Assembly: GCA_018660225.1 (NCBI GenBank)
Contig: JABJKT010000055.1
Span: forward strand, 641-64,640
Length of the DNA: 64,000 bases
DNA from: Kordiimonadaceae bacterium
GTDB taxonomy: Bacteria > Pseudomonadota > Alphaproteobacteria > Sphingomonadales > Emcibacteraceae
Reading direction: 5' to 3'
In this document: positions 1 to 64,000 of the stretch, in pieces
Layout of the letters: each line of letters begins with the position of its first letter
Numbering within the stretch: the first letter of the stretch is position 1
The notes under the pieces: model-generated
The model's database searches: none
Told to the model about the DNA's origin: nothing
What the model saw: only the letters and a program-made list of their open reading frames with translations
Made by a program: the position numbers and the translations under genes

Positions 1-2
1 GG

Positions 3-149
3 ATCAGTGACCGGCCGCTCGGAAAAAACTGGTCAGATAAGAAACTTACAGTGGAAGAGTTGCATAAACCCTATCACGCGCCAGGAAACCGCAAAGGGGA
101 TATGTACTGGGTTTCTACGGATGTGATAGAAGTATTGAGGCCTAAATGA
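3..149 (+). CDS. 3' end of an unidentified ORF entering from upstream of the window (partial)
   Basis: Frame 3 is open from the window edge to TGA at 147-149 (...HKPYHAPGNRKGDMYWVSTDVIEVLRPK*). Its stop overlaps the next start in an ATGA junction. No family recognised. Confidence 0.4.
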   Translation: MSDRPLGKNWSDKKLTVEELHKPYHAPGNRKGDMYWVSTDVIEVLRPK

Positions 150-1051
150 GTAGGAAATTTATTATGAAAAAAATAGTTAAAGCAGCATTGCTATTGATGA
201 GTTTGACGGGTCATGCTTTTGCGCAAGACGTTCCGGTATATGAAGCTGAGCTACTAACAAAATATGATACATTCGATGCTATTCAGGCTGTGGCCGTGGA
301 TAAAGATCATTTTTATGCCATTAATGATTTTCGAATGACCAAGCATAGGAAATCTGATGGTGAGCCGGTTATGCAGTGGGACGGAGAAGAAAGAGGGAAG
401 GTTCTTTTTCATCTGGATAGCGCAATGGTTCTGGACGGAAAACTTTATGCGGCCCATTCCAATTACGCTAATTCGCCAATGACTAGTTCTATTGAGATTT
501 GGGACGTGGAGACTATGGAACATGTTGGGGCAGGCAGTTTTGGCATCAATAGAGGATCATTTACCTGGCTCGATTATTACATGGGTAGTTGGTGGGGTAC
601 TTTTGCCAATTATGACCGGGTTCAGGACGGGCACAGGGAGCCTTACGGTAAAACGGAAAACACAAAGGTGGTAAAATTAAGCGAAGAATTTGACATTCAA
701 CAATCATGGACCCTGCCAAAGCATTTGCTGGATAGAATGACGCCGATGAGCAATAGTGGTGGATCGTGGGGGCCGGACGGGTATCTTTATTTAACGGCCC
801 ATGATTACGGTGAAATTTATGTTATGCAGTTACCCAAAGCTGGTTCCGTTTTACATCATGCGGCGACAGTAAAAATTGAAGGTGCTCTTGAGGGGCAGGG
901 GATTGCCTTCGATCGTACACAAAAGGATAGTATACTTTGGGGTATAAATAATATTACCCGTGAGGTTTTTAAAATGAAAATGCCGAAAATTGAAAAGACG
1001 GTACCTTTTCAAGAAGGTATTATCAGAAGCAATAATTTTAATAAGAATTAG
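146..1051 (+). CDS. secreted hypothetical protein (possibly beta-propeller-like)
   Basis: 301-aa ORF with an N-terminal Sec signal (KKIVKAALLLMSLTGHAFA-QD). ATGA coupling to the upstream ORF. No family recognised with certainty. Confidence 0.6.
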   Translation: MSRKFIMKKIVKAALLLMSLTGHAFAQDVPVYEAELLTKYDTFDAIQAVAVDKDHFYAINDFRMTKHRKSDGEPVMQWDGEERGKVLFHLDSAMVLDGKLYAAHSNYANSPMTSSIEIWDVETMEHVGAGSFGINRGSFTWLDYYMGSWWGTFANYDRVQDGHREPYGKTENTKVVKLSEEFDIQQSWTLPKHLLDRMTPMSNSGGSWGPDGYLYLTAHDYGEIYVMQLPKAGSVLHHAATVKIEGALEGQGIAFDRTQKDSILWGINNITREVFKMKMPKIEKTVPFQEGIIRSNNFNKN

Positions 1052-1059
1052 GCAAAAAA

Positions 1060-2190
1060 ATGAAGTCATTATTATTACGGCTTATTACAGTGTCACTGGT
1101 TAGTATGGGTGTGATCTCCTTAAATGCCCAGGAAGAAAATGTTGAGCCTGATAGAGGCACGGCCATCTTTATCGAAGATAAAATGGTTAAAGGCTATTAT
1201 CCCTATTCGACAATGGTGACGTCGGTTAATCCAAAAGCAAAACCGCTTTTCCCGGTGATTGATATTCACACTCACTTTTCACTGGATACTGATCCGCAAT
1301 TTATCATTAAAAAAATGAACGAGCTTGGCCTTAAGCGGATTGTTAATTTGAGTGGTGGTTGGGGTGATCAGCTTGAGCAAATGCTTGATAAATTTCACAG
1401 GCCCTTTCCGGGAAAAATAGATATATTTTTCAATATTGATTTTTCGCGTATTGACGAAGATGATTTTGGCAATAAAATCGCTCAGGATTTAAAGAGTGCC
1501 CATGCAATGGGTGTAAGTGGCATTAAGCTTTTTAAAAACTTTGGACTGACGCGAAAAGATAAGTCGGGCAAGATCATTGCAATTGATGATGAGCGGCTTG
1601 ACCCGGTTTGGCAGATGGCCGGGGAGCTAGATATTCCAATATTGCAGCATATTGGCGACCCTGCTGCATTTTTTGATCCAATTGATGAAAAAAACGAACG
1701 TTGGTTGCAGCTGGCCCGTCATCCTGACTGGAGTTTTTATGGTGATGAGTTTCCAACGAGATCAGAGCTTTTTGCCCAGCGGGACAGGCTGCTTTCTAAA
1801 CATCCGAGTACCACGTTTATCGGCGCGCATATTGGCAGTCACGCTGATGATCTTGCAGCCGCGGCGGCAGTTTTAGAAAAGCATTCAAATTTTTATGTTG
1901 AATTATCAGGTAGAGTGGCAGCGCTTGGCCGTCAGCCTTATAGCGCGCGAAAATTCCTCAATCGTTATCAAGATAGGGTGATGTTTGGTACTGACCGCTA
2001 TCCCGGCAGAGCCGACCAGCCACGCTATAAAGTTTATTACCGTTTCCTTGAAACTGATGATGAATATTTTGATTATTATGATCATCCGTTTCCACCAACC
2101 GGGGAATGGAAAATCTATGGCGTGTATTTAGGGGAAGATGTACTGAAAAAGATCTATTACCAAAATGCAGAAAAGTTACTGGGAAATTAA
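1060..2190 (+). CDS. exported metal-dependent amidohydrolase (TIM-barrel, amidohydrolase-2-like)
   Basis: Signal peptide (LVSMGVISLNAQE). VIDIHTHF metal-binding start motif and C-terminal FGTDRYP motif typical of the amidohydrolase superfamily. Confidence 0.7.
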   Translation: MKSLLLRLITVSLVSMGVISLNAQEENVEPDRGTAIFIEDKMVKGYYPYSTMVTSVNPKAKPLFPVIDIHTHFSLDTDPQFIIKKMNELGLKRIVNLSGGWGDQLEQMLDKFHRPFPGKIDIFFNIDFSRIDEDDFGNKIAQDLKSAHAMGVSGIKLFKNFGLTRKDKSGKIIAIDDERLDPVWQMAGELDIPILQHIGDPAAFFDPIDEKNERWLQLARHPDWSFYGDEFPTRSELFAQRDRLLSKHPSTTFIGAHIGSHADDLAAAAAVLEKHSNFYVELSGRVAALGRQPYSARKFLNRYQDRVMFGTDRYPGRADQPRYKVYYRFLETDDEYFDYYDHPFPPTGEWKIYGVYLGEDVLKKIYYQNAEKLLGN

Positions 2191-3084
2191 ATGAAATCAA
2201 AACTCTGGTTAATTTATGCACTGGTTACGACGATTTTTTGGGGCGTTTGGGGCGCCTTTATCGGGCTGCCGACTGAAAATGGTTTTCCGGAAACTCTGGG
2301 CTACTGTGTATGGGCGCTTACTATGATCCCGCCAGCCTTATTTGTTCTAAAACGAATAAACTGGGACTTGCAATATGATAAAAAATCCATCCTTTATGGT
2401 TCAATCATTGGATTTTTAGGGGCGGGCGGGCAAATGGTTTTGTTCCATGCGGTGACCACTGGGCCTGCTTATTTGATTTTTCCGGTGATATCGCTATCCC
2501 CGGTGATCACAATCGTGCTTGGTTTTTTGTTTTTAAAAGAACGATCAACCAAACTCGGCGCAGTGGGTATAATGCTGGCTCTTATTGCGCTGCCGCTATT
2601 TGATTATGCGGGTGGGCAGGGAGCAACGGATTACGGGATATTGTGGTTTATATTGGCGCTTATCGTCGCTGGAGCCTGGGGTGTTCAGGCGTTTTATATG
2701 AAACTATCAAACGAAACGATGCACGCTGAAAGTATTTTCTTTTATATGATGGTGACGGCGTTAATGCTTATCCCCGCTGCGCTTTATTTGACGGATTTTT
2801 CACAGCCAATAAATTGGGGACTAAACGGGCCTTATCTTGCGGCCTCTATTCAAATTCTTAATGCTATTGGTGCGCTCACGCTGGTCTATGCCTTTCGTTA
2901 CGGTAAAGCAATGGTCGTTTCGCCGCTTACCAATGCCGGGGCACCACTTATGACAGCGATTATTGCCATGACACTGCTTGGGGTGATGCCGGGGTCTTAC
3001 CGGCTTGCTGGTATCGTGCTTGCCCTTATTGCGGCTGTCCTGCTCGCGGTAGAGCCTAATGAGACGGTAGGAGAGGCTGAATGA
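2191..3084 (+). CDS. DMT-superfamily (EamA-like) transporter, possibly sugar uptake
   Basis: About 10 predicted TM helices in two repeated halves. The ATG directly follows the previous TAA. Sits between hydrolase and aga genes. Confidence 0.7.
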   Translation: MKSKLWLIYALVTTIFWGVWGAFIGLPTENGFPETLGYCVWALTMIPPALFVLKRINWDLQYDKKSILYGSIIGFLGAGGQMVLFHAVTTGPAYLIFPVISLSPVITIVLGFLFLKERSTKLGAVGIMLALIALPLFDYAGGQGATDYGILWFILALIVAGAWGVQAFYMKLSNETMHAESIFFYMMVTALMLIPAALYLTDFSQPINWGLNGPYLAASIQILNAIGALTLVYAFRYGKAMVVSPLTNAGAPLMTAIIAMTLLGVMPGSYRLAGIVLALIAAVLLAVEPNETVGEAE

Positions 3085-4346
3085 AATATATTCTGGATCT
3101 TATAAGTCAGCATAAAGCAGGTGATCCCGTTGGTATTTATTCGGTATGCTCCGCCCATCCGCTGGTGATTGAGGCATCGTTAAGGCATGCGGCGTCATGT
3201 GGTGGTAAGATATTAATTGAGGCCACGTCAAATCAAGTTAATCAGGACGGCGGTTATACGGGAATGGTGCCGCATGATTTTTGCAAGCGTGTTTATGAAA
3301 TTGCTGATCAGGTAGATTTCTCGCGCGAAAACATATTATTTGGCGGTGATCATCTTGGCCCCAACTGCTGGCAGGATCTGGAGGCTGATGAAGCAATGGA
3401 AAAATCAAAAATTCTCATTGAACAATATGTACTGGCGGGATTTAGAAAAATTCACCTTGATTGCTCTATGTCTTTAATAGGGGATGCTGTGCCGTTAAGT
3501 GATGAGACCGTAGCCACGCGCGCCGCAGTGCTTTGTCAGGTATCAGAAAAGGCATGGCAAAAAGCGGGTGGAGAAGCGCCGGTTTATATTGTTGGAACGG
3601 AAGTGCCGGTACCGGGCGGTGCACAGGAAGATTTGGATCAGCTCGCCGTTACATCGTCGGATGCTGCCCGAATGACCATCACGGCGCATGAAAAAGCTTT
3701 TGCTGATGTTGGACTTTCTAGCGTCTGGCCTCGTGTTATTGGGCTGGTGGTGCAGCCGGGTGTGGAATTTGATCATCATAAAGTGATCGATTATATCCCG
3801 CAGAAAGCCGCTGAATTAAGCGGGTATATCGAAAAATATCCAAATATGGTCTATGAAGCCCACTCAACGGATTATCAAACGGCGGATAATTTAAAAGAAC
3901 TGGTTAAAGATCATTTCGCCATTTTGAAAGTAGGCCCGGGATTAACTTATGCTATGCGCGAAGCTCTATGGGCGCTGGATGCTATTGAAAAGGAGTGGTT
4001 AGGCGATCAAGCTTCTGATCTTAAGGGAGCCGTTCTTAAAACCATGCTAGATAATCCCGTCCACTGGCAGAAATATTATGGTGAAGACGCTGGGAAGTTA
4101 AAATTTTTAATGCAATATAGCCTTAGTGACCGTATCCGCTATTACTGGCCTGAGCCGGATGTGGAGCAGGCACTTGAAAAATTAATAAAAAATCTCAATA
4201 ATAATCCGCCTCCTCTTGCTTTATTAAGTCAATATTTACCGGATCAGTATTATGCTGTTCGTAGCGGTGAAATTAAGTCAGATATCAAAAGTCTTCTACT
4301 TCATAAAATTTCAACTATATTAAAACACTATAGCGATGCATGCTGA
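3081..4346 (+). CDS. agaZ: GatZ/KbaZ/AgaZ-family protein (tagatose-6-phosphate-related; aldolase chaperone subunit or tagatose-6-P 4-epimerase)
   Basis: The N-terminus QHKAGDPVGIYSVCSAHPLVIEA...LIEATSNQVNQDGGYTGM...GGDHLGP...KIHLDCSM closely parallels E. coli KbaZ/GatZ. ATGA overlap with the upstream gene. Confidence 0.9.
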   Translation: MKYILDLISQHKAGDPVGIYSVCSAHPLVIEASLRHAASCGGKILIEATSNQVNQDGGYTGMVPHDFCKRVYEIADQVDFSRENILFGGDHLGPNCWQDLEADEAMEKSKILIEQYVLAGFRKIHLDCSMSLIGDAVPLSDETVATRAAVLCQVSEKAWQKAGGEAPVYIVGTEVPVPGGAQEDLDQLAVTSSDAARMTITAHEKAFADVGLSSVWPRVIGLVVQPGVEFDHHKVIDYIPQKAAELSGYIEKYPNMVYEAHSTDYQTADNLKELVKDHFAILKVGPGLTYAMREALWALDAIEKEWLGDQASDLKGAVLKTMLDNPVHWQKYYGEDAGKLKFLMQYSLSDRIRYYWPEPDVEQALEKLIKNLNNNPPPLALLSQYLPDQYYAVRSGEIKSDIKSLLLHKISTILKHYSDAC

Positions 4347-4366
4347 CAAATTGAGGATTAACACTA

Positions 4367-5518
4367 ATGCCATACCTAGAGATTTCAGATAATCTTTTAA
4401 AAAGAAATAACGGCTACCACACAGCCAAGGAAATCTGCCAGCAGCCAGAGATGTGGCATAAAACAAAAGAAATGCTGGATAAAAATGCCAAGTCAATAAA
4501 TAAATTTATCTCACCATTGTTGAAAATGGATAATTTGAGGATTATTATGACTGGTGCGGGTAGTTCTTCTTATATCGGCGAATGCCTCGAGCCGCTTTTA
4601 ATAAATGACACGGGTAAAAATATAACCGCTATTGCCACTACCGATCTTGTCACCGGTCCGCATCGTTATTTTCAAAAAGATATTCCGACAGTTTTGGTAT
4701 CCTTCAGTCGTTCAGGCGCAAGCCCGGAAAGTCTGGCCGCTATAAAGCTCAGCAATCAAATGATAGACGAATGCTACCAATTGATTATCACCTGTAACAA
4801 TGAGGGTCAGCTTTATAAAAATTGCCAGGATGATAAAAACAGTTTAGCCGTTTTATTACCGGAAGAAACACATGATGTAGGTTTTGCCATGACATCAAGC
4901 GTCACTTCGATGATGTTTGCGGCCCTCAATATATTATCGAATAAAACTTATAGTCCAGACTTGATGAGCAGCACGGCAGCAGCGCTGATTGAAGAAAAAA
5001 ATAATATGCTTAAAAATCTTGCGCAAAAATCTTTATGGCGTGTAGTGTTCCTCGGCAGTAATGAATTTAAAGGACTGGCACGTGAGGCTTCCCTTAAGCT
5101 GCTAGAACTTACTGACGGTAAGATCATCAGCACTTATGAAAGCCCGCTTGGCTTTCGCCATGGCCCGAAATCCGTTATTAACGGCAATACGCTGGTTTTT
5201 ATGTTTGTTTCCAACGATCCTTATGTTCGAAAATATGATCTGGATTTACTGGCCGAAATTCGAAAAGATAGAATTGCCGGAAGGGTAATCGCCATTTCAG
5301 CCAAAGAGGATGATGATTTTGGCTCATCAAACAATCATATTAAACTTGCGGGAATGAATGATGCCTCAGATGCTGAGCTATTATTTCCTTATTTGACACT
5401 GGCTCAAATTTATGCTTTTCACCGTGCGCAAGCTCTTGGAAATGCGCCGGATAGCCCAAGCACATCCGGGACCGTAAACCGGGTTGTTGAAGGTGTAATC
5501 CTGTATGATTATGAATGA
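4367..5518 (+). CDS. agaS: galactosamine-6-phosphate deaminase/isomerase (SIS-domain AgaS)
   Basis: Strong end-to-end resemblance to E. coli AgaS: LRIIMTGAGSS, SFSRSGASPES, ETHDVGFAMTSS, GFRHGPKS, YDLDLLAE, PSTSGTVNRVV. Confidence 0.9.
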   Translation: MPYLEISDNLLKRNNGYHTAKEICQQPEMWHKTKEMLDKNAKSINKFISPLLKMDNLRIIMTGAGSSSYIGECLEPLLINDTGKNITAIATTDLVTGPHRYFQKDIPTVLVSFSRSGASPESLAAIKLSNQMIDECYQLIITCNNEGQLYKNCQDDKNSLAVLLPEETHDVGFAMTSSVTSMMFAALNILSNKTYSPDLMSSTAAALIEEKNNMLKNLAQKSLWRVVFLGSNEFKGLAREASLKLLELTDGKIISTYESPLGFRHGPKSVINGNTLVFMFVSNDPYVRKYDLDLLAEIRKDRIAGRVIAISAKEDDDFGSSNNHIKLAGMNDASDAELLFPYLTLAQIYAFHRAQALGNAPDSPSTSGTVNRVVEGVILYDYE

Positions 5519-5535
5519 TTAAGGGTAATTAAAGC

Positions 5536-6477
5536 ATGTTTATCGGCGTTGATAGCGGTGGCAGTAAAACCGCATATATTTTAATTAATGAAAATGGTAA
5601 AGTTATCGCCAGTCATAACGGGGACACCTGTCATTATTTATCGGTTGGTACCGATAAAACGCGCGATGTTCTGGCGGAAGGTATTAAAAAACTTCTCGCG
5701 CAAGCTGATGTAGAGTTATCTGACGTGAAATATAGTTTTTTCGGCATTCCGTCCTACGGTGAAGATCACAATCTTACTGAGACACTCGATAAAATTCCCG
5801 CAAGCTTTATGGGGGGAATCCCCTATAGTTGCGATAATGATATGGTGCCGGGCTGGGCAGGGTCATTAGCTTGCGAGGACGGCATTAATATTGTCGCCGG
5901 AACAGGATCAATTTGCTACGGCGAAAATAAAGGCAGCAAAGCGCGCTGCGGCGGCTGGGGCGAGCTTTTCGGCGATGAAGGTTCAAGCTATTGGATTGCC
6001 AGAGAAGGGCTTAATATATTTACCAAAATGAGTGATGGCCGACTTTCACGTGGTCCGCTTTATGATAAAATAAAAGAACACCTCTCTCTTGACGTTGATT
6101 TGGACCTGCCGGCCGTTGTGCTAGGGCAGTGGAAGGGCGACCGCAGACTTATCGCCGGGCTATCATTAGTGGTTGGGGATGCTTGCCGCGCGGGTGATAG
6201 CTACGCTAGTGATATATTTAACCGTGCTGGGCGTGAGCTTGCAGAGATCGTAGAAGCAACAAGGTGCGAGCTTGGTTTTCTGGCAGATGATCCGGTAATG
6301 CTTTCCTATTCAGGGGGGCTTTTTAATGCCGGTGATTTGATACTTTCACCAATGAAAGCGTCGTTAAAATCACAATATACACTTATTAAGCCGCGCTTCT
6401 CGCCGGTTATAGGTGCAGCGCTTTATGCCGCTAAACTATACGGCTCTCCCTTTGATGTGGAGCTCTTAAGTGACTAA
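5536..6477 (+). CDS. BadF/BadG/BcrA/BcrD-type ATPase, N-acetylhexosamine kinase-like
   Basis: MFIGVDSGGSKT phosphate-1 motif, GTGS, GGWG..GDEGS motifs of the N-acetylglucosamine kinase family. Adjacent to agaS. Confidence 0.75.
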   Translation: MFIGVDSGGSKTAYILINENGKVIASHNGDTCHYLSVGTDKTRDVLAEGIKKLLAQADVELSDVKYSFFGIPSYGEDHNLTETLDKIPASFMGGIPYSCDNDMVPGWAGSLACEDGINIVAGTGSICYGENKGSKARCGGWGELFGDEGSSYWIAREGLNIFTKMSDGRLSRGPLYDKIKEHLSLDVDLDLPAVVLGQWKGDRRLIAGLSLVVGDACRAGDSYASDIFNRAGRELAEIVEATRCELGFLADDPVMLSYSGGLFNAGDLILSPMKASLKSQYTLIKPRFSPVIGAALYAAKLYGSPFDVELLSD

Positions 6478-6543
6478 GGCCTTGCGCAGGGTCAAATAAT
6501 TCCATAGCATCATAAATTCAATTTATAATAGAGGGTAACGCCA

Positions 6544-7566
6544 ATGAAGATTTTCGCATTTTTAGTCCTTAGCATTTTTGCTACTCAATCACTTTTAGCA
6601 CAAAATATTATGCCATCAGCGGATAATGATGTGATGAAAATCACTTTTCTTGGCACTGGTGCGCCACGGCCATCGACCGAGCGCTATGGCCCGAGCATTT
6701 ATGTGGAAGCCGGAGATCATAAAATCCTTGTTGATGCGGGGCCGGGAATGCGTGAGCGGCTTTTTGAAGCGGGCGGGTTTGAGGCCATATCAGGGGTAGA
6801 TCATGTTCTGGTCACCCACCTTCATTTTGATCATACGGTTAGCATTTCAAGCGCGTGGCTAAGCGGATGGTTGTTTGGCCGCCGTGTACCGCTTCATATT
6901 CAGGGGCCAGTTGGTATCAAGGATATGATGGAGAACATCAAACGCGCCTACCAGTGGGATGTGGATTACCGGGTTATGGTCGGTGTGCCGATCGAAGGAA
7001 CCGAGCTTATTGTTGATGAAGTATCAGACGGGGTTATTTTTGATGAGGGCGGGCTTAAAATTACCGCCTTTCCAGTAGAACATATGCCGATAGATATGGC
7101 GAGCGGTGAGGTTCTCGGCCTGCGCGGTGAAACCATTGGATTTCGCATGGATTATAAGGGGCATTCGGTGCTGTTTTCCGGCGATACAAGATCAACTGAA
7201 CAATCAGAAATTAACAATGTCGGAAAAGATATTGATCTACTGATTCATGAAGTTCAGGTTCCATCCCCCGGCGCAACGCCCGAAGCAAATCTGGCCAATG
7301 TAAGCCTTTCCGTTCATTCAACTCCGCAGCAGGCAGGGCTCGTGTTCGAGGCTACAAAACCAAAAATGGCCGTATATTCCCACATCATCCCCCCCGGCAT
7401 CACCGCAGATGATCTAGAAGTAGCCACCCGCCCTTATTACAAAGGCCCGATGACGGTCGCCCATGATTTCATGGAAATAACGTTGAGCGGTGAAGATATT
7501 ATTATCGGCGAGCGCCTCAAGCAAAGCGACGGCAAGTTTGAGGATTCAAAGGTGCTGGGTAAGTAG
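6544..7566 (+). CDS. exported MBL-fold metallo-hydrolase
   Basis: Sec signal (SIFATQSLLAQN). FLGTG..., VTHLHFDH metallo-beta-lactamase motif, later GDT and HE motifs. Confidence 0.75.
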   Translation: MKIFAFLVLSIFATQSLLAQNIMPSADNDVMKITFLGTGAPRPSTERYGPSIYVEAGDHKILVDAGPGMRERLFEAGGFEAISGVDHVLVTHLHFDHTVSISSAWLSGWLFGRRVPLHIQGPVGIKDMMENIKRAYQWDVDYRVMVGVPIEGTELIVDEVSDGVIFDEGGLKITAFPVEHMPIDMASGEVLGLRGETIGFRMDYKGHSVLFSGDTRSTEQSEINNVGKDIDLLIHEVQVPSPGATPEANLANVSLSVHSTPQQAGLVFEATKPKMAVYSHIIPPGITADDLEVATRPYYKGPMTVAHDFMEITLSGEDIIIGERLKQSDGKFEDSKVLGK

Positions 7567-7583
7567 TTACCCTAATCTCTCCA

Positions 7584-9719
7584 TCACTTCGCCAGCGGGT
7601 CAGGCCTGAGTTGGAAATGAACGACGAGTGGCTTTGAGCCCTTGCCGCCTTCCATCATCCACGGCGTTCGATCGCCGCTGGTGGTCCATAGGCCGCGCCC
7701 TTTCCAGCCTGCTTGCGCATCGTCGATGCGGCCGTCTAGACCCTTGGCATAAAAGCCCATGGGGTAAGGTACGCGCATGGTGATCATCTTGTCATCTTTA
7801 AGAGCAATAAGTCCGTCATTTAAATTGCCGGTCGACATGGGGACGTCCTTGCCGAGGCCAAAGGTGTTATGCTGGTCGACCCAGCTGTAGTAGCTCGCTT
7901 CAGCGCTGTTGGGGCCGATCCCCTTAAAGCCGGGGCCGGGATATTGATAAAAGTTCCAGCCTTCAGGGCAATGATCGCCTGTTGCCTCCGGGCCATTTAA
8001 AGGGCCTTTGCATTTGCGACGATCAAAACTGCCCAAATGGCCGCTGCCGAGCGAGACCCAGACCACGCCTTCACTATCAATATCGCCGCCGCGCGGGCCA
8101 AAATAGGGGGCGGGGATGTTATAAACCTCGGTCAGGGTGGTTTCGGGCGGGTTTGCACCGGGGGCGATGCGAACCACTTTGTTGCTCATGGCTGTGCCCC
8201 AGACCGAACCATCGAGTGGGCTTGGCATGACGGCATAGAGTCCGGCAAAGACCCGCTTGTCTTTGGTCGGGTCAACCGCGTCATTCGGGGCGAGATATCC
8301 TTCATCGCGCTTGCCATTGCCGTTGGTGTCGAGCACCATTGCGCTCCAACCCATTGAACTTTCGGCGTCACGTGTCTCTAAGAACTTCTTCGCGTCAATC
8401 CAGCCGAAGACGGAACCGCCGCCGCTAGTATAGAGCATGTGACTATTTTCACGTAGGCCAAATTGAAGATGATGGGTGCCGAAACAGGTATCAACCAAGA
8501 CATAATCTTCTGTCTTAGGATCATAGAAGGAAAGCTGGCGACCGCTCCTGTTCAGGGGGGTCAGTATGGCAGACGGATGGTCGGAACCCGCTTTGCAATA
8601 ATCCGGGTTGGCTTCGTTACGAACGCGGGCGGCGTACCAGACACGGCCCTGATCATCAAACATGGGGTTATGGTTGTTGGAGCGGCTGTTCCAGATCGTC
8701 TCGTCACCCCAATAGGCCGATGGCATGGCCGGCTCGGCCAGCGCATGGCTTGCCCTGGCGTATGTGGTGCCGGGCATGGTTTCACCTTTTATGGTCCAGG
8801 CCTTATTGGTGAGCGGGTCGAGCACGGGAAAATCATCGGTGCTATATTCCGGGGAGCCGTAAACCGGTCCGTAAGCATTTACAGTCGGGTTTCGTTTGTC
8901 GGTCGAGATCAGATCGTGAAGATACTGTTTGTCATTAAGCCAGTCACGCACCGTGACGACGATGTTGCGCTCTTCGCCCATCGGCCTCACTGGTTTGGTA
9001 TGAGGTAATTCGCCCGCGGCTATTCTATCTGTCCATGCGCCGAAATATTCATAGGGTACGTTCCCTATAGTGCCGGCAAGTTGCGCCGTCATAGCCCCAC
9101 CGGCCTGACCGGATTGGGTGCGGCGTATCCAGCCTTCAGTGCCGGTACCGAACTGCTCGGGGATGGTGCGGGTCGCGAGTTGGCCGAGCTGATGACAAAC
9201 GACACAGCCGCGGTTCGACATAATGCCGATATAGTCAGCTTGGGTAAGGTCTTCGGGCATGTCGCCATTACTACCAAACTCATCCTCGCCTGGAATTCCT
9301 AGCATAGAATACCAGTGGATTGCCGGATAGTACTGGGCCGCGGTGGCATCGTCTGGTGCCAGAACCGCGGTCAGGTTGAGGGTTTTGCCGGGACCGGTTC
9401 GCATTTTCGGGCTATCCACCAGACCGTAACCGCGCACCCAGACCTAGTAATTGGCGGGGGGTAAATCCGGCAGTACGTAGCGGCCTTGATCGTCGGTAAC
9501 AACTGCTTTGATGAAGCGTGTCTCAAAATCTTTGGTTTCGGCGATAACCCAGACGCCCGCCTCGGGCCCGCTTTGGCTCATTACAACACCGCCTATATCG
9601 TCATCGTCTATGGCGACAGTTTGGGCGCTGGCTGGCCCACTGGCGGCGGTCAGGGCAAAAGCGAGCGTAACCAATAAAGTGGTTATCATTCTATTCTTTA
9701 AGCCACATAAGTTCATCAT
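7584..9719 (-). pseudogene. interrupted gene: signal peptide + carboxypeptidase-regulatory-like domain + mono-haem cytochrome c (CVVCH) + beta-propeller-like region; in-frame TAG at 9444-9446
   Basis: ORFs 9444..9719 and 7584..9437 share one frame. Read on the minus strand: ...GCC AAT TAC TAG GTC TGG GTG CGC GGT TAC..., i.e. ...PPANY*VWVRGYGLVDSP. Only the upstream piece has a signal peptide, while the haem c motif lies in the downstream piece. Confidence 0.6.
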
Positions 9720-9933
9720 AATAACGACCCTCCCGGTTGCAGTGCTGTTTTTATTTATCCTATAATTTTATATATATTAGTATTCTCTTACCACAATTCG
9801 TAGCTGATAGCATTTTTATTAATTGAATATTTTTTGTCATATATTCGACCACGCTCCCACTTTCTCCCTTGCCAAATCTTCTCTCTACACTAAACTCCCC
9901 TTAACAACAAAAAACAATAAAACCGGATCCAAT

Positions 9934-11742
9934 ATGCCATCTACCCTCGCTACTTCCATCCTCAAAGAGACCTTCGGCTTCGACGATTTCCGCGGGCGGC
10001 AGCTTGAGATAATTGAGGAGGTTTGCTCTGGGGGGAATGTTTTGGCGGTTATGCCGACCGGGGCGGGGAAGTCGCTTTGTTTTCAGGTTCCAGGGCTGCT
10101 TAAAGACGGTTTGGCGATTGTTGTGTCGCCGCTGATATCGCTTATGCAGAATCAGGTTGATGCGCTTAAGCTTGTGGGGGTTGAGGCGGAAACGATTAAT
10201 TCTGGTAATACGCCGGAAGTTAATAATCGGATTTGGCAGAAAATTAGAGCGGGAGAGCTTAAATTCCTTTATGTGTCGCCGGAAAAACTGATGACGGAGC
10301 AGATGCTGGATATGGTCGATGAGCTGAATGTCAGCCTGTTTGCTATTGATGAAGCGCACTGTGTGTCCCAGTGGGGGGCGGCGTTTCGCCCGGAATATGA
10401 AGACTTAAGTTTTCTACACGGGCGCTACCCGAATATTCCGATCATTGCCCTGACGGCGACGGCGGATCAGATGACGCGGGAGCAGATTTGCCAGAAAATT
10501 TTTTCGGATGATGTGACGACCTATCTGACCGGTTTTGATAGGCCGAATATTCAGCTTAATGTGGAAATAAAGAAAGGCTGGAAGGGGCAGCTTTTAAAAT
10601 TCATGAAGGGTCGCCCCAAAGAAAACGGCATTGTTTATTGCCTGTCGCGTAAAAAGACTGAAGAAGCGACAACTATATTGAATGAGGCTGGGTTTAATGC
10701 GGCAACCTATCATGCGGGGATGGCGAGCGCGGATCGCGAAGATAATTTAAACCGTTTTATGGCCGAGCCGGATCTCATTATGGTGGCGACGATTGCTTTT
10801 GGTATGGGAATTGATAAGCCGGATATCCGCTTTGTGTTTCATACGGACTTGCCGGGGTCGCCGGAAGCATATTACCAAGAAATTGGCCGGGCAGGGCGCG
10901 ACGGAGAGCCTGCGGTGGCCCATATGCTTTACGGTATGGATGATATCCGCATGCGGCGCATGTTCATTGAAAATGAAGACGCCGATGAAATGCACAGAAG
11001 ACGCGGTCATCAGCGGCTAAATTCTCTGCTTAGTTATTGTGAATCGCCGGCTTGTCGACGCAGTACTTTACTTGCTTATTTCGGTGACGAAATGAAAGCA
11101 GAGGCGTGCGGTAATTGTGATTTATGTCTTTCGCCGAGAGAGGTGGTTGAGGCCGTAGAAACCGGGCAGAAATTTATTTCAGCCGTCTACCGAACTGGTC
11201 AGACATTTGGTGTTGGCCATATTGTTAATATACTGACCGGGAAGTTATCGGAAAAAATTGAACAGCTTAAACATGATCTGTTGCCGACTTTTGCGGTGGG
11301 CAAGGATTTTACGGCAAATGAGTGGAAAGTGATTGCCCGCCAGCTTATGGCGCGGGGCTTTATTGTGGCGGATATGGAATATGGCTCGCTTAAAATTACC
11401 GAAAGCGGATTTTCACTGCTGAAGGGCGAGGAAAGTTTTAGTTACCGTCCTGATGTGACCTTTAAAGCGACCAAGAAAAGCGGCTCAAAGAAAACCCAGA
11501 AGATTGTCAGAGAACTTGCAGAGAACGATCAGGATTTATTTCTTAAGCTTAAAGATTTTCGAAAAGAAATTGCCGCCGCACGTTCGGTGCCGGCCTATAT
11601 TATATTTTCAGATAAAAGCCTGATCGATATGGCGGCGAACAGACCGGCAACTCTTGATCAGTTTGGTGATGTTTTTGGTGTTGGTGAGGGTAAGAAAAAA
11701 GAATTTGGTAAAAAATTCCTTGAATTTATTGCGGCCAGTTAA
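9934..11742 (+). CDS. recQ: ATP-dependent DNA helicase RecQ
   Basis: FGFDDFRGRQLEII, MPTGAGKSLCFQ (motif I), DEAHCVSQWG (DEAH box), zinc-binding C..C..C..C, RQC and C-terminal HRDC-like region. Start set at ATG 9934 rather than the upstream ORF-track start. Confidence 0.95.
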   Translation: MPSTLATSILKETFGFDDFRGRQLEIIEEVCSGGNVLAVMPTGAGKSLCFQVPGLLKDGLAIVVSPLISLMQNQVDALKLVGVEAETINSGNTPEVNNRIWQKIRAGELKFLYVSPEKLMTEQMLDMVDELNVSLFAIDEAHCVSQWGAAFRPEYEDLSFLHGRYPNIPIIALTATADQMTREQICQKIFSDDVTTYLTGFDRPNIQLNVEIKKGWKGQLLKFMKGRPKENGIVYCLSRKKTEEATTILNEAGFNAATYHAGMASADREDNLNRFMAEPDLIMVATIAFGMGIDKPDIRFVFHTDLPGSPEAYYQEIGRAGRDGEPAVAHMLYGMDDIRMRRMFIENEDADEMHRRRGHQRLNSLLSYCESPACRRSTLLAYFGDEMKAEACGNCDLCLSPREVVEAVETGQKFISAVYRTGQTFGVGHIVNILTGKLSEKIEQLKHDLLPTFAVGKDFTANEWKVIARQLMARGFIVADMEYGSLKITESGFSLLKGEESFSYRPDVTFKATKKSGSKKTQKIVRELAENDQDLFLKLKDFRKEIAAARSVPAYIIFSDKSLIDMAANRPATLDQFGDVFGVGEGKKKEFGKKFLEFIAAS

Positions 11743-12880
11743 CCCGGTCTAATCCCACAAATCTAGCGAGGCGATCTAGTTCCGCGGCAAGTTTTTTATG
11801 GCGCGGTGCTGACCATTTCACATTCGGTTCCTGCCAGAAGTTGGTTACGTTTAAGTTGCCTTTCTTACGGTCTGCTTTTAGTTCTATACGGCCGACAAAT
11901 TTATCGCCTTCAAGTAGCGGATATACATAATAGCCCCATAGGCGTTTTGCGGCCGGGACAAAAATTTCGATTTTATAATCAAAACCGAACAGTTTATTTA
12001 GGCGCGCCCGATCACGAATGGCTGGATCGAACGGGTTAATTATTCTTAAGCGCGAAGTGGGTGAGGTGAGATCATCCAGTCTTTTTAGAATATCTTTGGC
12101 GGCGATTGCCTGTAGCCATTTTCCGTCGTGGGTTTGCCATTCAATGGGTTCAATGTCAGTGTTTTTATGCCAACTTTCTACTTCTTTTAAGTCCGCAGCA
12201 TCCCAGAAGCTTTGGATTTCTTTCGCACTGGCGACGCTTAGCCTGTCAAGGGCAGCATGACAAAGCCAGTTTATTTGATCATTGTCGCTAAGCTTTTGTT
12301 CTTTAATATGTTTTGGAATGACGCGGTGTGAGAGATCATAAAATTTATTAAATTTTTCCCTGTGTGATGTGGCAAGTTCACCGGAAAACCACAAATAATC
12401 AAGGCCGATTTTATGAGGTGGGCGTGACCACATTTTCTTCTTTCCACGCGTTTTGGTTGAAAAGGCATGAGTGGAAAGTGGTCCTTCCTTTTCAATGCGG
12501 GATTTTATGGCGGGCACATCGGTGTAACTCAGCAGTTCTTGATATCTTTTAGATTTATCAACCCATTTTTTAAGCCGGACAAATTGTCTATTCCACATGG
12601 GGTAATAATCAAGCGGGATAACACTGGCATCATGGGTGAAATGCTCGAAAATATGTTTCTTTGCACTAAGCAGCTCATCAAGCATCGGCTCGCGGTAATT
12701 CTGGTTGCGGCTCCAGAGGATATGATGATGGGCGCGGCTGACATTCTGAATGGTATCAAGCTGAACAAAGCCGAGCTTTTTTATGATCGCCATCACATCG
12801 AGCGGTCCGGTAGGGGCCGTTCCAAGACCGGTGGTATTTAGCCAGAGTTTTCGCATGTCTGTGTTTTTTATTTTCAACAT
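11726..12880 (-). CDS. ycaQ: winged-helix DNA glycosylase, YcaQ/AlkZ family (interstrand-crosslink repair)
   Basis: N-terminal LGFVQLDTIQNVSRAHHHILWSRN and the overall ~380-aa architecture match the DUF1006/YcaQ family. The start could instead be the internal ATG (M9) at 12856. Confidence 0.7.
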   Translation of the reverse strand: MLKIKNTDMRKLWLNTTGLGTAPTGPLDVMAIIKKLGFVQLDTIQNVSRAHHHILWSRNQNYREPMLDELLSAKKHIFEHFTHDASVIPLDYYPMWNRQFVRLKKWVDKSKRYQELLSYTDVPAIKSRIEKEGPLSTHAFSTKTRGKKKMWSRPPHKIGLDYLWFSGELATSHREKFNKFYDLSHRVIPKHIKEQKLSDNDQINWLCHAALDRLSVASAKEIQSFWDAADLKEVESWHKNTDIEPIEWQTHDGKWLQAIAAKDILKRLDDLTSPTSRLRIINPFDPAIRDRARLNKLFGFDYKIEIFVPAAKRLWGYYVYPLLEGDKFVGRIELKADRKKGNLNVTNFWQEPNVKWSAPRHKKLAAELDRLARFVGLDRVNWPQ

Positions 12881-13524
12881 GCTTTTCGTTTCCGGTTAAA
12901 AATATACCAACCAGTCCAAAGAATGCTGGAGAGAAAGGCCCAGACGATTATCGCGGGTTCAGGGCTATTTATAGTGCTGAGGGAACCGGCATAAGCAGCA
13001 AAAAGGCAGTATGGAATAATGCTGATGGACCAGGCGGCGAGGAATTTTGGGTAAGCCATACCAGACATGCCGGCAATGACCGTTGTGACCTCAGGCAATA
13101 TAGGAACGGCGCGCGACAGCAGGATCATGACAAAGCCGTGCTGATTGAAACTGCTATGGAGTTCGTTTCTTTGTTCGGGGTCTTTCAGGAGGAAATTTAA
13201 TATTTTGTCGCCGAAAATGCGACCGAGAAAATACCCCGTGTTTCCGGCGATCTCTAAACCTATTATGGCGACGAGTGCCCCATATTGATAACCCATGAAG
13301 TGCCCGGCGAGTATGACCGTGGCCAGTGTTGGAATAGATATGAATAAGTCGATAAACATAAGCAGGATGACAAAGCCGCCCAGATAAAGCGGTGAAATGT
13401 TTCTAATTTGGTTAAACCAGATTTCAATTTTTTCTATACTGATGATGCCCGTCATTTGGATGAGGACAAATGTAGAGGCAGAGCAAAGGCCGATGATCAG
13501 TATGACTTTAAGAAGCGATCTCAT
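12874..13524 (-). CDS. TVP38/TMEM64 (DedA-related, VTT-domain) membrane protein
   Basis: About 5-6 TM helices with the central GxxxG/FxxR-type VTT-domain pattern ([19 protein letters not shown]). Confidence 0.7.
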
Positions 13525-14318
13525 TCAAGTTTCATCAGCATGATATTTTTAAAATCTATCGGGTGGCTTTCTGCCTGCAGGGCTATATAGCCGTCTTTAA
13601 GGGGCAGTGCTTCGGTGATGAAATGGGCGCTGTCTTCTTCAGCGGGGATAATTCTGGTTTTTTCATAATCAAAAACAAGCTCACCGTTGATGAAATGTCT
13701 TATTATCTCATCACCACGAACTTCTATTTCTAGGTTTACCCATTGGTCACCATTGTATGTTTTGGATGTTGAGTTGTAGCAATGTTCACTCATGAGAACG
13801 CCTTGAATATGAAAATCTGTACCGGGAGTACAGATGTTACCCGTATGGCGCTCCCCTTGACGCGGTCCAGGGCCTTCACCTAGGCCGCCTAGCAATTGTG
13901 CCTCGACCGAAGCGGGGAAATCCTGATCGAAATACATACTTTCAGGTGATTGGCTATGGAACATTACACCACTATTTCTTATGTTCCATTCTTCAGATTG
14001 CGCAACCTGATCGCCAGTGAAGCGGTAATCAAATTTGAGGCGGTAATGGGAAAGTTTTTCTTTGTAAAAAATATGGGCGTAGGCTTCATCGAAGGTAACA
14101 TAATTATCATAAACCACCCGCATCATGCCCTCTTCAACGCGGAATGTATCGCGGAAATTCACATCAATTTCCTGACCCGAAAATTTAATGGTCCAGCCAT
14201 CGAGGTCTTTACCGTTAAAAATGGAAATCCATTTTCCTTGCTGGGAATGTGCAGCGATAATTCCGGTGAGATTTATAAATAAGAACGCTAGTAAATATTT
14301 AAAAGATGTTTTGATCAT
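13521..14318 (-). CDS. exported DUF1080 (3-keto-disaccharide hydrolase-like) protein
   Basis: Signal peptide from ATG 14318, preceded by a [19 protein letters not shown] start and C-terminal [17 protein letters not shown] are hallmarks of PF06439. Confidence 0.8.
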
Positions 14319-14394
14319 GGGAGCCTCAAATTTTGTATTATTTAAAGCATAGCAAAATGGATAAGTAAATCCACCAATTATCATGTGTCTTTAA

Positions 14395-15489
14395 TTATTC
14401 AATGTTAATCCCGCTCATATCTTCAAATTTCCCCATAAAGCCCCAGCCGCCGAAATTTTCTTTAACGGCAAAGTAAACTTTATTTTGGCCTGGTTTTAAG
14501 GGCAGATAGACGCTGTCAAACAGGCCGATGGTGCCGAGATAGCGATAGTCGCGGGATTGGTAGATATTTGTTCCGCCTGAGATTGGCTGGCCGTTGATAT
14601 ATACGGTTACGTCGTCGCTGTACCCGAAGTTGATTTTTTTTACTTGTTCGGTCTCAGAATTTACATTTAAACGCACCAATACGGTATTATGATCTTCGCT
14701 ACGGGTGCGGTCGCGGGATATGTTAATGGCTCCCATGGTTTCAACATCATGCTCCGACCAGTTGCCTGAATAATTTTCGGGATTTATATCGTTGTCAGCA
14801 ATAACTTCTGAAAGATTGAATTTTTCAATCAGACCGTGGGGCCGTTCTTCGGGTATAAGGGCTTTGCCGGATAGTGCCGGACTTTCTAATTTCTCAAAGG
14901 AAAAATTGCTGTAATAAGCAGGGGCAAAGGTGGTGGTAACGCCAATTGTTCCAGCGCTTAAATTGGCTTTTAAATCACTAATGAATAAAACCGGCTCTTC
15001 GCTATCCACGTATATTTCTGCCTGATCACCGGAAACAATAATCTTTAGGTGCATCCACTGGTTATATTTTACTTCAAGTGCGACAGCATGCTGATTGCCA
15101 AAATAAAGCTGCCATCCAGTATCATGCCTGAAAACGGGGGTGTATTGGGTGCTATCTGTTTTATTGCTTAGATGGGGTCTTATGTAGAAATGTTCATATG
15201 ATCCGTTATCTTGCATACGCCATGCCGCGCCGGAAAACCCTCTGCTATCATCAGGGAATAGTAAATCAACTTCGATAATTCCGTCTTTAAATTCAGTGTC
15301 TTTTAGAAACGCACCGCCGGTGGAAGTATATAAGGCAATTTGGCCTTTGTGTTTTACGACGGCTGTATCTTCACCTTCGAGCATCCAGCGTGGATCATTG
15401 AAGGGGATCGTTTCCGCCGTTGCAAAAGCTAAATGAGTAATTTGGCATAGAAGAAAATATATTATAAAATAAACGAGTTTTTGAACCAT
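14395..15489 (-). CDS. secreted concanavalin-A-like lectin/glucanase-fold protein (DUF1080-related N-terminal half)
   Basis: Sec signal (ITHLAFATA-ET). The N-terminal half has the jelly-roll pattern (WMHLKIIVSGDQAEIYVD). The C-terminal half is unrecognised. Confidence 0.55.
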   Translation of the reverse strand: MVQKLVYFIIYFLLCQITHLAFATAETIPFNDPRWMLEGEDTAVVKHKGQIALYTSTGGAFLKDTEFKDGIIEVDLLFPDDSRGFSGAAWRMQDNGSYEHFYIRPHLSNKTDSTQYTPVFRHDTGWQLYFGNQHAVALEVKYNQWMHLKIIVSGDQAEIYVDSEEPVLFISDLKANLSAGTIGVTTTFAPAYYSNFSFEKLESPALSGKALIPEERPHGLIEKFNLSEVIADNDINPENYSGNWSEHDVETMGAINISRDRTRSEDHNTVLVRLNVNSETEQVKKINFGYSDDVTVYINGQPISGGTNIYQSRDYRYLGTIGLFDSVYLPLKPGQNKVYFAVKENFGGWGFMGKFEDMSGINIE

Positions 15490-15535
15490 TTTTAATCCTG
15501 ACTAATTGAATTTTGTCAAAATTATCAGTTTTAAA

Positions 15536-16372
15536 TTAAATTGGATTGGAAAAAACGGACTCGGCTACTCTCACGCTCATTAACTGACTGGGGGTCAGAT
15601 TTGAAATAGCTTTAAAATCGTTGATCAAATGGGCTTGGTCAAAATAGCCAAAATTAACTGCACAGTCAGACCAGTTAATATTGCTGGCCTGATCAGCATA
15701 TTCGAGCGTTTTTAGAAAGCGGATGTTGCGGCTTAGTGATTTTGGACTCATGCTGATCATATTTTGCACCGTTCTGCGTAACTGCCTTTCTGATACATTA
15801 AGATGTTTTGCTAGGTGTTTTTGACGCATGGTGCCGCCACTGCGGCGGATCATCTCAACTGCTTGTGCACCATAAAGGGGTGGTTTATATCTATTCATGT
15901 GTTCATAGGCATAATTCTTGATTATACTGTACATATCAAAGAGCATTTCAGGTGTTGATTTACGCGTTTCGAAAATGGATAATAATCTGGCTGATAATTC
16001 AGGTGAGATTTCTTCTAAATTTACATCATAATTGAGTATATCATCCGCTGATACACCAAGCAGACATGGAAGCCATTCCGGTTTTATTCGTACGGCTATC
16101 ATTTCATGACCTGGAGTTAGTGTGAACCTGAACGGCTGATTTATCGGTCCAAATAATTCAACCCTTTCAAACGACGTTGATCCGGTATCATTAAATCTGC
16201 GTGAAATGGCTATATTTGGCGTTGATTCTGGCACTAGATGGTGAATTCCACCAATCGGCGCATTGAATGGCGTAACATGAGCCCATAGAGCTTCAACCAG
16301 AAAATTGGGCTGCTTAGGGCGGTATTCATGATAACCGCTCATGTTATAGATTTTAACGATCGAATTGCTCAT
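15536..16372 (-). CDS. AraC-family transcriptional regulator
   Basis: C-terminal double HTH (LAKHLNVSERQLRRTVQ ... FGYFDQAHLINDFKAISNLTPSQ). The start is uncertain; ATG 16372 was chosen and the ORF track extends to 16462. Confidence 0.8.
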   Translation of the reverse strand: MSNSIVKIYNMSGYHEYRPKQPNFLVEALWAHVTPFNAPIGGIHHLVPESTPNIAISRRFNDTGSTSFERVELFGPINQPFRFTLTPGHEMIAVRIKPEWLPCLLGVSADDILNYDVNLEEISPELSARLLSIFETRKSTPEMLFDMYSIIKNYAYEHMNRYKPPLYGAQAVEMIRRSGGTMRQKHLAKHLNVSERQLRRTVQNMISMSPKSLSRNIRFLKTLEYADQASNINWSDCAVNFGYFDQAHLINDFKAISNLTPSQLMSVRVAESVFSNPI

Positions 16373-16478
16373 ATAGGAAGAGTTGCACAGCAACCCGAAT
16401 TTTTCAATAAATTTTATTGATGGAACTGCGGAAGTGTTTATTGTCATTATATATAACAACAAACAGCAGGAGCGACTA

Positions 16479-17075
16479 ATGTCAGAAGAAAAGTTTTTTC
16501 ACGTAGGGGACCGAAGCAATGAACCAATTGCACCAAGCCAGTTTGAAGTAGGACCGTTTACGAAAGCGCGCCATCCTGAACCTTACCGCTTTGATGTGAA
16601 TTTGGTTGCTGAAGCGGGCAACATGCAGTCAAAAACAGGGACTGTATCGGTTAATATTCCCGGCTTTAGTCCCGTGACGCTTTACTGTGATGAGCAGCCA
16701 CCCGTTGGCGAGGACACAGCGCCGCCACCACTGGCATTTTTTGCGGCCGGAATTGGCTTTTGTTTGATGACGCATCTGACGGATATTCTAACGGCCCGTA
16801 AAATACAGGTTGATAGTCTTAAATTAGAGCAGCGCATTCAATTTAGAACCAATTTAGGTCATATGCGTGAACATGGTTATATGACGGAGGGAGGATGCGA
16901 TATGGTTGAAACCCATGTAATCATCGATAGTCCTGAATCAAAGGAAAAGATAATGGATTTACTGAGTGAGGCAGAAGGTGGCTGCATGGCCCATTATGCC
17001 CTTAGAAATCCAATTCCATGGTCAACAAGGCTTGTTTATAATGGTGAAGAAGCGGTTAGTCGCTCCGGGAATTAA
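16479..17075 (+). CDS. OsmC/Ohr-like protein with N-terminal extension
   Basis: PPPLAFFAAGIGFCLMTHL and a C-terminal GGCMAHYALRN cysteine-containing segment resemble the OsmC fold. Start set at MSEEKFF (16479). Confidence 0.55.
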   Translation: MSEEKFFHVGDRSNEPIAPSQFEVGPFTKARHPEPYRFDVNLVAEAGNMQSKTGTVSVNIPGFSPVTLYCDEQPPVGEDTAPPPLAFFAAGIGFCLMTHLTDILTARKIQVDSLKLEQRIQFRTNLGHMREHGYMTEGGCDMVETHVIIDSPESKEKIMDLLSEAEGGCMAHYALRNPIPWSTRLVYNGEEAVSRSGN

Positions 17076-17079
17076 ACAA

Positions 17080-18828
17080 ATGAAAATATTAAAACCCCTT
17101 TTGACATTTTTCGCAGCAATCGTCCTGTTTAGTGGTTGTGAGCAAAATCAAGTCGTATCTGAAACTGCAGATAGAATTATTCATAATGGACATGTTTATA
17201 GCTTTTTGTGGGGTGAGCCGGACGGCGAAGGCGTTCCTGCAAGTGATGCTCCGTATCAGAATGGCGTTTGGTCAAGTGATGGCGAGGCTATTGCCATAAA
17301 GGACGGCAATATATTATTTGTTGGAGCCAATGATGACGTTATGGCCTTTAGTGGCGCCGGGACAGAGCTTATTGATGCTGGTGGTGGATATGTTTATCCC
17401 GGATTTGTCGATGCTCATAGTCACATAACGGGGCTTGTTGCTGATGAAAAATTTATCAGAATTAACGGTGCTGCTAACGAAGACGAAGCAATAGAAATAA
17501 TCATTGCAGCGACTAAAGATCGGGAACTTGCCATTGGAGAATGGATAATAGGCGGTGGTTGGGACGAAGGGGAATGGATGAATATCCTGCCCAATGAAAA
17601 ACGGCTGACCGAGCTTTTCCCTGATAATCCTGTGCTTATGGGCGGTGAAACAGGTTTTGGTTATTGGGGCAATAAAAAAGCTTTAGAAGCCGCAGGGTTT
17701 GACCGGGATACAGAAGCCCCGGTTAAAGGCACATTTACCCGTTACGAAGACGGTGAGCTTTCCGGTATCGCACTTGACGAAGCAGGGCGTGTCTGGCGGC
17801 GTATATTGCCCGCTGAAACCATTGATGAACGTAAGGACACGCTTGTAAAAGCAATGAATATTATGGCATCCGACGGTTTTACCATGACCCATGATGCGGG
17901 GACGGCATCCTTAAGTATGGCGGCATTTGAAGCTCTGGATACAGAAGAAAATATGCCGATACGTATTTATGCGATGGTTGACCGCGCCGACGCAAAACTT
18001 GTTGATGAATGGACGGCAAAGGGACCAATGAGCTATCCAAGCAATATGCTGTTTGTCCGTTCTATGAAATCAGGACTTGACGGGACACTGGGTGTTAGAA
18101 GCGCAAGATTTCTTGAACCTTACAGTGATATGCCGGAACATTCCGGCCTTGATGAGAACTGGACCATGCAGATAGGACAGATGGACCAAATGATCCAAGC
18201 CGGTTTTCAGATAAATACCCATGCTATTGGTGATAAAGCGAACCGGGAAATTCTGGAATTCCTAGAGAAGAATTATGCCATCAATCCCGACCTTAGAAAC
18301 CTTCGTCACCGCTCTGAACACGCCTCTGTAATTCATCCGGATGATTATAAAAGATGGGTTGAACTTAACGTTATCGCCTCAGCGCAGCCGCCTTATGTGT
18401 CAGAAGATCCGCCTTGGGCGCTAAGCCGCATTGGTGAGGAGAGGGCAAAGGACATGTATGCCTGGCGTAAAATGAGGCGTCTAGGAATTCCGCTTGCTTT
18501 TGGTTCTGATCTGGATAGCTATGATCATAATATCTTTTACGGTATTTACGGCGCAATCACAAGGGCGGATAAAAAAGGCATACCCGTTGGTGGTTTTATG
18601 CCCCATGAGGCACTAACATCCGAGGAAGCGATCCGTGGTTACACCAATTGGGCCGCCTATAGCGCCCATGTGGAAAATGAGGTCGGACAGCTTAAAGCCG
18701 GCATGTGGGCCGATATTGCGGTGGTTGATAAAGATTTGCTAAATGTAGGCAGCAGCAATCCAGCAGATTTACTAAATGGCAAAATAATAATGACCATCGT
18801 TGGTGGCAAGGTTATTTATAAAAACTAG
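17080..18828 (+). CDS. amidohydrolase-3 family (YtcJ-like) lipoprotein
   Basis: Lipobox LFSGC after MKILKPLL. PGFVDAHSH metal motif, internal HAIGD, C-terminal ADIAVVDKD pattern. Confidence 0.8.
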   Translation: MKILKPLLTFFAAIVLFSGCEQNQVVSETADRIIHNGHVYSFLWGEPDGEGVPASDAPYQNGVWSSDGEAIAIKDGNILFVGANDDVMAFSGAGTELIDAGGGYVYPGFVDAHSHITGLVADEKFIRINGAANEDEAIEIIIAATKDRELAIGEWIIGGGWDEGEWMNILPNEKRLTELFPDNPVLMGGETGFGYWGNKKALEAAGFDRDTEAPVKGTFTRYEDGELSGIALDEAGRVWRRILPAETIDERKDTLVKAMNIMASDGFTMTHDAGTASLSMAAFEALDTEENMPIRIYAMVDRADAKLVDEWTAKGPMSYPSNMLFVRSMKSGLDGTLGVRSARFLEPYSDMPEHSGLDENWTMQIGQMDQMIQAGFQINTHAIGDKANREILEFLEKNYAINPDLRNLRHRSEHASVIHPDDYKRWVELNVIASAQPPYVSEDPPWALSRIGEERAKDMYAWRKMRRLGIPLAFGSDLDSYDHNIFYGIYGAITRADKKGIPVGGFMPHEALTSEEAIRGYTNWAAYSAHVENEVGQLKAGMWADIAVVDKDLLNVGSSNPADLLNGKIIMTIVGGKVIYKN

Positions 18829-19907
18829 CCTTTAATTTGTACTAAGTTATAAAGAAGATCGCCCTGAGAAACCACGCGGCGCACCAGTAGTTCATGGACG
18901 ACGCCGTTTATGGGGGAGTGGAGTTCTTCTAATACACTGCCATCAAGTCCTGTTACCCGGCCAATGAGTTGTCCTTTTTTCAAGATGTCCCCCTGATCGG
19001 CTATGCCTTGAAAAGTGCCGAAGCTTTTGGCGCGCACCTGATCAAAGCCTACTGTGAATTCTTTTTGGTTTTGGTGGATTATTGGGCTGCCCGCCATCAT
19101 GTTGAAATGCTTCATAATGTTGGTTACGGCAGAAATATGGGAATTGATAAAATCTTCTTCGGCTTGGGTTTTATAACCTAGACCACACTGGGTGATAATG
19201 CTGGGAATGCCTGCTTGGGATGCTTCATAAACAAGGCTTCTCGGGTCAACGTCCCGTGCTTGAAAATATTCAAAACCGCAGGCGCGGGACATATCTTCTG
19301 ATATACGATTGGTCTCTCTATCCGCGTTATTGGGGTGGATTGAATGGATCACGTGGGATTCAGATAAATCACCACCACGCAGATCAATATGATAGTCGGA
19401 TTTCATAACCAGTTCGTTAAAAACATAGTGAGCCAGAACTTCGGTTGGTGAGCCATCCTTGTTGCCGGGAAAAACCCCATTCAGGCTTTTGCCGTCGCGT
19501 GGGCTGACACCGGAGGAAAGATTAAACATAGGCGTTCTGAATTGAAACGCGTCTAGGGTGATAACGGGAATAATGATCAGCCTGCCTGATATATCCTTAG
19601 GATCAAAATCGCGGTACATGCGTGATGCGGCCTCAACACCAGAAAATTCGGTGGCAAATAAGCCGCCCGTGACGATTAGAGTGGGACCATCTTTCGCACC
19701 GTTGATAACGCCGACGGGCATATCAATGCGGGCAGCGTCGTTATTTAAAATATTGTGAAAGTTGAACTGCTTGGTGCCGCTTATGACATCAAAGGGGAGC
19801 GTATCGTTATTTTCCTGCGCCCCTGCTGACATGCTGCTTGCGGCAAGTGCGCCAATTGCTGTGGTGGTGCCGATGGCAAATTCGCGTCTTGTTAATGATT
19901 TATCCAT
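18825..19907 (-). CDS. Tat-exported succinylglutamate desuccinylase/aspartoacylase (AstE/AspA, M14-like) family deacylase
   Basis: Twin-arginine signal LTRREFAIGTTTAIGALAASS. GGLFATEFSG..., DLRGG pattern of the AstE/AspA family. Confidence 0.75.
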   Translation of the reverse strand: MDKSLTRREFAIGTTTAIGALAASSMSAGAQENNDTLPFDVISGTKQFNFHNILNNDAARIDMPVGVINGAKDGPTLIVTGGLFATEFSGVEAASRMYRDFDPKDISGRLIIIPVITLDAFQFRTPMFNLSSGVSPRDGKSLNGVFPGNKDGSPTEVLAHYVFNELVMKSDYHIDLRGGDLSESHVIHSIHPNNADRETNRISEDMSRACGFEYFQARDVDPRSLVYEASQAGIPSIITQCGLGYKTQAEEDFINSHISAVTNIMKHFNMMAGSPIIHQNQKEFTVGFDQVRAKSFGTFQGIADQGDILKKGQLIGRVTGLDGSVLEELHSPINGVVHELLVRRVVSQGDLLYNLVQIKG

Positions 19908-20024
19908 TTTTATTCTCCCTATGATTAAATGAGCTTAGTCAGGGCTTCCAATAAAAGCAAGAATATCAATTGATCTGAAAAATCTAATTCTCTAAGGTGA
20001 TTGAGTAATATTTAGGAGATTAAA

Positions 20025-20947
20025 ATGCCGCGCGATGATGAGATGTTAGATAATTGGTGGGATGAGGCGTATTCAGGGCCAATGAGCTTTATGCGTTTTA
20101 AATTTTCTAAAGATTTGGCAAATGCGGATATTGCCGTTCTTGGCGTGCCATATGACCTTGGTACAACGAACCGTCCGGGGGCGCGGTTTGGCCCGCGTGC
20201 CATGCGCGAGCAATCAACACTTACCGGTGAATTTGAATATGGGCTGTGGCCTTGGGATTATCATATCGCCGAGCATCATACAGTGATTGATTATGGTGAT
20301 ATCTGTAATTTTGTCGGTTATCCGCAGCGGATGATTGATGTGCTTGAAGAAACTGTCGATAAAATAATAGCAAGCGATACGGTTTGTTTTTCTATGGGCG
20401 GGGATCATTTTATTTCGCTGCCGCTGCTTCGGTCCCATGTTAGGAAGCATGGTCCTGTTGCGCTTATTCATTTTGATGCCCATTCAGACACATGGGTAGA
20501 TGATGATTATAATCACGGCACCATGTTTTATCATGCCATCAAAGAAGGGCTGCTTGATCTAGAGCATTCCATTCATGTGGGGCTTAGAACACCAAATCCG
20601 GAAACCCACGGTATTGAAATTATTTTTGCTGATGAACTAGATGAAATGAAAGCATCAGAAGCGGCAACGCGGATTAGAGACCGTGTTGGGGATAAAAAAG
20701 CTTACCTTACATTTGATATTGATTTTCTTGATCCGGCTTATGCACCGGGAACAGGGACGCCGGTTTCGGGCGGTCCTACTGTAATGATGGGGCGTAAAAT
20801 ATTGAAGGGCCTTAAAGGGCTTAATATAATAGGGGCTGATCTTGTAGAAATTGCCCCGGCTTATGATCCGATTGGAAATGTAACGGCGGTGGCGGGGGCG
20901 ACGCTAGGCGGTGATATTCTTTATCTACTTTCAGAGGCGCTCAGGAA

Positions 20948-20951
<4 letters not shown>
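20025..20951 (+). CDS. ureohydrolase of the agmatinase/guanidino-acid hydrolase family
   Basis: Mn-binding motifs GGDHFISLPLL, IHFDAHSDTW, FDIDFLDPAYAPGTGTP. AGGAG SD upstream. Substrate not assignable from sequence. Confidence 0.85.
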
Positions 20952-23571
<2,620 letters not shown>

Positions 23572-23638
23572 TGAGTTTTGATTTGAACTCGTGCCCTACT
23601 TTCTCTAAGGTTATGAGACACAAGAAAAGGGACTTTCC

Positions 23639-26320
23639 ATGAGCAAAATCATTTTAAAACTATCACTGGGGATTGCGGCATTATTGGTGCTTATTTCAAC
23701 AGTTCACGCGCAGGAATTTGAATATATTCCGGGCACCAACTATGACAGCAACATTCCAACTGTGGAACAGGTGCTGGGCTATAAAACCGGTGAAGAAATT
23801 ACCTTACATGGAGATATGGTTCGTTATATTAATGCGCTGCAAAGCGCTGCGCCGGACCGGGTGAAGATTTTCAGTTACGCAAAGACATGGGAAGGAAGGC
23901 CACTGATTTATGTGGCTATTTCCAATGCGGATAATATCGCCAACCTTCAAAGCTTGAGCGATAATATGAAGCGGCTTGCTGATCCGCGCGTGACATCGCA
24001 GAGCGAAGCTGATCAAATGATCACTGGAATGGTAGGTTCGACCTGGCTTAGTTACGGGGTTCATGGCAATGAAATCTCATCCATGGAGGCAGCGATGCTG
24101 ACGGCATATAATTTACTTGCCGCAACCAACCAAGAGCAAGTTGATAACATAATGTCTAATAGTGTTGTGTTTATAGACCCACAACAAAACCCGGACGGGC
24201 GTGATAGATTTATCAATAAATTTCGTGAAGCAAGAGGGCTTGAGCCAGATAGCAGTCCAATATCCGCAGAGCATAGAGAGCCGTGGCCTTCCGGTCGGGT
24301 AAATCATTATCTGTTTGATCTTAATCGTGATTGGTTTGCTATGACCCAGCCGGAAAGTCAGGGTAAAGTAGCGGCGCTTCAGGAATATTTCCCACTTATT
24401 TATATTGATCTTCATGAAATGGGTGGAAATGGTACTTATTATTTCCCACCTTCTGCGCCACCAGATAATCCAAATATTGCTGATAATCAATGGAGAACAC
24501 TTAATGCTATAGGTCGCAGTAACGCAAAATATTTTGACAAATACGGTTTTAAATATTTTACCAGTGAAGTTTATGATGCCTTTTATCCAGGCTATGGTGC
24601 GAGCTGGCCTGCTTATTACGGCGCGGCGTCAGCGACTTACGAACAGGCCTCAACCAGAGGACTGCTGCTTCATAGAAATGACGGTGAAACTCTTCATTAC
24701 AGAGACGCGATCAGCCATCATTTGGTTGCATCACTTTCAACGGCGGAAGTTGGCGCGAGCAATAAGGACACACTTCTACGCGAATTTTATGAGTATCGCC
24801 GCTCAGGAATTGAAGAAGGTGAAGCCCAGGATAATCGTTATTATGTTATCCCGACGCAAAATGATCAGGCGGCGGCAGATAAAATAGCCGGACTTCTGAC
24901 CAAACAGGGCGTTGATGTATTTAAAACGTCTGAAGACTTCCGTTCCTGCGGCACTGATTATGCGGCGGGCAGTTATATCATTGATAGCGCGCAGCCAACC
25001 AAACGGTTTCTGAGCACAATCATGGATGAAGAAGTGCCGATGGATCAGCCGTTTCTTGATGAACAGGAAAGACGCCGTGATAATAACCTTGGCGATCAGA
25101 TTTATGACGTGACAGCATGGTCACTACCTCATATGTTTAATGTGACGGTGGATCGCTGTAATAATGTTGGAAATGTTGAGGGTGCATTGTCTGGTGAAGG
25201 TTATTACGATGCCGGAATGGTTTCAAACCCAGATGCTACCGTGGCCTATCTTGTGCCGTGGGGGCAATCAACGGCGAGCCGCTTTTTAAGCAATGCTCTG
25301 CGTCAGGGTTTGGTCGTTAAAAGCGCTGATATGAGCTTTGTTAACATGGGTAACAGATATCCTGCGGGCACGTTAATACTGGATGTTAAGGCCAATGAAG
25401 CGGGCCTTTCTGAAAAGGTTCAAATGATTGCCCGCGAGACAGGTGCAAATGTAGTTGGTGTTAATGATAGCTGGGTCACGGATGGACCAAGTTTTGGTAG
25501 CGCTAATACAAAACGTATTCACGCGCCGAAAGTGGCAATTCTTTGGGATAACCCGACCGCCAATTATAGCGCAGGAAACACCCGCTTTGTTATTGAGCGG
25601 CAATTTGATTATCCGGTTACACCCATTCGCGCCGCTGATATTGCAGGAGCGGACTTAAGCCCATTTAACGTGCTGATCATTCCTGAAAGCCGTAGTGGTT
25701 ATAAATCGACCTTTGGTAATGCGGGTAGGGATAACCTCAAAGAATGGATCGGTGAAGGTGGAACGTTGATTGCACTAGGCACCGGCATGCGTTATGTGAC
25801 CGACCCTGATGTGGATATCATGTCATCACGCCGCGAATATGTTTACCGCGAAAATAAAAAGGATGATGAAGAAGATAGCGCGCGGGTAGACGGTAGTCTG
25901 ATGGACGGCACTGATGATTATAATGATGCTATCGAAGCGCAGGACGCCGACCCGGATGCGGTTCCCGGTGTGATGCTTAAAGCGAATGTCGATCTTGAAC
26001 ATTGGCTAACGGCGGGATCAGCGCCGACGCTTAATGTGCTTTACCGTGGCCGCGATATATATACGCCTGTAACCATTGATAAGGGCCGCAACGTGGTTAA
26101 TTATATGGAAAAGGATGACATTCTGGCCAGTGGCTATCTGTGGGAAGAAAATCGCGCGCAGCTCGCTCAAAAGCCGTTTATTATTTCTGAGCCCAAAGGG
26201 CGCGGTCAGGTAATTGGCTTTACCAGTGACCCAACGGTCCGCGCTTATCTCGACGGGCTTAATTTAATGCTGATAAATGCCATTTTCAGAGGGGCATCCC
26301 ATTCAACACCAACAAGGTAA
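23639..26320 (+). CDS. secreted M14-family zinc carboxypeptidase, large multidomain form
   Basis: Sec signal (LISTVHAQE). HGNEISS zinc motif, NPDGRD, DLHEMG. Confidence 0.85.
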   Translation: MSKIILKLSLGIAALLVLISTVHAQEFEYIPGTNYDSNIPTVEQVLGYKTGEEITLHGDMVRYINALQSAAPDRVKIFSYAKTWEGRPLIYVAISNADNIANLQSLSDNMKRLADPRVTSQSEADQMITGMVGSTWLSYGVHGNEISSMEAAMLTAYNLLAATNQEQVDNIMSNSVVFIDPQQNPDGRDRFINKFREARGLEPDSSPISAEHREPWPSGRVNHYLFDLNRDWFAMTQPESQGKVAALQEYFPLIYIDLHEMGGNGTYYFPPSAPPDNPNIADNQWRTLNAIGRSNAKYFDKYGFKYFTSEVYDAFYPGYGASWPAYYGAASATYEQASTRGLLLHRNDGETLHYRDAISHHLVASLSTAEVGASNKDTLLREFYEYRRSGIEEGEAQDNRYYVIPTQNDQAAADKIAGLLTKQGVDVFKTSEDFRSCGTDYAAGSYIIDSAQPTKRFLSTIMDEEVPMDQPFLDEQERRRDNNLGDQIYDVTAWSLPHMFNVTVDRCNNVGNVEGALSGEGYYDAGMVSNPDATVAYLVPWGQSTASRFLSNALRQGLVVKSADMSFVNMGNRYPAGTLILDVKANEAGLSEKVQMIARETGANVVGVNDSWVTDGPSFGSANTKRIHAPKVAILWDNPTANYSAGNTRFVIERQFDYPVTPIRAADIAGADLSPFNVLIIPESRSGYKSTFGNAGRDNLKEWIGEGGTLIALGTGMRYVTDPDVDIMSSRREYVYRENKKDDEEDSARVDGSLMDGTDDYNDAIEAQDADPDAVPGVMLKANVDLEHWLTAGSAPTLNVLYRGRDIYTPVTIDKGRNVVNYMEKDDILASGYLWEENRAQLAQKPFIISEPKGRGQVIGFTSDPTVRAYLDGLNLMLINAIFRGASHSTPTR

Positions 26321-26861
26321 AGAGACACAAATCATTACCTGGCTAAGTGCTGATAAAAAAAGCATGGATGCCCTGGAAATTGCATCGTCGCTAGGTTTAA
26401 ATGATTGGTGTTTGGCGGCCGGTTTTGTCCGGAATATAGTTTGGGATAAGCTTCATGGATTTGATGTTGCGACGCCACTTAATGATATTGATTTCATATA
26501 TTTTGACCTTGAAAATGTCGAAGTTGAGAGTGAACTGCGCTATGAGGAGCGCTTAAAATCTATTTCCAACTTGCCGTGGTCAGTGAAAAATCAGGCGAGG
26601 ATGCATGTTAGAAATGATGATAAGCCTTACAGCTCGACCACAGATGCTATGAGTTATTGGGTGGAGGTTGAAACGGCAATAGGGGCTTCTATCTCATCTG
26701 ATGGAGATATTTCGTTAGTTGCTCCGTTTGGTGTTGAAGCGCTCTTTTCAAATACAGTTACGATAAACCAAAAACGTATAAAGAGAGATGCTTTTGAGCA
26801 AAGACTTTGTGATAAGAAATGGCTTGAAATATGGCCTAGGCTTAAAATCAGTTCAGGTTAA
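26277..26861 (+). CDS. nucleotidyltransferase family protein (NTP_transf_6/DUF925-like)
   Basis: WCLAAGFVRNIVWDKLHG...NDIDFIYFD matches this family. The only in-frame ATG upstream of the conserved N-terminus is 26277, which overlaps the carboxypeptidase 3' end by 44 nt. Confidence 0.6.
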   Translation: MPFSEGHPIQHQQGKETQIITWLSADKKSMDALEIASSLGLNDWCLAAGFVRNIVWDKLHGFDVATPLNDIDFIYFDLENVEVESELRYEERLKSISNLPWSVKNQARMHVRNDDKPYSSTTDAMSYWVEVETAIGASISSDGDISLVAPFGVEALFSNTVTINQKRIKRDAFEQRLCDKKWLEIWPRLKISSG

Positions 26862-27676
26862 GTCTTCGTTGCCAGAAACACGATTTCCTGTAGTGCGAAA
26901 CCTATTGGCGGTGGCCCTAATTTTTCTAGGAGCGCTGCTTCAGCGGCATTAATTATCACGGATGCTTCAACGGTAGCTCTTTCGTTAATTTCAATGATAT
27001 TTGGATTGCCGGTTATAAAACCTGTAGCAACATCATTGACTTCGGAGCCTTCAATTATTTCACTGACTGTATGATCTTCAATATTGTTAAAACCAGCACT
27101 TTCAATAAGATCACGAATTATTGGGATATCATGAAAGCCAAACGGCATTTTTAAAAATTGCGGTGGATCGCTTTTAAAATAATGTTCTATCACATCATAT
27201 ACTATACTAGCGCATGGGTTTTTTTCGAAACTGTCCCAGACATTAAAGGCAAGCCCGCCGCCCGGTTTAAGAACGCGGTACATTTCCTGAAGGCCTTTTA
27301 ATTTATCAGGGAAAAACATGATGCCAAATTGACAGACGACCGCATCAAAACTGTTCTCTTCGAAGGATAGTGATAGTGCGTCCGCAACCTCGAAAGTAAC
27401 GTTTTTTAAATCGCCATGTTTTGATTTGGCGAAGTCGAGCATGGCCGGGTTAAGGTCTGTTGCGGTAATTTTAATATCGTCAGATAGTGATTTTCGCAGT
27501 TGGTTTGTTGAAATTCCAGTTCCGCAAGCAATTTCAAGAATTTTACCGCCGGATGGAATTTTTTCGGCGATGCGTCCTGCTAAATCTTTTGCTGAAAATT
27601 CAAATAATAAAGGGCCGAGAAATGTATCATAAGCTTCGGGAATGGAGCCCGTAAATTGTGTGTGAGTTTTATTCAT
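26858..27676 (-). CDS. class I SAM-dependent methyltransferase
   Basis: Motif I ILEIACGTGIST, motif post-I TDLNPAM, FDAVVCQFG, LKPGG. Confidence 0.85.
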   Translation of the reverse strand: MNKTHTQFTGSIPEAYDTFLGPLLFEFSAKDLAGRIAEKIPSGGKILEIACGTGISTNQLRKSLSDDIKITATDLNPAMLDFAKSKHGDLKNVTFEVADALSLSFEENSFDAVVCQFGIMFFPDKLKGLQEMYRVLKPGGGLAFNVWDSFEKNPCASIVYDVIEHYFKSDPPQFLKMPFGFHDIPIIRDLIESAGFNNIEDHTVSEIIEGSEVNDVATGFITGNPNIIEINERATVEASVIINAAEAALLEKLGPPPIGFALQEIVFLATKT

Positions 27677-27707
27677 TTTTATCCCCAGAGAAATTAAAAT
27701 CTTTAAA

Positions 27708-28229
27708 TTAAATGTCTGCTTGCATTAGGATTGAAGGAAAGGTTAGGTCACCACCCATGTTCAAGTCAAATAATTTTATCGATTTAAAGCCAAGCGCTTT
27801 ATAGAAAAATTCGGCATTTAAGGTTGAATAGCATTCAAATTCGCTGACATTTTCATTTTTAGCTTCCGTTACACAGTGATTATACAGCGCACGGGCCACA
27901 CCGTATCCAACATATTCAGGATGGGTGGCAAAATGTCTGATATGGGCCTGACCATCTGTTCTGTCGGTTGTGCCTGGCCGTTGGTGGGTCCAGCCACCAC
28001 AGCCTACGATTTCTTCATTTTTATTGAGGGCGATATAATATGTTCCCGATGATAAAAGATCAGGATTAACCTGGGTGATTTTTGGGAGTATCTGTGCCAG
28101 TGATACGTCGTCATATATTGACGTTAATAATGAGGAGAAAGACGCATCCAAAACACTATTAATAGCCGCTACATCAACTGGAGTAGCAATTTTTATAGTA
28201 TAGGCAAAACGTATTTTTCCCCCGGTCAT
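27708..28229 (-). CDS. GNAT-family N-acetyltransferase
   Basis: HIRHFATHPEYVGYGVARALY acetyl-CoA-binding Q/RxxGxG/A-like motif. Length is typical. Confidence 0.75.
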   Translation of the reverse strand: MTGGKIRFAYTIKIATPVDVAAINSVLDASFSSLLTSIYDDVSLAQILPKITQVNPDLLSSGTYYIALNKNEEIVGCGGWTHQRPGTTDRTDGQAHIRHFATHPEYVGYGVARALYNHCVTEAKNENVSEFECYSTLNAEFFYKALGFKSIKLFDLNMGGDLTFPSILMQADI

Positions 28230-28238
28230 AATTCCCCC

Positions 28239-28970
28239 TTATAACTCTCTGAGCCAGATATTGCGGTAGCTCACTTCATGGTCATGATCCTGAAGATAAA
28301 TCGGCAGATCGCCGTGCGCGTCGTAAGCGGGTGAGCCGATATAAACTGTTGGCCCGACAAGCGAGACATTATTTTGAATGAGCACACCGTTATGGATAAC
28401 CGTGATACGGGCTTGCGAAATTACCGTGCCGTTTTTACTAAAGCGTGGGGCGGTATAAATTATATCATATGTTTGCCACTGCGTGGCCGGTTTGGTGGCA
28501 TTAGCGAGTGGGATATGTTGTTTATAAAGCGACCCTGCCTGTCCATTGTTATAGGTTTTGTTTTCATAACTATCGAGCACCTGAACTTCATAAAACTGCT
28601 GCAGAAAAACACCGCTATTGCCACGGTCCTGATCAGTAAATTTTGCATCTAGTTCGGGAATGCGCCACTCCACATGAAGCTGGACATCACCAAATGACTT
28701 TTTAGTTCTTATGTCTTTAGTCCCCGGATTAACGGTCATCACGCCGTCTTCAATTGTCCACGGGTTCTCATCGCCATTTACACTTTGCCATGCGCTAGCG
28801 TTAAGGCTGATGGCATCGGACGGCGGGCGTCCATGTTCGCCGGGCGTTACCCTTGCTGGTTCCTTGTCCCAAACTTCTGTTGCGCGTGGCTCAGGTACCA
28901 TCTGTGCCCAAGAATAACTAAGACTAGCGGCTATTAAAACTGCTGATAACAAGGTGATTTTTTTCAACAT
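28239..28970 (-). CDS. exported DUF1080 (3-keto-disaccharide hydrolase-like) protein
   Basis: Sec signal (ASLSYSWAQ). GNSGVFL..YEVQVLDS and C-terminal IYLQDHDHEVSYRNIWLREL are characteristic of PF06439. Confidence 0.8.
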   Translation of the reverse strand: MLKKITLLSAVLIAASLSYSWAQMVPEPRATEVWDKEPARVTPGEHGRPPSDAISLNASAWQSVNGDENPWTIEDGVMTVNPGTKDIRTKKSFGDVQLHVEWRIPELDAKFTDQDRGNSGVFLQQFYEVQVLDSYENKTYNNGQAGSLYKQHIPLANATKPATQWQTYDIIYTAPRFSKNGTVISQARITVIHNGVLIQNNVSLVGPTVYIGSPAYDAHGDLPIYLQDHDHEVSYRNIWLREL

Positions 28971-29085
28971 TTTGCTCCGGATAATTTAATTTGTTGATAT
29001 GAACAGTAAAGTTTCAGATTGGGGCTGTCAATTAGCTTGATTTGGGGTATAATTTTTTTAAAATAAAATAACAGGAAATAATTAA

Positions 29086-30777
29086 ATGGCTTCTTTCGAT
29101 GGTTTTGAATATGACGTGATCATTGTCGGCTCTGGCGCAGGTGGCGGAATGTCGGCGCATATACTTACAGAAGCGGGGGTAAGGGTTCTTTTGCTTGAAG
29201 CAGGGCGTGATTATGATCCGCTCACCGAAACACCAATGTTTAATGAAAACCATGAAGCGCCGCTGCGCGGTGTGAGCACATCCGATAAGGATTTTGGCTT
29301 TTATGATGCGACGGTAGATGGCGGATGGGACGTGCCGGGTGAGCCCTATACGTCGGCAGAAGGTACTGATTTTATGTGGTATCGTTCACGTATGTTAGGT
29401 GGCAGGACAAACCATTTTGGCCGAATTACCCCACGATTTAACGACCGTGATTTTAAACCGTTCACTCATGATGGGCTTGGTGTGGATTGGCCACTTGAAT
29501 ATGATGAAATGGCCCCGTGGTATGATAAGGCCGAAAAGCTGGTTGGTATTTCAGGTAATAATCCCGGTGTTTATGATGTGCCGGATTCTGGTGAAGGCGT
29601 GCTTCAACCGCCTGCAAAACCTCGTGTTTATGAACTTTTGGTAAAAGAAGCGTCTGAAAAGCTTGGTATTCCTATGGTTCCGATACGCCGCGCTGTGCTA
29701 ACCCGTGCCATTGATGAGCGTGAGGCTTGCTTTAATGCGACGGCTTGCGGACGGGGGTGCTCCATTGGTGCTGCATTTCAGACAACGACGTCGGTTATTC
29801 CATGGGCTAAAAAAACAGGTAATCTTAAAATCGTAACTGATGCAATGGTTAAGGAAGTTCATCTGGGTGATGATGGCAAAACAACCGGTGTTACATTTGT
29901 TAACAGGAAAACCAAGGGTGACGTGCGAGTAGATGCGGATTTTGTCATTCTAGCGGCAAGTGCCTGTGAAACGGCCCGCCTTATGCTTAATTCCAAAAGT
30001 GATAAATTTCCGGGTGGCATTGCTAATTCGAGCGGTCAGGTGGGCCGTAATCTGGTCGATAGTACGGGTGCTGATGTCAGCGGTCATATTCCTGCGCTTA
30101 AAGGACGTCCAAGATATAATGAAGATGGTCTTGATGGTAGCCACCTTTATATTCCCTGGTGGGATTATGATGGTCAGGATGATGGTTCGGTTAATTTCAA
30201 ACGGGGCTATCATTTTGAAGTGGGCGGCGGGTTTGGTGCTCCAAGCATGGGTGTTGGCCGCAGTGTTGATGGATACGGAAAATCTGCTAAACAGGACGTT
30301 CGTGATAATTACGGCAGTAATATCGGCTTTGCCCTGCGAGGTGAAATGGTAATCAGTGATGATTGTTACTGCGAGATTGACGAGCAAGTGAAAGATAAAT
30401 GGGGAATTCCCGTACTCAAGTTTCACTGGAAATGGTCCGAAGAAGAAATTAATCAGGCAGAACATGGCCTTGAATGGGCCGCGAAAATAATTGAAGCCAT
30501 GGGCGGAGTTGTTACATCACCGAAACGAACAGGCGAGGAAGCAATTTTGGCTGGTGGTCAGATCATCCATGAAGTGGGCACAACCCGCATGGGGGATGAT
30601 CCGAAAACGTCGGTTACCAATAAATGGGGACAAACGTGGGATGTTGATAATCTTTATATTATGGACGGTGGTGTTTTTGCATCAAATCCTCATAAAAACT
30701 GCACCATTACCATTCTGACGTTGGCGATGAAAAACGCAACAAAACTGGCGGAACAAATTTTGGGAGAGCGGTCATGA
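29086..30777 (+). CDS. GMC-family FAD-dependent oxidoreductase, catalytic subunit (glucoside 3-dehydrogenase / gluconate 2-dehydrogenase-like)
   Basis: YDVIIVGSGAGGG Rossmann motif with no signal peptide. C-terminal HEVGTTRMG and MDGGVF motifs of GMC enzymes. Confidence 0.85.
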   Translation: MASFDGFEYDVIIVGSGAGGGMSAHILTEAGVRVLLLEAGRDYDPLTETPMFNENHEAPLRGVSTSDKDFGFYDATVDGGWDVPGEPYTSAEGTDFMWYRSRMLGGRTNHFGRITPRFNDRDFKPFTHDGLGVDWPLEYDEMAPWYDKAEKLVGISGNNPGVYDVPDSGEGVLQPPAKPRVYELLVKEASEKLGIPMVPIRRAVLTRAIDEREACFNATACGRGCSIGAAFQTTTSVIPWAKKTGNLKIVTDAMVKEVHLGDDGKTTGVTFVNRKTKGDVRVDADFVILAASACETARLMLNSKSDKFPGGIANSSGQVGRNLVDSTGADVSGHIPALKGRPRYNEDGLDGSHLYIPWWDYDGQDDGSVNFKRGYHFEVGGGFGAPSMGVGRSVDGYGKSAKQDVRDNYGSNIGFALRGEMVISDDCYCEIDEQVKDKWGIPVLKFHWKWSEEEINQAEHGLEWAAKIIEAMGGVVTSPKRTGEEAILAGGQIIHEVGTTRMGDDPKTSVTNKWGQTWDVDNLYIMDGGVFASNPHKNCTITILTLAMKNATKLAEQILGERS

Positions 30778-31487
30778 GCAAGAATTATATCTCAAAAATA
30801 AATCGTCGTGACAGTCTTAAATGGCTCGGTTCACTGACATCAGTGGTGGTGGTTGGCGGTGTTGTTGTTGCCTGTGATGCGCCGGAGCCGGAAATGCCGG
30901 TTGTTCAAGAAGAAAGCCAATGGCCTGATTTGAAATTTGAGGTCATTACCGGGCCTAAATACGGTCAAGACCCGGACATGATAAACCCGACAACGCCGTG
31001 GCCACGTACATTGACGGCTGATCAGCTTAATTTGGTCGCGCATTTAAGTGATATTATTTGCCCGGCTGATGACGGCGGGCCATCTGCGACAGAAGTGGGT
31101 GTGCCGGACGTGATCGATGAATGGGTTAGTGCGCCTTATGAAAGTCAACAAAGTGACCGTGTACTTATCTTAAATGGCCTCCAGTGGCTTGATGATGAAG
31201 CGGGGCGGCGCTTTAATAAGTTATTCATGACCGTAAGAGCATCAGAGCAGATCCAGATCATAGATGATATAGCTTACGCATCAAAAGCAAGTGAGCCAGC
31301 GTTTGAACATGCCGTTCTGTTTTTTGCCAAACTTCGCACACTTGTGTTTGGCGGATATTTTACCAGTCCTGAAGGGATAGGCGATATCGGCTATATGGGT
31401 AATGTACCAGTCCTAGGCGACTATCCCGGCCCAACAGAAGAAGCGATGGCACACTTGAACGACGTAATTGCCAATATGCCAGCTTAA
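30774..31487 (+). CDS. gluconate 2-dehydrogenase subunit 3 family protein (Tat-signal small subunit)
   Basis: Twin-arginine motif NRRDSLKWLG followed by lipobox-like VVAC. ATGA overlap with the GMC gene. Family pattern FFAKLRTLVFGGYF. Confidence 0.75.
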   Translation: MSKNYISKINRRDSLKWLGSLTSVVVVGGVVVACDAPEPEMPVVQEESQWPDLKFEVITGPKYGQDPDMINPTTPWPRTLTADQLNLVAHLSDIICPADDGGPSATEVGVPDVIDEWVSAPYESQQSDRVLILNGLQWLDDEAGRRFNKLFMTVRASEQIQIIDDIAYASKASEPAFEHAVLFFAKLRTLVFGGYFTSPEGIGDIGYMGNVPVLGDYPGPTEEAMAHLNDVIANMPA

Positions 31488-32248
31488 TCTTCCCACTCGG
31501 CTTGATAGATTTGTTTAAACTCATCCACTGCATTACCGCGGACGGAAAGATAGGGCGTGCTGTGTTCAGGCTTTGGTCTTATGCGTGTCGTTATGTCTAG
31601 TCCGTGCGCGCCGTCCGGGCCAGCAGTAAAGCCATGAATGTAATTTCTATCCAGTGAAACCAGATTAATATCGCCGCGCCTTAATTGTTGATCGACCGTT
31701 TTTCGCACCTGAAAGAACTTTCCGGGATCATAGTCATGATCTTCGCCGACAATTTCATAATTTTCAACGCGGTTATAACCACTTAAACCTAACGTCACCA
31801 CATTGCCGTAATCATGACGGTGAAGGCGGATTTGCGTATGTGGTTCCATGCGCCAGTGTAAAATGGTGAAGCTTTCACCGCCCGGAGTAAATCCTAAATC
31901 AGTGCCGGGTTTGAAACTTTGGGTGCTGTCATTCCAAGATGCCGGGTCAGGAAGGCCTTCAAGCCTTGAAGCAACAGACGCTAGCGCATGAAGATAATTG
32001 TCCTGTCCGCCTGTTGATGTGTCGCCGATCAATGATTTGGTTAGGGGGTTTGCTTCTGTCAGGAACTGTTCGAATGAGATTTGGCCTTGTGGTGTGCTCT
32101 GGGCGTATGCCCTAAAACTATTTATAAAAGGCGCAAGCCCAATTAAGCTGAGCCCACCTGTTAATACAGTTCGTCTTTTTATGAATACACCTTCAGAAAC
32201 TTCAATTTCTTTATTTTGTGGCAACCGATCTTCTAAGTTATCATTCAT
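31484..32248 (-). CDS. Tat-exported hypothetical protein (possibly cupin-like)
   Basis: KRRTVLTGGLSLIGLAPF twin-arginine signal. His-rich IRLHRHDYGN and IHGF segments. Family not recognised. Confidence 0.55.
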   Translation of the reverse strand: MNDNLEDRLPQNKEIEVSEGVFIKRRTVLTGGLSLIGLAPFINSFRAYAQSTPQGQISFEQFLTEANPLTKSLIGDTSTGGQDNYLHALASVASRLEGLPDPASWNDSTQSFKPGTDLGFTPGGESFTILHWRMEPHTQIRLHRHDYGNVVTLGLSGYNRVENYEIVGEDHDYDPGKFFQVRKTVDQQLRRGDINLVSLDRNYIHGFTAGPDGAHGLDITTRIRPKPEHSTPYLSVRGNAVDEFKQIYQAEWED

Positions 32249-32313
32249 GATGATAATCTCCTGATGTTGTCCTCTTACCCTGAATAATATTTAATATATT
32301 AAGTTTCTATAAG

Positions 32314-33249
32314 TCAATCACTTATATCGTCGTCAATATATGTGCTGACGGTTTGGCGCGGGGTTTCATTAACCGATAACTGAAATATATCCGGCCTTGC
32401 ATAATGGCCGACCACATCAAGGTCATATCTGGCGCGGGCAATATCGTCCATATCAACGGTGGCGCTGATCATGCCTTCCTCGTCTAACAAAGGCCCGGCA
32501 AGAATATCACCAAGCGGGCCGATGATAACGCTGCCGCCACCAATTAATGACTGGTCACTCGGCCAGTTTTCCACATTAACACCTAATGCATCAGGCGATG
32601 GCTGATATTGACAAGCGCTGACAACAAAGCAGCGCCCTTCAAGGGCGATATGCTGCATGGTTGATTGCCAAACCGGGCGTGCGTCAACGGTCGGTGCGCA
32701 CCATATTTCGGTATCTTTGGCATACATGGCCGTTCTAAGCAGCGGCATATAATTTTCCCAACATATTACGGCGCCGGTTTTTCCGGCATTTGTATCCACA
32801 ACAGGTAATGTCGATCCATCGCCCTGTCCCCAGATCAGCCTTTCTGAACCCGTTGGCATCAGTTTTCTGTGTTTATGAGTGAGGCCTTCTTTGGGGTCGA
32901 TAAAAATGGCTGTACAATATAGGGTTGAGCCGGAACGTTCGATAATACCGGTGACAATAGAAGTATTTGTTCGTGATGAAAGACCGCAAAGGGCGGATAT
33001 TTCAGGGCCGGAAAGTTCAATGGCGGCTTTAAAATAACGCATATAAGTGTCCCGGCCATGCTCTGCCCTGAAACCGAGCTGGGTGCCGAAACTTTCGCCC
33101 TTGGGATAGCCGCCGAGGATGGCTTCGGGCATGACGAGAAGATCCGTTTTTGCAGCGACTATTTTATCTTCATAGGAAAGAATATGTTCGAGAGTTTTCG
33201 TTGTTCCTTTAAGTGAAGAACCGATTTGAAGTATGCTTAAAGTTTTCAT
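32314..33249 (-). CDS. nitrilase (carbon-nitrogen hydrolase superfamily, branch 1-like)
   Basis: Catalytic E-K-C context: [26 protein letters not shown] (the CWE motif typical of true nitrilases). Confidence 0.85.
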
Positions 33250-33250
33250 T

Positions 33251-34084
33251 TTATTCCTTCAGGTTAAACATATTTCTAACGTCAGAAGCCGTGGCAACAT
33301 TGCGCTGTGCCTGACTTGCTATTTTAGCAGAGTAACGGATCATTTCAGCATTATTTTCAAGTAGAGTGTTTTCATCTTTTCTGATATTATTTTCAAAACC
33401 CACGCGGATATGTCCGTCATTCAGGGCGGCGTGACTTATACATTCTTTTTCATTTTCATAAAAGCCGCAGGCAGCCCACGGGAATTTTGCGGCGAGTGAT
33501 TTTTCTTTTAACTGATCAGTGTTTGTGTAGTCCCCTTGATAACTACCAAACACGAAAAGTGTAAAGGGTGTGTCATCATGAAAAACGCCTTGTTTTCTCA
33601 TTTTTTCAAACCGGTCAAAATCACTTTCATTATAAAGAATATATTGCGGGAATATTTTTTCAGCTTTGATCCATTGGTTGAATTTTGAAAATTCAGCAAT
33701 ATCACCATCCGCCGGGCATAATTCCCGTAAGGCAAGGGAGATGGCCTCAGGTTTAAGTTCCCTCGTCATAGCCATTTGCTCATGCCGTGAATAAAAACCC
33801 ACGGCTTCGCTCGTCGTCTGAATGATCAGTTGATCACCGACGGCGTTTTTGATGGCCGATATGGACGCACGGTAGCGTTCCACATCAAGCGAATGGCCGC
33901 CATCATCATCACGCACATGAAGATGAAGAATGCTGGCTCCGGCGTCTAAAATTTGATAAGCGCAAATTGCCATATCGTCCGGCGTTATTGGTAGTTCCGG
34001 ATGGTCAGTTTTTTGACGCCTCGCTCCATTAGGGGCTGACATAATGATAAAAGGTCTGGACATAAAATAATTGTAACTCATCAT
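33251..34084 (-). CDS. beta-keto acid cleavage enzyme (BKACE/DUF849, 3-keto-5-aminohexanoate cleavage enzyme family)
   Basis: [21 protein letters not shown]..., [22 protein letters not shown] motifs of DUF849. The start may be the internal MSRPF. Confidence 0.8.
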
Positions 34085-34119
34085 TTAAAACAGTGACAAG
34101 TTTAGCAATGTTTTTTTCT

Positions 34120-35352
34120 TTAAGCGACTTTTTTATCTTCTGAATTTTCTGAGTTAATAATGAGATCAAGTGCAGAGTTTAAATCAGCCATAATATCATC
34201 CGGTGTTTCAAGGCCTATTGAAATACGCATCAGGCTGTCTGAAATATCATGCTCTGCGCGTTCTTCGGGAGTATAGGTCGAATGGGTCATGCTTGCTGGG
34301 TGCTGAATGAGCGTATCCACATCGCCAAGGCTAACAGCGCGTTTAATCAGCTTTAGTTCATTCATGAAACGCATGCCAACACTAATACCGCCAACAAGTT
34401 CAAAGGCGATCATGCCGCCGGGTTTGCTCATTTGTCTTTTGGCAAGGCCGTGTTGTTCAAAGCTTTCAAGTCCCGGATAGAATACTTTCTCCACGGCAGG
34501 GTGCTGTTCTAGTTGTTCGGCGATCATTTGTGCACTACTGCAATGTCTGTCCATACGGATTTCAAGTGTTTTAAGGCCGCGCATGATTTGAAAAGCGGTC
34601 AGCGGTGCCATAACGGCCCCGGTCATATCCTTTACACCTTCAAGGCGGATGCGAGTAATTATATCGGCGGAACCGGCGACGATGCCAGCAACCAGATCAC
34701 CATGACCGCCAAGATACTTCGTTGCCGAATGGACAACGATATCTGCACCCAGATCAATAGGGCGGGTCAGGTAAGGCGTAGCATAGGTGTTATCAACGAC
34801 GGTGATCAGGCCATTTTCTTTGGCAATTTGGGCGATGGCACCAATTTCAACAAGCCTCATGTTCGGGTTGGCCGGTGTTTCAAAATAAACCACTTTGGTT
34901 TTATCAGTAATGGCAGATCTTAAGTTTTCTGGATCGCGCATATCCACATGCTTGACGGTAACGCCAAATTTGGTCAGACCATGTTGGAAGAATGTAAATG
35001 TGCAGCCATAGAGCGTTTTATCAACAATGATCTCATCACCCTGTGCAAGAATTGTCCATAGGGTCGAGGTGATAGCACCCATTCCCGATGCGGTGGCCAT
35101 GGCCGCTTCGGCGCCTTCAAGGCTGGCCATGCGAAGCTCAAGCAGACTTAGTGTGGGGTTTGATATGCGGCTGTAAAAATGGCCGTCTTCTTCACCGGCA
35201 AAGAGCGCTGCCCCTTGTTCGGCATTTTCAAAAGTAAAGGTTGATGTCATGTAAACTGGCGGTACGAGGGCGCCCTGTTCAGTTGCTGGGTCATACCCAT
35301 CATGGATGGCGCGGGTAGCGAAGCCTAGCTCGTTTTTATCATTATTTTTCAT
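34120..35352 (-). CDS. methionine gamma-lyase-like PLP enzyme (Cys/Met metabolism family)
   Basis: ATRAIHDGYDP, YSRISNPT, VDNTYATPY, HSATKYLGGHGD (PLP lysine), HPASMTH. Exact reaction not assignable. Confidence 0.85.
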   Translation of the reverse strand: MKNNDKNELGFATRAIHDGYDPATEQGALVPPVYMTSTFTFENAEQGAALFAGEEDGHFYSRISNPTLSLLELRMASLEGAEAAMATASGMGAITSTLWTILAQGDEIIVDKTLYGCTFTFFQHGLTKFGVTVKHVDMRDPENLRSAITDKTKVVYFETPANPNMRLVEIGAIAQIAKENGLITVVDNTYATPYLTRPIDLGADIVVHSATKYLGGHGDLVAGIVAGSADIITRIRLEGVKDMTGAVMAPLTAFQIMRGLKTLEIRMDRHCSSAQMIAEQLEQHPAVEKVFYPGLESFEQHGLAKRQMSKPGGMIAFELVGGISVGMRFMNELKLIKRAVSLGDVDTLIQHPASMTHSTYTPEERAEHDISDSLMRISIGLETPDDIMADLNSALDLIINSENSEDKKVA

Positions 35353-35467
35353 GATCTTATTCCTAATGTTTAATATAAAGCCATTATAGCATTAAGTGAA
35401 CGCAATGTTCTTGCGTATTTATCTATAATATGGTTCTATATTGGCAGATTATGCTAAGGATTTATAA

Positions 35468-35923
35468 ATGGACGCAATTGATAGGAATATTATTAAAGTT
35501 TTGCAGCAGGATGGCAGGCTAAGCAATCAGGAGCTTTCTGATAAGGTTGGCCTTTCACCATCGCCCTGTTTGCGCCGGGTTCGTAAACTTGAACAGGACG
35601 GGGTAATAACAGGATATGCCGCCATTGTTGATCAGGATAATTACGGACTTCCTTTATCCGTCTTTATTAATATCCGCTTAGAGCGTCATTCAGACGAATG
35701 CATTAAATCATTTGAAAAAGGAATAGGCCAGATTGATGAAATAATGGAATGTTATCTGATGACTGGAAAGTCAGATTACCTGCTTCATGTGGTCAGTAAA
35801 GATCTTAAAAGTTATGAAATTTTTGTACGCGAAAAAATATCAACCATCCCCGGTATTGCGTCGATAGATTCGAGCTTTGTATTCGGACAGGTAAAGCGAA
35901 ATTCAGCATTTCCCACCCTATAA
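35468..35923 (+). CDS. Lrp/AsnC-family transcriptional regulator
   Basis: DAIDRNIIKVLQQDGRLSNQELSDKVGLSPSPCLRRVRKLEQDGVI HTH plus a RAM domain. Divergent from the lyase operon. Confidence 0.9.
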   Translation: MDAIDRNIIKVLQQDGRLSNQELSDKVGLSPSPCLRRVRKLEQDGVITGYAAIVDQDNYGLPLSVFINIRLERHSDECIKSFEKGIGQIDEIMECYLMTGKSDYLLHVVSKDLKSYEIFVREKISTIPGIASIDSSFVFGQVKRNSAFPTL

Positions 35924-35999
35924 TTCACATTATAATGGTATTTTAACCACTATATATATAGAATTGAATACATAGTACGACTTTGGAGGATTTTGGGTT

Positions 36000-37412
36000 A
36001 TGTCGGATGGGCAAAAAATAGTATTAATTGAGTTTAATGAGCTCTCCCCTACGCTATTGGATAAGTGGATGGGCGAGGGAAAGCTGCCAAATTTTAAAAA
36101 ACTGCATGACCGTTCCGTGGTCCATGTTTCCGCGCCAGATGTAGAGGAAAGCGAATTTCTTGAACCATGGATACAGTGGTATTCCATGCATGTGGGCCGT
36201 GGGTTTGAAGAACATAAAGTTTTTCATCTGACGGACGGTGCTAAGACGAACGATCTTGATATCTGGACCCATCTTAAAAATAAAGGTAAAAAAGTTGCCA
36301 GTTTTGCCAGTATGAATACCAAAGGATTTGACGGTGAGGGAAATTTGTTTCTGCCGGACCCGTGGTGTACTGAGGCAGAAGTGTTCCCTCGTGATCTGGA
36401 TATTTATCAACGCTTTATCACATCTTCAGTGCAGGAATATACCAATGAGAATAAAGGTTTTACAATTGGTGAATATGCCAAATTCCTGACCTTTATGCTT
36501 AAGAACGGCCTAAGCATTTCGACAATTTTTAAAATTATCAAACAGCTGGCAACCGAAAAACTAATTGATAAGAATGTTTATTGGAAAAGGGCTGCTTTGC
36601 TTGACCGTATTCAAATGGATCTTTTTAAAAATTATTATAAGAAAGGCGATTTTGATTTCACGACCTTCTTTGCAAACAGCACAGCCCATCTGCAACATGC
36701 TTATTGGCGCTTTATGGAGCCAGAAGCGTTTGAGATAGAAGCCTCTGCGAGCGATCTGGCAATCTATAAGGATGCGGTTTATTTTGGTTATAAAAGTCAG
36801 GATGCTTTGATCGGCGAGATGCTGGATATGGTTGATGACAATACTGTTTTGATATTGGCATCTGCCTTAAGTCAGCAACCGTTTATTAAGCGTGAAAAAA
36901 CCGGGGGTAGGCATTTCTACCGCCCGCATAATGTGGAGCAGATGCTCGCAGATATGGATATTAAGCCGCAGGATATTCAGCCAACCATGACCCACCAGTA
37001 TATGCTGCGCTTTAAAGATGATCTAGAGACCAACAAGGCAAAACAAAAATTACTGTCTTGGTCATATGATGATAATAAACCTGTGTTTGGCATTAATGTA
37101 CGCGGCACTGATAATAGTATTTATTTTGATAATAGCATCTCGGAACTCGTTGATGGTGATATGATTATCAACGATCATTATAATAATAAAAAAGTGAAAT
37201 ATTCGAAATATTTTTACCGTATTAATGAAACTAAAAGCGGCTGTCATCATCCGGACGGTGTTTTATGGTTCGGGACCGGAAATCACAAAATTATGACCGA
37301 AAAGGCATCGATATTAGATGTGTTTCCAACGGTCTCTGAATTGCTCGGCGTCGCTCCGCCGGATGATATTTCCGGCAGAGGACGAAGCCTTGCGCCTGAG
37401 TTGAGTTCTTAA
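36000..37412 (+). CDS. hypothetical protein, distant alkaline-phosphatase/phosphodiesterase-superfamily resemblance
   Basis: The N-terminus IVLIEFNELSPTLLDKWMGEGKLPNFKKL resembles the start of PF01663-type proteins, but without the usual D-G metal ligand. Low-confidence family call. Confidence 0.5.
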   Translation: MSDGQKIVLIEFNELSPTLLDKWMGEGKLPNFKKLHDRSVVHVSAPDVEESEFLEPWIQWYSMHVGRGFEEHKVFHLTDGAKTNDLDIWTHLKNKGKKVASFASMNTKGFDGEGNLFLPDPWCTEAEVFPRDLDIYQRFITSSVQEYTNENKGFTIGEYAKFLTFMLKNGLSISTIFKIIKQLATEKLIDKNVYWKRAALLDRIQMDLFKNYYKKGDFDFTTFFANSTAHLQHAYWRFMEPEAFEIEASASDLAIYKDAVYFGYKSQDALIGEMLDMVDDNTVLILASALSQQPFIKREKTGGRHFYRPHNVEQMLADMDIKPQDIQPTMTHQYMLRFKDDLETNKAKQKLLSWSYDDNKPVFGINVRGTDNSIYFDNSISELVDGDMIINDHYNNKKVKYSKYFYRINETKSGCHHPDGVLWFGTGNHKIMTEKASILDVFPTVSELLGVAPPDDISGRGRSLAPELSS

Positions 37413-37425
37413 GTGAGCTGAGTTC

Positions 37426-37824
37426 TTAAAGCATTCCCAGTAGATTAAGTGCTAGCACAGCTTGTGCGGCAAAGCCAACGGCAAAGGCCGGGGTTTTAAT
37501 AATCGGTATTCCTGCTGTATAAACCACAAAGTGGGTAAGACGAGCGACGAAATAGGCCATGCACATGGTTGCTGTCAGGGCACTTCCCGCGCCAAGAACG
37601 TGAGTGGCGATAGCCAGCGGTGCAAAAACCACCAGATTTTCCACGGCGTTACTGTGCGCGCGTATAGAGCGCTGGGCCCAGTCGGACTGTGGTTTGTCAG
37701 AAGCAGACGGATTAGCAAGCGCCCCCATAAGCCCGCGAACCATCATCCGGTCCAAAACATAAGGCAACCAGAATAAAGCCGTCATAAGTGATGTTAAAAT
37801 AAGCCAGTAAAGCTCAACAGTCAT
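37426..37824 (-). CDS. MAPEG-family membrane protein
   Basis: Four TM helices. LFWLPYVLDR...RAHSNAVENL pattern. Start at ATG 37824 preceded by an AGAGGGAGA SD. Confidence 0.7.
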   Translation of the reverse strand: MTVELYWLILTSLMTALFWLPYVLDRMMVRGLMGALANPSASDKPQSDWAQRSIRAHSNAVENLVVFAPLAIATHVLGAGSALTATMCMAYFVARLTHFVVYTAGIPIIKTPAFAVGFAAQAVLALNLLGML

Positions 37825-37956
37825 AATTTTTCTCCCTCTTTTTGTTTGTAGTGAGAAGACGTTATCACAAATTGGTCTGTTGAACAAATTTGACACTTTC
37901 CATTGAAATGAATAACCATATCACCATATGATTAATAGCAATCAAAGGAGCATTTA

Positions 37957-38334
37957 ATGCCTGACAATAAAATAAATAATGCGATTAATATAAAAGAAAA
38001 ATTTGAACTCTTCAAAGATCAGTGGACCCCAAAAGTCATTGCCATGCTCGATGATAATCATGTCTACCTGACCAAAATAGAAGGCGATTTCGTCTGGCAC
38101 AGCCACGAAGATCAGGATGAGCTTTTCATCGTAGTCGAGGGCCGATTCCGCATGGATTTCCGCGACCGTGAAGTATGGGTAGAAAAAGGCGAAATGCTCG
38201 TCGTCCCCAAAGGAGTTGAACACCGCCCCTGCGCCGAACAAGAATGCAAACTATTGGTAATAGAGAATGCAGGGACAGATCATACCGGCGGAGTAGAAGA
38301 TGAACGCAGGCAAGAGGGGCATGCGCAGATTTAG
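37957..38334 (+). CDS. cupin-domain protein
   Basis: HSHEDQDELFIVVEG...VVPKGVEHRP two-motif cupin signature. Confidence 0.7.
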   Translation: MPDNKINNAINIKEKFELFKDQWTPKVIAMLDDNHVYLTKIEGDFVWHSHEDQDELFIVVEGRFRMDFRDREVWVEKGEMLVVPKGVEHRPCAEQECKLLVIENAGTDHTGGVEDERRQEGHAQI

Positions 38335-39410
38335 GGGGCTAGCCCCTTAATAATCTTCCTCATCACAACTCCCGGCTTATCGGCCTTTATGCCGATCTCT
38401 CTGTAGTCATGGCCGTCTTTTTCGAACATGTTTTGCAGTAGGGCGATTGCTTCGCAGTCTTGGTCGAAACCGGATTGGACCATTTGTTTTTGGGCTTCGC
38501 TGTAGGTGGTGTCTTCTAGCTGGTAGTTTCTGGCGATGTACCAGAAATAATGGCAACTGCCCTGGGTTTCCGGTGTTAGGTAATGACTGATATAGTGGCC
38601 GACTTCGGCTTTCTCGTTTCCGTCGTCGTCCAGCGGAATGATCAGGCCGTAGCCTTTGTTGGTGGCGGGGGACATATATTCACCGCCGGATTTATAGATG
38701 ATATTCTGGCCAGTGAAATCGAGTTTCGGATGGAAAAAGGGTTTTAGCAAGGCCCAGTCTTTCATTTTTCTGTAAAATGTGACGCGGTTTCCGGTCTGCT
38801 CAACCTCTATCGGTGCGGCGGTATATTCTTTTGGCATATTGAACGTGTCAGCATGCAAAAACGGCAAATGGCTTAGATCGCATAGATTTTCGTGAAGCAG
38901 GATATAGCTTCCTGCCATATGGTTATATTTCCCAACCACATGGACCCATTTATCCATGTCATGAATGGGAAGCTCGGGGATGTCGGCTTCGTCGGCTTTT
39001 CCCTCTTCGCCCATCCAGACCCAGACACAGGGGCCTATCTCACAGGTAGGGTATTTTTTAATACCGCTTTTAGGACATTTGTCCTGACACGGCACATCGG
39101 TAATTTCACCGTCGTGGTTATATTTAATGCCGTGATATTTGCAGCGAATACCGCCTTGTTCAAGATTACTCGACGCAAGCGGGAAGGAGCGGTGGGCGCA
39201 GCGGTTTTGTAGTGCGATCGGGTTGCCCTCTTCATCGCGGTAGAGCACCAGCGAGCGGTTTAAAATAGTACGCTCGCGAAGTTCACGGGTAAATTCCGTA
39301 GCGAGGCCGGCCACATACCAATAATCATATAATAGAGGTGTGTTGATATCGGCGAGGTCATCATTGCAATAGGGTTTCATGGACGGCTCATTTTTTACTA
39401 TATTATTCAT
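38331..39410 (-). CDS. Rieske [2Fe-2S] aromatic-ring-hydroxylating oxygenase alpha subunit (VanA/CntA-like monooxygenase class)
   Basis: Rieske motif CAHRSFPL...CKYHG. Non-haem iron region NLCDLSHLPFLH. No reductase partner is adjacent. Confidence 0.85.
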   Translation of the reverse strand: MNNIVKNEPSMKPYCNDDLADINTPLLYDYWYVAGLATEFTRELRERTILNRSLVLYRDEEGNPIALQNRCAHRSFPLASSNLEQGGIRCKYHGIKYNHDGEITDVPCQDKCPKSGIKKYPTCEIGPCVWVWMGEEGKADEADIPELPIHDMDKWVHVVGKYNHMAGSYILLHENLCDLSHLPFLHADTFNMPKEYTAAPIEVEQTGNRVTFYRKMKDWALLKPFFHPKLDFTGQNIIYKSGGEYMSPATNKGYGLIIPLDDDGNEKAEVGHYISHYLTPETQGSCHYFWYIARNYQLEDTTYSEAQKQMVQSGFDQDCEAIALLQNMFEKDGHDYREIGIKADKPGVVMRKIIKGLAP

Positions 39411-39470
39411 TGAAAGTAGACTATCACAGGAATTTATAGCATCAATGAATTAAATCAAGAGCCTTGATGA

Positions 39471-40391
39471 ATGTCAGAGCAAGTGGAAAAAATATCGAGC
39501 GGTGAAGAAAGTCATATTAATATGACAGCCTTTATTATGCTGATCCTTGGGGGCGTTGCCATTGGCACAGCACCTATTTTTATGCGCTTTTCAGAAGTGA
39601 CGCCCACATCGGCGGCATTTTGGCGGTTGCTCTTAAGTTTGCCACTGCTTTTTATATGGCTGGCTATTGATTTAAAAAAGAATGGTGGTGCGGCGACACC
39701 AAAAATGAATTGGGTTGGAATAAAACCCTTCTTGCTTGTTGGGTTTTTCTTCGCGGTTGATCTTACCATGTGGCATTGGTCGGTTGAGCTGACGTCGGTT
39801 GCAAACTCAACATTGCTTGCTAATATGGCGGCGGTCTTTACGGCGCTGCTTGGTTTTCTATTTTTCGGCGAACGATTCAGCAAAACGTTTATTGCGGGTA
39901 TGATGCTCGCGCTTATGGGGGCCATGTCGCTTATGGGGCATAGTTTTGAACTGGCGCCAGAAAATTTATCTGGTGATGTGCTTGGTCTTTGTACCGCGGT
40001 GGCCTATGCGGGGTATATGATTTTTAGTGCTCGGGCGCGCAAGAAATATTCAACGGTTTCAATTGTGCTTGGCACAGCGTTGTTCGGCTGTATATTCCTG
40101 TTACCTATGGCTTTAAATGAAACAGGTAATTTTATGCCGCCCACTTTGATTGCATGGTGGCCGCTTCTTGCGCTCGCGTGGTTTACCCATGTTGTCGGGC
40201 AAAGCTTGATCATTTATTCGCTGGCGCACCTTCCTGCGGCATTTGGGTCGGTGACGTTACTGGTTCAGCCGGTTGTAGCAGCGGTGCTTGCGTGGATATT
40301 ATTTGGGGAATTTTTAAGCATCTATCACTTCGTTGGCGCAGGTTTAATCATCACAGGTATTCTGGTTTGTAAAAAAGGGGTGAGGAAATGA
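39471..40391 (+). CDS. DMT-family (EamA) transporter
   Basis: Ten TM helices in two EamA repeats. Confidence 0.8.
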   Translation: MSEQVEKISSGEESHINMTAFIMLILGGVAIGTAPIFMRFSEVTPTSAAFWRLLLSLPLLFIWLAIDLKKNGGAATPKMNWVGIKPFLLVGFFFAVDLTMWHWSVELTSVANSTLLANMAAVFTALLGFLFFGERFSKTFIAGMMLALMGAMSLMGHSFELAPENLSGDVLGLCTAVAYAGYMIFSARARKKYSTVSIVLGTALFGCIFLLPMALNETGNFMPPTLIAWWPLLALAWFTHVVGQSLIIYSLAHLPAAFGSVTLLVQPVVAAVLAWILFGEFLSIYHFVGAGLIITGILVCKKGVRK

Positions 40392-41533
40392 TTGAAAACA
40401 ATCATGAAATGCGTAAGTGGCGCCATGATATTCACCGTCACCCCGAGCTTGGTTTTGATGAAGGGCGCACGGCGGGAAAGATTGCGGAGCTGTTGAAGAG
40501 TTTCGGGCTTGAGGTGCATGAGAATATAGGCACTACCGGCGTGGTTGGTGTTTTGAAGCGGGGTACGTCTGAAAAGACTATCGGTTTACGCGCTGATATG
40601 GACGCCCTGCCAATACAGGAAATGGGTGAATGGGGCCATAAATCAGTTAACGAAGGCGTGTTTCATGGCTGTGGTCACGACGGGCATACGGCAATGCTGC
40701 TAGGTGCGGCAAAACATTTGGCTGAACGGGGTGAGTTTGACGGTACTGTTTATTTCATATTCCAGCCATCCGAAGAAAATGGTCTTGGTGCGTTGGCGAT
40801 GATGGATGACGGGCTGTTTGATCGCTTCAAAATGGATGCGATTTATGGCCTTCATAATATGCCAGGCATAGCCTTTGGTGAAATAGCCTTAAGACCCGGA
40901 CAAATGATGACGTCCGAGGATTGTTTCGTTATCGAAATAAAAGGTAAGGGCGGGCATGCCTCAATGCCCCATATGACCCTTGATCCGATGGTCGTGGGGG
41001 TAGAGGTTGTTACGGTACTGCAATCAATTATTTCACGTTCATTAGGCCCGGAAGAATGGGGAGTACTATCGGTTACAGAGTTTTTAACCGATGGAGCGCG
41101 CAACATAATTCCGTCTAATGTAACCATAAAAGGTGATGTCAGAACGCTTGATCCTGAGGTTCAGAAAAAGATTGAAAAACGCATGGGTGAAATTGTGCAT
41201 TCTTTGTGTGAAGCGCATGGAATAAAAGGATCATTACAGTATAGTTATGAATTTATTGCCCTGAAAAATTCTGATGATCAAGCGAAGTCAGCAGCGCAGG
41301 CGGCAATCGACACGGTCGGGGCTGATAAAGTTGATGATAGTTGTTCAATTTGCCCGTGCTCTGAAGATTTTGCACAGTTCTTAAACTATGTGCCGGGATG
41401 TTTTGTTTTGCTTGGGGCGGGCGATGGAGATGATCACCCGCCGCTTCATAATCCTTATTATGATTATGAAGATGAGCTGCTAACAATCGGCGCTAATTAC
41501 TGGGCAAATTTAGTGAGCCAGCAACTTGTGTGA
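40388..41533 (+). CDS. M20-family amidohydrolase (hippurate hydrolase / N-acyl-amino acid amidohydrolase-like)
   Basis: WRHDIHRHPELGFDE, LRADMDALP, HGCGHDGH, FQPSEE. ATGA overlap with the transporter gene. Confidence 0.85.
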   Translation: MIENNHEMRKWRHDIHRHPELGFDEGRTAGKIAELLKSFGLEVHENIGTTGVVGVLKRGTSEKTIGLRADMDALPIQEMGEWGHKSVNEGVFHGCGHDGHTAMLLGAAKHLAERGEFDGTVYFIFQPSEENGLGALAMMDDGLFDRFKMDAIYGLHNMPGIAFGEIALRPGQMMTSEDCFVIEIKGKGGHASMPHMTLDPMVVGVEVVTVLQSIISRSLGPEEWGVLSVTEFLTDGARNIIPSNVTIKGDVRTLDPEVQKKIEKRMGEIVHSLCEAHGIKGSLQYSYEFIALKNSDDQAKSAAQAAIDTVGADKVDDSCSICPCSEDFAQFLNYVPGCFVLLGAGDGDDHPPLHNPYYDYEDELLTIGANYWANLVSQQLV

Positions 41534-41534
41534 A

Positions 41535-42479
41535 TTACTCGCGTTCTTTAGTGACAAAAACTTGCCATGCTTTGGCAAATTTTTCTGAAACGAGCCATGA
41601 AGTTCCTTCTTTTAGCTCGCCTTCTTTAAGGGGGCCGAGTTCGTGGCTATACACATTACCTAGGCTACCCATATCTTCGCTTACTGGCTTTAACGCTTTA
41701 TAACCAATAGCATTATCAGACATACGCGCTTTCATCACCTCTTCATAATATGTGACGGCAAGGTCACGGCTGCCAACAACTTCGTGACCAACACCCTTTT
41801 CTTCGGCCAGCGTCCAGAGGGCACCGGCACGGCGGTTGGTAAGAAACATTCCTTTTATCATTGTGCTACGGGAAGGAAGGTCAGCAAGGCCAATAAAAAA
41901 CAGGCCCGGCGTTTGACGAGTGGCTTCCTGCGGCGCAGATGAATAGTAATATCCGCCCATATTGACCACATAGGCGATTATACGTTCGGGGATCCATGCG
42001 GCTAATTCGTAATTTATCTCACCGCCAGCTGACATTCCCCACAGTAAGAAAGGAGCGTAGGACAGTTCTTCATGGCCGCTTTCCTGCGCGAAATGATCAA
42101 TAGCGTCCAGAATGGCTTTGCCGCTTCCTTTGCCGACCTGAATATAATCTTCGATCATCATGTTCGGGTGCATGTGATCAGTGAGAAACGTTCCTAATAG
42201 TGCAAAATTGTGCTTAACGGCGAAATCCTGCCAGTATTTATCATCGACCTGACTCCGTCCATCGCCGTTTGAACCAGGATTTAGCATTAAAATGCCGCGA
42301 AAATTATCAACATTAGGGGGGGTCCACATTTTAAAGGCAGCCATATTATAAACGTTGCCCGGTTTCATAGTTACTTCATAAGTCGCCGCAAATGCTGGCG
42401 TTATAAAAAGTGTGCTTAATGCGATTATGATAATAAGTTTTAATCTATTCATTTTTCTGTCCCTATTTAATTTATTCAA
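41535..42479 (-). CDS. secreted alpha/beta hydrolase (esterase-like)
   Basis: Sec signal (LFITPAFAAT). Nucleophile elbow GMSAGG. Confidence 0.65.
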   Translation of the reverse strand: MNKLNRDRKMNRLKLIIIIALSTLFITPAFAATYEVTMKPGNVYNMAAFKMWTPPNVDNFRGILMLNPGSNGDGRSQVDDKYWQDFAVKHNFALLGTFLTDHMHPNMMIEDYIQVGKGSGKAILDAIDHFAQESGHEELSYAPFLLWGMSAGGEINYELAAWIPERIIAYVVNMGGYYYSSAPQEATRQTPGLFFIGLADLPSRSTMIKGMFLTNRRAGALWTLAEEKGVGHEVVGSRDLAVTYYEEVMKARMSDNAIGYKALKPVSEDMGSLGNVYSHELGPLKEGELKEGTSWLVSEKFAKAWQVFVTKERE

Positions 42480-42518
42480 TATAATAACCGCATAATTTTA
42501 AATTGCCAGTGAGTAGAT

Positions 42519-43019
42519 ATGAATATCAGATTTGAGGAGCAAAAAGACATAAACGCCGTTCGCGACGTCCATTTAGATGCCTTTGAAGGACCGGGTGAGG
42601 CTAAACTTGTCGATATGCTACGCGAAAAAGCATCGCCTATTGTGTCATTAGTGGCTAAAAATGAAGGTGAAGTTGTTGGTCATATTATGTTTTCTCCGGT
42701 GATGCTTGGGGATTATGATATTAAAATCATGGGGTTAGCGCCTGTCACGGTTTTAGAGAGTGAGCAAAATAAGGGCTACGGGGCGGCTCTTGTTAATGCT
42801 GGACTTGAAGAATGTAAGGCGCTTGGTTATCAGGGCGTGGTGCTGTTAGGCCATGCTGAGTATTATCCGCGCTTTGGATTTCGGACCTCAACCGAATATA
42901 GCATCACCTGTGAGTATGATGTGCCATCAGAATATTTTATGGCACTTGAGCTTGTTGAGGGGGCATTTGATGATGTTTCGGGAACAATTAAATATCATCC
43001 CGTGTTTGCTGAGCTTTAA
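42519..43019 (+). CDS. GNAT-family N-acetyltransferase (YhbS-like)
   Basis: QNKGYGAALVNAGL motif A. Typical 166-aa length. Confidence 0.8.
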   Translation: MNIRFEEQKDINAVRDVHLDAFEGPGEAKLVDMLREKASPIVSLVAKNEGEVVGHIMFSPVMLGDYDIKIMGLAPVTVLESEQNKGYGAALVNAGLEECKALGYQGVVLLGHAEYYPRFGFRTSTEYSITCEYDVPSEYFMALELVEGAFDDVSGTIKYHPVFAEL

Positions 43020-43690
43020 TGAGTAATAATATTATTCACTGGCAGGATGACGCAATACCGCGCTCTAGTCTATATGATGATATCTATTTTTCCACAGAAA
43101 ATGGCATAGAAGAAAGCAAAGCGGTCTTTCTTGACGGTATTGATGCGCCGGATGTCTGGCAGGGCTGTGATCAGTTCACTATTTGTGAGCTCGGCTTTGG
43201 CACAGGGCTTAATTTTCTAAATACAGTGAAGATGTGGATGGAAAACAGCACTATAAATCAACGCCTCATTTACTTTGCAACTGAACTTCATCCTCTCTCA
43301 AAGGTTGAAATTGATAGGGCGGTCCATTGGGACGAATTGGAGGGCCATAAAATTGATTTTTTAGAGCATTACCCGAAGCCTTCATTCACGTTATATGATG
43401 GTCGGGTATCATTTCAGTTGTTGTGTGGCGATTGCGCTGAAAGTTTGAAGGCTAGTAGTACAAAAATAGATGCCTGGTACATGGATGGCTTCGCACCAGC
43501 GAAAAATCCAGACATGTGGTCAGATGAAATTTTCACTCAGATGGCGCGGCTGTCAAATGAAGGGTCGAGGGTGGCGACTTTTACCTCGGCTGGATTCGTT
43601 AGGCGCGGATTATCGGCAGCAAATTTTCACATGACTAAAAGAAAAGGCTACTGTAAGAAGCGTGAAATGCTCAGTGGGGTGATAAGTTGA
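43019..43690 (+). CDS. mnmC: tRNA mnm5s2U34 methyltransferase domain only (MnmC N-terminal/MnmD-like, DUF752)
   Basis: ELGFGTGLNFL SAM motif, DAWYMDGFAPAKNPDMWS, and ending ...KKREMLSGV, as at the end of the methyltransferase domain of bifunctional MnmC. No FAD/DAO domain follows. Confidence 0.7.
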   Translation: MSNNIIHWQDDAIPRSSLYDDIYFSTENGIEESKAVFLDGIDAPDVWQGCDQFTICELGFGTGLNFLNTVKMWMENSTINQRLIYFATELHPLSKVEIDRAVHWDELEGHKIDFLEHYPKPSFTLYDGRVSFQLLCGDCAESLKASSTKIDAWYMDGFAPAKNPDMWSDEIFTQMARLSNEGSRVATFTSAGFVRRGLSAANFHMTKRKGYCKKREMLSGVIS

Positions 43691-43725
43691 GATTGATGTA
43701 TTGTTGCATAAATGTTACGGTTTAG

Positions 43726-43741
43726 TTAACGATATATTAAC
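43726..43741 (+). promoter_or_regulatory. perfect TTAA-N7-TTAAC (CtrA-box consensus), copy 1
   Basis: TTAAcgatataTTAAC read directly. Overlaps a TTAACA -35-like hexamer. Confidence 0.45.
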
Positions 43742-43766
43742 ATGTTGTATAAATGTGACATATAAT
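43737..43766 (+). promoter_or_regulatory. candidate sigma70-type promoter (TTAACA-18 nt-TATAAT) with no downstream ORF
   Basis: -35 TTAACA at 43737-43742, 18-nt spacer, perfect -10 TATAAT at 43761-43766. Confidence 0.35.
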
Positions 43767-43781
43767 TAATCAATTGTTAAC
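43766..43781 (+). promoter_or_regulatory. perfect TTAA-N7-TTAAC (CtrA-box consensus), copy 2
   Basis: TTAAtcaattgTTAAC read directly, 40 bp from copy 1. Abuts/overlaps the TATAAT hexamer. Confidence 0.45.
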
Positions 43782-44325
43782 TAGTTGCAAAAATATCACA
43801 ATTTTAAATATTTATTATATTTCAATAGTTTATATTGATAGATTAAACTATTACATAAAATATTTAACAGTAAACGGCATTGTAGGGCGTTTCAGCCAAT
43901 TATCTCTGATATTGTCCATGAGGGTGTTTATATGATCGCTACCTAGGTTTTTGTGAATAGTCGTTAAGTTATTACCCTCAGTAAATTGGGGCTGGTATTT
44001 TTGCAACATTAAATCCGTCTATTTAGCTTATATATCCTTACTAGTAAGCACTGCAGCTCGTCATTGCTTGAAATAATATTTTCAATTTCCAAGTAAGTGA
44101 TTTGAGAAGCGTTGTTTGGTAACGGAAGGTAAATGTTTTGAGAACGATTATCTGTGAAGAATGAATTTTTCTTAGATAATTAGGTTCTTTGGTGTCTATT
44201 GGAAAATCAAAGTATCTTTTAAACTATGAAGGAGTTTTTTAGATAAAACAATCAGCTTAATATTGACTATTTTATGTTTAAATCATCCGATGGTAATTTA
44301 TTTAAAACTCTTTTAGGTTGTAAAA

Positions 44326-44358
44326 TAAAAGCGGCCGACTTTTATAAATCGGCCGCTT
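44326..44358 (-). terminator. rho-independent terminator of the BNR/sortilin-like gene
   Basis: Minus strand reads GCGGCCGA-tttataaaag-TCGGCCGC followed by TTTTATTTTA. The hairpin (44331-44356) begins 42 nt after the stop at 44399. Confidence 0.75.
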
Positions 44359-44398
44359 CTGTATATTTGGTTTCGTGCGCTGTCAGGCAGCGATTGAG

Positions 44399-47300
44399 CT
44401 ACGGCGAAACAACATATCTTAGGTTATTTTCTTTCGCCCAACTCTCAATTGGCTCAATAAGGCTGGAATTTATCGCGCTCAGTTCCGCTTTACGGTCAGT
44501 CCACTGCACTTTTAGGTCTGCCAGGCGCTGTAGCGCCCCATTTGCCACCGGCGCGCCGGCACTATCCATCACATCAACCACATGTTTCACTTGAACTTCA
44601 AGCATGCTCGGCCATGCATCCTCATCTTCTAGGACTTGGAAATAAACTTGCGTGATTTGTTTTTCCCATTCGCCGATCTGATCAATAGCAGGGATAGCAC
44701 TGGCCATAAGCTGTTCATTATCACCATGATCAACCATTAATGATTTGATCTGGCTGCGTGCTGTTCTGGTATTGTCGAGGGTAGCAAGTATTTCATTGAG
44801 AAGCGATGTGCCTTCAACAACTTTACCTTCAAGAATGTTATATTCAGCAGCTGTTGCGCTATCACGGGGATCAGGAAGAAGCGAGAAAGGTACCGTTTCT
44901 TCGCTTTCACCTATGGAAATGCGGGCTTGATAATCACCCGGCATAACTTTGGCACCATTCCAGCCGGAGAATAAAAATACATCATCAATACACATGATGC
45001 CTTCGCGGCGCATATCCCAAGTCCAGAGGTTCATACCTTTTTTCTTGGCAGGATATGTTAATTTACGTTTTTGGCGTGGTGACATGTTGCCGATCACGCA
45101 GCGGTCATGGTCACCTTCTTCGCTTGAATAATGGCGTACGATATTGCCGATGTTATCAAGAATATCAATGGAAAGCGGGGCGTCATTTTCTTCTGCGATA
45201 TGATAGGAAAGCAAGACACCATTTGGCGGGTTTGCTCCTTCGTTTTTACCAGGTCCACGTCGGCCGGTGATCATCATGGTCGGGCTTGGGCTTATGGCGT
45301 GAAGTGGCTTATCTGCCTGATCATTTGAAATCTGGCTAAAGACCGCAATATCATCCAAGACATAAAAACCACGGCCCTGCGTTGCCACAACCAGGTCACC
45401 CTGACGGATCGTTAGGTCAGTGATCGGAACCGGCGGCAGGTTAAGCTTAAGGCTTTGCCAGTTTTCACCATCATCAAAGGAAATATACAAGCTGGATTCC
45501 GTCCCTGCGTAGAGAAGGCCTTGTTTTTCTTCATCTTCACGAACAACGCGGACGAAGTTATCTTGCGGCAGGTCACCATCAAGCCGTGACCAGCTATCAC
45601 CGTAGTTAGTTGTTTTATAGATATATGGCTTTATGTCGTTCATTTTATAAGCGGAAACAACAACATAGGCTGTAGCAGGATCATGAGGGCTTACCTCAAT
45701 AGCGTTGATCATACCTTCCGGGGCACCGCGCGGTGTGGCATTTGTCCAGGAGCCACCGTTATCACGTGTTACATATACAAGTCCATCATCACTTCCGGAC
45801 CAGATCACCCCTTTTTCATGGGGGCTTTCAACAATGGTATAGACGTTGCCGTAAAATTCGGCGCCTACATTTTCAGCCGTTAGCGGTCCACCGTTTAGAC
45901 GCTGCTTTTCTTTTTCATTGCGGGTAAGGTCCGGGCTAATTTCTTCCCAAGTTACCCCGCGGTCAGCACTACGAAGAATATACTGAGAGCCATAATATAT
46001 AATGCTCGGATCATGCGGTGATGAGGACACCGGCGCGTTCCAGTTGGCCCTGTATTTAAGATCTTCTGCGTTCATTCCGAAGACATATTGCGGGTATGGC
46101 TTAATGGGGCGCGTGCGTCTGTTTTCGGTGTCAATCTCTGTTAGTGTGCCGTTGATGGTTGTTGCATAAACCAGTTTAGGGTTATTTTCATCAAAGGCAA
46201 TATGAGCACTTTCGCCGCCACCAACAGAATAATAATCATCAACACCAATGCCGCGTGTGAAGGATTCTGATGTAATCGCAACCGTCGAATTATCCTGCTG
46301 TCCGCCGTAAATGCGGTATGGCATCATGTTATCGGTGTTGACACGGTAGAACTGTGCCGTTGGCTGGTTCATGATACTTGACCATGTTTTACCGCCGTCG
46401 AAGGTAATTTCCGCCCCGCCGTCATCGGCTAGGGCCATGTTAAGGCTATTATCGGGATTGATCCATAGATCATGGGTGTCGCCGTGCCCTACTTTAAGAA
46501 TTTCGTATGATTTGCCGCCGTCTATTGATTTCATGAAAGGAACATTCATAACATAAATAGTATTGTCATCGTTAGGATCGGCTTTAAGGTGATTATAATA
46601 CCATGCCCTTGTATGGGTTAGACGGTTTGAATTGATGTTAGTCCATGTTTTACCAGCATCTTCAGTGCGGTAAACGCCGCCATCGTCAGAATACATATCG
46701 CCTTCAACGACCGCGTAAATTCGGTTCGGGTTGGACGCTGAAACATCAAGCCCCACTTTACCGATCATTGTCGGCAGGCCACCTTCCAGTTTATTCCAAG
46801 TATCACCGCCATCAGCGGTTTTGTATATGCCGCCTTTGTCACCTCCGGATAGAATATACCATGGTGTGCGGCCATTTTCCCAAAGCGATGCATAAAGAAT
46901 GCGCGGGTTTGTCGGGTCCATGGCAAGGTCACCACCACCAGCGCGGTCAGATACTTTTAAAACATGTTGCCATGTTTGCCCGCCGTCTTGAGTGCGGTAA
47001 ATGCCGCGCTCTTCGGTTGGGCCCCAAATGTTACCCTGCACGGCTGCGTAGGCAATATCGGGATTGGTTGGATGAATTCTGATTTTGGGGATTTGACCCG
47101 CTGTTTTAAGACCAACATGTTGCCAGTTCTTCCCGGCATCGGTTGATTTATAAATGCCGTCACCGCTAGCCGTGGTCACGCCGCGGATTGGCCCTTCACC
47201 TGTACCTGCATAAAGGACGTTGGAGTCGGATTCTGATACGGCTATTGCGCCAATAGTACCGACGCCGAAATCCTTATCGGAAACATTTTCCCATGTTGTG

Positions 47301-47551
47301 CCAGCATTTGTGGTTTTCCATACACCGCCGCCTGCTGCGCCCATGTAATAAGTAAGCGGATCGTCTTTAACGCCGGTTACGGTGACCGCACGGCCCCCGC
47401 GCCACGGCCCGATTAGACGGTATTTCTTACCTTCAAATAGTGACGGATTAACGGTATCGGTAGCGCTTGCCACTGTGATAAATGATGTGTTTGGAAATGC
47501 TGCACCAAGCATTAAAATGGCGGCAATTTTAATTAAACGCAGTAAAGACAT
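44399..47551 (-). CDS. secreted BNR/Asp-box repeat, sortilin (VPS10)-like double beta-propeller protein (GH74-like 'glycosyl hydrolase')
   Basis: Sec signal (FITVASATD). Many SxDxGxTW Asp-box repeats (TNAGTTWENV, STDAGKNWQHV, TQDGGQTWQHV, TADGGDTWNKL, TEDAGKTWTNI, SIDGGKSY, TFDGGKTWSSI, SADRGVTWEEI, TRDNGGSWTNA, TTNYGDSWSRL, SFDDGENWQSL). Confidence 0.8.
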   Translation of the reverse strand: MSLLRLIKIAAILMLGAAFPNTSFITVASATDTVNPSLFEGKKYRLIGPWRGGRAVTVTGVKDDPLTYYMGAAGGGVWKTTNAGTTWENVSDKDFGVGTIGAIAVSESDSNVLYAGTGEGPIRGVTTASGDGIYKSTDAGKNWQHVGLKTAGQIPKIRIHPTNPDIAYAAVQGNIWGPTEERGIYRTQDGGQTWQHVLKVSDRAGGGDLAMDPTNPRILYASLWENGRTPWYILSGGDKGGIYKTADGGDTWNKLEGGLPTMIGKVGLDVSASNPNRIYAVVEGDMYSDDGGVYRTEDAGKTWTNINSNRLTHTRAWYYNHLKADPNDDNTIYVMNVPFMKSIDGGKSYEILKVGHGDTHDLWINPDNSLNMALADDGGAEITFDGGKTWSSIMNQPTAQFYRVNTDNMMPYRIYGGQQDNSTVAITSESFTRGIGVDDYYSVGGGESAHIAFDENNPKLVYATTINGTLTEIDTENRRTRPIKPYPQYVFGMNAEDLKYRANWNAPVSSSPHDPSIIYYGSQYILRSADRGVTWEEISPDLTRNEKEKQRLNGGPLTAENVGAEFYGNVYTIVESPHEKGVIWSGSDDGLVYVTRDNGGSWTNATPRGAPEGMINAIEVSPHDPATAYVVVSAYKMNDIKPYIYKTTNYGDSWSRLDGDLPQDNFVRVVREDEEKQGLLYAGTESSLYISFDDGENWQSLKLNLPPVPITDLTIRQGDLVVATQGRGFYVLDDIAVFSQISNDQADKPLHAISPSPTMMITGRRGPGKNEGANPPNGVLLSYHIAEENDAPLSIDILDNIGNIVRHYSSEEGDHDRCVIGNMSPRQKRKLTYPAKKKGMNLWTWDMRREGIMCIDDVFLFSGWNGAKVMPGDYQARISIGESEETVPFSLLPDPRDSATAAEYNILEGKVVEGTSLLNEILATLDNTRTARSQIKSLMVDHGDNEQLMASAIPAIDQIGEWEKQITQVYFQVLEDEDAWPSMLEVQVKHVVDVMDSAGAPVANGALQRLADLKVQWTDRKAELSAINSSLIEPIESWAKENNLRYVVSP

Positions 47552-47667
47552 ATTTCGTCCCCTTTGGTTAGGTTATTTTGTAATGGTTTGTTATTTTAAG
47601 CGAATAGGTTGCCCCAAAAAGATGGCTTTGTATAGGGCTTTTTATGTCGTGCCGCTGTTTTTTTCCG

Positions 47668-49170
47668 CTATTTAAATGTATCAACACCGATTATTTTCAT
47701 AACTGATTTTATCACTATGAGTTGCATTATTATCATTGCAAAAATAATATAAGGCGACTGGTAAAATGCCATTACTAAAAAAGTCATGAATGTCATGCTG
47801 CCCGGAATTATTGCATAAGAAAACTGTGTGGTAACATGGTCAATATGCGGGCAGTCTGCCCCCATTGACGCTAGTAGCGTCGTATCTGAAATTGGGGACG
47901 TATGATCACCGAAAAGACCACCACACAGAACCGCCGCTATTGTAAGTTCAAGCGGGGCATTCAGCGCATAAGCAAGCGGCACAACGATCACAAGTAAAAT
48001 GGCAAAAGTACCGTAAGACGAGCCGGTAGCGAATGACATTATTGCACCAAGCGAGAAGACAATAAGCGGAATTAAACTTGGAGAAATGCTGTCGCCAATG
48101 ACCGAAGCAATATAATATCCCGTTTTTAAATCTTTACATATAGAACTAAGTGACCATGCCAGTACCATGAGCAGGCATAAAAAAACCAAATTCTGCATTC
48201 CTTTAACATATTCGCTGAAGCTTTCATCATAGGAAATTTTCTTTTGTTTTTTCATCATATAACCGCAGGCGATTGAAGCAAAAATGTAAGCGGTCAGTAT
48301 ACCACCGCGCATGTGGATGCTTTTTACACCTTCTGTTGAAACAAAATAACCCATGTAAATTGCCATGGTTGACAGGAGAATACCAAGCGGTAACAAGAAG
48401 GTTGCTAAGGTTGAATTATCATCACTGGATTTTATCGAAACCTGTTCTTGGCTTAAGTCCTTTTGATTTTTGTTGATTTCCTCATTATATTTGATTTGCG
48501 CTCTTGCCATGGGGCCATAATCTCTTCCCGTCGACAGAAACATCGGAATGGATAAAAGCGCGAGAAAAGCATAAAACTGGTAAGGCCAGACGCTAAGCAG
48601 TACCTGAAAGGGGTCGGCCTCAATACCCACATCGCCATATGTGTTTTCAATCAGGGTCATGATATAAATTCCCCAACTGATAAAAGGAACCAGAATACTG
48701 ACCGGTGATGCGGTGGTATCAAGAATATAGGCCAGCTTTTCACGGCAGACATTAAGCTGGCGAAAAACCGGCTTAAACAGAGGCCCAACAATAAGGGCGT
48801 TACCTGAATCCGTAAAAAAGATACCGATGCCTGCCATCCATGCTGCAAATTGAGCACGGGTGGCATTTGATACGAATTTGGTTGTGGCAAGTGAAAAGGC
48901 ACTGGCACCACCTGATTTGTCGAGCAAATGAATGAAGCCGCCAATGGCAAACATAATGACAATAATCTGGGCGTTTGAACCACTAGTGATCTGGATGAAG
49001 ATATGCTCTTCAACAAGTTCGGCAATCGCAAAAAACGGATTGAAATTGCTGAGAATTAATGTCCCGCTAAAGGCGCCCATTATAATTGAAAGCATGATGT
49101 TTCTTGTCATAATAGCGAGAAAGATGCTTAGGGCAGGCGGGATTACCGATAGAATGCCATATTCACTCAT
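47668..49170 (-). CDS. NhaC-family Na+/H+ antiporter-type transporter
   Basis: About 12 TM helices. The N-terminus GILSVIPPALSIFLAIMTRN is typical of the NhaC family. Its start overlaps the dadA-like stop by 8 nt. Confidence 0.85.
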   Translation of the reverse strand: MSEYGILSVIPPALSIFLAIMTRNIMLSIIMGAFSGTLILSNFNPFFAIAELVEEHIFIQITSGSNAQIIVIMFAIGGFIHLLDKSGGASAFSLATTKFVSNATRAQFAAWMAGIGIFFTDSGNALIVGPLFKPVFRQLNVCREKLAYILDTTASPVSILVPFISWGIYIMTLIENTYGDVGIEADPFQVLLSVWPYQFYAFLALLSIPMFLSTGRDYGPMARAQIKYNEEINKNQKDLSQEQVSIKSSDDNSTLATFLLPLGILLSTMAIYMGYFVSTEGVKSIHMRGGILTAYIFASIACGYMMKKQKKISYDESFSEYVKGMQNLVFLCLLMVLAWSLSSICKDLKTGYYIASVIGDSISPSLIPLIVFSLGAIMSFATGSSYGTFAILLVIVVPLAYALNAPLELTIAAVLCGGLFGDHTSPISDTTLLASMGADCPHIDHVTTQFSYAIIPGSMTFMTFLVMAFYQSPYIIFAMIIMQLIVIKSVMKIIGVDTFK

Positions 49171-50383
49171 TTATTTTTTCCAATAGTTCTTCTGCAGAAC
49201 CTAAAGCTAATATCCAACCGGATGAGCCATGACCTGCATTAATATATAAGTTCTCAAAGCCGGCCTTGCCAATCATCGGCAGATCATCGGGGGTTTGCGG
49301 CCTAAGCCCGGTCCAGGCTACAGGATCCTCATCATAATTGGCGGCTTCAGGCATTAGAGCTTTTGCTTTCTTTGCAAGAAGGGATACATGCTTCGGATTA
49401 ATCGCCAGATTATCAGAAAAAATGGCATATCCTGCAACACGTATTTGATCGCCAAGTCTAGCGACGACAAATTTTCCAGCCGTGTCGGTCGCGCTTAAAT
49501 TTGGCGGGCAGTTACCAATGGGGTAGGTGAGGCTGATGCCTTTAACGCCGATGATGGGTTTTTTGCCAGCAAAACTGTCTGGTAATAATTTTAGGCCGTT
49601 AACGCCGGTGCACATTATAAAAATATCCCCGTCAATCATGCCTTTTGACGTTTTTAGCGCAGCTATTTGGTTTTTCTCACGAATGATCGCTTCAACTTTT
49701 ACATCATAATGAATTTTTGCCTTGAACTTATTTGTCAGTACCCCGGCTAATTTTTGGCAAAATAAATTACAGTCACCAATTTCCGCGTCAGCCAAGTAAG
49801 TACCGCCAGCAATCTTTCTTGTGCTTTCCTTAAGGGCGGGTTCAAGTTCTAAACATTCATTTCTTCCGATGACTTGATGGTTGCCGCCATGATTTCGTTG
49901 AAACTCTGCTGTTTTTTCTGCGGCGATTAAATCGGCTTCAGTTTCATGAATGATAATTTTTCCCTCACCGCGCCAGTTAAAATCAATATCATGTTGCTCT
50001 TTTAAGGTATGGAGTGCTTCTCTAGTGCGGTTGGCCATTTTTATGAGCTTTAGAGAATTATTTTGCCACTGCTGCGGCGAACATTGACCAATGAATGATG
50101 CGGCCCACGGCCAGTTTTTTGGGTGGCAAAGCGCGGCGGCGATAACACCGTGCCTTGAAGGATGCAGCAGTGTTTTTGGCAGATTTTTAAGAAAGCTCGG
50201 CGAGCCCATAGCACCAAAGTTATAAATAAGCTGTCCTGCGTTAGCATGACTTGTGCCTAAAGCCGGCTCGCTTTCTTGCTCGACGAGCGTAACATCATAC
50301 CCTTCGCAGGCCAGTCGATAAGCACTACTAAGACCAACAATGCCAGCGCCGATAATAACAGCGTTTTTATTCCGTGAGTTCAT
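49163..50383 (-). CDS. dadA: FAD-dependent D-amino-acid dehydrogenase-like oxidoreductase
   Basis: VIIGAGIVGLSSAYRLACEGYDVTLVEQ Rossmann motif, TSHANAGQL, C-terminal NAGHGSSGW, as in DadA/DAO-family enzymes. Confidence 0.75.
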   Translation of the reverse strand: MNSRNKNAVIIGAGIVGLSSAYRLACEGYDVTLVEQESEPALGTSHANAGQLIYNFGAMGSPSFLKNLPKTLLHPSRHGVIAAALCHPKNWPWAASFIGQCSPQQWQNNSLKLIKMANRTREALHTLKEQHDIDFNWRGEGKIIIHETEADLIAAEKTAEFQRNHGGNHQVIGRNECLELEPALKESTRKIAGGTYLADAEIGDCNLFCQKLAGVLTNKFKAKIHYDVKVEAIIREKNQIAALKTSKGMIDGDIFIMCTGVNGLKLLPDSFAGKKPIIGVKGISLTYPIGNCPPNLSATDTAGKFVVARLGDQIRVAGYAIFSDNLAINPKHVSLLAKKAKALMPEAANYDEDPVAWTGLRPQTPDDLPMIGKAGFENLYINAGHGSSGWILALGSAEELLEKINE

Positions 50384-50476
50384 TCATTGGCTAACTTATT
50401 ATATCCAAAACATATTACAGGTTCGATGGTAGACAAACATATCAGCTTTGTAAAACGTTCAATTTTAATGACAGGC

Positions 50477-50512
50477 ATAAAAAAAGCCCCGCAGTTTCCT
50501 GAGGAGCTTTTT
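50477..50512 (-). terminator. rho-independent terminator after the molybdoenzyme operon and small ORF
   Basis: Minus strand reads AAAGCTCC-tcaggaaactgc-GGGGCTTT (8 bp with one G-U pair) followed by TTTTTTTAT. Confidence 0.65.
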
Positions 50513-50531
50513 CATATTAAGTGGGTTACCG

Positions 50532-50675
50532 TTATTTCTTGGTCACCATGCTATAAACAAGGTGGCAGATAATGAACAGGGCGGTGGCGCCTGCGAATAC
50601 GGGGATTAAGTCCCATGATATGCCTTGTAGCGTTTCTTGCCCGTACATGTCTCTGGTATAACGGAATATTTCCAT
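50532..50675 (-). CDS. unannotated 47-aa single-TM small protein (below the ORF-track cutoff)
   Basis: ATG at 50675 lies 3 nt (50676-50678) after the FAD-subunit stop, with an AGAGGA SD 6 nt upstream. Sequence: MEIFRYTRDMYGQETLQGISWDLIPVFAGATALFIICHLVYSMVTKK. Followed by the terminator. Confidence 0.5.
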   Translation of the reverse strand: MEIFRYTRDMYGQETLQGISWDLIPVFAGATALFIICHLVYSMVTKK

Positions 50676-50678
50676 GAC

Positions 50679-51662
50679 TTATCCTCTGATCGCTCTTTTA
50701 ACAAGATTTTCCATCAGTGGAATTTTGAAATGGTTATAGTTTAGTGGTGCTGCACCGCGCGCTGCGGCACCGGCAGCTAAAGTGGCCGTATCTTCGTTAC
50801 GTTCACTACCGCGAACAATGTCTTCGACAACATTAAGACGCTTAGGTACACATTCAACGGCACCGCAGGTAATGCGAATGTCTTCGATTGTGCTGCCGTT
50901 TAACTTAATAGCAGACGCAATATTAACCAGTGGGAAATCCCATGTATTACGGTCAGCGACTTTTTCAAAATAGAAGGTCGCATTAGCCCATGCTGCAGGA
51001 ATACGGATCGCCGTTAGAATATCACCGGGTTTAAGGACGGTCATATTTTCAATGTCGATATCCGGTCCAACAAAATAATCGGCAGCAGCAACAACCTGCT
51101 CACCAGATGCATTTTGAATAACCATACTGGCATCAAGTGTTACAAGCGCAACCGCCGTATCAGAAGGCGTCACTGCAACACAGCGTGAAGCAGCAAACAG
51201 GCAATGTTCCCTGTTCATACCTTCCGGTGTGTCGGCGTAACATGTGTTACCACCAGCGCGGTAACAATCGAGACCACTTCGGTAATACCAACAACGGGCG
51301 TCCTGGCTAATATTGCCGCCAAGCGTTCCCTTGTTTCTGATTTGCGGGCTGGCCACGCGACCAGCTGCCGTGGAAAGAAGGCCATATTTTTCTTTAATAA
51401 TGGCATTATTTTCAACGTCAGTCAGTGTTGTCATAGCACCGATCTCAACGCCGTCGGCAGTTTCACGGATCCCGCTTAGCGAAGCAATGCCGCTAAGATC
51501 CACAACTGTCGTCGGTCGTTTAATTCTATCCTTGAACCAGTCAAGGCTGTCTTGTCCGCCTGCCATTGCCCAACCGTTTTCTCCGGCGTCAGCAAGCATG
51601 CTTACTGCACTAGCAACATCGGTGGGTTGTAACAGATTAAAGTTTGGCATCATATCTTTCAT
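50679..51662 (-). CDS. xanthine dehydrogenase-family FAD-binding subunit (CoxM/PaoB-like)
   Basis: FAD_binding_5 pattern AGGQDSLDW..., GTLGGNISQ, and a C-terminal CO-dehydrogenase flavoprotein domain. Confidence 0.85.
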   Translation of the reverse strand: MKDMMPNFNLLQPTDVASAVSMLADAGENGWAMAGGQDSLDWFKDRIKRPTTVVDLSGIASLSGIRETADGVEIGAMTTLTDVENNAIIKEKYGLLSTAAGRVASPQIRNKGTLGGNISQDARCWYYRSGLDCYRAGGNTCYADTPEGMNREHCLFAASRCVAVTPSDTAVALVTLDASMVIQNASGEQVVAAADYFVGPDIDIENMTVLKPGDILTAIRIPAAWANATFYFEKVADRNTWDFPLVNIASAIKLNGSTIEDIRITCGAVECVPKRLNVVEDIVRGSERNEDTATLAAGAAARGAAPLNYNHFKIPLMENLVKRAIRG

Positions 51663-51674
51663 GTCTGAGCCCTC

Positions 51675-54080
51675 CTATATGTTTACTTGTAGTGGTTTAT
51701 ATGATTGTTCTTGGCCGTTCATGGCATTGATAATCATATCCGGATCAACCGGCGTACGGTTGAAGTAAGTGCCTGTTGCATCTGAGATCGCACAAAGCAG
51801 TGCGGCAGCAGCGCAACCCATCGCAGGTTCACCAATACCTTTAACACCAAATGGATTTTGTGGGTCCGGTTTATTAACCGCACTCATTACCATGTTGCTT
51901 GGTACGTCAAGGATGCTTGGTGGTTTGGTCTGGTAAATTCCAACCGTGGCGCAAAGGCCATTTTGGGGATCGTAAATCATACGGTCAAGAATCGCTTCAC
52001 CAATGCCCATAACGGCACCACCGCGAAGCTGCTGTTCCAGTCCTTTCGGATGCATAACAGTACCGCAGTCAGCAACAGAATGATATTCAAGAATGTCAAT
52101 TTTGCCTGTTTCGGTATCGATCTCAATCATGCAGTAACCAGTGGCTATTCCAGGAACGCCACCTTCTTTTGGTAGTTCATCCTTCGCTGCTGAAACAAGG
52201 CCAACGCCTTTTACTATTTTCATAGCAGCTTTGGTTACATCGTTAAGGTTATCCGGATATTCAGTACCGTCCCATTCACCGCCAAGCTCAATAGCTTTAG
52301 AGCCAGCTTCTGCGAATGTCATAACCTTGGTCGCATCGGATGTGTTGAACACAGTTTCATCAGCGACATCATAATCTTCTGGTGCGCCGCCAAGTTCCTG
52401 AGCAGCCAGTCTTTGAAGCATTCCCTTCGCCTTTGTTGCCGCAACAAAATTTGTTCTTGTATTGGTAAAGGCGGAGTTACTGCCAAACTGGGCTAGGGTC
52501 CAAGGAAGTCCATGACGGCTGTCACCGTTTAGAACCACTGTATTTTCCCATGAGCATCCAAGAACTTCAGCCGCAGCACGGCTTGTTCCTGTATATGAGT
52601 AGGTACCGAGGTTACCAACGCCAGAGTGAACATAAAGTTTGCCGTCCGGGCGAATTGTGACCAAACCATCAAAGCCGTTTGAGCCAGCAGAGTGATAAGC
52701 TGTGCCAACGCCGACACCAATCACTTTGCTGCCATTACGCTGCCCGCTTAACTTCTTCTTTTCTTCCCAGTTGAAAAGCTCAGCACCCATTGTAAAGGCA
52801 TCTTTAAGGTACATACTAGTCACTGTACTGTTACGCGCTGTAAACTTAACGTCCGCGTCAGGAGCGTTTAAGTCACGAATAGCGAGACGGTCAATTCCCA
52901 GTTCCTTGGCTGCTTTATCGAGCAGAGGCTCAATAGCACAGGCCATTTGGTTTTGTCCTGGGCCACGCTGCGAAACGTGCCACGGTTTGTTGGTTACAAC
53001 AGCCGCACCACGGAAACGCATGTTTGTCGGTGTATATATAAGGGCAACCGCACCAGCCGCTGATGAATAATCACCAGAACCGCGGTTTGGACCACCACTT
53101 TGAACAATATAAAGATCGCAAGCTGTCATTTTGCCACGAGCATCAAAGCCCATTTTAATCTGACCCTGGAATCCAGGACGCGTACCACCAAGGTGATATT
53201 CTTCAGCACGTGTAACGCGGAGCATTACCGGGCGACCAATTTTCTTGGACATAAAGGCTGTCATTCCCTGAACGGCGTATGGAGATGCCTTAGCACCAAA
53301 ACCACCACCACAGAATTCTGCGATATATACAATGTCATCTACCGGCACATCCATCATTCTGGCCAGACCTGGCATCATCCAGGATTGACTTTGTGATGAA
53401 CCGTGAATGAAGCATTTTCCATTTTCCCAGTAAGAAAAGACACTGCGAGGCTCAAGTGCTTGGTGAGAGGAGCTAGCTGTTACGAATGGCTCATCAATGA
53501 TAAGCGCTGCATCTGCAAAAGCTGCATCAACATCACCTACTGTCCATTCAACAGGTGCAGCACCCATTGGCATTTTTTCTTCGCCGGCTTCGGCAAAATC
53601 ACGAGCGGTCCATTTTAGATCATGGATTGGCAAATTGCCTTCGCCGCCGCCTGTAACGTTTCCGCTTTCAAGGGCATTTGTTCCACCTGGGTAGAGGCTT
53701 TCAAGTGGATCAAGTACGAATGGCTGTGCCAAGTAAGTCACTTTGATTTTTTCAAGAGCTTCAGCAGCAATTGATTCATTCTCGGCAGCGATAGCAGCGA
53801 TTGGCATTCCAAGCTGACGAGGTTTATTCGTGAGCATTGGGTAGCCTGGCTCTTCTACTTGCGGAACTTCATCAGCTGTCAGTATGCCGAGAACACCTGG
53901 CATTGCCAGCGCTTCAGTAGCATCGAAGCTTGTGACGTCTGCGCTAGGCATAGGGCAAAGCAGCATTTTCATATAGCACATGCCTTCAGCACGGAAATCT
54001 TCGGAATATTTTCCCATTCCGGTGACTTTGGCACGTACATCATGTGGGGTAAAATCTTTACCAATTAATTTTTCAGCCAT
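51675..54080 (-). CDS. xanthine dehydrogenase-family molybdopterin-binding large subunit (PaoC-like)
   Basis: KVTGMGKYSEDF N-terminal a/b-hammerhead, GGGFG, and C-terminal GIGEPA motifs of aldehyde oxidase/XDH Moco subunits. Confidence 0.9.
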   Translation of the reverse strand: MAEKLIGKDFTPHDVRAKVTGMGKYSEDFRAEGMCYMKMLLCPMPSADVTSFDATEALAMPGVLGILTADEVPQVEEPGYPMLTNKPRQLGMPIAAIAAENESIAAEALEKIKVTYLAQPFVLDPLESLYPGGTNALESGNVTGGGEGNLPIHDLKWTARDFAEAGEEKMPMGAAPVEWTVGDVDAAFADAALIIDEPFVTASSSHQALEPRSVFSYWENGKCFIHGSSQSQSWMMPGLARMMDVPVDDIVYIAEFCGGGFGAKASPYAVQGMTAFMSKKIGRPVMLRVTRAEEYHLGGTRPGFQGQIKMGFDARGKMTACDLYIVQSGGPNRGSGDYSSAAGAVALIYTPTNMRFRGAAVVTNKPWHVSQRGPGQNQMACAIEPLLDKAAKELGIDRLAIRDLNAPDADVKFTARNSTVTSMYLKDAFTMGAELFNWEEKKKLSGQRNGSKVIGVGVGTAYHSAGSNGFDGLVTIRPDGKLYVHSGVGNLGTYSYTGTSRAAAEVLGCSWENTVVLNGDSRHGLPWTLAQFGSNSAFTNTRTNFVAATKAKGMLQRLAAQELGGAPEDYDVADETVFNTSDATKVMTFAEAGSKAIELGGEWDGTEYPDNLNDVTKAAMKIVKGVGLVSAAKDELPKEGGVPGIATGYCMIEIDTETGKIDILEYHSVADCGTVMHPKGLEQQLRGGAVMGIGEAILDRMIYDPQNGLCATVGIYQTKPPSILDVPSNMVMSAVNKPDPQNPFGVKGIGEPAMGCAAAALLCAISDATGTYFNRTPVDPDMIINAMNGQEQSYKPLQVNI

Positions 54081-54082
54081 TT

Positions 54083-54727
54083 TTATGCACTCTCCGCTGC
54101 TTTAACAATTGCGTTAATGTAATTGTTATATGCGCCACAGCGACAAAGATTGCCTGCAAGTGCATTACGCACTTCATCGCGAGTAGGATTAGGATTGCGC
54201 TGTAATAGTGAAACACCAGAGACAACTTGACCCGGAGTACAATATCCACATTGTGGAGCAAGCTCTTCGATCATGGCCTGCTGTACAGGATGAAGTTCAC
54301 CGTTAGCACCACCGACACCTTCTACTGTAACGACGCTTGCGCCGCGAACGGTATGGGTCAGGATTGAACAACTATTTTGTGTAACACCATCAATCATGAC
54401 CGTGCATGCACCACATGAACCACGGTCACAACCAATTTTTGTGCCCGTAAGGCCAAGCTTGTTACGAAGTGTCTGAGCGAGTGTTTCGTTGGGCAACACA
54501 TCCACGGGACGTGAATTGCCGTTAACGTTGATCGTTATTAGTCTTTCCACTGAGCTGGCAGCAGAACCACCTGAACTATCGGAACCGTCCGAACAACCGG
54601 TTACTAAACCTGCTGCACCGGCAACAGTACCGGCGGCGATGACGCCTTTAATGAAATTACGCCTTGATAGCGCATCTCTTTCCGTGCTCAGAGGATCGTA
54701 ACGATCTGAACTGAATTTTTTTTGCAT
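54083..54727 (-). CDS. Tat-exported (2Fe-2S)-binding small subunit with lipobox (PaoA-like)
   Basis: LSRRNFIKGVIAAGTVAGAAGLVTGC twin-arginine signal plus lipobox. Ferredoxin cluster CDRGSCGACTV and second cluster CGYCTPG...CRCG. Start set at MQKKF (54727). Confidence 0.9.
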   Translation of the reverse strand: MQKKFSSDRYDPLSTERDALSRRNFIKGVIAAGTVAGAAGLVTGCSDGSDSSGGSAASSVERLITINVNGNSRPVDVLPNETLAQTLRNKLGLTGTKIGCDRGSCGACTVMIDGVTQNSCSILTHTVRGASVVTVEGVGGANGELHPVQQAMIEELAPQCGYCTPGQVVSGVSLLQRNPNPTRDEVRNALAGNLCRCGAYNNYINAIVKAAESA

Positions 54728-55018
54728 AAAATAGTGCTCCTCCACTTTAAAATTTCTATGCTTTATCTCGCAACATATTATAGAGACATAAAAAAATGTC
54801 ACCAGTAGCTCACCAATACCAATTAAACATTTTTGGCACTGCTCGAATTACTATTGCGATGTTTTTATATCTCTTGAATATTTTTGTATTTTTTCTTGAG
54901 ATATATTTTGCCTCCCGCTATGAGGTAATGTAACTATATAACTTGAATTCTGGTAAGTCTAGATGCAAAATAGTAGGACATCAAAAAAAAGGACGCTAAA
55001 TATAGCGAAAAGACACTA

Positions 55019-55624
55019 ATGGAAGATAATAAAGACCAAATAGTTCGTCATAGTCTATTCAGCCGCATATTTCACTGGCTGATGGCTGGATGTATTCTTA
55101 CACTGCTGGCAACGGGCTTGCTGCCTGTTTTTGACATAAAGTTTGAGTGGGTCGAACCTCATTGGATTGCCGGGCTGCTTCTGACGGTCGCCGTAGTGAT
55201 ACATATTATAAGATCACTTTCCCCCAAAAAATTAAAATCCTTATGGGTTACTCCTACGGATGTTAGTGAATATATAAAGGGTAGAGGAAAAGTGAGAGGT
55301 GGAAAATATTCGCTTGAGCAAAAATTAATGCATAACGGCATTACTGTTTTCAGTCTCGTATCCCTGATAACAGGTTGGATGATGCTGCTTAAAATAGACA
55401 CGCCATTCTGGGAACGAAATCCGTTTATCTTTGAAGCAGAAACATGGGGCATTATATATGTACTTCACGGGCTATCAACATTGCTATTTGTCAGTTCCGT
55501 TATGATGCATATATATTTTTCATTAAGACCAGAAAAAGCAATGTATCTCAGATCAATGTTTAAGGGCTGGCTAACTCGAGAAGAATTTAACGAAAATCAT
55601 GACCCAGACCGCTGGGATATATAA
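55019..55624 (+). CDS. b-type dihaem cytochrome, FdnI/HyaC-like (PF01292-type)
   Basis: Four TM helices with conserved His residues (RIFHWLMAG; HWIAG...VVIHII; LMHNG; VLHG...MMHIY). Confidence 0.75.
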   Translation: MEDNKDQIVRHSLFSRIFHWLMAGCILTLLATGLLPVFDIKFEWVEPHWIAGLLLTVAVVIHIIRSLSPKKLKSLWVTPTDVSEYIKGRGKVRGGKYSLEQKLMHNGITVFSLVSLITGWMMLLKIDTPFWERNPFIFEAETWGIIYVLHGLSTLLFVSSVMMHIYFSLRPEKAMYLRSMFKGWLTREEFNENHDPDRWDI

Positions 55625-55649
55625 GCGGAACATATAAGAAAGAAAAATT

Positions 55650-56069
55650 ATGAGCGAAGAAAATAAAGAAAAATTGCGTATTTCAATTGATGGTGTTGAA
55701 AAAGGCTATGAGTTTATGCTGGCTTATGCCGCGCAAGGCAGAGATTTTGAATATACTGGCGGTGGCGGCGGACCATCTATCCGTGGTTATCTGGAAGACA
55801 TGACAAAAGGTCTTGAAACAATAGCCGATGATTTTGAAAATGAAATAAATGATGAAATCCAGTCCGGGGCTCATCTTTTTATCGATTTTGTCGATGTGCT
55901 CAGAAATGATGCCGTAAAAGCAAAAACCGCCGTGGAAATGGTTTTAGCACTGCCCTCTATCGGATCACAGGTCGTTGATAATTTAAACGCTTCAATTCAC
56001 CTGCGGGCGGTACTTACTGATCTATTTCTTGTTGATGAGGCTTTAAGTTCTCTTTCAAGAGTAGAATAA
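55650..56069 (+). CDS. hypothetical cytoplasmic protein
   Basis: 139-aa ORF 25 nt after the cytochrome b gene. No signal peptide, TM helix or recognised motif. Confidence 0.55.
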   Translation: MSEENKEKLRISIDGVEKGYEFMLAYAAQGRDFEYTGGGGGPSIRGYLEDMTKGLETIADDFENEINDEIQSGAHLFIDFVDVLRNDAVKAKTAVEMVLALPSIGSQVVDNLNASIHLRAVLTDLFLVDEALSSLSRVE

Positions 56070-56090
56070 TATTTTGCGACTATTTTTAGG

Positions 56091-57395
56091 ATGCCTATCA
56101 TGAAAGCGATTTTAGCTTTTGTTATGATCAACTTTTTCACTTTTTCCTCTGCTTGGGCGCAAGCGGACACGCAAGATGATCTGTTTCAAAAATATCAGGC
56201 CATGGTGATTGTTGAAGAAGCCAATCAGCATTGCCCGCTGCTTTCTCGTATTGAAGCGGAAGCTTTAAACGGGCAAATTGTTTTTGCCGATGCCAGCTTT
56301 TCAGGCAAACTGGATATGGTAGAAAAATTTAAAAAAGAAGCGAGAATTTATGCGCGCAGAGTGGCTTGCAATGCGCCTGATATCTTAGGACTTATTGGGA
56401 TAGCCCGCCAGGAAGCTGGCGATTCAATGATTAATCACTTGCTTCTTTCCAGGCAAATTCATTTACTAGATCTGCAAGACAGGATCGATGGCAAAATCGC
56501 TCGTGGATTGCTGCTTGATTATTTAATTGATGACGAATGGAAGCTCATTGATGAACTTTATGACGATGTGCATGAAAATTACCTGAAGCAGGCTGACGAA
56601 GAAGCATGGGATAGTTATATAGACTCTATCGATAAAGTCGCTGGTGATAAAAAAGCCGAGAAATATTTAGGCAATGAAAAAATAATAGAAACGGGTGCTG
56701 CTGGAAATTTTGAAACAGTCCAGGCAACGGCAACCAACCGAGAGATAACCAGTTATTATTATAATTTAGAGAAAACCACGCGCGCGTTTATTGATGGAGC
56801 AACGGCTGAAGATAAAGGATATCCTTATAGCAGGCCAGCCAACGATTTTACAAAATGGACAGCGTTTCGCCCTCGCGCGGCTGATCTTAACTGGGTTGTG
56901 TCTTACCCCGGCTGCGGCGGCAATCAAACGGAAGTGAAATGCACATTATTTACCAACCAGAAAAATGAAATCGGCGTGGTGCTTCAGGGGGATGTGGGTA
57001 GCGTAACCCTGAATTTCAGAAGCCCTGATAATCAGGAAATTTTTAAAGCCAATAAAGCCGTTGAAGGGCCGATTGGCAGTAATGAACTAAACGAAAATAA
57101 TATGAACGAAAATGCCGAACTTATGGATAGCTCAAATACTAAAAATACGGTTAGTGCTAGATTAAGTACTGAGTATGAACTGTTAAGGGCGCAGACAGGC
57201 GCAGATATAAGTGAAAATTCAGCCGTATATATGTTCCCTGAGCAAACATTGGCGACACTTGAAAAACTTCATAAAAATGACGTGGTTAAATTAACGGTCG
57301 AAATAAAATCCGAGGGCGGTAATAATGAATGGGTAAGCATAATGCCCTTTCATAATTATCACCGTGCGAAAAATTGGGCTTATACTACGCAATAG
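56091..57395 (+). CDS. secreted hypothetical protein
   Basis: 434-aa ORF with a Sec signal (FFTFSSAWAQAD). 21 nt after the previous ORF. No family recognised. Confidence 0.6.
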   Translation: MPIMKAILAFVMINFFTFSSAWAQADTQDDLFQKYQAMVIVEEANQHCPLLSRIEAEALNGQIVFADASFSGKLDMVEKFKKEARIYARRVACNAPDILGLIGIARQEAGDSMINHLLLSRQIHLLDLQDRIDGKIARGLLLDYLIDDEWKLIDELYDDVHENYLKQADEEAWDSYIDSIDKVAGDKKAEKYLGNEKIIETGAAGNFETVQATATNREITSYYYNLEKTTRAFIDGATAEDKGYPYSRPANDFTKWTAFRPRAADLNWVVSYPGCGGNQTEVKCTLFTNQKNEIGVVLQGDVGSVTLNFRSPDNQEIFKANKAVEGPIGSNELNENNMNENAELMDSSNTKNTVSARLSTEYELLRAQTGADISENSAVYMFPEQTLATLEKLHKNDVVKLTVEIKSEGGNNEWVSIMPFHNYHRAKNWAYTTQ

Positions 57396-57421
57396 ATAAC
57401 AGATATTAAAAAGGTGCAGAT

Positions 57422-58333
57422 ATGAAACAGTTAAAAATAATGGTGATGGTGCCGGTTTTCTTAATGCTATTGATCGGTGGCGCATTGGCGCAAGCTGAGT
57501 ATACCACCAAACATACAGTGATGGCCGATGGTCACCCGATGGCCGTTTGGGAAAAATCTATCGATAACCCGAAAGGCATTATTCTGCTGCATCATGGCCG
57601 CACCTGGAGTTCACTTCCTGATTTTGATTTGCAGGTTGAAGGCGAGGAACTGTCCCTTATGGACGGTTTTAATGAGCGTGGGTATTCGGTTTGGGCGATG
57701 GACGCACGTGGCTACGGCGGATCACCCCGCGATGATACAGGTTGGAACACACCAAACAGATCAGCAGAAGATATCTCAATTGTTCTTAATTGGTTGAGTG
57801 AGAGGACCGGCGAAAAAATTCATCTTTGGGGCTGGTCAATGGGTTCAATGCTTGGCCACTTGGCAGCGCAGCAATATCCACAAAATATCAAGAGCTTAAC
57901 ATTATTCGGTTTCCCAATCCCAAAAGGTGCGAAATATCCTGAAGATATTCCGGGTACTGAAGCGCCCCAAGAGAAAACAACGGCAGAGGCTGCGGCTAGC
58001 GATTTCTTAGTGCCAGACTCCATTAGTCAAAAAGCCATAGATGAATATATCAGACACTCGCTGGAAGCGGACCCAGCGCGTATGGATTGGCATTACCAGC
58101 ATCAATATAATGAAATTGATGGAAGCAAATTACCGATGCCGGTATTACTGATGGAAGGCGAGTATGATCCGCTTACCCATGATGATGCCTATGCAGATTT
58201 ATTTATGAAGCTCCCTAATGCCAATAAACAATGGATTGTTTTAAAAGACGGTGACCATGCGGCGCTACTTGAAAAATCCAGAGGAAAACTAATCGACGCG
58301 TCGATCAATTTTATCGAATGGCTTGAAAAGTAA
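57422..58333 (+). CDS. secreted alpha/beta hydrolase
   Basis: Sec signal (LLIGGALAQAE). HHGRTWS oxyanion region, nucleophile elbow GWSMGS, C-terminal DGDH. Confidence 0.75.
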   Translation: MKQLKIMVMVPVFLMLLIGGALAQAEYTTKHTVMADGHPMAVWEKSIDNPKGIILLHHGRTWSSLPDFDLQVEGEELSLMDGFNERGYSVWAMDARGYGGSPRDDTGWNTPNRSAEDISIVLNWLSERTGEKIHLWGWSMGSMLGHLAAQQYPQNIKSLTLFGFPIPKGAKYPEDIPGTEAPQEKTTAEAAASDFLVPDSISQKAIDEYIRHSLEADPARMDWHYQHQYNEIDGSKLPMPVLLMEGEYDPLTHDDAYADLFMKLPNANKQWIVLKDGDHAALLEKSRGKLIDASINFIEWLEK

Positions 58334-58336
58334 GTC

Positions 58337-59152
58337 TTACTGATAGACGAGATAAAGCAGGCCAATTCCTAGCAGCACCCTATAAATGACAAAGGGTGTC
58401 ATGGAAGAGCGCTCAAGCCATTTCATCAAGACAGAAATAGCAATTAAGGCGGAGATAAGTGAAAGTCCCGCTCCCCATAAAAGCTGAACTATTGAGATTT
58501 GTAGTTCAGTTTCGCTCGTCGCAATATTAATCACCTGCAATGTTGCGGCGGCTAGAATTGTCGGTATGGACATCAGCATTGAAAAACGTGCGGCACAAGT
58601 TCTTGAAAACCCCAGTCCCCGAGCAGCTGTCATTGTAATGCCAGAACGGCTTGTGCCTGGAATAAGAGATAACACCTGTGCAAGGCCGATGATAAGGGCA
58701 TGACCGTAGCGTATATCGGCCATCTTTATTTTGACAGGTGATTTTTTATCGTACCAATAAAGCAAAATGCCAAATATAATCGAAGCCCAACCGATAATTT
58801 CTAAGGTTCTCATTGTGTCCGGAATTCCAAATTTCGAGGCCAGTCCGCCAATGATAATGATCGGGATGGTCGAAAGTACTACGGCTAGCATTAAGTGCCG
58901 TTCAGAGTGATTATAGTCTTCTCTAAGCAGCAGCATTTGGCCAAAAGCATGGAACATACGCCCAACATCTTTTCTGAAATAAAGAATTACCGCCATCAAT
59001 GTCCCCACATGAACACCTACATCCATCATTATGCCCTGATCGGGCCAGTCGGTGAGGGCGGGGACTAGTATCAGATGACCAGATGAACTAATGGGTAAAA
59101 ATTCGGTGATGCCCTGAACAACGGCGAGGACGATGATTTGTAATAAGGTCAA
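58337..59152 (-). CDS. uppP: undecaprenyl-diphosphate phosphatase
   Basis: VQGITEFLPISSSGHLIL and PGTSRSGITMTA signature motifs of UppP/BacA. Confidence 0.9.
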   Translation of the reverse strand: MTLLQIIVLAVVQGITEFLPISSSGHLILVPALTDWPDQGIMMDVGVHVGTLMAVILYFRKDVGRMFHAFGQMLLLREDYNHSERHLMLAVVLSTIPIIIIGGLASKFGIPDTMRTLEIIGWASIIFGILLYWYDKKSPVKIKMADIRYGHALIIGLAQVLSLIPGTSRSGITMTAARGLGFSRTCAARFSMLMSIPTILAAATLQVINIATSETELQISIVQLLWGAGLSLISALIAISVLMKWLERSSMTPFVIYRVLLGIGLLYLVYQ

Positions 59153-59164
59153 AATATATTCCCC

Positions 59165-59707
59165 TTATTCATCATCCATCACATCATTATGAAGCAGCAG
59201 GGCGATCCGTGCCATACGTTTCATGGAATTAGCCGATAGTGTTGAGCCGGAAATACCGTTTATTGGCTTATCCAGTTGTGTACTTTCAGTAATCGATGCA
59301 CCGTAATATTGGGCGCGGTGTTGACGGTTTTGAATTTCGTGGCCGCGACTTTCACGGTAAGTGAGCACGCTGACATCTTCGATTTTACCGTCTTCCACAA
59401 CAACTCCGGCCGTGATGGGCATAGTGCGCGCGACGCTTTCAAGAACCCAAAGAGTTCTGTTTCCTTTACGCCAATAACGGTAACGAACGGGTGTGCTTTC
59501 GACACCATTAATTACTTCATTAATGTTATCGCGAAGATCACCAATGACCCAAATAGTGGCCTTTGGTGGTGTGTCGCCGTCAAAAAAACCTTTTACATAT
59601 TCACTTGTTCGCTTAAAGACGCGGTCGGCCGGTTTAAAAGTGCTCTGGGCCGATGCCGACAGTATGCTGATAAGTAGAAAACCAGTGATTATGCTAATAA
59701 GTTTCAT
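59165..59707 (-). CDS. exported FMN-binding-domain protein (ApbE flavinylation substrate type)
   Basis: Sec signal (ISILSASAQS). PINGISGSTLSANS matches the [ST]G[AS]T flavinylation motif of NqrC/RnfG-type FMN_bind domains. Confidence 0.75.
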   Translation of the reverse strand: MKLISIITGFLLISILSASAQSTFKPADRVFKRTSEYVKGFFDGDTPPKATIWVIGDLRDNINEVINGVESTPVRYRYWRKGNRTLWVLESVARTMPITAGVVVEDGKIEDVSVLTYRESRGHEIQNRQHRAQYYGASITESTQLDKPINGISGSTLSANSMKRMARIALLLHNDVMDDE

Positions 59708-59718
59708 CTTTTTCTTTC

Positions 59719-60990
59719 TTAGAACTGTAAGCCCATTCCCAGATTAAATCTGTTATCTTCTTTGGAAACATTGGCATAATTATCAATTTGATAATCTGCT
59801 TTTAGCACAACATTCTGATGAGGCCAATAGTTTACGCCGAAAGATGTTTGTTTGTTTTCAGTATTAATGACACTTCCTGCCTCATTATCCCACATACTGT
59901 AGCGGGCAAATACGCCAATAGCGTGACCATTATCAAGGTTGTGCTTGAAAGAAGGCTCAAGATACCAGCCGCGCTGTATGTCTTTACCGAGCAGTTCTGC
60001 TTCATTACTATCCAAATTCCACTGTGCATAAAGGGCGCGAAAACCTAATTCATTTTTCGTAGAAACCTGATGCTTAATGTCTGCATGGGCGGTAAATAAT
60101 GTCGCGGATGTTGGCTCGCTTGAGGCTTGCGTGAGGTCGCTTTGATATTGTACGGACGCGCCAAGTTTAACGCCAGCAATTGGCATCCAGGTCAAACGTC
60201 CCGTATAAGCGGCATTTTTCCATGTTGCTTTGGCCACTTTTTGACGGCCGCTTCTTATATCAAATGCTTTTGAGCTATCCGATATCGGTGTTTCAAGACC
60301 AGAATGGATCATGGCGTCATAACGGATTGTTTCACCGAGATTGCCGGAAAATTTTACGCCGGCTTCCCACCACGTGGCAGGGATAATGTTTTTCTCAACA
60401 TTGTTTCGCTCAACACCGTAAAATGTTGGTGGTTCATGGGTTTCATTCATAATGCCGACAGGCACGAGCTGTAAGCCTACGGTTGCTGTTGTTATTTCGG
60501 TCATGTCAAATTCGAGGAATGCCTGTTCTAGCTCAACTTCGCCGGGCTTTCCGTTACCGGACAGGGAATGCTCTACTTCCAGTTCACTAAAGAAACGAAT
60601 GCTGTCATTAAATTCATGGCTCGTGAAAAGAACGAAGCGGTGAAAATCAATCTGGTCCGTCTCACCGGCATTATAATGAAGCTCACCATATCCACCGATA
60701 GAGGTAGGGGATGAGGATCTACCGGCGCTCGTATCAAGAACTTCTTCCATTGCCATAACGGTTGCTTCAACCTTTTGGCCTGTCTCTTCCACTTTTTCAG
60801 TGGTCTGTGTCACGGCCTGAGTTGTCTCGCCCAGAAGCTTTTCCATCCGGGAAATCTGCTCTTGTTGTTTTTGGATCATTTCCCACATTTCAGCTTGTGA
60901 CGGCATTTCCTGTGCGAAGGATGAAGAGGCCGCCAGTAACATTGATAATGTTAAAAGTGAGCTTGCAGTTTTTAATTTAGAGCTTTTCAT
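59719..60990 (-). CDS. outer-membrane porin (porin O/P-like) with N-terminal coiled-coil
   Basis: Sec signal (AASSSFAQE), a heptad-rich segment, alternating beta-strand pattern, and a C-terminal ...GMGLQF aromatic terminus. Confidence 0.7.
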   Translation of the reverse strand: MKSSKLKTASSLLTLSMLLAASSSFAQEMPSQAEMWEMIQKQQEQISRMEKLLGETTQAVTQTTEKVEETGQKVEATVMAMEEVLDTSAGRSSSPTSIGGYGELHYNAGETDQIDFHRFVLFTSHEFNDSIRFFSELEVEHSLSGNGKPGEVELEQAFLEFDMTEITTATVGLQLVPVGIMNETHEPPTFYGVERNNVEKNIIPATWWEAGVKFSGNLGETIRYDAMIHSGLETPISDSSKAFDIRSGRQKVAKATWKNAAYTGRLTWMPIAGVKLGASVQYQSDLTQASSEPTSATLFTAHADIKHQVSTKNELGFRALYAQWNLDSNEAELLGKDIQRGWYLEPSFKHNLDNGHAIGVFARYSMWDNEAGSVINTENKQTSFGVNYWPHQNVVLKADYQIDNYANVSKEDNRFNLGMGLQF

Positions 60991-61048
60991 TTTACTTCCA
61001 GTGGTTTCTTTTATAACGTGCGATAATATGTATGTTTATTGTTGCTAT

Positions 61049-61063
61049 TAATAATTATTATTA
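61049..61063. promoter_or_regulatory. perfect 7-1-7 palindrome TAATAAT-T-ATTATTA (Fur-box-like), copy 1
   Basis: Read directly. Compare the Fur 7-1-7 consensus TGATAAT-N-ATTATCA (6/7 per half-site). Centre is ~66 bp from the porin ATG. Confidence 0.45.
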
Positions 61064-61076
61064 ATATAGTTGCTTT

Positions 61077-61091
61077 TAATAATGATTATTA
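61077..61091. promoter_or_regulatory. perfect 7-1-7 palindrome TAATAAT-G-ATTATTA (Fur-box-like), copy 2
   Basis: Read directly, 28 bp from copy 1. Centre is ~62 bp from the apbE ATG at 61146. Confidence 0.45.
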
Positions 61092-61145
61092 ATATTAAAA
61101 GCAACTAAAAAATATAATTTTACGTAAATAATTGATATTTAATTT

Positions 61146-62147
61146 ATGGATGAAGATAAAATGACAAATACCCGTCGCCGCGTTTTAAAAATTATAGCTC
61201 TCTCGACTGGCGTTGCTATGGCCCCGAACGCCTTGCTAGCCGCCAAAAATAAAACTGAAATGTTTGAATGGCATGGCCGGGCACTGGGCGCGGAAACATC
61301 TATTCAGCTTTACGGGGAAGATAAAGAAAAAGCAGATGCCGTTCTTCAAAAAGCAGCCACTATTATTAGCAAATATGAAAAACTGTTTAGTATTTATGAT
61401 GAAAATTCAGCAACCTCGACATTAAATAAGGCAGGCGCACTTGAAAATTCTCCCGAAGAATTTATTGATCTTTTAAAACTTTCAAAGAAATTCAGCACCG
61501 AAACGGATGGCGCTTTTGATATCACCATTCAACCACTATGGAATTTATACCGAAGCCATTTTGACGGCGATGATCGTGAGCGTCTCGAAGGTAAAATATC
61601 AGCGGCACTGGATATCATTGGCTCAGATAAAATAACCATCACTGAGAATGATGTTTCATTTGCTAGGGATAATATGGCCGTCAGCTTTAACGGTATCGCC
61701 CAGGGCTACATCACCGATAAAGTAACAGAATTTTTAACCGAGCAGGGCTATAAAAATGTCCTCGTCGATATGGGCGAATATCGCGCCGCGGCTCCTCAAG
61801 CCAACGGTGAACCATGGCGCATCGGACTACTCGACCCCTTTGATACAGTTTCAATCGCCGATGTCATTGAAATAGACAGCGGCGCAGTAGCAACATCCGG
61901 CGGCTACGGCAACCAGTTCGACGCCAGCGGAAAACATCACCACCTGTTTAATCCGGCGACAGGACTAAGTAGCGATCGCTATGCTTCTGTCACCGTGAGG
62001 GCAGCAGACGCGACAACCGCCGATGCGCTATCAACTGCCTTTTCCAATATGGCGGTAGGCGATATTAAGAGCACTTTATCTAAACATCTTGATGCTCAAG
62101 CCAGATTAACTTTTCAAAACGGTAAAGTGACAACTCTGGTTTCTTAA
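61146..62147 (+). CDS. apbE: FAD:protein FMN transferase (ApbE family), Tat/periplasmic
   Basis: TRRRVLKIIALSTGVAMAP signal. AFDITI, GIAQGY, ATSGGY motifs of ApbE. The start may be the internal MTNT (61161). Confidence 0.85.
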   Translation: MDEDKMTNTRRRVLKIIALSTGVAMAPNALLAAKNKTEMFEWHGRALGAETSIQLYGEDKEKADAVLQKAATIISKYEKLFSIYDENSATSTLNKAGALENSPEEFIDLLKLSKKFSTETDGAFDITIQPLWNLYRSHFDGDDRERLEGKISAALDIIGSDKITITENDVSFARDNMAVSFNGIAQGYITDKVTEFLTEQGYKNVLVDMGEYRAAAPQANGEPWRIGLLDPFDTVSIADVIEIDSGAVATSGGYGNQFDASGKHHHLFNPATGLSSDRYASVTVRAADATTADALSTAFSNMAVGDIKSTLSKHLDAQARLTFQNGKVTTLVS

Positions 62148-62168
62148 ACAGTAATCGAATTCTCTCCT

Positions 62169-62263
62169 TCGTCATTCGCTTACTTGATCGGCGAATCCAT
62201 TCAGAAATGGAAAAATCTCCCACGTTTATAGATGGACTCGCCGACCAAGTAGGCGAGTGACGA
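62169..62263. repeat. long imperfect inverted repeat (about 32-bp arms, 31-nt loop) downstream of apbE
   Basis: cgtcattcgcttacttgatcggcgaatcc (62170-62198) versus the reverse complement of ggactcgccgaccaagtaggcgagtgacg (62234-62262). There are 4 differences, all transitions. Each arm also contains its own 6-bp hairpin (ATTCGC/GCGAAT; ACTCGC/GCGAGT). Confidence 0.6.
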
Positions 62264-62413
62264 TTGTTAACTTGATGCGAGTTGGTTTTATTTATTTAAA
62301 CAACTTCACGATCCCCACATTTGTGTTTTCCTGCCCCTTACTATAACATTTCAGAAAACTGGCGCAGGTATTAAGGCCTTGCTGCGTATAATGCTGACAT
62401 AAGGGGTTACAAA

Positions 62414-63700
62414 ATGAGTTCTGAGGGAAAGATTTCGGGGCAGATAAATAAGTTTAAGAGTGTTTTTGAAAAAGAAGGCGCTGCTTTTGTTTGGTCGTTT
62501 CTTTATTTCTTTGCGCTGCTGACGGCTTATTTCATCCTCAGGCCTATTCGTGATGCCATGGGGATTGCTAGTGGGGTCGGGTTCCTTCCTTGGTTATTTT
62601 CGGCGACATTTGTTGTGATGCTGGTGGTTATGCCGATTTACGGCGCGCTTGTTTCGCGCTATCCGCGGCGAAAGTTTATCCCTTATGTTTATCTGTTTTT
62701 TGCCTTAAATCTGGTGATGTTCTGGTATTTCTTTGCCAATAATATTCGTATGGATATCGTGGCGCAGATTTTCTTTGTCTGGCTTAGCGTTTTTAACGTC
62801 TTTGTGGTTTCTATATTCTGGAGCTTCATGGTCGATATTTATAAATCAGGTGATAGTAAAGTGTTATTCGGGCTTATTGCTTCGGGGGGTACCATTGGTG
62901 GTATCGTTGGGCCGAGTATCGTTACCTTTGGCGCTGATGTACTTGGCACGGGAAGCCTGCTGCTTATATCTGCGGCGATTTTGCTGTTTGCTATTTTTTG
63001 CGTTAATAAGCTGGTATCGCTTCGCCGTGATGATCTTGAAGAAACGGAAAGTGCTAATGATAACCAGACACAGGCCATCGGCGGCGGCATCATGTCCGGG
63101 GTGACGGAAGTGTTTAAATCACGCTACCTTATGGGAATAAGCACGCTGGTGTTCCTGCTTTCCTTAACTGCCACATTTGCTTATTTCCAGCAGGGCAGCA
63201 TGATTTATGATGCTTATCCTAATACGGATGAGCGTGTGATGATATTTGGGCAAATCGATCTTTATGTGTCGATTTTTGCCTTTATCTTTCAGGTGTTTAT
63301 TTCCGGGCCGGTTCTATCAAACTACGGTGTTAAAGGCGGGATTATCATATTACCAATTATTACGCTTGTTGGTTTTGCGTTGCTCAGTATTTCCCCAACC
63401 ATTGGCGTGTTCGTCATATTCCAGACACTAAGGCGTGCTAGTGAATATGGCATGTTCGTGCCGTCACGTGAAAACCTGTTCAGCGTGGTAAGTCGCGAAC
63501 AGAAATATAAATCGAAAAACTTCATCGACACGGTGGTGTTCCGGGGCGGTGATGTGGCCAACGGCTGGTTTTATAATTTACTAAATTCGGCCATGGGGCT
63601 TTCGATCAGTGCCATTGCGATGATAGGGGTTCCTATCGCGGCAGTTTGGGGTGTGCTTGCTTGGCGACTTGGAAAAACACACGAGGAAAAAGCGTCATAA
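62414..63700 (+). CDS. MFS-type transporter, TLC/NTT (nucleotide exchange transporter)-like
   Basis: About 12 TM helices. The first TM ends in LTAYFILRPIRDAMG, which resembles the conserved N-terminal motif of TLC-like MFS proteins. Substrate unknown. Confidence 0.65.
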   Translation: MSSEGKISGQINKFKSVFEKEGAAFVWSFLYFFALLTAYFILRPIRDAMGIASGVGFLPWLFSATFVVMLVVMPIYGALVSRYPRRKFIPYVYLFFALNLVMFWYFFANNIRMDIVAQIFFVWLSVFNVFVVSIFWSFMVDIYKSGDSKVLFGLIASGGTIGGIVGPSIVTFGADVLGTGSLLLISAAILLFAIFCVNKLVSLRRDDLEETESANDNQTQAIGGGIMSGVTEVFKSRYLMGISTLVFLLSLTATFAYFQQGSMIYDAYPNTDERVMIFGQIDLYVSIFAFIFQVFISGPVLSNYGVKGGIIILPIITLVGFALLSISPTIGVFVIFQTLRRASEYGMFVPSRENLFSVVSREQKYKSKNFIDTVVFRGGDVANGWFYNLLNSAMGLSISAIAMIGVPIAAVWGVLAWRLGKTHEEKAS

Positions 63701-63718
63701 CTTAAACGGAGACTTGTA

Positions 63719-64000
63719 ATGAATAATAATATCACCCGTAAAGAGTTTTTAAAATTAACCGCTGCTGCGGCTGCGGGGGCGGCGTTATCGTCACTGCCGG
63801 GAACGGCAAATGCGCAAGCAGGCGATCTTCTGCACCGGCCAATTCATTCAACCGGTGAAATGATCCCGGCCATTGGTCTTGGCACGGCTAGTGATGGTTT
63901 TGGACGCATGAATAATGATGCGCAGTATAGCCAGAGAAAGAACGCCATTGAAGCGCTGATCGCTAATGGTGGCTCAGTCATTGATACCTCACCAACTTAC
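63719..64000 (+). CDS. aldo/keto reductase with Tat-like signal (5' partial, runs off the window)
   Basis: ATG 63719. TRKEFLKLTAAAAAGAALSSLPGTANAQ signal, then IPAIGLGTA and VIDTSPTY, typical AKR N-terminal motifs. Open to the window end. Confidence 0.6.
   Translation, partial: MNNNITRKEFLKLTAAAAAGAALSSLPGTANAQAGDLLHRPIHSTGEMIPAIGLGTASDGFGRMNNDAQYSQRKNAIEALIANGGSVIDTSPTY

Follow-up and report, generated by a model that had tools for sequence, protein, structure and literature searches.

A conserved composite array of putative protein-binding sites, with two CtrA-type boxes, in the AT-rich gap between convergent genes of a marine alphaproteobacterium

What occupies the 708 bp of AT-rich DNA that separate the ends of two convergent genes in this genome, and is any of it functional? 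The gap lies at 43691-44398 of the window, by which we mean the whole 64-kb stretch of DNA that was analysed. It is bordered on the left by the TGA stop codon (43688-43690, plus strand) of an mnmD-type gene and on the right by the stop, at 44399, of a minus-strand BNR/Sortilin gene that converges on it. The GC content of the gap is 31% overall (0.23-0.33 across the gap) as compared to ~0.45 in the flanks, and a recount of the 60 nt at 43801-43860 again gave 6 G/C. A sequence-only reading of this DNA had proposed that the gap is a regulated non-coding RNA locus, a protein-binding array or the decayed remnant of acquired DNA. The features that it listed are all present at the positions it gave; its label of 'mnmC-like' for the left-hand gene is corrected here, as the product is a stand-alone 223-aa MnmD methyltransferase (PF05430). 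Among the matches listed, the nearest MnmD homologs with a named source are those of Kordiimonadaceae and Emcibacteraceae, which overrules the gammaproteobacterial origin that was our first guess from GC content; judged from its sequence, the host is an uncultured, marine, Kordiimonadaceae-like alphaproteobacterium. A scan of genome contigs listed mostly distant MnmC genes, with L015 as the one useful locus among them. The elements of the gap are as follows.

43702-43719, plus strand: operator-like box, unit 1, consisting of the 16-mer GTTGCATAAATGTTAC at 43703-43718 and one flanking base per side; exact pattern match.
43726-43741, plus strand: CtrA-type box 1, TTAACGATATATTAAC; a perfect TTAA-N7-TTAAC in four of five lineages, with variable N7.
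43743-43760, plus strand: operator-like box, unit 2 (TGTTGTATAAATGTGACA), equal to the 18-bp promoter spacer; its AATGTGACA portion is conserved.
43761-43766, plus strand: -10-like hexamer TATAAT, with a predicted start near 43773.
43766-43781, plus strand: CtrA-type box 2, TTAATCAATTGTTAAC; perfect in four of five lineages, overlapping the -10 and +1 positions.
43783-43800, plus strand: operator-like box, unit 3, with the 16-mer GTTGCAAAAATATCAC at 43784-43799; in alignments it falls on the final unit of L098 and L100, two relatives with short gaps.
43804-43819, plus strand: degenerate third box, TTAA-N7-TTATA, read from the sequence; not conserved in relatives.
43820-44240, no strand assigned: AT-rich, fast-evolving mid-gap, spanning an inverted unit-like copy and short ORFs.
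44241-44296, minus strand: small conserved island (44241-44276) and promoter-like TTACCA-16-TAAAAT (44296-44269), both on weak evidence.
44297-44328, no strand assigned: conserved segment before the hairpin (TTAAAACTCTTTTAGGTTGTAAAATAAA); a related CTTTGTAnnGGT motif precedes the hairpin in the relatives L015 and L095.
44329-44358, minus strand: GC-rich terminator hairpin (AAGCGGCCGACTT/AAATCGGCCGCTT); pairing preserved across six lineages, two changes being compensatory.

Three operator-like units and two TTAA-N7-TTAAC boxes are combined, within ~120 bp of the mnmD stop codon, into an array of putative protein-binding sites. The pattern GTTGYAWAAATRTNAC occurs three times without a mismatch, starting at 43703, 43744 and 43784 with a phasing of 40/41 bp. 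Within the 64-kb window there are no further exact copies, and an inverted copy with two mismatches is found at 43992-44007. Tandem Repeats Finder reported nothing for the gap, as too little of each ~40-bp unit is shared beyond the 16-mer. In its extended form the host box is a quasi-palindrome of 16-18 bp, T-GTTGYA-W4-TRNNAC-A, and a dimeric DNA-binding protein could sit on such 18-bp boxes. The units always lie on the mnmD strand, are direct repeats in every lineage that bears them, and are absent elsewhere from 101 loci and from the window; a description of the motif was not found in the literature. We considered the end of a Tn7- or Mu-like transposon or a MITE, as prompted by the inverted copy at 43992-44020. 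This was rejected, since that copy is conserved in no relative and the units are direct repeats; the gap has no conserved terminal repeats and no mobile-element genes, and the window and loci hold no extra copies. A repeat-encoded peptide is incompatible with units 1 and 2 lying in different reading frames, and a CRISPR-like or type III toxin-antitoxin array with units that are degenerate, 'spacers' that are conserved and the absence of a toxin gene.

The two boxes between the units are the only TTAA-N7-TTAA sites in the 64-kb window. When the gap was shuffled 5000 times with its dinucleotides preserved, two or more strand matches to TTAA-N7-TTAA arose in 0.6% of cases and the observed three in none, and the same test on the 160-bp array alone gave 0.16%. 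As the shuffled sequence was the AT-rich gap itself, two such boxes are improbable even at the local base composition; the sequence-only reading had proposed this check. Across five lineages 8/10 boxes are perfect, and deviations from the column majority fall in 3/90 half-site positions as compared to 17/70 positions of the N7 spacers (Fisher p = 7e-5, the lineages not being independent samples). The junction of box 2 and unit 3, TTAAC(C/T)AGTTG, is invariant in all five, as are GTTGC and AC of unit 1. The third, degenerate box at 43804-43819 is probably non-functional. TTAA-N7-TTAA is the motif of CtrA, conserved across most Alphaproteobacteria, and CtrA itself is present in most of them (PMC2877005, PMC9437464). 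As the host is alphaproteobacterial, CtrA is therefore a plausible binder; no CtrA-like response regulator is encoded within the 64-kb window, and a literature search found nothing on CtrA in Kordiimonadales. Pelagiphages of the HTVC010P type have the identical unit / TTAA-N7-TTAA / unit layout, and Pelagibacter, their host, is without ctrA (PMC2877005), so TTAA-N7-TTAA beside the units need not mean CtrA.

The array also contains a promoter-like site. TTAACA-18-TATAAT, at 43737-43766 on the plus strand, is an 11/12 match to a sigma-70-like promoter, in which the -35 hexamer (43737-43742) is the 3' half of box 1, TTAAC(A), and the spacer is exactly unit 2. The orphan promoter proposed earlier thus stands in its geometry, with the 3' half of box 1 as its -35 and box 2 over -10/+1, but less well in its statistics: a match of this grade occurs in ~6% of shuffled gaps (P ~0.06), which alone is marginal, and the -10-like hexamer after unit 2 is found in four of five lineages (the window, L346, L012 and L013) and is poor in L010. 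No gene or conserved RNA lies downstream of the predicted promoter. On the opposite strand, TTACCA-16-TAAAAT is a 9/12 match, and the adjoining island shows 63-70% identity among the window, L010 and L012.

Our preferred reading, to which we give somewhat less than an even chance, is that the operator-like and CtrA-type boxes together control an unannotated promoter that points rightward. Under this arrangement, unit 2 in the promoter spacer would occupy the classic position of a repressor. CtrA~P, if encoded, would bind the TTAAC pairs: box 1, at -47..-32, has the geometry of a CtrA-activated promoter, and a regulator bound to box 2, over -7..+9, would block the promoter. The resulting transcript of ~585 nt would start near 43773 and run through AT-rich non-coding DNA to the hairpin at 44329-44358, which it would share with the BNR gene. 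In phages the same type of box is found in arrays upstream of transcription units, a parallel to the proposed promoter role.

Gene order, the length of the gap (550-723 bp) and the array are all kept in five diverged lineages. Array identity between these lineages is 70-87%, as compared to 32-57%, near saturation, at four-fold degenerate sites, and this difference indicates that the array is kept by selection in all five. The synteny and conservation comparison thus agrees with the shuffles in marking the repeats and the two CtrA-type boxes as non-random, and among the three possibilities raised by the sequence-only reading the protein-binding array is the best supported. More distant relatives, with gaps of 75-197 bp, have one or two units and no CtrA-type boxes, which indicates that the 16-mer units are older than the boxes. 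The units have been lost in four related lineages and are therefore dispensable. In L098 and L100 two units fill the convergent gap of 75-154 bp and abut the 3' end of the convergent gene. The gap of these two contains no terminator hairpin; in unit-less lineages, hairpins are present in place of the units. An independent transcription unit would not fit into such short gaps, and the older function of the units may therefore not have been promoter control.

These short gaps bear on a different explanation, in which the array is a binding platform at the DNA level with no promoter role, acting as a roadblock or insulator between convergent transcription units or as a chromosomal copy of a phage recognition site (pac/cosB-like packaging or early control). 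The hairpin-free gaps of L098 and L100, set against the hairpins of unit-less lineages, speak for it, as does the setting of the phage arrays described below. We nevertheless regard this candidate role as unlikely, since it leaves unexplained the conserved TTAAC pairs and the promoter-like geometry of the long-gap clade.

The remainder of the gap behaves differently from the array. Over the mid-gap, identity is 18-57% per 30-column window and mostly 30-50%, values at which these ~450 bp appear to evolve about neutrally, although the length of the gap is retained in five lineages, a point in favour of the control-region reading. A decaying remnant of acquired, phage-derived DNA, in which neither the array nor the AT-rich tract has a present function, would account for this AT-rich middle, for the phage-type motif of the units and their loss in four lineages, and for the restriction of the long gap to one clade, which resembles an insertion or expansion. 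It would not account for the array, whose conservation is far above that of synonymous sites, whose half-sites are kept while their spacers vary, and whose units hold a fixed position and orientation over family-level divergence. In addition, blastn of the gap found no phage match, and its plasmid matches were AT-rich chance matches only; the lack of conserved terminal repeats and of mobile-element genes also counts against a remnant. The earlier suggestion of decayed acquired DNA thus fits the mid-gap and not the array, and as an explanation of the whole gap we consider it quite improbable. Two further candidates were rejected. An iteron-type plasmid or phage origin would have the repeats and the AT-rich DNA, but there is no rep gene and the flanks are conserved housekeeping genes. 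A replication origin, terminus or dif site (oriC, Cori) is contradicted by plus-strand GC3 skew, positive on both sides of the gap for genes on either strand, by the convergence of the flanking genes, and by relatives with 54-88-bp gaps that lack the element; on reading the gap sequence we found no convincing DnaA box or dif-like site. An apparent plateau of cumulative skew is a product of gene orientation.

The mid-gap contains two short ORFs, one of 52 codons on the minus strand (43851-44009) and one of 53 codons on the plus strand (43774-43935), the first of which had been put forward as the only coding candidate. They could encode a small protein, possibly as a type I toxin-antitoxin-like convergent pair, given that the promoter-like sites at 43737-43766 (plus) and 44296-44269 (minus) face each other and that a gene caller annotated a 52-aa gene in the gap of the metagenome contig L006. 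However, substitutions over the ORF are distributed as 0.51/0.53/0.51 among the codon positions and show no periodicity, in contrast to the BNR control (0.4-0.5 versus 0-0.2). The 52-codon ORF measures 52, 39, 63 and 37 codons in relatives, L010 has ATA in place of its start codon, the gap ORFs have no Pfam match, and 700 bp of DNA with 31% GC would by chance be expected to contain an open frame of ~50 codons. A conserved small protein or type I toxin was thus rejected, and we hold that the gap is extremely unlikely to encode one.

The evidence on RNA is likewise negative. An Rfam scan and a covariation analysis, both proposed in the sequence-only reading, were run on the gap. Every Rfam match up to E = 10 was far below the gathering threshold, predicted folds were no more stable than those of shuffled sequence (z = +0.37 and -0.40), and alifold over the relatives found little covariation, with structure conserved only at the BNR terminator hairpin. 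With a body that also evolves about neutrally, a structured small RNA or member of a known RNA family was rejected, and the non-coding RNA locus envisaged earlier has no conserved transcript body. The hairpin itself is real and structurally conserved. It had been taken as the end of the rightward transcript; as its U-tract lies on the minus strand, it is primarily the terminator of BNR, and it may also terminate in the plus direction. A further alternative is that the units act as RNA. The mnmD transcript would then have a long 3'UTR that extends to 44329-44358, and the units would be weak hairpins or repeated linear motifs within it, recognised by a small RNA or an RNA-binding protein. In favour of this, the units in every case follow the mnmD stop codon directly and on its own strand, mnmD and the shared hairpin have no intrinsic terminator between them, and each unit, as read from the sequence, can fold on the plus strand, but not on the minus, into a short hairpin with G-U pairs. 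The fold scores and the scant covariation argue against this, as does the phage version of the motif, which is a DNA palindrome upstream of genes, and we judge it very unlikely.

The unit forms the core of a longer quasi-palindrome of 18 bp, T-GTTGYA-W4-TRYMAC-A, whose arrays are found in at least hundreds of contigs from phages and metagenomes. The counts come from scans of metagenome and viral sequence with a degenerate pair pattern and are lower bounds. The phage arrays consist of 2-6 copies at intervals of 16-46 bp, and each genome has them in a single intergenic region, typically a large one upstream of terminase or early operons; the adjoining terminase operon is transcribed away from the array in 50/51 cases, and 31% of arrays are at contig edges, both among the matches listed. 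Sigma-70-like promoters often follow. In HTVC010P a single cluster, ~130 bp short of the record's end, separates an early ocr-like operon from the terminase genes. Family membership was assigned by the core GTTGYAWWWWT..AC, with R at position 12 and a leaning towards T at position 0 and A at position 17, in arrays of at least two. In a tabulation by eye from the aligned lineages, position 12 is R in all host units and position 0 is T in most, and several of their right halves (ATCAC, GTCAC, GCAAC and GACAC) are common phage ones. Because the host units supplied the search pattern, agreement in the core is circular, and the independent evidence lies in the extra positions and the array habit only. 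The 16-mer was also considered as a sigma-70 -35 element or full promoter and rejected, as no -10 element lies at a fixed distance in at least 710 phage or metagenome instances, or in at least 257 last-in-array units. The unit / TTAA-N7-TTAA / unit arrangement is not a general phage layout, being confined to the HTVC010P family (at least 19 contigs), whose host is without ctrA.

The placement of phage arrays beside the terminase operon, their frequency at contig edges and the HTVC010P cluster between early and terminase genes would all suit a DNA-level platform; on the other side, array-bearing phages share no small DNA-binding protein near the array, carry differing terminase families, and have some relatives with no arrays at all. 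It is conceivable, although we find it rather doubtful, that the 18-bp box is the site of an undescribed DNA-binding protein, used by hundreds of marine phages, the very abundant HTVC010P-type pelagiphages among them, where their early and packaging regions meet. One lineage of marine Alphaproteobacteria would then retain a chromosomal copy of this module, here beside CtrA boxes. Such a copy could be either a host switch that phages copied or a mimic of a phage site, for control or for packaging, through which infection is sensed or hindered.

If the control-region reading is correct, the gap holds a CtrA-linked regulatory locus, in an uncultured and globally distributed marine alphaproteobacterium, that acts with a second DNA-binding factor, the site of which is likewise a mark of the control region in phages that rank among the most abundant in the ocean. 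It would then become possible to test for an orphan regulated transcript between the two housekeeping genes, to identify the binder of the 18-bp box, and to ask whether pelagiphages, in their early or packaging control, share a factor with regulation on the host chromosome. If it is wrong, the locus is still a clean case of a non-coding element under purifying selection beside ~450 bp of neutral AT-rich DNA.

Several known systems resemble parts of this arrangement. The left half of the unit, GTTGCAT(T/A), is similar to what we take to be the CytR octamer, GTTGCATT, and the perfect phage palindromes would amount to two inverted octamers back to back; this is a lead only. CytR is a gammaproteobacterial protein of the LacI family, and no such gene is linked to the locus. 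The extended 18-mer equals TGT-N12-ACA and in this is like the Ogr/Delta sites of P2/P4 late promoters and the operators of PpsR/CrtJ. PpsR differs in being a phototroph protein of photosynthesis promoters. P2 Ogr sites share the GTTGT half-site and also lie upstream of late (terminase) operons, but an Ogr/Delta-type site was rejected: in P2 PO/PP, PV and PF, GTTGT and CAAC are ~13 nt apart around a GC-rich centre, whereas here they are 6 nt apart around W4, and a protein of the Ogr type was not identified. The locus also resembles the operator arrays of phage and plasmid regulators and the R-site arrays of the lambda cosB type upstream of terminase genes: copies of a 16-18-bp quasi-palindrome share one intergenic region, which in phages mostly precedes the terminase or early operons. 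It differs in that the chromosomal copy has no phage genes nearby and the motif spans different terminase families.

CtrA-controlled promoters include those of class II flagellar genes, ccrM and pilA, as well as Ps inside the Caulobacter Cori, which is flanked by CtrA sites. With the promoters of Caulobacter and other Alphaproteobacteria the locus shares TTAA-N7-TTAAC boxes, one on the -35 and one on -10/+1, an AT-rich alphaproteobacterial setting, and half-sites that are kept while the spacer varies. It differs from them in having no annotated target gene and boxes interleaved with a second, unrelated type of box, and the role of CtrA here is a predicted one. Unlike Cori, it is not an origin, given the skew, the convergent genes and the 54-88-bp gaps of close relatives. 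A further likeness is to phages of Alphaproteobacteria, which have large intergenic regions rich in CtrA boxes that are associated with 'lytic deferment' (Mascolo et al. 2022, PMC9437464). These regions also consist of long AT-rich intergenic DNA with clustered TTAA-N7-TTAA, thought to couple transcription to the host cell cycle (PMC9437464). The pelagiphages whose arrays contain the unit motif differ from lytic-deferment phages in infecting a host without ctrA (PMC2877005), and the phage link of the present locus runs via that accompanying motif. Here, two boxes lie on a chromosome between convergent housekeeping genes, whereas in the lytic-deferment regions ~12 sites lie between divergent genes.

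The limits of the AT-rich gap bear out the 708 bp that the sequence-only reading had placed between two convergent gene ends, whereas the gene on its left, correctly positioned in that reading but called mnmC-like, encodes a stand-alone MnmD methyltransferase. The features of this region, in window coordinates unless a contig is named, are as follows.

43019-43690, plus strand: gene for a stand-alone MnmD methyltransferase (PF05430)
43691-44398: gap between the mnmD and BNR stop codons
44329-44358: GC-rich hairpin with its U-tract on the minus strand
44399-47551, minus strand: gene for a Sortilin/BNR protein of 1050 aa, its stop codon adjoining the gap
about 50390-50680 (17514-17657 in L001, same population; 12576-12722 in L010, a relative): gene of 47-48 aa beside FAD_binding_5

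The GC content of the gap is 0.23-0.33 as compared to ~0.45 in its flanks, so that it is indeed far more AT-rich than they are. The hairpin proposed at its right end is real, and because the U-tract is on the minus strand, it is primarily the terminator of the BNR gene. The small called gene in the last line lies just 5' of the FAD_binding_5 subunit gene in a xanthine-dehydrogenase-like cluster; it is found in all lineages covering the region and has no Pfam match.

Three 16-mer units begin at 43703, 43744 and 43784, where repeats had been proposed, and fit GTTGYAWAAATRTNAC with zero mismatches; no further exact copy is present in the 64-kb window. Tandem Repeats Finder did not report the units in the array (43702-43806) because conservation is confined to the 16-mer of each ~40-bp unit. 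No TTAA-N7-TTAA site occurs in the window besides the two perfect TTAA-N7-TTAAC boxes of the sequence-only reading (CtrA-type box 1, 43726-43741; box 2, 43766-43781). When strand matches were counted in 5000 shuffles of the gap with dinucleotide composition preserved, the control suggested for a chance origin, two or more matches were rare (0.6%) and the observed three were never reached (0/5000). The proposed orphan promoter corresponds to a promoter-like hexamer pair, TTAACA-18-TATAAT (score 11/12), but alone it is weak evidence, as ~6% of shuffled gaps contain an equally good match. At 43815-43826 lies TATATTTCAAT, presumably a match to the opening 11 nt of the Agrobacterium 'Ros box'; 'TTCAATAG' is conserved in part among relatives, and MucR/Ros-type proteins would naturally target AT-rich DNA like that of the gap.

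The order GNAT-mnmD-gap-BNR and a gap of 550-723 bp are kept in five diverged lineages (the window, L346, L010/L011, L012 and L013/L014), whose MnmD proteins are 68-78% identical to the window's. Across these lineages, four-fold degenerate sites in both flanking genes are near saturation (32-57% identity), and the array retains 70-87% identity in most 30-column windows. Mid-gap identity is mostly 30-50%, roughly what neutral AT-rich DNA would show, and conservation rises again in the segment immediately before the hairpin and in the hairpin itself. In the two boxes, departures from the column majority affect 3/90 positions of the TTAA/TTAAC half-sites versus 17/70 in the N7 spacers (p = 7e-5), and of the ten boxes, eight match perfectly. 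Half-sites that are kept while spacers drift are the pattern expected of a selected transcription-factor site, read across lineages that are related rather than independent samples. The motifs, their non-randomness and this conservation pattern are observed directly, and the locus is a real, selected, composite cis-element. Retention of the 550-723-bp length despite neutral drift suggests that the length, composition or transcription of the tract matters. A functionless phage-derived remnant would fit the mid-gap but does not fit the array, and we consider it distinctly unlikely.

We tentatively propose that the first ~120 bp of the gap is a composite control region of a rightward promoter, bound by CtrA and a second, dimeric protein. 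The putative dimer would occupy three 18-bp boxes, each a unit with its flanking bases; in the window unit 2 coincides exactly with the 18 bp that separate TTAACA from TATAAT, a position that resembles that of a repressor. CtrA~P on box 1 (-47..-32) would have the usual activating geometry, and on box 2 it would lie across -7..+9 and block the promoter. A predicted transcript of about 585 nt would then run rightward through fast-evolving, AT-rich non-coding DNA to end at the shared hairpin. By motif and conservation, the locus would belong to the CtrA regulon. Most Alphaproteobacteria conserve CtrA and the TTAA-N7-TTAA motif (PMC2877005; PMC9437464), and the nearest named MnmD homologs, among the matches listed, are from Kordiimonadaceae and Emcibacteraceae; the genome is therefore alphaproteobacterial rather than gammaproteobacterial. 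A tblastn search of the 64-kb window with Caulobacter CtrA (an approximate query) gave no match.

Fourteen public contigs, including one from MAG GCA_018699055.1, encode an MnmD identical to the window's at every residue, and in the nine contigs examined the gap is 100% identical to the window across the aligned stretch. Positions 43631-44458 (828 bp, mostly non-coding) are 100% identical in eight of these, and in L007, which stops 22 bases before the aligned stretch ends, over 806 bp. As the nine come from different samples and sources (NCBI, ENA, JGI and Logan), this identity suggests a population that is highly clonal and widespread.

The suggested non-coding RNA found no backing in Rfam or in folding: all matches up to E = 10 lie far under the family gathering score, neither strand of the array folds better than shuffled sequence, and alifold supports the terminator hairpin alone. 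These results rule out a known or structured RNA, and an RNA element in the 3'UTR of mnmD is very unlikely. The 52-codon minus-strand ORF, previously the coding candidate, varies in length across lineages (52, 39, 63 and 37 codons), has ATA in place of its start codon in L010, and accumulates substitutions without periodicity (0.51/0.53/0.51 by codon position), while the adjoining end of the BNR gene, as a control, shows periodicity (0.4-0.5 against 0-0.2). A small-protein gene is rejected on these grounds, and a small protein or type I toxin-antitoxin pair is scarcely credible. An inverted unit copy at 43992-44020 (minus strand) opposes 43690-43713 with 24-nt arms that are 79% complementary; it coincides with the start of the ORF and is probably a chance or recent event. 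Its absence from all relatives excludes a transposon end or MITE. To the left and right of the gap alike, plus-strand GC3 skew is positive whichever strand a gene lies on, which excludes an origin or terminus, and blastn of the gap returned no phage match and plasmids only by AT-rich chance, which excludes recognisable mobile DNA.

More distant relatives (MnmD 58-67% identical to the window's) have short gaps. In L015 (188 bp), L095 (197 bp), L098 (75 bp) and L100 (154 bp), one or two units stand right after mnmD, on the same strand throughout and 30-40 bp apart, and these gaps contain no TTAAC pairs. The gaps of L097, L347, L348 and L349 (54-88 bp) contain no units, and in most a hairpin takes their place; in L097, the shortest at 54 bp, the hairpin AGCCGACT-ATGA-AGTCGGCT (6658-6690) spans the mnmD stop codon. 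A Lactamase_B-family gene lies between mnmD and the BNR gene in L098 (6769-7692) and L100 (6848-7780). No units occur elsewhere in the 101 loci scanned. When MnmD is placed on a neighbour-joining tree, the lineages with long gaps are monophyletic, and beyond them the distribution of units is patchy. This indicates that the units are the older, and a dispensable, element, and that the window clade alone has added the CtrA-type boxes and the ~500-bp AT-rich tract. In L098 and L100, two units occupy the 75-154-bp gap of convergent genes and a hairpin terminator is absent. Units that abut a convergent gene end in this way favor, as the ancestral function, a platform that acts at the DNA level and plays no part in a promoter, whether a convergent-gene roadblock or a chromosomal copy of a phage control/packaging site; for the gap itself we regard this as unlikely.

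Pairs of units separated by 10-30 bp were sought in viral and in metagenome contigs, and each scan yielded at least 120 loci. Because the pattern sought came from the host units, independent evidence that host and phage boxes are one kind of site is limited, for all of these phage results, to the additional conserved positions and the tendency to form arrays. The matches are not random. In 710 distinct instances among the matches listed, the three free positions are mostly R-Y-M and the flanking bases T and A, and the full site is therefore an 18-bp quasi-palindrome, T-GTTGYA-W4-TRYMAC-A. Arrays of this box occur on at least 240 phage and metagenome contigs (L102-L341); among the matches listed, they hold 2-6 copies each, whose spacing peaks at 32 and at 40 bp, and occupy large intergenic regions (median 540-660 bp; 31% at contig edges). 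No -10 element follows the box at a fixed distance in these matches, and the box thus resembles an operator or protein-binding site and not a promoter itself; sigma-70-like promoters often lie 25-50 nt beyond it. The same matches place arrays upstream of terminase or early operons, the commonest neighbor being the terminase large subunit (50-58 of about 240 loci), which is transcribed away from the array in 50/51. No description of the box was found in the literature searched.

One recurrent array-bearing family comprises relatives of Pelagibacter phage HTVC010P (L342), whose genome is the one complete genome scanned. Other array-bearing contigs are kin of HTVC023P, Roseobacter CRP-901 and Caulobacter phages, and one resembles Ralstonia phages in its terminase. 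Near the terminase genes of HTVC023P itself, and likewise of Ralstonia phage DU_RP_II, no arrays are present.

L342 34690-34765: single cluster, upstream of the ocr-like early gene and across from the terminase genes
L342 34223-34636 (gp64) and L104 978-1307: first gene 3' of the array, for an Ocr-like DNA-mimic anti-restriction protein (PF08684, phrog_2568), annotated as hypothetical
L342 3-290, plus strand: unannotated ORF of about 94 codons between the array and gp01
L342 near 34712-34726: palindrome TTAAAC-N3-GTTTAA
L104, L130, L158, L188, L192, L193, L217, L220 and L350-L360: composite layout

This layout, unit/TTAA-N7-TTAA/unit at a 40-bp period as in the window, is confined among the viral matches listed to the HTVC010P family (19 contigs). 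The palindrome, with conserved arms and a variable center, satisfies TTAA-N7-TTAA, but Pelagibacter has no ctrA ortholog (PMC2877005); the phage element is therefore not a CtrA site, and TTAA-N7-TTAA beside units is by itself no proof of CtrA. The window-clade boxes fit the extended consensus TTAAC better than the palindrome does.

If the proposed control region is correct, its box-binding factor may link host regulation with pelagiphage control regions. A lead to this factor is the CytR octamer, which we take to be GTTGCATT. The 18-bp box has TGT-N12-ACA in common with the Ogr/Delta sites of P2, but an Ogr/Delta-type site fails on half-site spacing; PpsR/CrtJ sites follow the same formula but lie in phototroph promoters. 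The nearest working likeness of the gap locus is a CtrA-controlled promoter with a repressor operator, and the locus also resembles intergenic regions of alphaproteobacterial phages in which CtrA boxes abound (PMC9437464).

Follow-up and report, generated by a model that had tools for sequence, protein, structure and literature searches.

The 155-bp region between the divergently transcribed porin and apbE genes contains two palindromes that are probably a pair of Fur-family operators, most probably read by Fur itself, in a control region shared by both transcription units. The two units encode the parts of a flavinylation module that would be linked to iron. From the sequence of this region and its counterparts in related genomes, we infer the identity of the regulator, the metal that it senses, the mode of repression, and the positions of the promoters. 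The features of the locus are listed in Table 1; the window denotes the whole stretch of DNA analyzed, 64 kb (64,000 nucleotides).

Table 1. Features of the porin/apbE locus, in window coordinates
Feature	Coordinates	Strand	Details
Undecaprenyl-diphosphatase UppP/BacA	58337-59152	-	starts 12 nt past the FMN_bind stop
Periplasmic FMN-binding protein	59165-59707	-	180 aa; Sec signal peptide
Porin_O_P outer-membrane porin	59719-60990	-	423 aa; PF07396, E = 5.6e-07
Porin leader block	60991-61022	-	CGCACGTTATAAAAGAAACCACTGGAAGTAAA, then ATG; ribosome-binding site GGAAG
Candidate porin promoter	61023-61051	-	TTAATA (61051-61046), 17-nt spacer, TATTAT (61028-61023); by consensus match only
Direct-repeat modules	61041-61067 and 61069-61095	+	28-bp period; 25/27 identical
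Box 1 (porin-proximal), 17-nt form	61048-61064		TTAATAATtATTATTAA
Box 1 (porin-proximal)	61049-61063		perfect 7-1-7 palindrome TAATAATtATTATTA; 25.3 bits, clade matrix
41-bp palindrome	61067-61107		15-bp arms TAGTTGCTTTTAATA (61067-81) and TATTAAAAGCAACTA (61093-107), 11-nt center
Alternative apbE promoter	61070-61098	+	TTGCTT (61070-75), 17-nt spacer = box 2, TATTAA (61093-98); predicted
Mirror porin promoter	61104-61099 and 61081-61076	-	TTGCTT (61104-61099), 17-nt spacer, TATTAA (61081-61076); predicted
Box 2 (apbE-proximal), 17-nt form	61076-61092		
Box 2 (apbE-proximal)	61077-61091		perfect 7-1-7 palindrome TAATAATgATTATTA; 27.1 bits, clade matrix
Weaker 7-1-7 site	61083-61097		TGATTATTAATATTA; overlaps box 2, 6 bp offset; 11/14
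Candidate apbE promoter	61089-61118	+	TTAATA, 18-nt spacer, TATAAT; by consensus match only, 10/12
ApbE, FAD:protein FMN transferase	61146-62147	+	PF02424, E = 4e-63
MFS transporter, downstream of apbE	62414-63700	+	

Twin palindromes and the genes that they separate

Both palindromes, TAATAAT-N-ATTATTA, lie exactly where the original prediction had placed them, both are perfect dyads, and no further exact copy occurs in the window. The distances given for them are also correct, with 66 bp from the center of box 1 to the porin start codon (60990) and 62 bp from the center of box 2 to that of apbE (61146). The classical Fur box is described in E. coli as the 19-bp sequence GATAATGATAATCATTATC and in B. 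subtilis as the 7-1-7 sequence TGATAAT-N-ATTATCA, the 19-mer being two overlapping 7-1-7 sites. In B. subtilis, the G/C pair at position 2 and the mirror position 14 separates Fur boxes from PerR and Zur boxes. Each window box agrees with the 7-1-7 consensus at 12 of 14 positions, in line with the 6 of 7 per half-site claimed for it. The half-sites contain no G or C at all, and in both boxes the Fur-discriminating G (position 2) and C (position 14) are replaced by A/T. Since position 2 is A and not G, the regulator could be a paralogue within the Fur family.

Box 2 is overlapped by a weaker 7-1-7 site, and the two together form an array of 19-21 bp resembling a classical Fur box (61077-61097), whose minus-strand 19-mer AATATTAATAATCATTATT (61078-61096) matches the E. 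coli consensus at 15 of 19 positions. The boxes are embedded in a larger repeated structure. The previously reported 26-nt direct repeat (24/26 identical, 28-bp period) is real and is contained in slightly longer modules, each of which reads GTTGCTwTTAATAATnATTATTAATAT. The perfect inverted repeat around box 2 is present as well, but with 15 bp per arm, one more than the 14 bp claimed, and the description of box 2 as bracketed by it is imprecise, as the left arm covers the first 5 nt of the box. The center of symmetry of this outer repeat, 61087, is shared by the combined 21-mer and is displaced 3 bp rightward from that of box 2 (61084).

Chance occurrence was estimated from 20,000 shuffles of the intergenic region (155 bp, 83% A+T) that preserved its dinucleotides. 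The probability of at least two perfect 7-1-7 palindromes was 0.007, and that of at least two sites matching the Fur 7-1-7 consensus at 12 or more of 14 positions was 0.0003. Seven matches with at most two mismatches were found in the entire window, compared to 0.93 expected, and five of the seven fall in the porin/apbE intergenic region. With a weight matrix built from the clade sites described below, the boxes score 25-27 bits and the rest of the window does not exceed 10.1 bits, except for a 12.1-bit match overlapping box 1. Judged by the E. coli 19-mer alone, the boxes do no better (15/19) than chance matches in coding regions at 30640 and 20715; ranking of window sites by this consensus alone does not discriminate and was rejected. 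The significance of the boxes comes from their symmetry, duplication, intergenic position, and conservation, and not from the consensus score.

The gene calls on both sides were borne out by profile matches (Porin_O_P, FMN_bind, BacA, ApbE, and MFS_1). The leftward unit starts with the porin, which carries a signal peptide and, N-terminally, a segment resembling a coiled coil, and whose thousands of homologues include, as the closest, those of Emcibacteraceae and Kordiimonadaceae. The FMN-binding protein follows, with a variant of the flavinylation motif, NGISGSTLS, at residues 149-157 (DGI(S/T)GAT(L/M)S in orthologues). The uppP gene may be co-transcribed with this pair: its synteny is retained throughout the clade, and a search for terminator-like sites between FMN_bind and uppP found none. 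The rightward unit starts with apbE, whose product carries the twin-arginine signal TRRRVLK, and may also contain the MFS transporter gene, which follows apbE in L002, L003, L082, L084, L085, and L209, and also in L210, where a flagellin gene intervenes. Since ApbE attaches FMN covalently to FMN-binding domains, the two units form one functional module, of which both the exported ApbE and its FMN_bind substrate with the flavinylation motif are present in the window. A search for PepSY_TM in the window and in seven clade loci (L001-L003, L081, L082, L084, and L085) found none, and the gene calls of the other clade loci show none beside FMN_bind; without this partner, it is less certain here than in other lineages that the module acts as an iron reductase. 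Neither fur nor any other Fur-family gene was found in the window or the clade loci, including by tblastn with E. coli Fur. No Fur-family gene and no other iron-uptake gene that could calibrate the local Fur motif is among the 29 window proteins scanned, and the clade loci contain no iron-uptake genes either.

Conservation in the clade and in distant lineages

The window comes from an alphaproteobacterium of the Emcibacteraceae close to Pseudemcibacter, and the clade sample comprised 13 loci. In all 13, apbE is divergent from the porin gene, an arrangement also seen in Parvibaculaceae loci, and in all 13 two boxes are conserved upstream of the orthologous pair, separated by 28 bp from center to center in nine. 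In the boxes, the modal base makes up a fraction of 0.94 and 0.91 (0.94 for box 2), which drops to 0.69 in the spacer and to 0.56-0.63 in the flanks; the random value is 0.53. The 52 half-sites of the clade have the composition T52, R (A43, G9), A51, K (T31, G21), A52, A52, T50, that is, the consensus T-R-A-K-A-A-T, with the AAT-N-ATT core around the dyad near-invariant. The corresponding box consensus is TTRAKAAT-N-ATTMTYAA, plus conserved TAT/ATA flanks, and in genome-scan form the motif is TTRAKAATNATTMTYAA. Position 2 is either A or the Fur base G; the PerR base T and the Zur base C occur in 0 of the 52 half-sites. G/C is found at the discriminating positions in relatives L003, L210, L085, L209, and L008, the last of which has a perfect TGATAATaATTATCA. 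In the more distant Emcibacter-type loci (L004-L007 and L009), an all-A/T box is paired with TTGATAATGCAAATCA, and GATAAT-GCAAAT arrays occupy the same region in Emcibacter-type relatives.

The palindrome is not scattered at random over A+T-rich intergenic DNA: neither the window nor any related locus has it outside this region. A threshold of 15/16 retains sites in the porin/apbE intergenic region alone, both in the window and in each clade locus; for Pseudemcibacter aquimaris, 21 kb was covered.

The association of the porin with the FMN-binding protein extends far beyond the clade. The two genes are adjacent in 78 of 80 genome loci across phyla, and a PepSY_TM gene follows the pair in 72 of the 80. 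In Gammaproteobacteria, Verrucomicrobia, and other Alphaproteobacteria, the orthologous porin operons have canonical Fur-box sequences. All the computational checks proposed with the original prediction that were run favor it. A match to GATAATGATAATCATTATC at 14 or more of 19 positions lies at most 200 bp upstream of the porin gene in 42% of 77 genome loci, whereas the same criterion is satisfied by 1.7% of shuffles and 5% of A+T-rich control windows. Fur-box words such as AATGAGAAT and ATGCAAAT are enriched about 10-fold upstream of the porin pair in distant lineages; among 8-mers in the 68 lineages outside the clade, AATGAGAA, ATGCAAAT, GATTTGCA, and GAGAATCA show this approximately 10-fold enrichment.

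Candidate promoters and alternative explanations

Every sigma-70-like candidate on either strand overlaps or abuts a box, though such hexamers are expected in DNA with 83% A+T. The -35 element of the candidate apbE promoter at 61089-61118 overlaps the right edge of box 2, and its TATAAT is poorly conserved in relatives; the -35 element of the candidate porin promoter overlaps box 1. The outer elements of the alternative, mirrored pair of promoters are recurrent, as the left TTGC and the right GCAA are seen again in most relatives (TTGC/TTGT about 17-20 nt left of box A in 12/13, and GCAA/ACAA to the right in about 9/13). The A-rich block of the porin leader is conserved across the clade (TTTTAAAAGAGAAwATTGGAAGT in relatives). 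Assignment of promoters by consensus was rejected, as each strand has several overlapping and mutually inconsistent candidates, none of which is singled out by conservation. The arrangement of one operator per promoter, suggested originally, would be only one among several geometries that the sequence allows.

Alternatively, the palindromes could be mainly core promoter architecture, with overlapping, face-to-face divergent promoters whose hexamers and spacers are symmetric by chance, or sites for a nucleoid-associated protein, without a dedicated metalloregulator. We regard this as very doubtful. TTAATA and (C/G)ATTAT-type hexamers do occur inside each box, a -35 TTGCTT and a -10 TATTAA can be discerned in the 15-bp outer arms on both strands, and the 28-bp spacing lets one box be the -35 element and the other the -10 element in either direction, with the geometry in the apbE direction present in 8 of 13 species. 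The region 60900-61250 (351 bases) contains four promoter-like sites, compared to 1.7 expected. However, hexamers need neither a perfect 7-1-7 dyad nor near-invariance at all 17 positions of both boxes, and G+C-richer lineages retain Fur-box words, beyond what mere A+T-richness would give. Besides, promoter and operator roles are compatible, such overlap being the usual mode of Fur repression. An even less probable explanation, which we consider highly improbable, is that the 41-nt palindrome functions by folding into a hairpin, in RNA or DNA (for example, as an attenuator, a cruciform, or a structured leader RNA), and is not a protein operator. Its folding energy of -16.3 kcal/mol (z = -6.5 to -7.3 against shuffles) is a trivial consequence of any inverted repeat. 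Some mirrored changes preserve the complementarity of the arms in L001 and L003 (GTTGTTATTAAT / ATTAATAACAAC), and the covariation score of 0.211, against 0.142 in shuffles, is matched by 3 of 500 shuffles; nevertheless, the outer arms are only partly conserved, with 70.8% of cells paired over 13 species compared to 65.5% in shuffles, and registers slid by 3 columns still pair in about 60%. The conserved unit is the 17-nt box rather than the arms, box 1 has no comparable outer arms, and neither an Rfam match nor a U-tract or terminator was found for the palindrome. The RNA-element reading of 61067-61107 was rejected, as its pairing is weakly conserved and it belongs to no Rfam family.

The absence of the discriminating G raises a different question, namely, whether the boxes are operators of another Fur-family paralogue, such as a PerR-like or Irr-like sensor of peroxide or haem, or a manganese-responsive Mur, in which case the module would sense oxidative stress, haem, or manganese. 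We consider this unlikely. The PerR box of B. subtilis, TTATAAT-N-ATTATAA, has T at position 2, and the PerR targets are katA/katG, ahpC, dps/mrgA, and perR itself. The window boxes share its geometry and match it at 12 of 14 positions too, the half-site TAATAAT being one base from both the Fur (TGATAAT) and the PerR (TTATAAT) consensus half-sites. Further, of 120 unrelated metagenomic contigs with the exact 19-mer ATTAAKAATNATTMTTAAT, six, from other phyla, have it immediately before a PerR-like gene of the Fur family; all six genes match PerR models best, though below the cut-offs, and three of them adjoin katG, dps, or rubrerythrin. Against a PerR-like reader, the discriminating position is never T in the clade, and the targets, being the porin, FMN_bind, and ApbE of an iron-linked flavinylation module and not catalase, Dps, or AhpC, are atypical for a peroxide stimulon. 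The six PerR-like genes were the sole signal in a metagenome-wide scan for ATTAAKAATNATTMTTAAT meant to rebuild the regulon, which was rejected: its 120 loci have a median G+C content of 32%, are mostly chance A+T-rich matches, and include none from relatives of the window organism. Another candidate, a bacterioferritin gene that directly follows TTAAGAATgATTCTTAA on contig L140, was rejected as a member of an Emcibacteraceae regulon; its nearest named homologues are from Spirochaetota and Fibrobacter, and so it is uninformative on Emcibacteraceae.

The Irr-binding ICE motif, TTTRGAAYNRTTCYAAA (PMC1698941), is likewise a 17-bp palindrome of Alphaproteobacteria, and the G-containing clade variant TTAAGAATnATTCTTAA agrees with it at 12 of 14 specified positions. 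The window boxes, on the other hand, agree at 10 of 14 and have A at position 3, where ICE has T, and the central AAT-N-ATT, near-invariant in the clade as in Fur boxes, is degenerate at the equivalent ICE positions. Irr and ICE have been reported only for Rhizobiales and Rhodobacterales, apart from a few further species with minimal regulons (PMC1698941). Fur is also favored over a paralogue by two observations: lineages lacking Irr- or PerR-type control have canonical Fur arrays at the orthologous operons, and the Emcibacter-type relatives have GATAAT-GCAAAT arrays. It is improbable, in our opinion, that T-R-A-K-A-A-T with a favored A represents a fourth class of Fur-family operators with a lineage-specific PerR- or Irr-like reader; this widely conserved but uncharacterized module would then be under redox or haem control in Emcibacteraceae, and each of the 28-bp-spaced twin boxes would serve as a -35 element one way and a -10 element the other.

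Proposed switch and its relation to known systems

With Fur as the preferred regulator, we propose the following switch. When iron is sufficient, Fe2+-Fur dimers would bind to a single 7-1-7 site at box 1, and at box 2 to the 19-21-bp array that it forms with its 6-bp-offset partner. Since each plausible -35 or -10 hexamer, on either strand, lies under or next to a box, bound Fur would shut RNA polymerase out of both promoters. When iron is scarce, Fur would be released and both units turned on together, the leftward one comprising the porin, the periplasmic FMN-binding protein, and possibly uppP, and the rightward one apbE and possibly the MFS transporter. Their products would provide an outer-membrane channel and a flavinylated periplasmic redox protein for iron reduction or uptake. 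Flavinylation clusters have already been linked to the reduction and assimilation of ferric iron, and this one is a variant without PepSY_TM. Outside Rhizobiales and Rhodobacteraceae, the Alphaproteobacteria have kept Fur as the iron regulator (PMC1698941); the same paper quotes AATGATAATnATTATCATT as the classical Fur-box motif.

If this prediction is correct, the Fur regulon reaches the little-studied marine order Emcibacterales, and the module of porin, FMN-binding protein, ApbE, and, in many lineages, PepSY_TM is a recurrent Fur target from Alphaproteobacteria to Verrucomicrobia. It would also back the proposal that extracytosolic flavinylation takes part in iron acquisition. It would further point to a dedicated outer-membrane channel; the term 'porin' has no occurrences in the eLife survey of flavinylation clusters (PMC8238504). 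The practical value lies in annotation and in a clean, highly symmetric test site for the specificity of Fur-family proteins at the discriminating base.

The window boxes resemble the classical Fur box in their 7-1-7 dyad geometry and in lying at the promoter of genes connected with iron assimilation, and relatives have canonical versions containing G/C. The difference is at positions 2 and 14, which are G/C in the classical box and A/T in the window as well as in 83% of clade half-sites. Bidirectional promoter regions controlled by Fur are known from E. coli, where they serve fepA-fes and fepB-entC. As in these cases, a short divergent intergenic region serves two functionally linked units, and its predicted Fur sites would overlap their promoters; the porin/apbE region differs in that its two perfect palindromes are nearly identical and have a conserved spacing of 28 bp, one of them lying within a 41-bp palindrome.

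Among flavinylation systems, the closest are the PepSY-like clusters, which have been implicated in iron reduction and are repressed by Fur in Shewanella and Caulobacter (PMC8238504, PMC3751524). The window has the ApbE and the motif-bearing FMN_bind protein of the PepSY-like system but no PepSY_TM (PMC8238504). The so1188-so1190 locus of Shewanella oneidensis and the CC_3059-CC_3063 locus of Caulobacter likewise combine ApbE with an exported flavinylated protein, there under Fur and iron control (PMC8238504, PMC3751524, PMC2535785, PMC2667191); in most lineages, a PepSY_TM gene comes after the porin/FMN_bind pair. We rejected the possibility that our module is the Shewanella so1188-so1190 system, which consists of PepSY_TM and DUF4198/DUF2271-type proteins. 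Both known loci have DUF2271/DUF4198 proteins and no porin, whereas here FMN_bind is combined with a dedicated Porin_O_P channel, and the adjacent PepSY_TM gene has been lost in the window clade. The regulatory element itself, paired Fur boxes in a divergent promoter, is of a textbook type, and the porin/apbE region is most likely an ordinary new example of this known switch.

Paired palindromes between the porin and apbE genes

The region between the divergently transcribed porin and apbE genes contains two palindromes resembling the Fur 7-1-7 box (TGATAAT-N-ATTATCA), at exactly the positions given in the original prediction. The direct repeat described there (24/26 identical, 28-bp period) is real and keeps this period, but its modules extend to 27 nt; the inverted repeat around box 2 is likewise real, with arms of 15 bp rather than 14 bp. 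The dyad of the latter (61087) lies 3 bp to the right of that of box 2 (61084), where the centre of a classical 19-21-bp Fur array made up of box 2 and its weaker overlapping partner would fall.

Features of the porin/apbE locus and related sites (window positions unless a locus is named)
Feature	Location	Strand	Remarks
UppP, undecaprenyl-diphosphatase	58337-59152	minus	
FMN_bind protein	59165-59707	minus	
Porin, Porin_O_P family	59719-60990	minus	
Porin/apbE intergenic region	60991-61145		155 bp, 83% A+T
Porin leader	60991-61022	minus	
Direct-repeat modules	61041-61067, 61069-61095		27 nt each, 25/27 identical, 28-bp period
Box 1 (porin-proximal)	61049-61063		TAATAATtATTATTA
Box 2 (apbE-proximal)	61077-61091		TAATAATgATTATTA
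Outer inverted repeat	61067-81 with 61093-107		15-bp arms
Weaker site overlapping box 2	61083-61097		11/14
Match to E. coli consensus, 19-mer	61078-61096	minus	15/19
Candidate promoter TTAATA-18-TATAAT	61089-61118	plus	consensus scan
Candidate promoter TTGCTA-17-TATAGT	61042-61070	plus	consensus scan
Candidate promoter TTAATA-17-TATTAT	61051-61023	minus	consensus scan
Candidate promoter TTAATA-18-TATATT	61092-61063	minus	consensus scan
Candidate promoter TTGCTT-17-TATTAA	41-bp palindrome	both	direct reading of sequence
ApbE flavin transferase	61146-62147	plus	
MFS transporter	62414-63700	plus	
Cytochrome b561	55019-55624		heads block 55019-58333
139-aa gene	55650-56069		
434-aa signal-peptide gene	56091-57395		
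Flagellin gene	L081 69-896; L210 7884-8711		directly 3' of apbE
19-mer before PerR-like gene	L098 6765-6783		with katG
19-mer before PerR-like gene	L121 1054-1072		with dps
19-mer before PerR-like gene	L154 1155-1173		with rubrerythrin
19-mer before PerR-like gene	L186 2938-2956		
19-mer before PerR-like gene	L198 8098-8116		
19-mer before PerR-like gene	L205 5885-5903		
19-mer before bacterioferritin gene	L140 2220-2238		
19-mer before desulfoferrodoxin-domain gene	L152 669-687		
19-mer before DcaP-family gene	L125 238-256		

At such A+T content, one perfect 7-1-7 palindrome is no rarity, being present in 12% of shuffles of the intergenic region; in the same shuffles, two perfect palindromes have P = 0.007, and two sites with an additional 12/14 match to the Fur 7-1-7 have P = 0.0003. 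Seven sites with at most two mismatches were observed across the window versus 0.93 expected, five of them inside the porin/apbE region. On a matrix made from related sites, the boxes score 25-27 bits, and no other window site exceeds 10.1 bits except a 12.1-bit match overlapping box 1; the E. coli 19-mer match count alone fails to set the boxes apart from a few coding-region matches in the window.

The closest homologs of the porin (63-86% identity) belong to Emcibacteraceae and Kordiimonadaceae MAGs and to Pseudemcibacter aquimaris, whose synteny with the window extends over at least 20 kb. Conservation upstream of orthologous porin/apbE pairs, a check proposed with the original prediction, was observed throughout this clade: two boxes are present in the intergenic region of 13/13 loci compared, with a centre-to-centre spacing of 28 bp in nine, 29 bp in two, 25 bp in one, and 34 bp in one. 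Random occurrence of the palindrome in other intergenic regions was named there as a refuting condition; no site of at least 15/16 was found outside this intergenic region in any clade locus. The 52 half-sites read T (52), R (43 A, 9 G), A (51), K (31 T, 21 G), A (52), A (52), T (50), and are flanked by a conserved TAT. When the nine loci with the 28-bp spacing are aligned without gaps, the modal-base fraction is 0.94 in box A (box 2 of the window), 0.91 in box B (box 1), 0.69 in the spacer between them, 0.56-0.63 in the flanks, and 0.53 in random columns. Such a pattern is a clear phylogenetic footprint of two dyad-symmetric, protein-sized sites at a constrained distance.

Promoter geometry and the flanking genes

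Several overlapping candidate promoters were found on each strand. TTGC to the left of box A and GCAA to its right recur in most relatives. At the 28-bp spacing, one box could be the -35 element and the other the -10 element, in either direction. In every candidate geometry the boxes coincide with core promoter elements, consistent with repression by occlusion; one operator per promoter, as originally proposed, is possible. The porin leader is conserved in the clade beyond the ribosome-binding site (TTTTAAAAGAGAAwATTGGAAGT in relatives, GTTATAAAAGAAACCACTGGAAGT in the window). About 25 nt downstream of box B there is also a conserved TACATA/TTACATAA block, which might represent the true -10 and start site or a site of post-transcriptional control. 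The 41-nt palindrome, if transcribed, would fold (z about -7), but its pairing is only 71% conserved, compared with 65% for shuffles and roughly 60% when the register is shifted by 3 columns; it has no Rfam match, and no terminator was found.

The window ApbE carries a twin-arginine signal, and a Sec signal peptide is present in the FMN_bind protein together with a variant flavinylation motif, NGISGSTLS (DGI(S/T)GAT(L/M)S in orthologs). One divergent unit therefore codes for an enzyme and the other for its likely substrate, so that their co-regulation makes sense. In two clade members, apbE is directly followed by a flagellin gene, which in P. aquimaris (L210) stands between apbE and the MFS gene and is not found at this position in the window. 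The cytochrome b561 block adjoining the porin cluster ends with an alpha/beta hydrolase gene and contains two genes without Pfam or NCBIfam matches (139 and 434 aa); its synteny is kept in P. aquimaris and, at least partly, in clade loci L082 and L085.

Candidate regulators

Fur is the best candidate for the regulator, given the box match and conservation, the Fur boxes at orthologous loci, the iron-linked genes, and the retention of Fur in Alphaproteobacteria. It is kept as the iron regulator in this class outside Rhizobiales and Rhodobacteraceae, whereas Irr and its binding box ICE are confined to those groups and to a few other species, in which the regulons are minimal (PMC1698941). The main uncertainty over the regulator identity is the discriminating base at position 2 of the half-site, which is A in the window boxes. 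Fur boxes have G here and PerR boxes have T. Since A is neither of these, a PerR- or Irr-like paralog of the Fur family is a rival reader of the boxes; however, G is the sole alternative to A among the 52 clade half-sites and T never occurs, the AAT-N-ATT core is fixed in the clade, and the targets are iron-linked genes.

A metagenome scan for the exact clade 19-mer, ATTAAKAATNATTMTTAAT, yielded 120 loci, mostly low-G+C chance matches. On six unrelated contigs it stands immediately upstream of a Fur-family gene, and thus represents a sequence class used by Fur-family proteins. In favor of the paralog, all six products score best against PerR models, below the cut-off, and three of the six genes neighbor katG, dps, or rubrerythrin; these loci look like autoregulated PerR operons having a box with A at the Fur/PerR-discriminating position. 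The 19-mer also directly precedes the genes for a bacterioferritin (nearest homologs in Spirochaetota/Fibrobacter), a TAT-exported desulfoferrodoxin-domain protein, and a DcaP-family outer-membrane protein. With Fur as the favored regulator, sequence comparison, as far as it can reach, supports the original prediction that a dimeric metal-type repressor co-regulates both divergent units: a conserved pair of Fur-type operators would control the porin/FMN_bind and apbE module, for which we infer the regulator identity, the metal sensed, and the exact promoter geometry.

The porin and FMN_bind module in distant lineages

Of 80 porin-centred genome loci, which come from Alpha- and Gammaproteobacteria (Shewanella, Colwellia, Kangiella), Verrucomicrobia, Bdellovibrionota, and Planctomycetota, 78 have an FMN_bind gene after the porin gene, and in 72 a PepSY_TM gene encoding a short protein follows (directly downstream in 71); ApbE is encoded at most 4 kb away in 33. 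In 42% of 77 genome loci, the 200 bp preceding the porin gene contain a match of at least 14/19 to the E. coli Fur 19-mer (for instance, GCAAATGAGAATCATTCTC, GTAAATGCAAATCATTATC, and GATAATGCAAACTATTATC), versus 1.7% in shuffles and 5% in the most A+T-rich control windows. An unbiased count in 68 loci outside the clade gave the approximately 10-fold enriched 8-mers AATGAGAA, ATGCAAAT, GATTTGCA, and GAGAATCA. One step further out from the clade, the Emcibacter-type relatives L004-L007 and L009 have TTGATAATGCAAATCA together with an all-A/T box, and a perfect TGATAATaATTATCA is present in L008. These matches and words indicate that Fur boxes recur at the porin operon, the all-A/T boxes of the window being the local version. 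A second word family (ATCTAAAT, CTAAATCA, CATTTAGA, and TGATCTAA), 7- to 11-fold enriched in the 200 bp before the porin gene in the distant loci L010-L080, may extend the local Fur array or constitute a second site.

PepSY-like systems have been tied to iron reduction and assimilation in an eLife survey of flavinylation clusters (PMC8238504), and Fur represses such clusters in Shewanella and Caulobacter (PMC8238504; PMC3751524). Unlike almost all other loci, the window clade has no PepSY_TM gene adjacent to FMN_bind, uppP beginning 12 nt past it instead (59152-59165), and no PepSY_TM homolog was found in the whole 64-kb window. An MFS gene follows apbE in the clade but not in the Emcibacter loci L004 and L009, which keep PepSY_TM. 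A term search found no "porin" in the text of the survey (PMC8238504). The porin and FMN_bind pair may be an uncharacterized periplasmic route of iron reduction that is under Fur control and has an outer-membrane channel of its own. Since the published clusters, so1188-1190 of Shewanella and CC_3059-3063 of Caulobacter, are built on DUF4198/DUF2271 proteins and lack a porin, the present module is their relative, though a different system.
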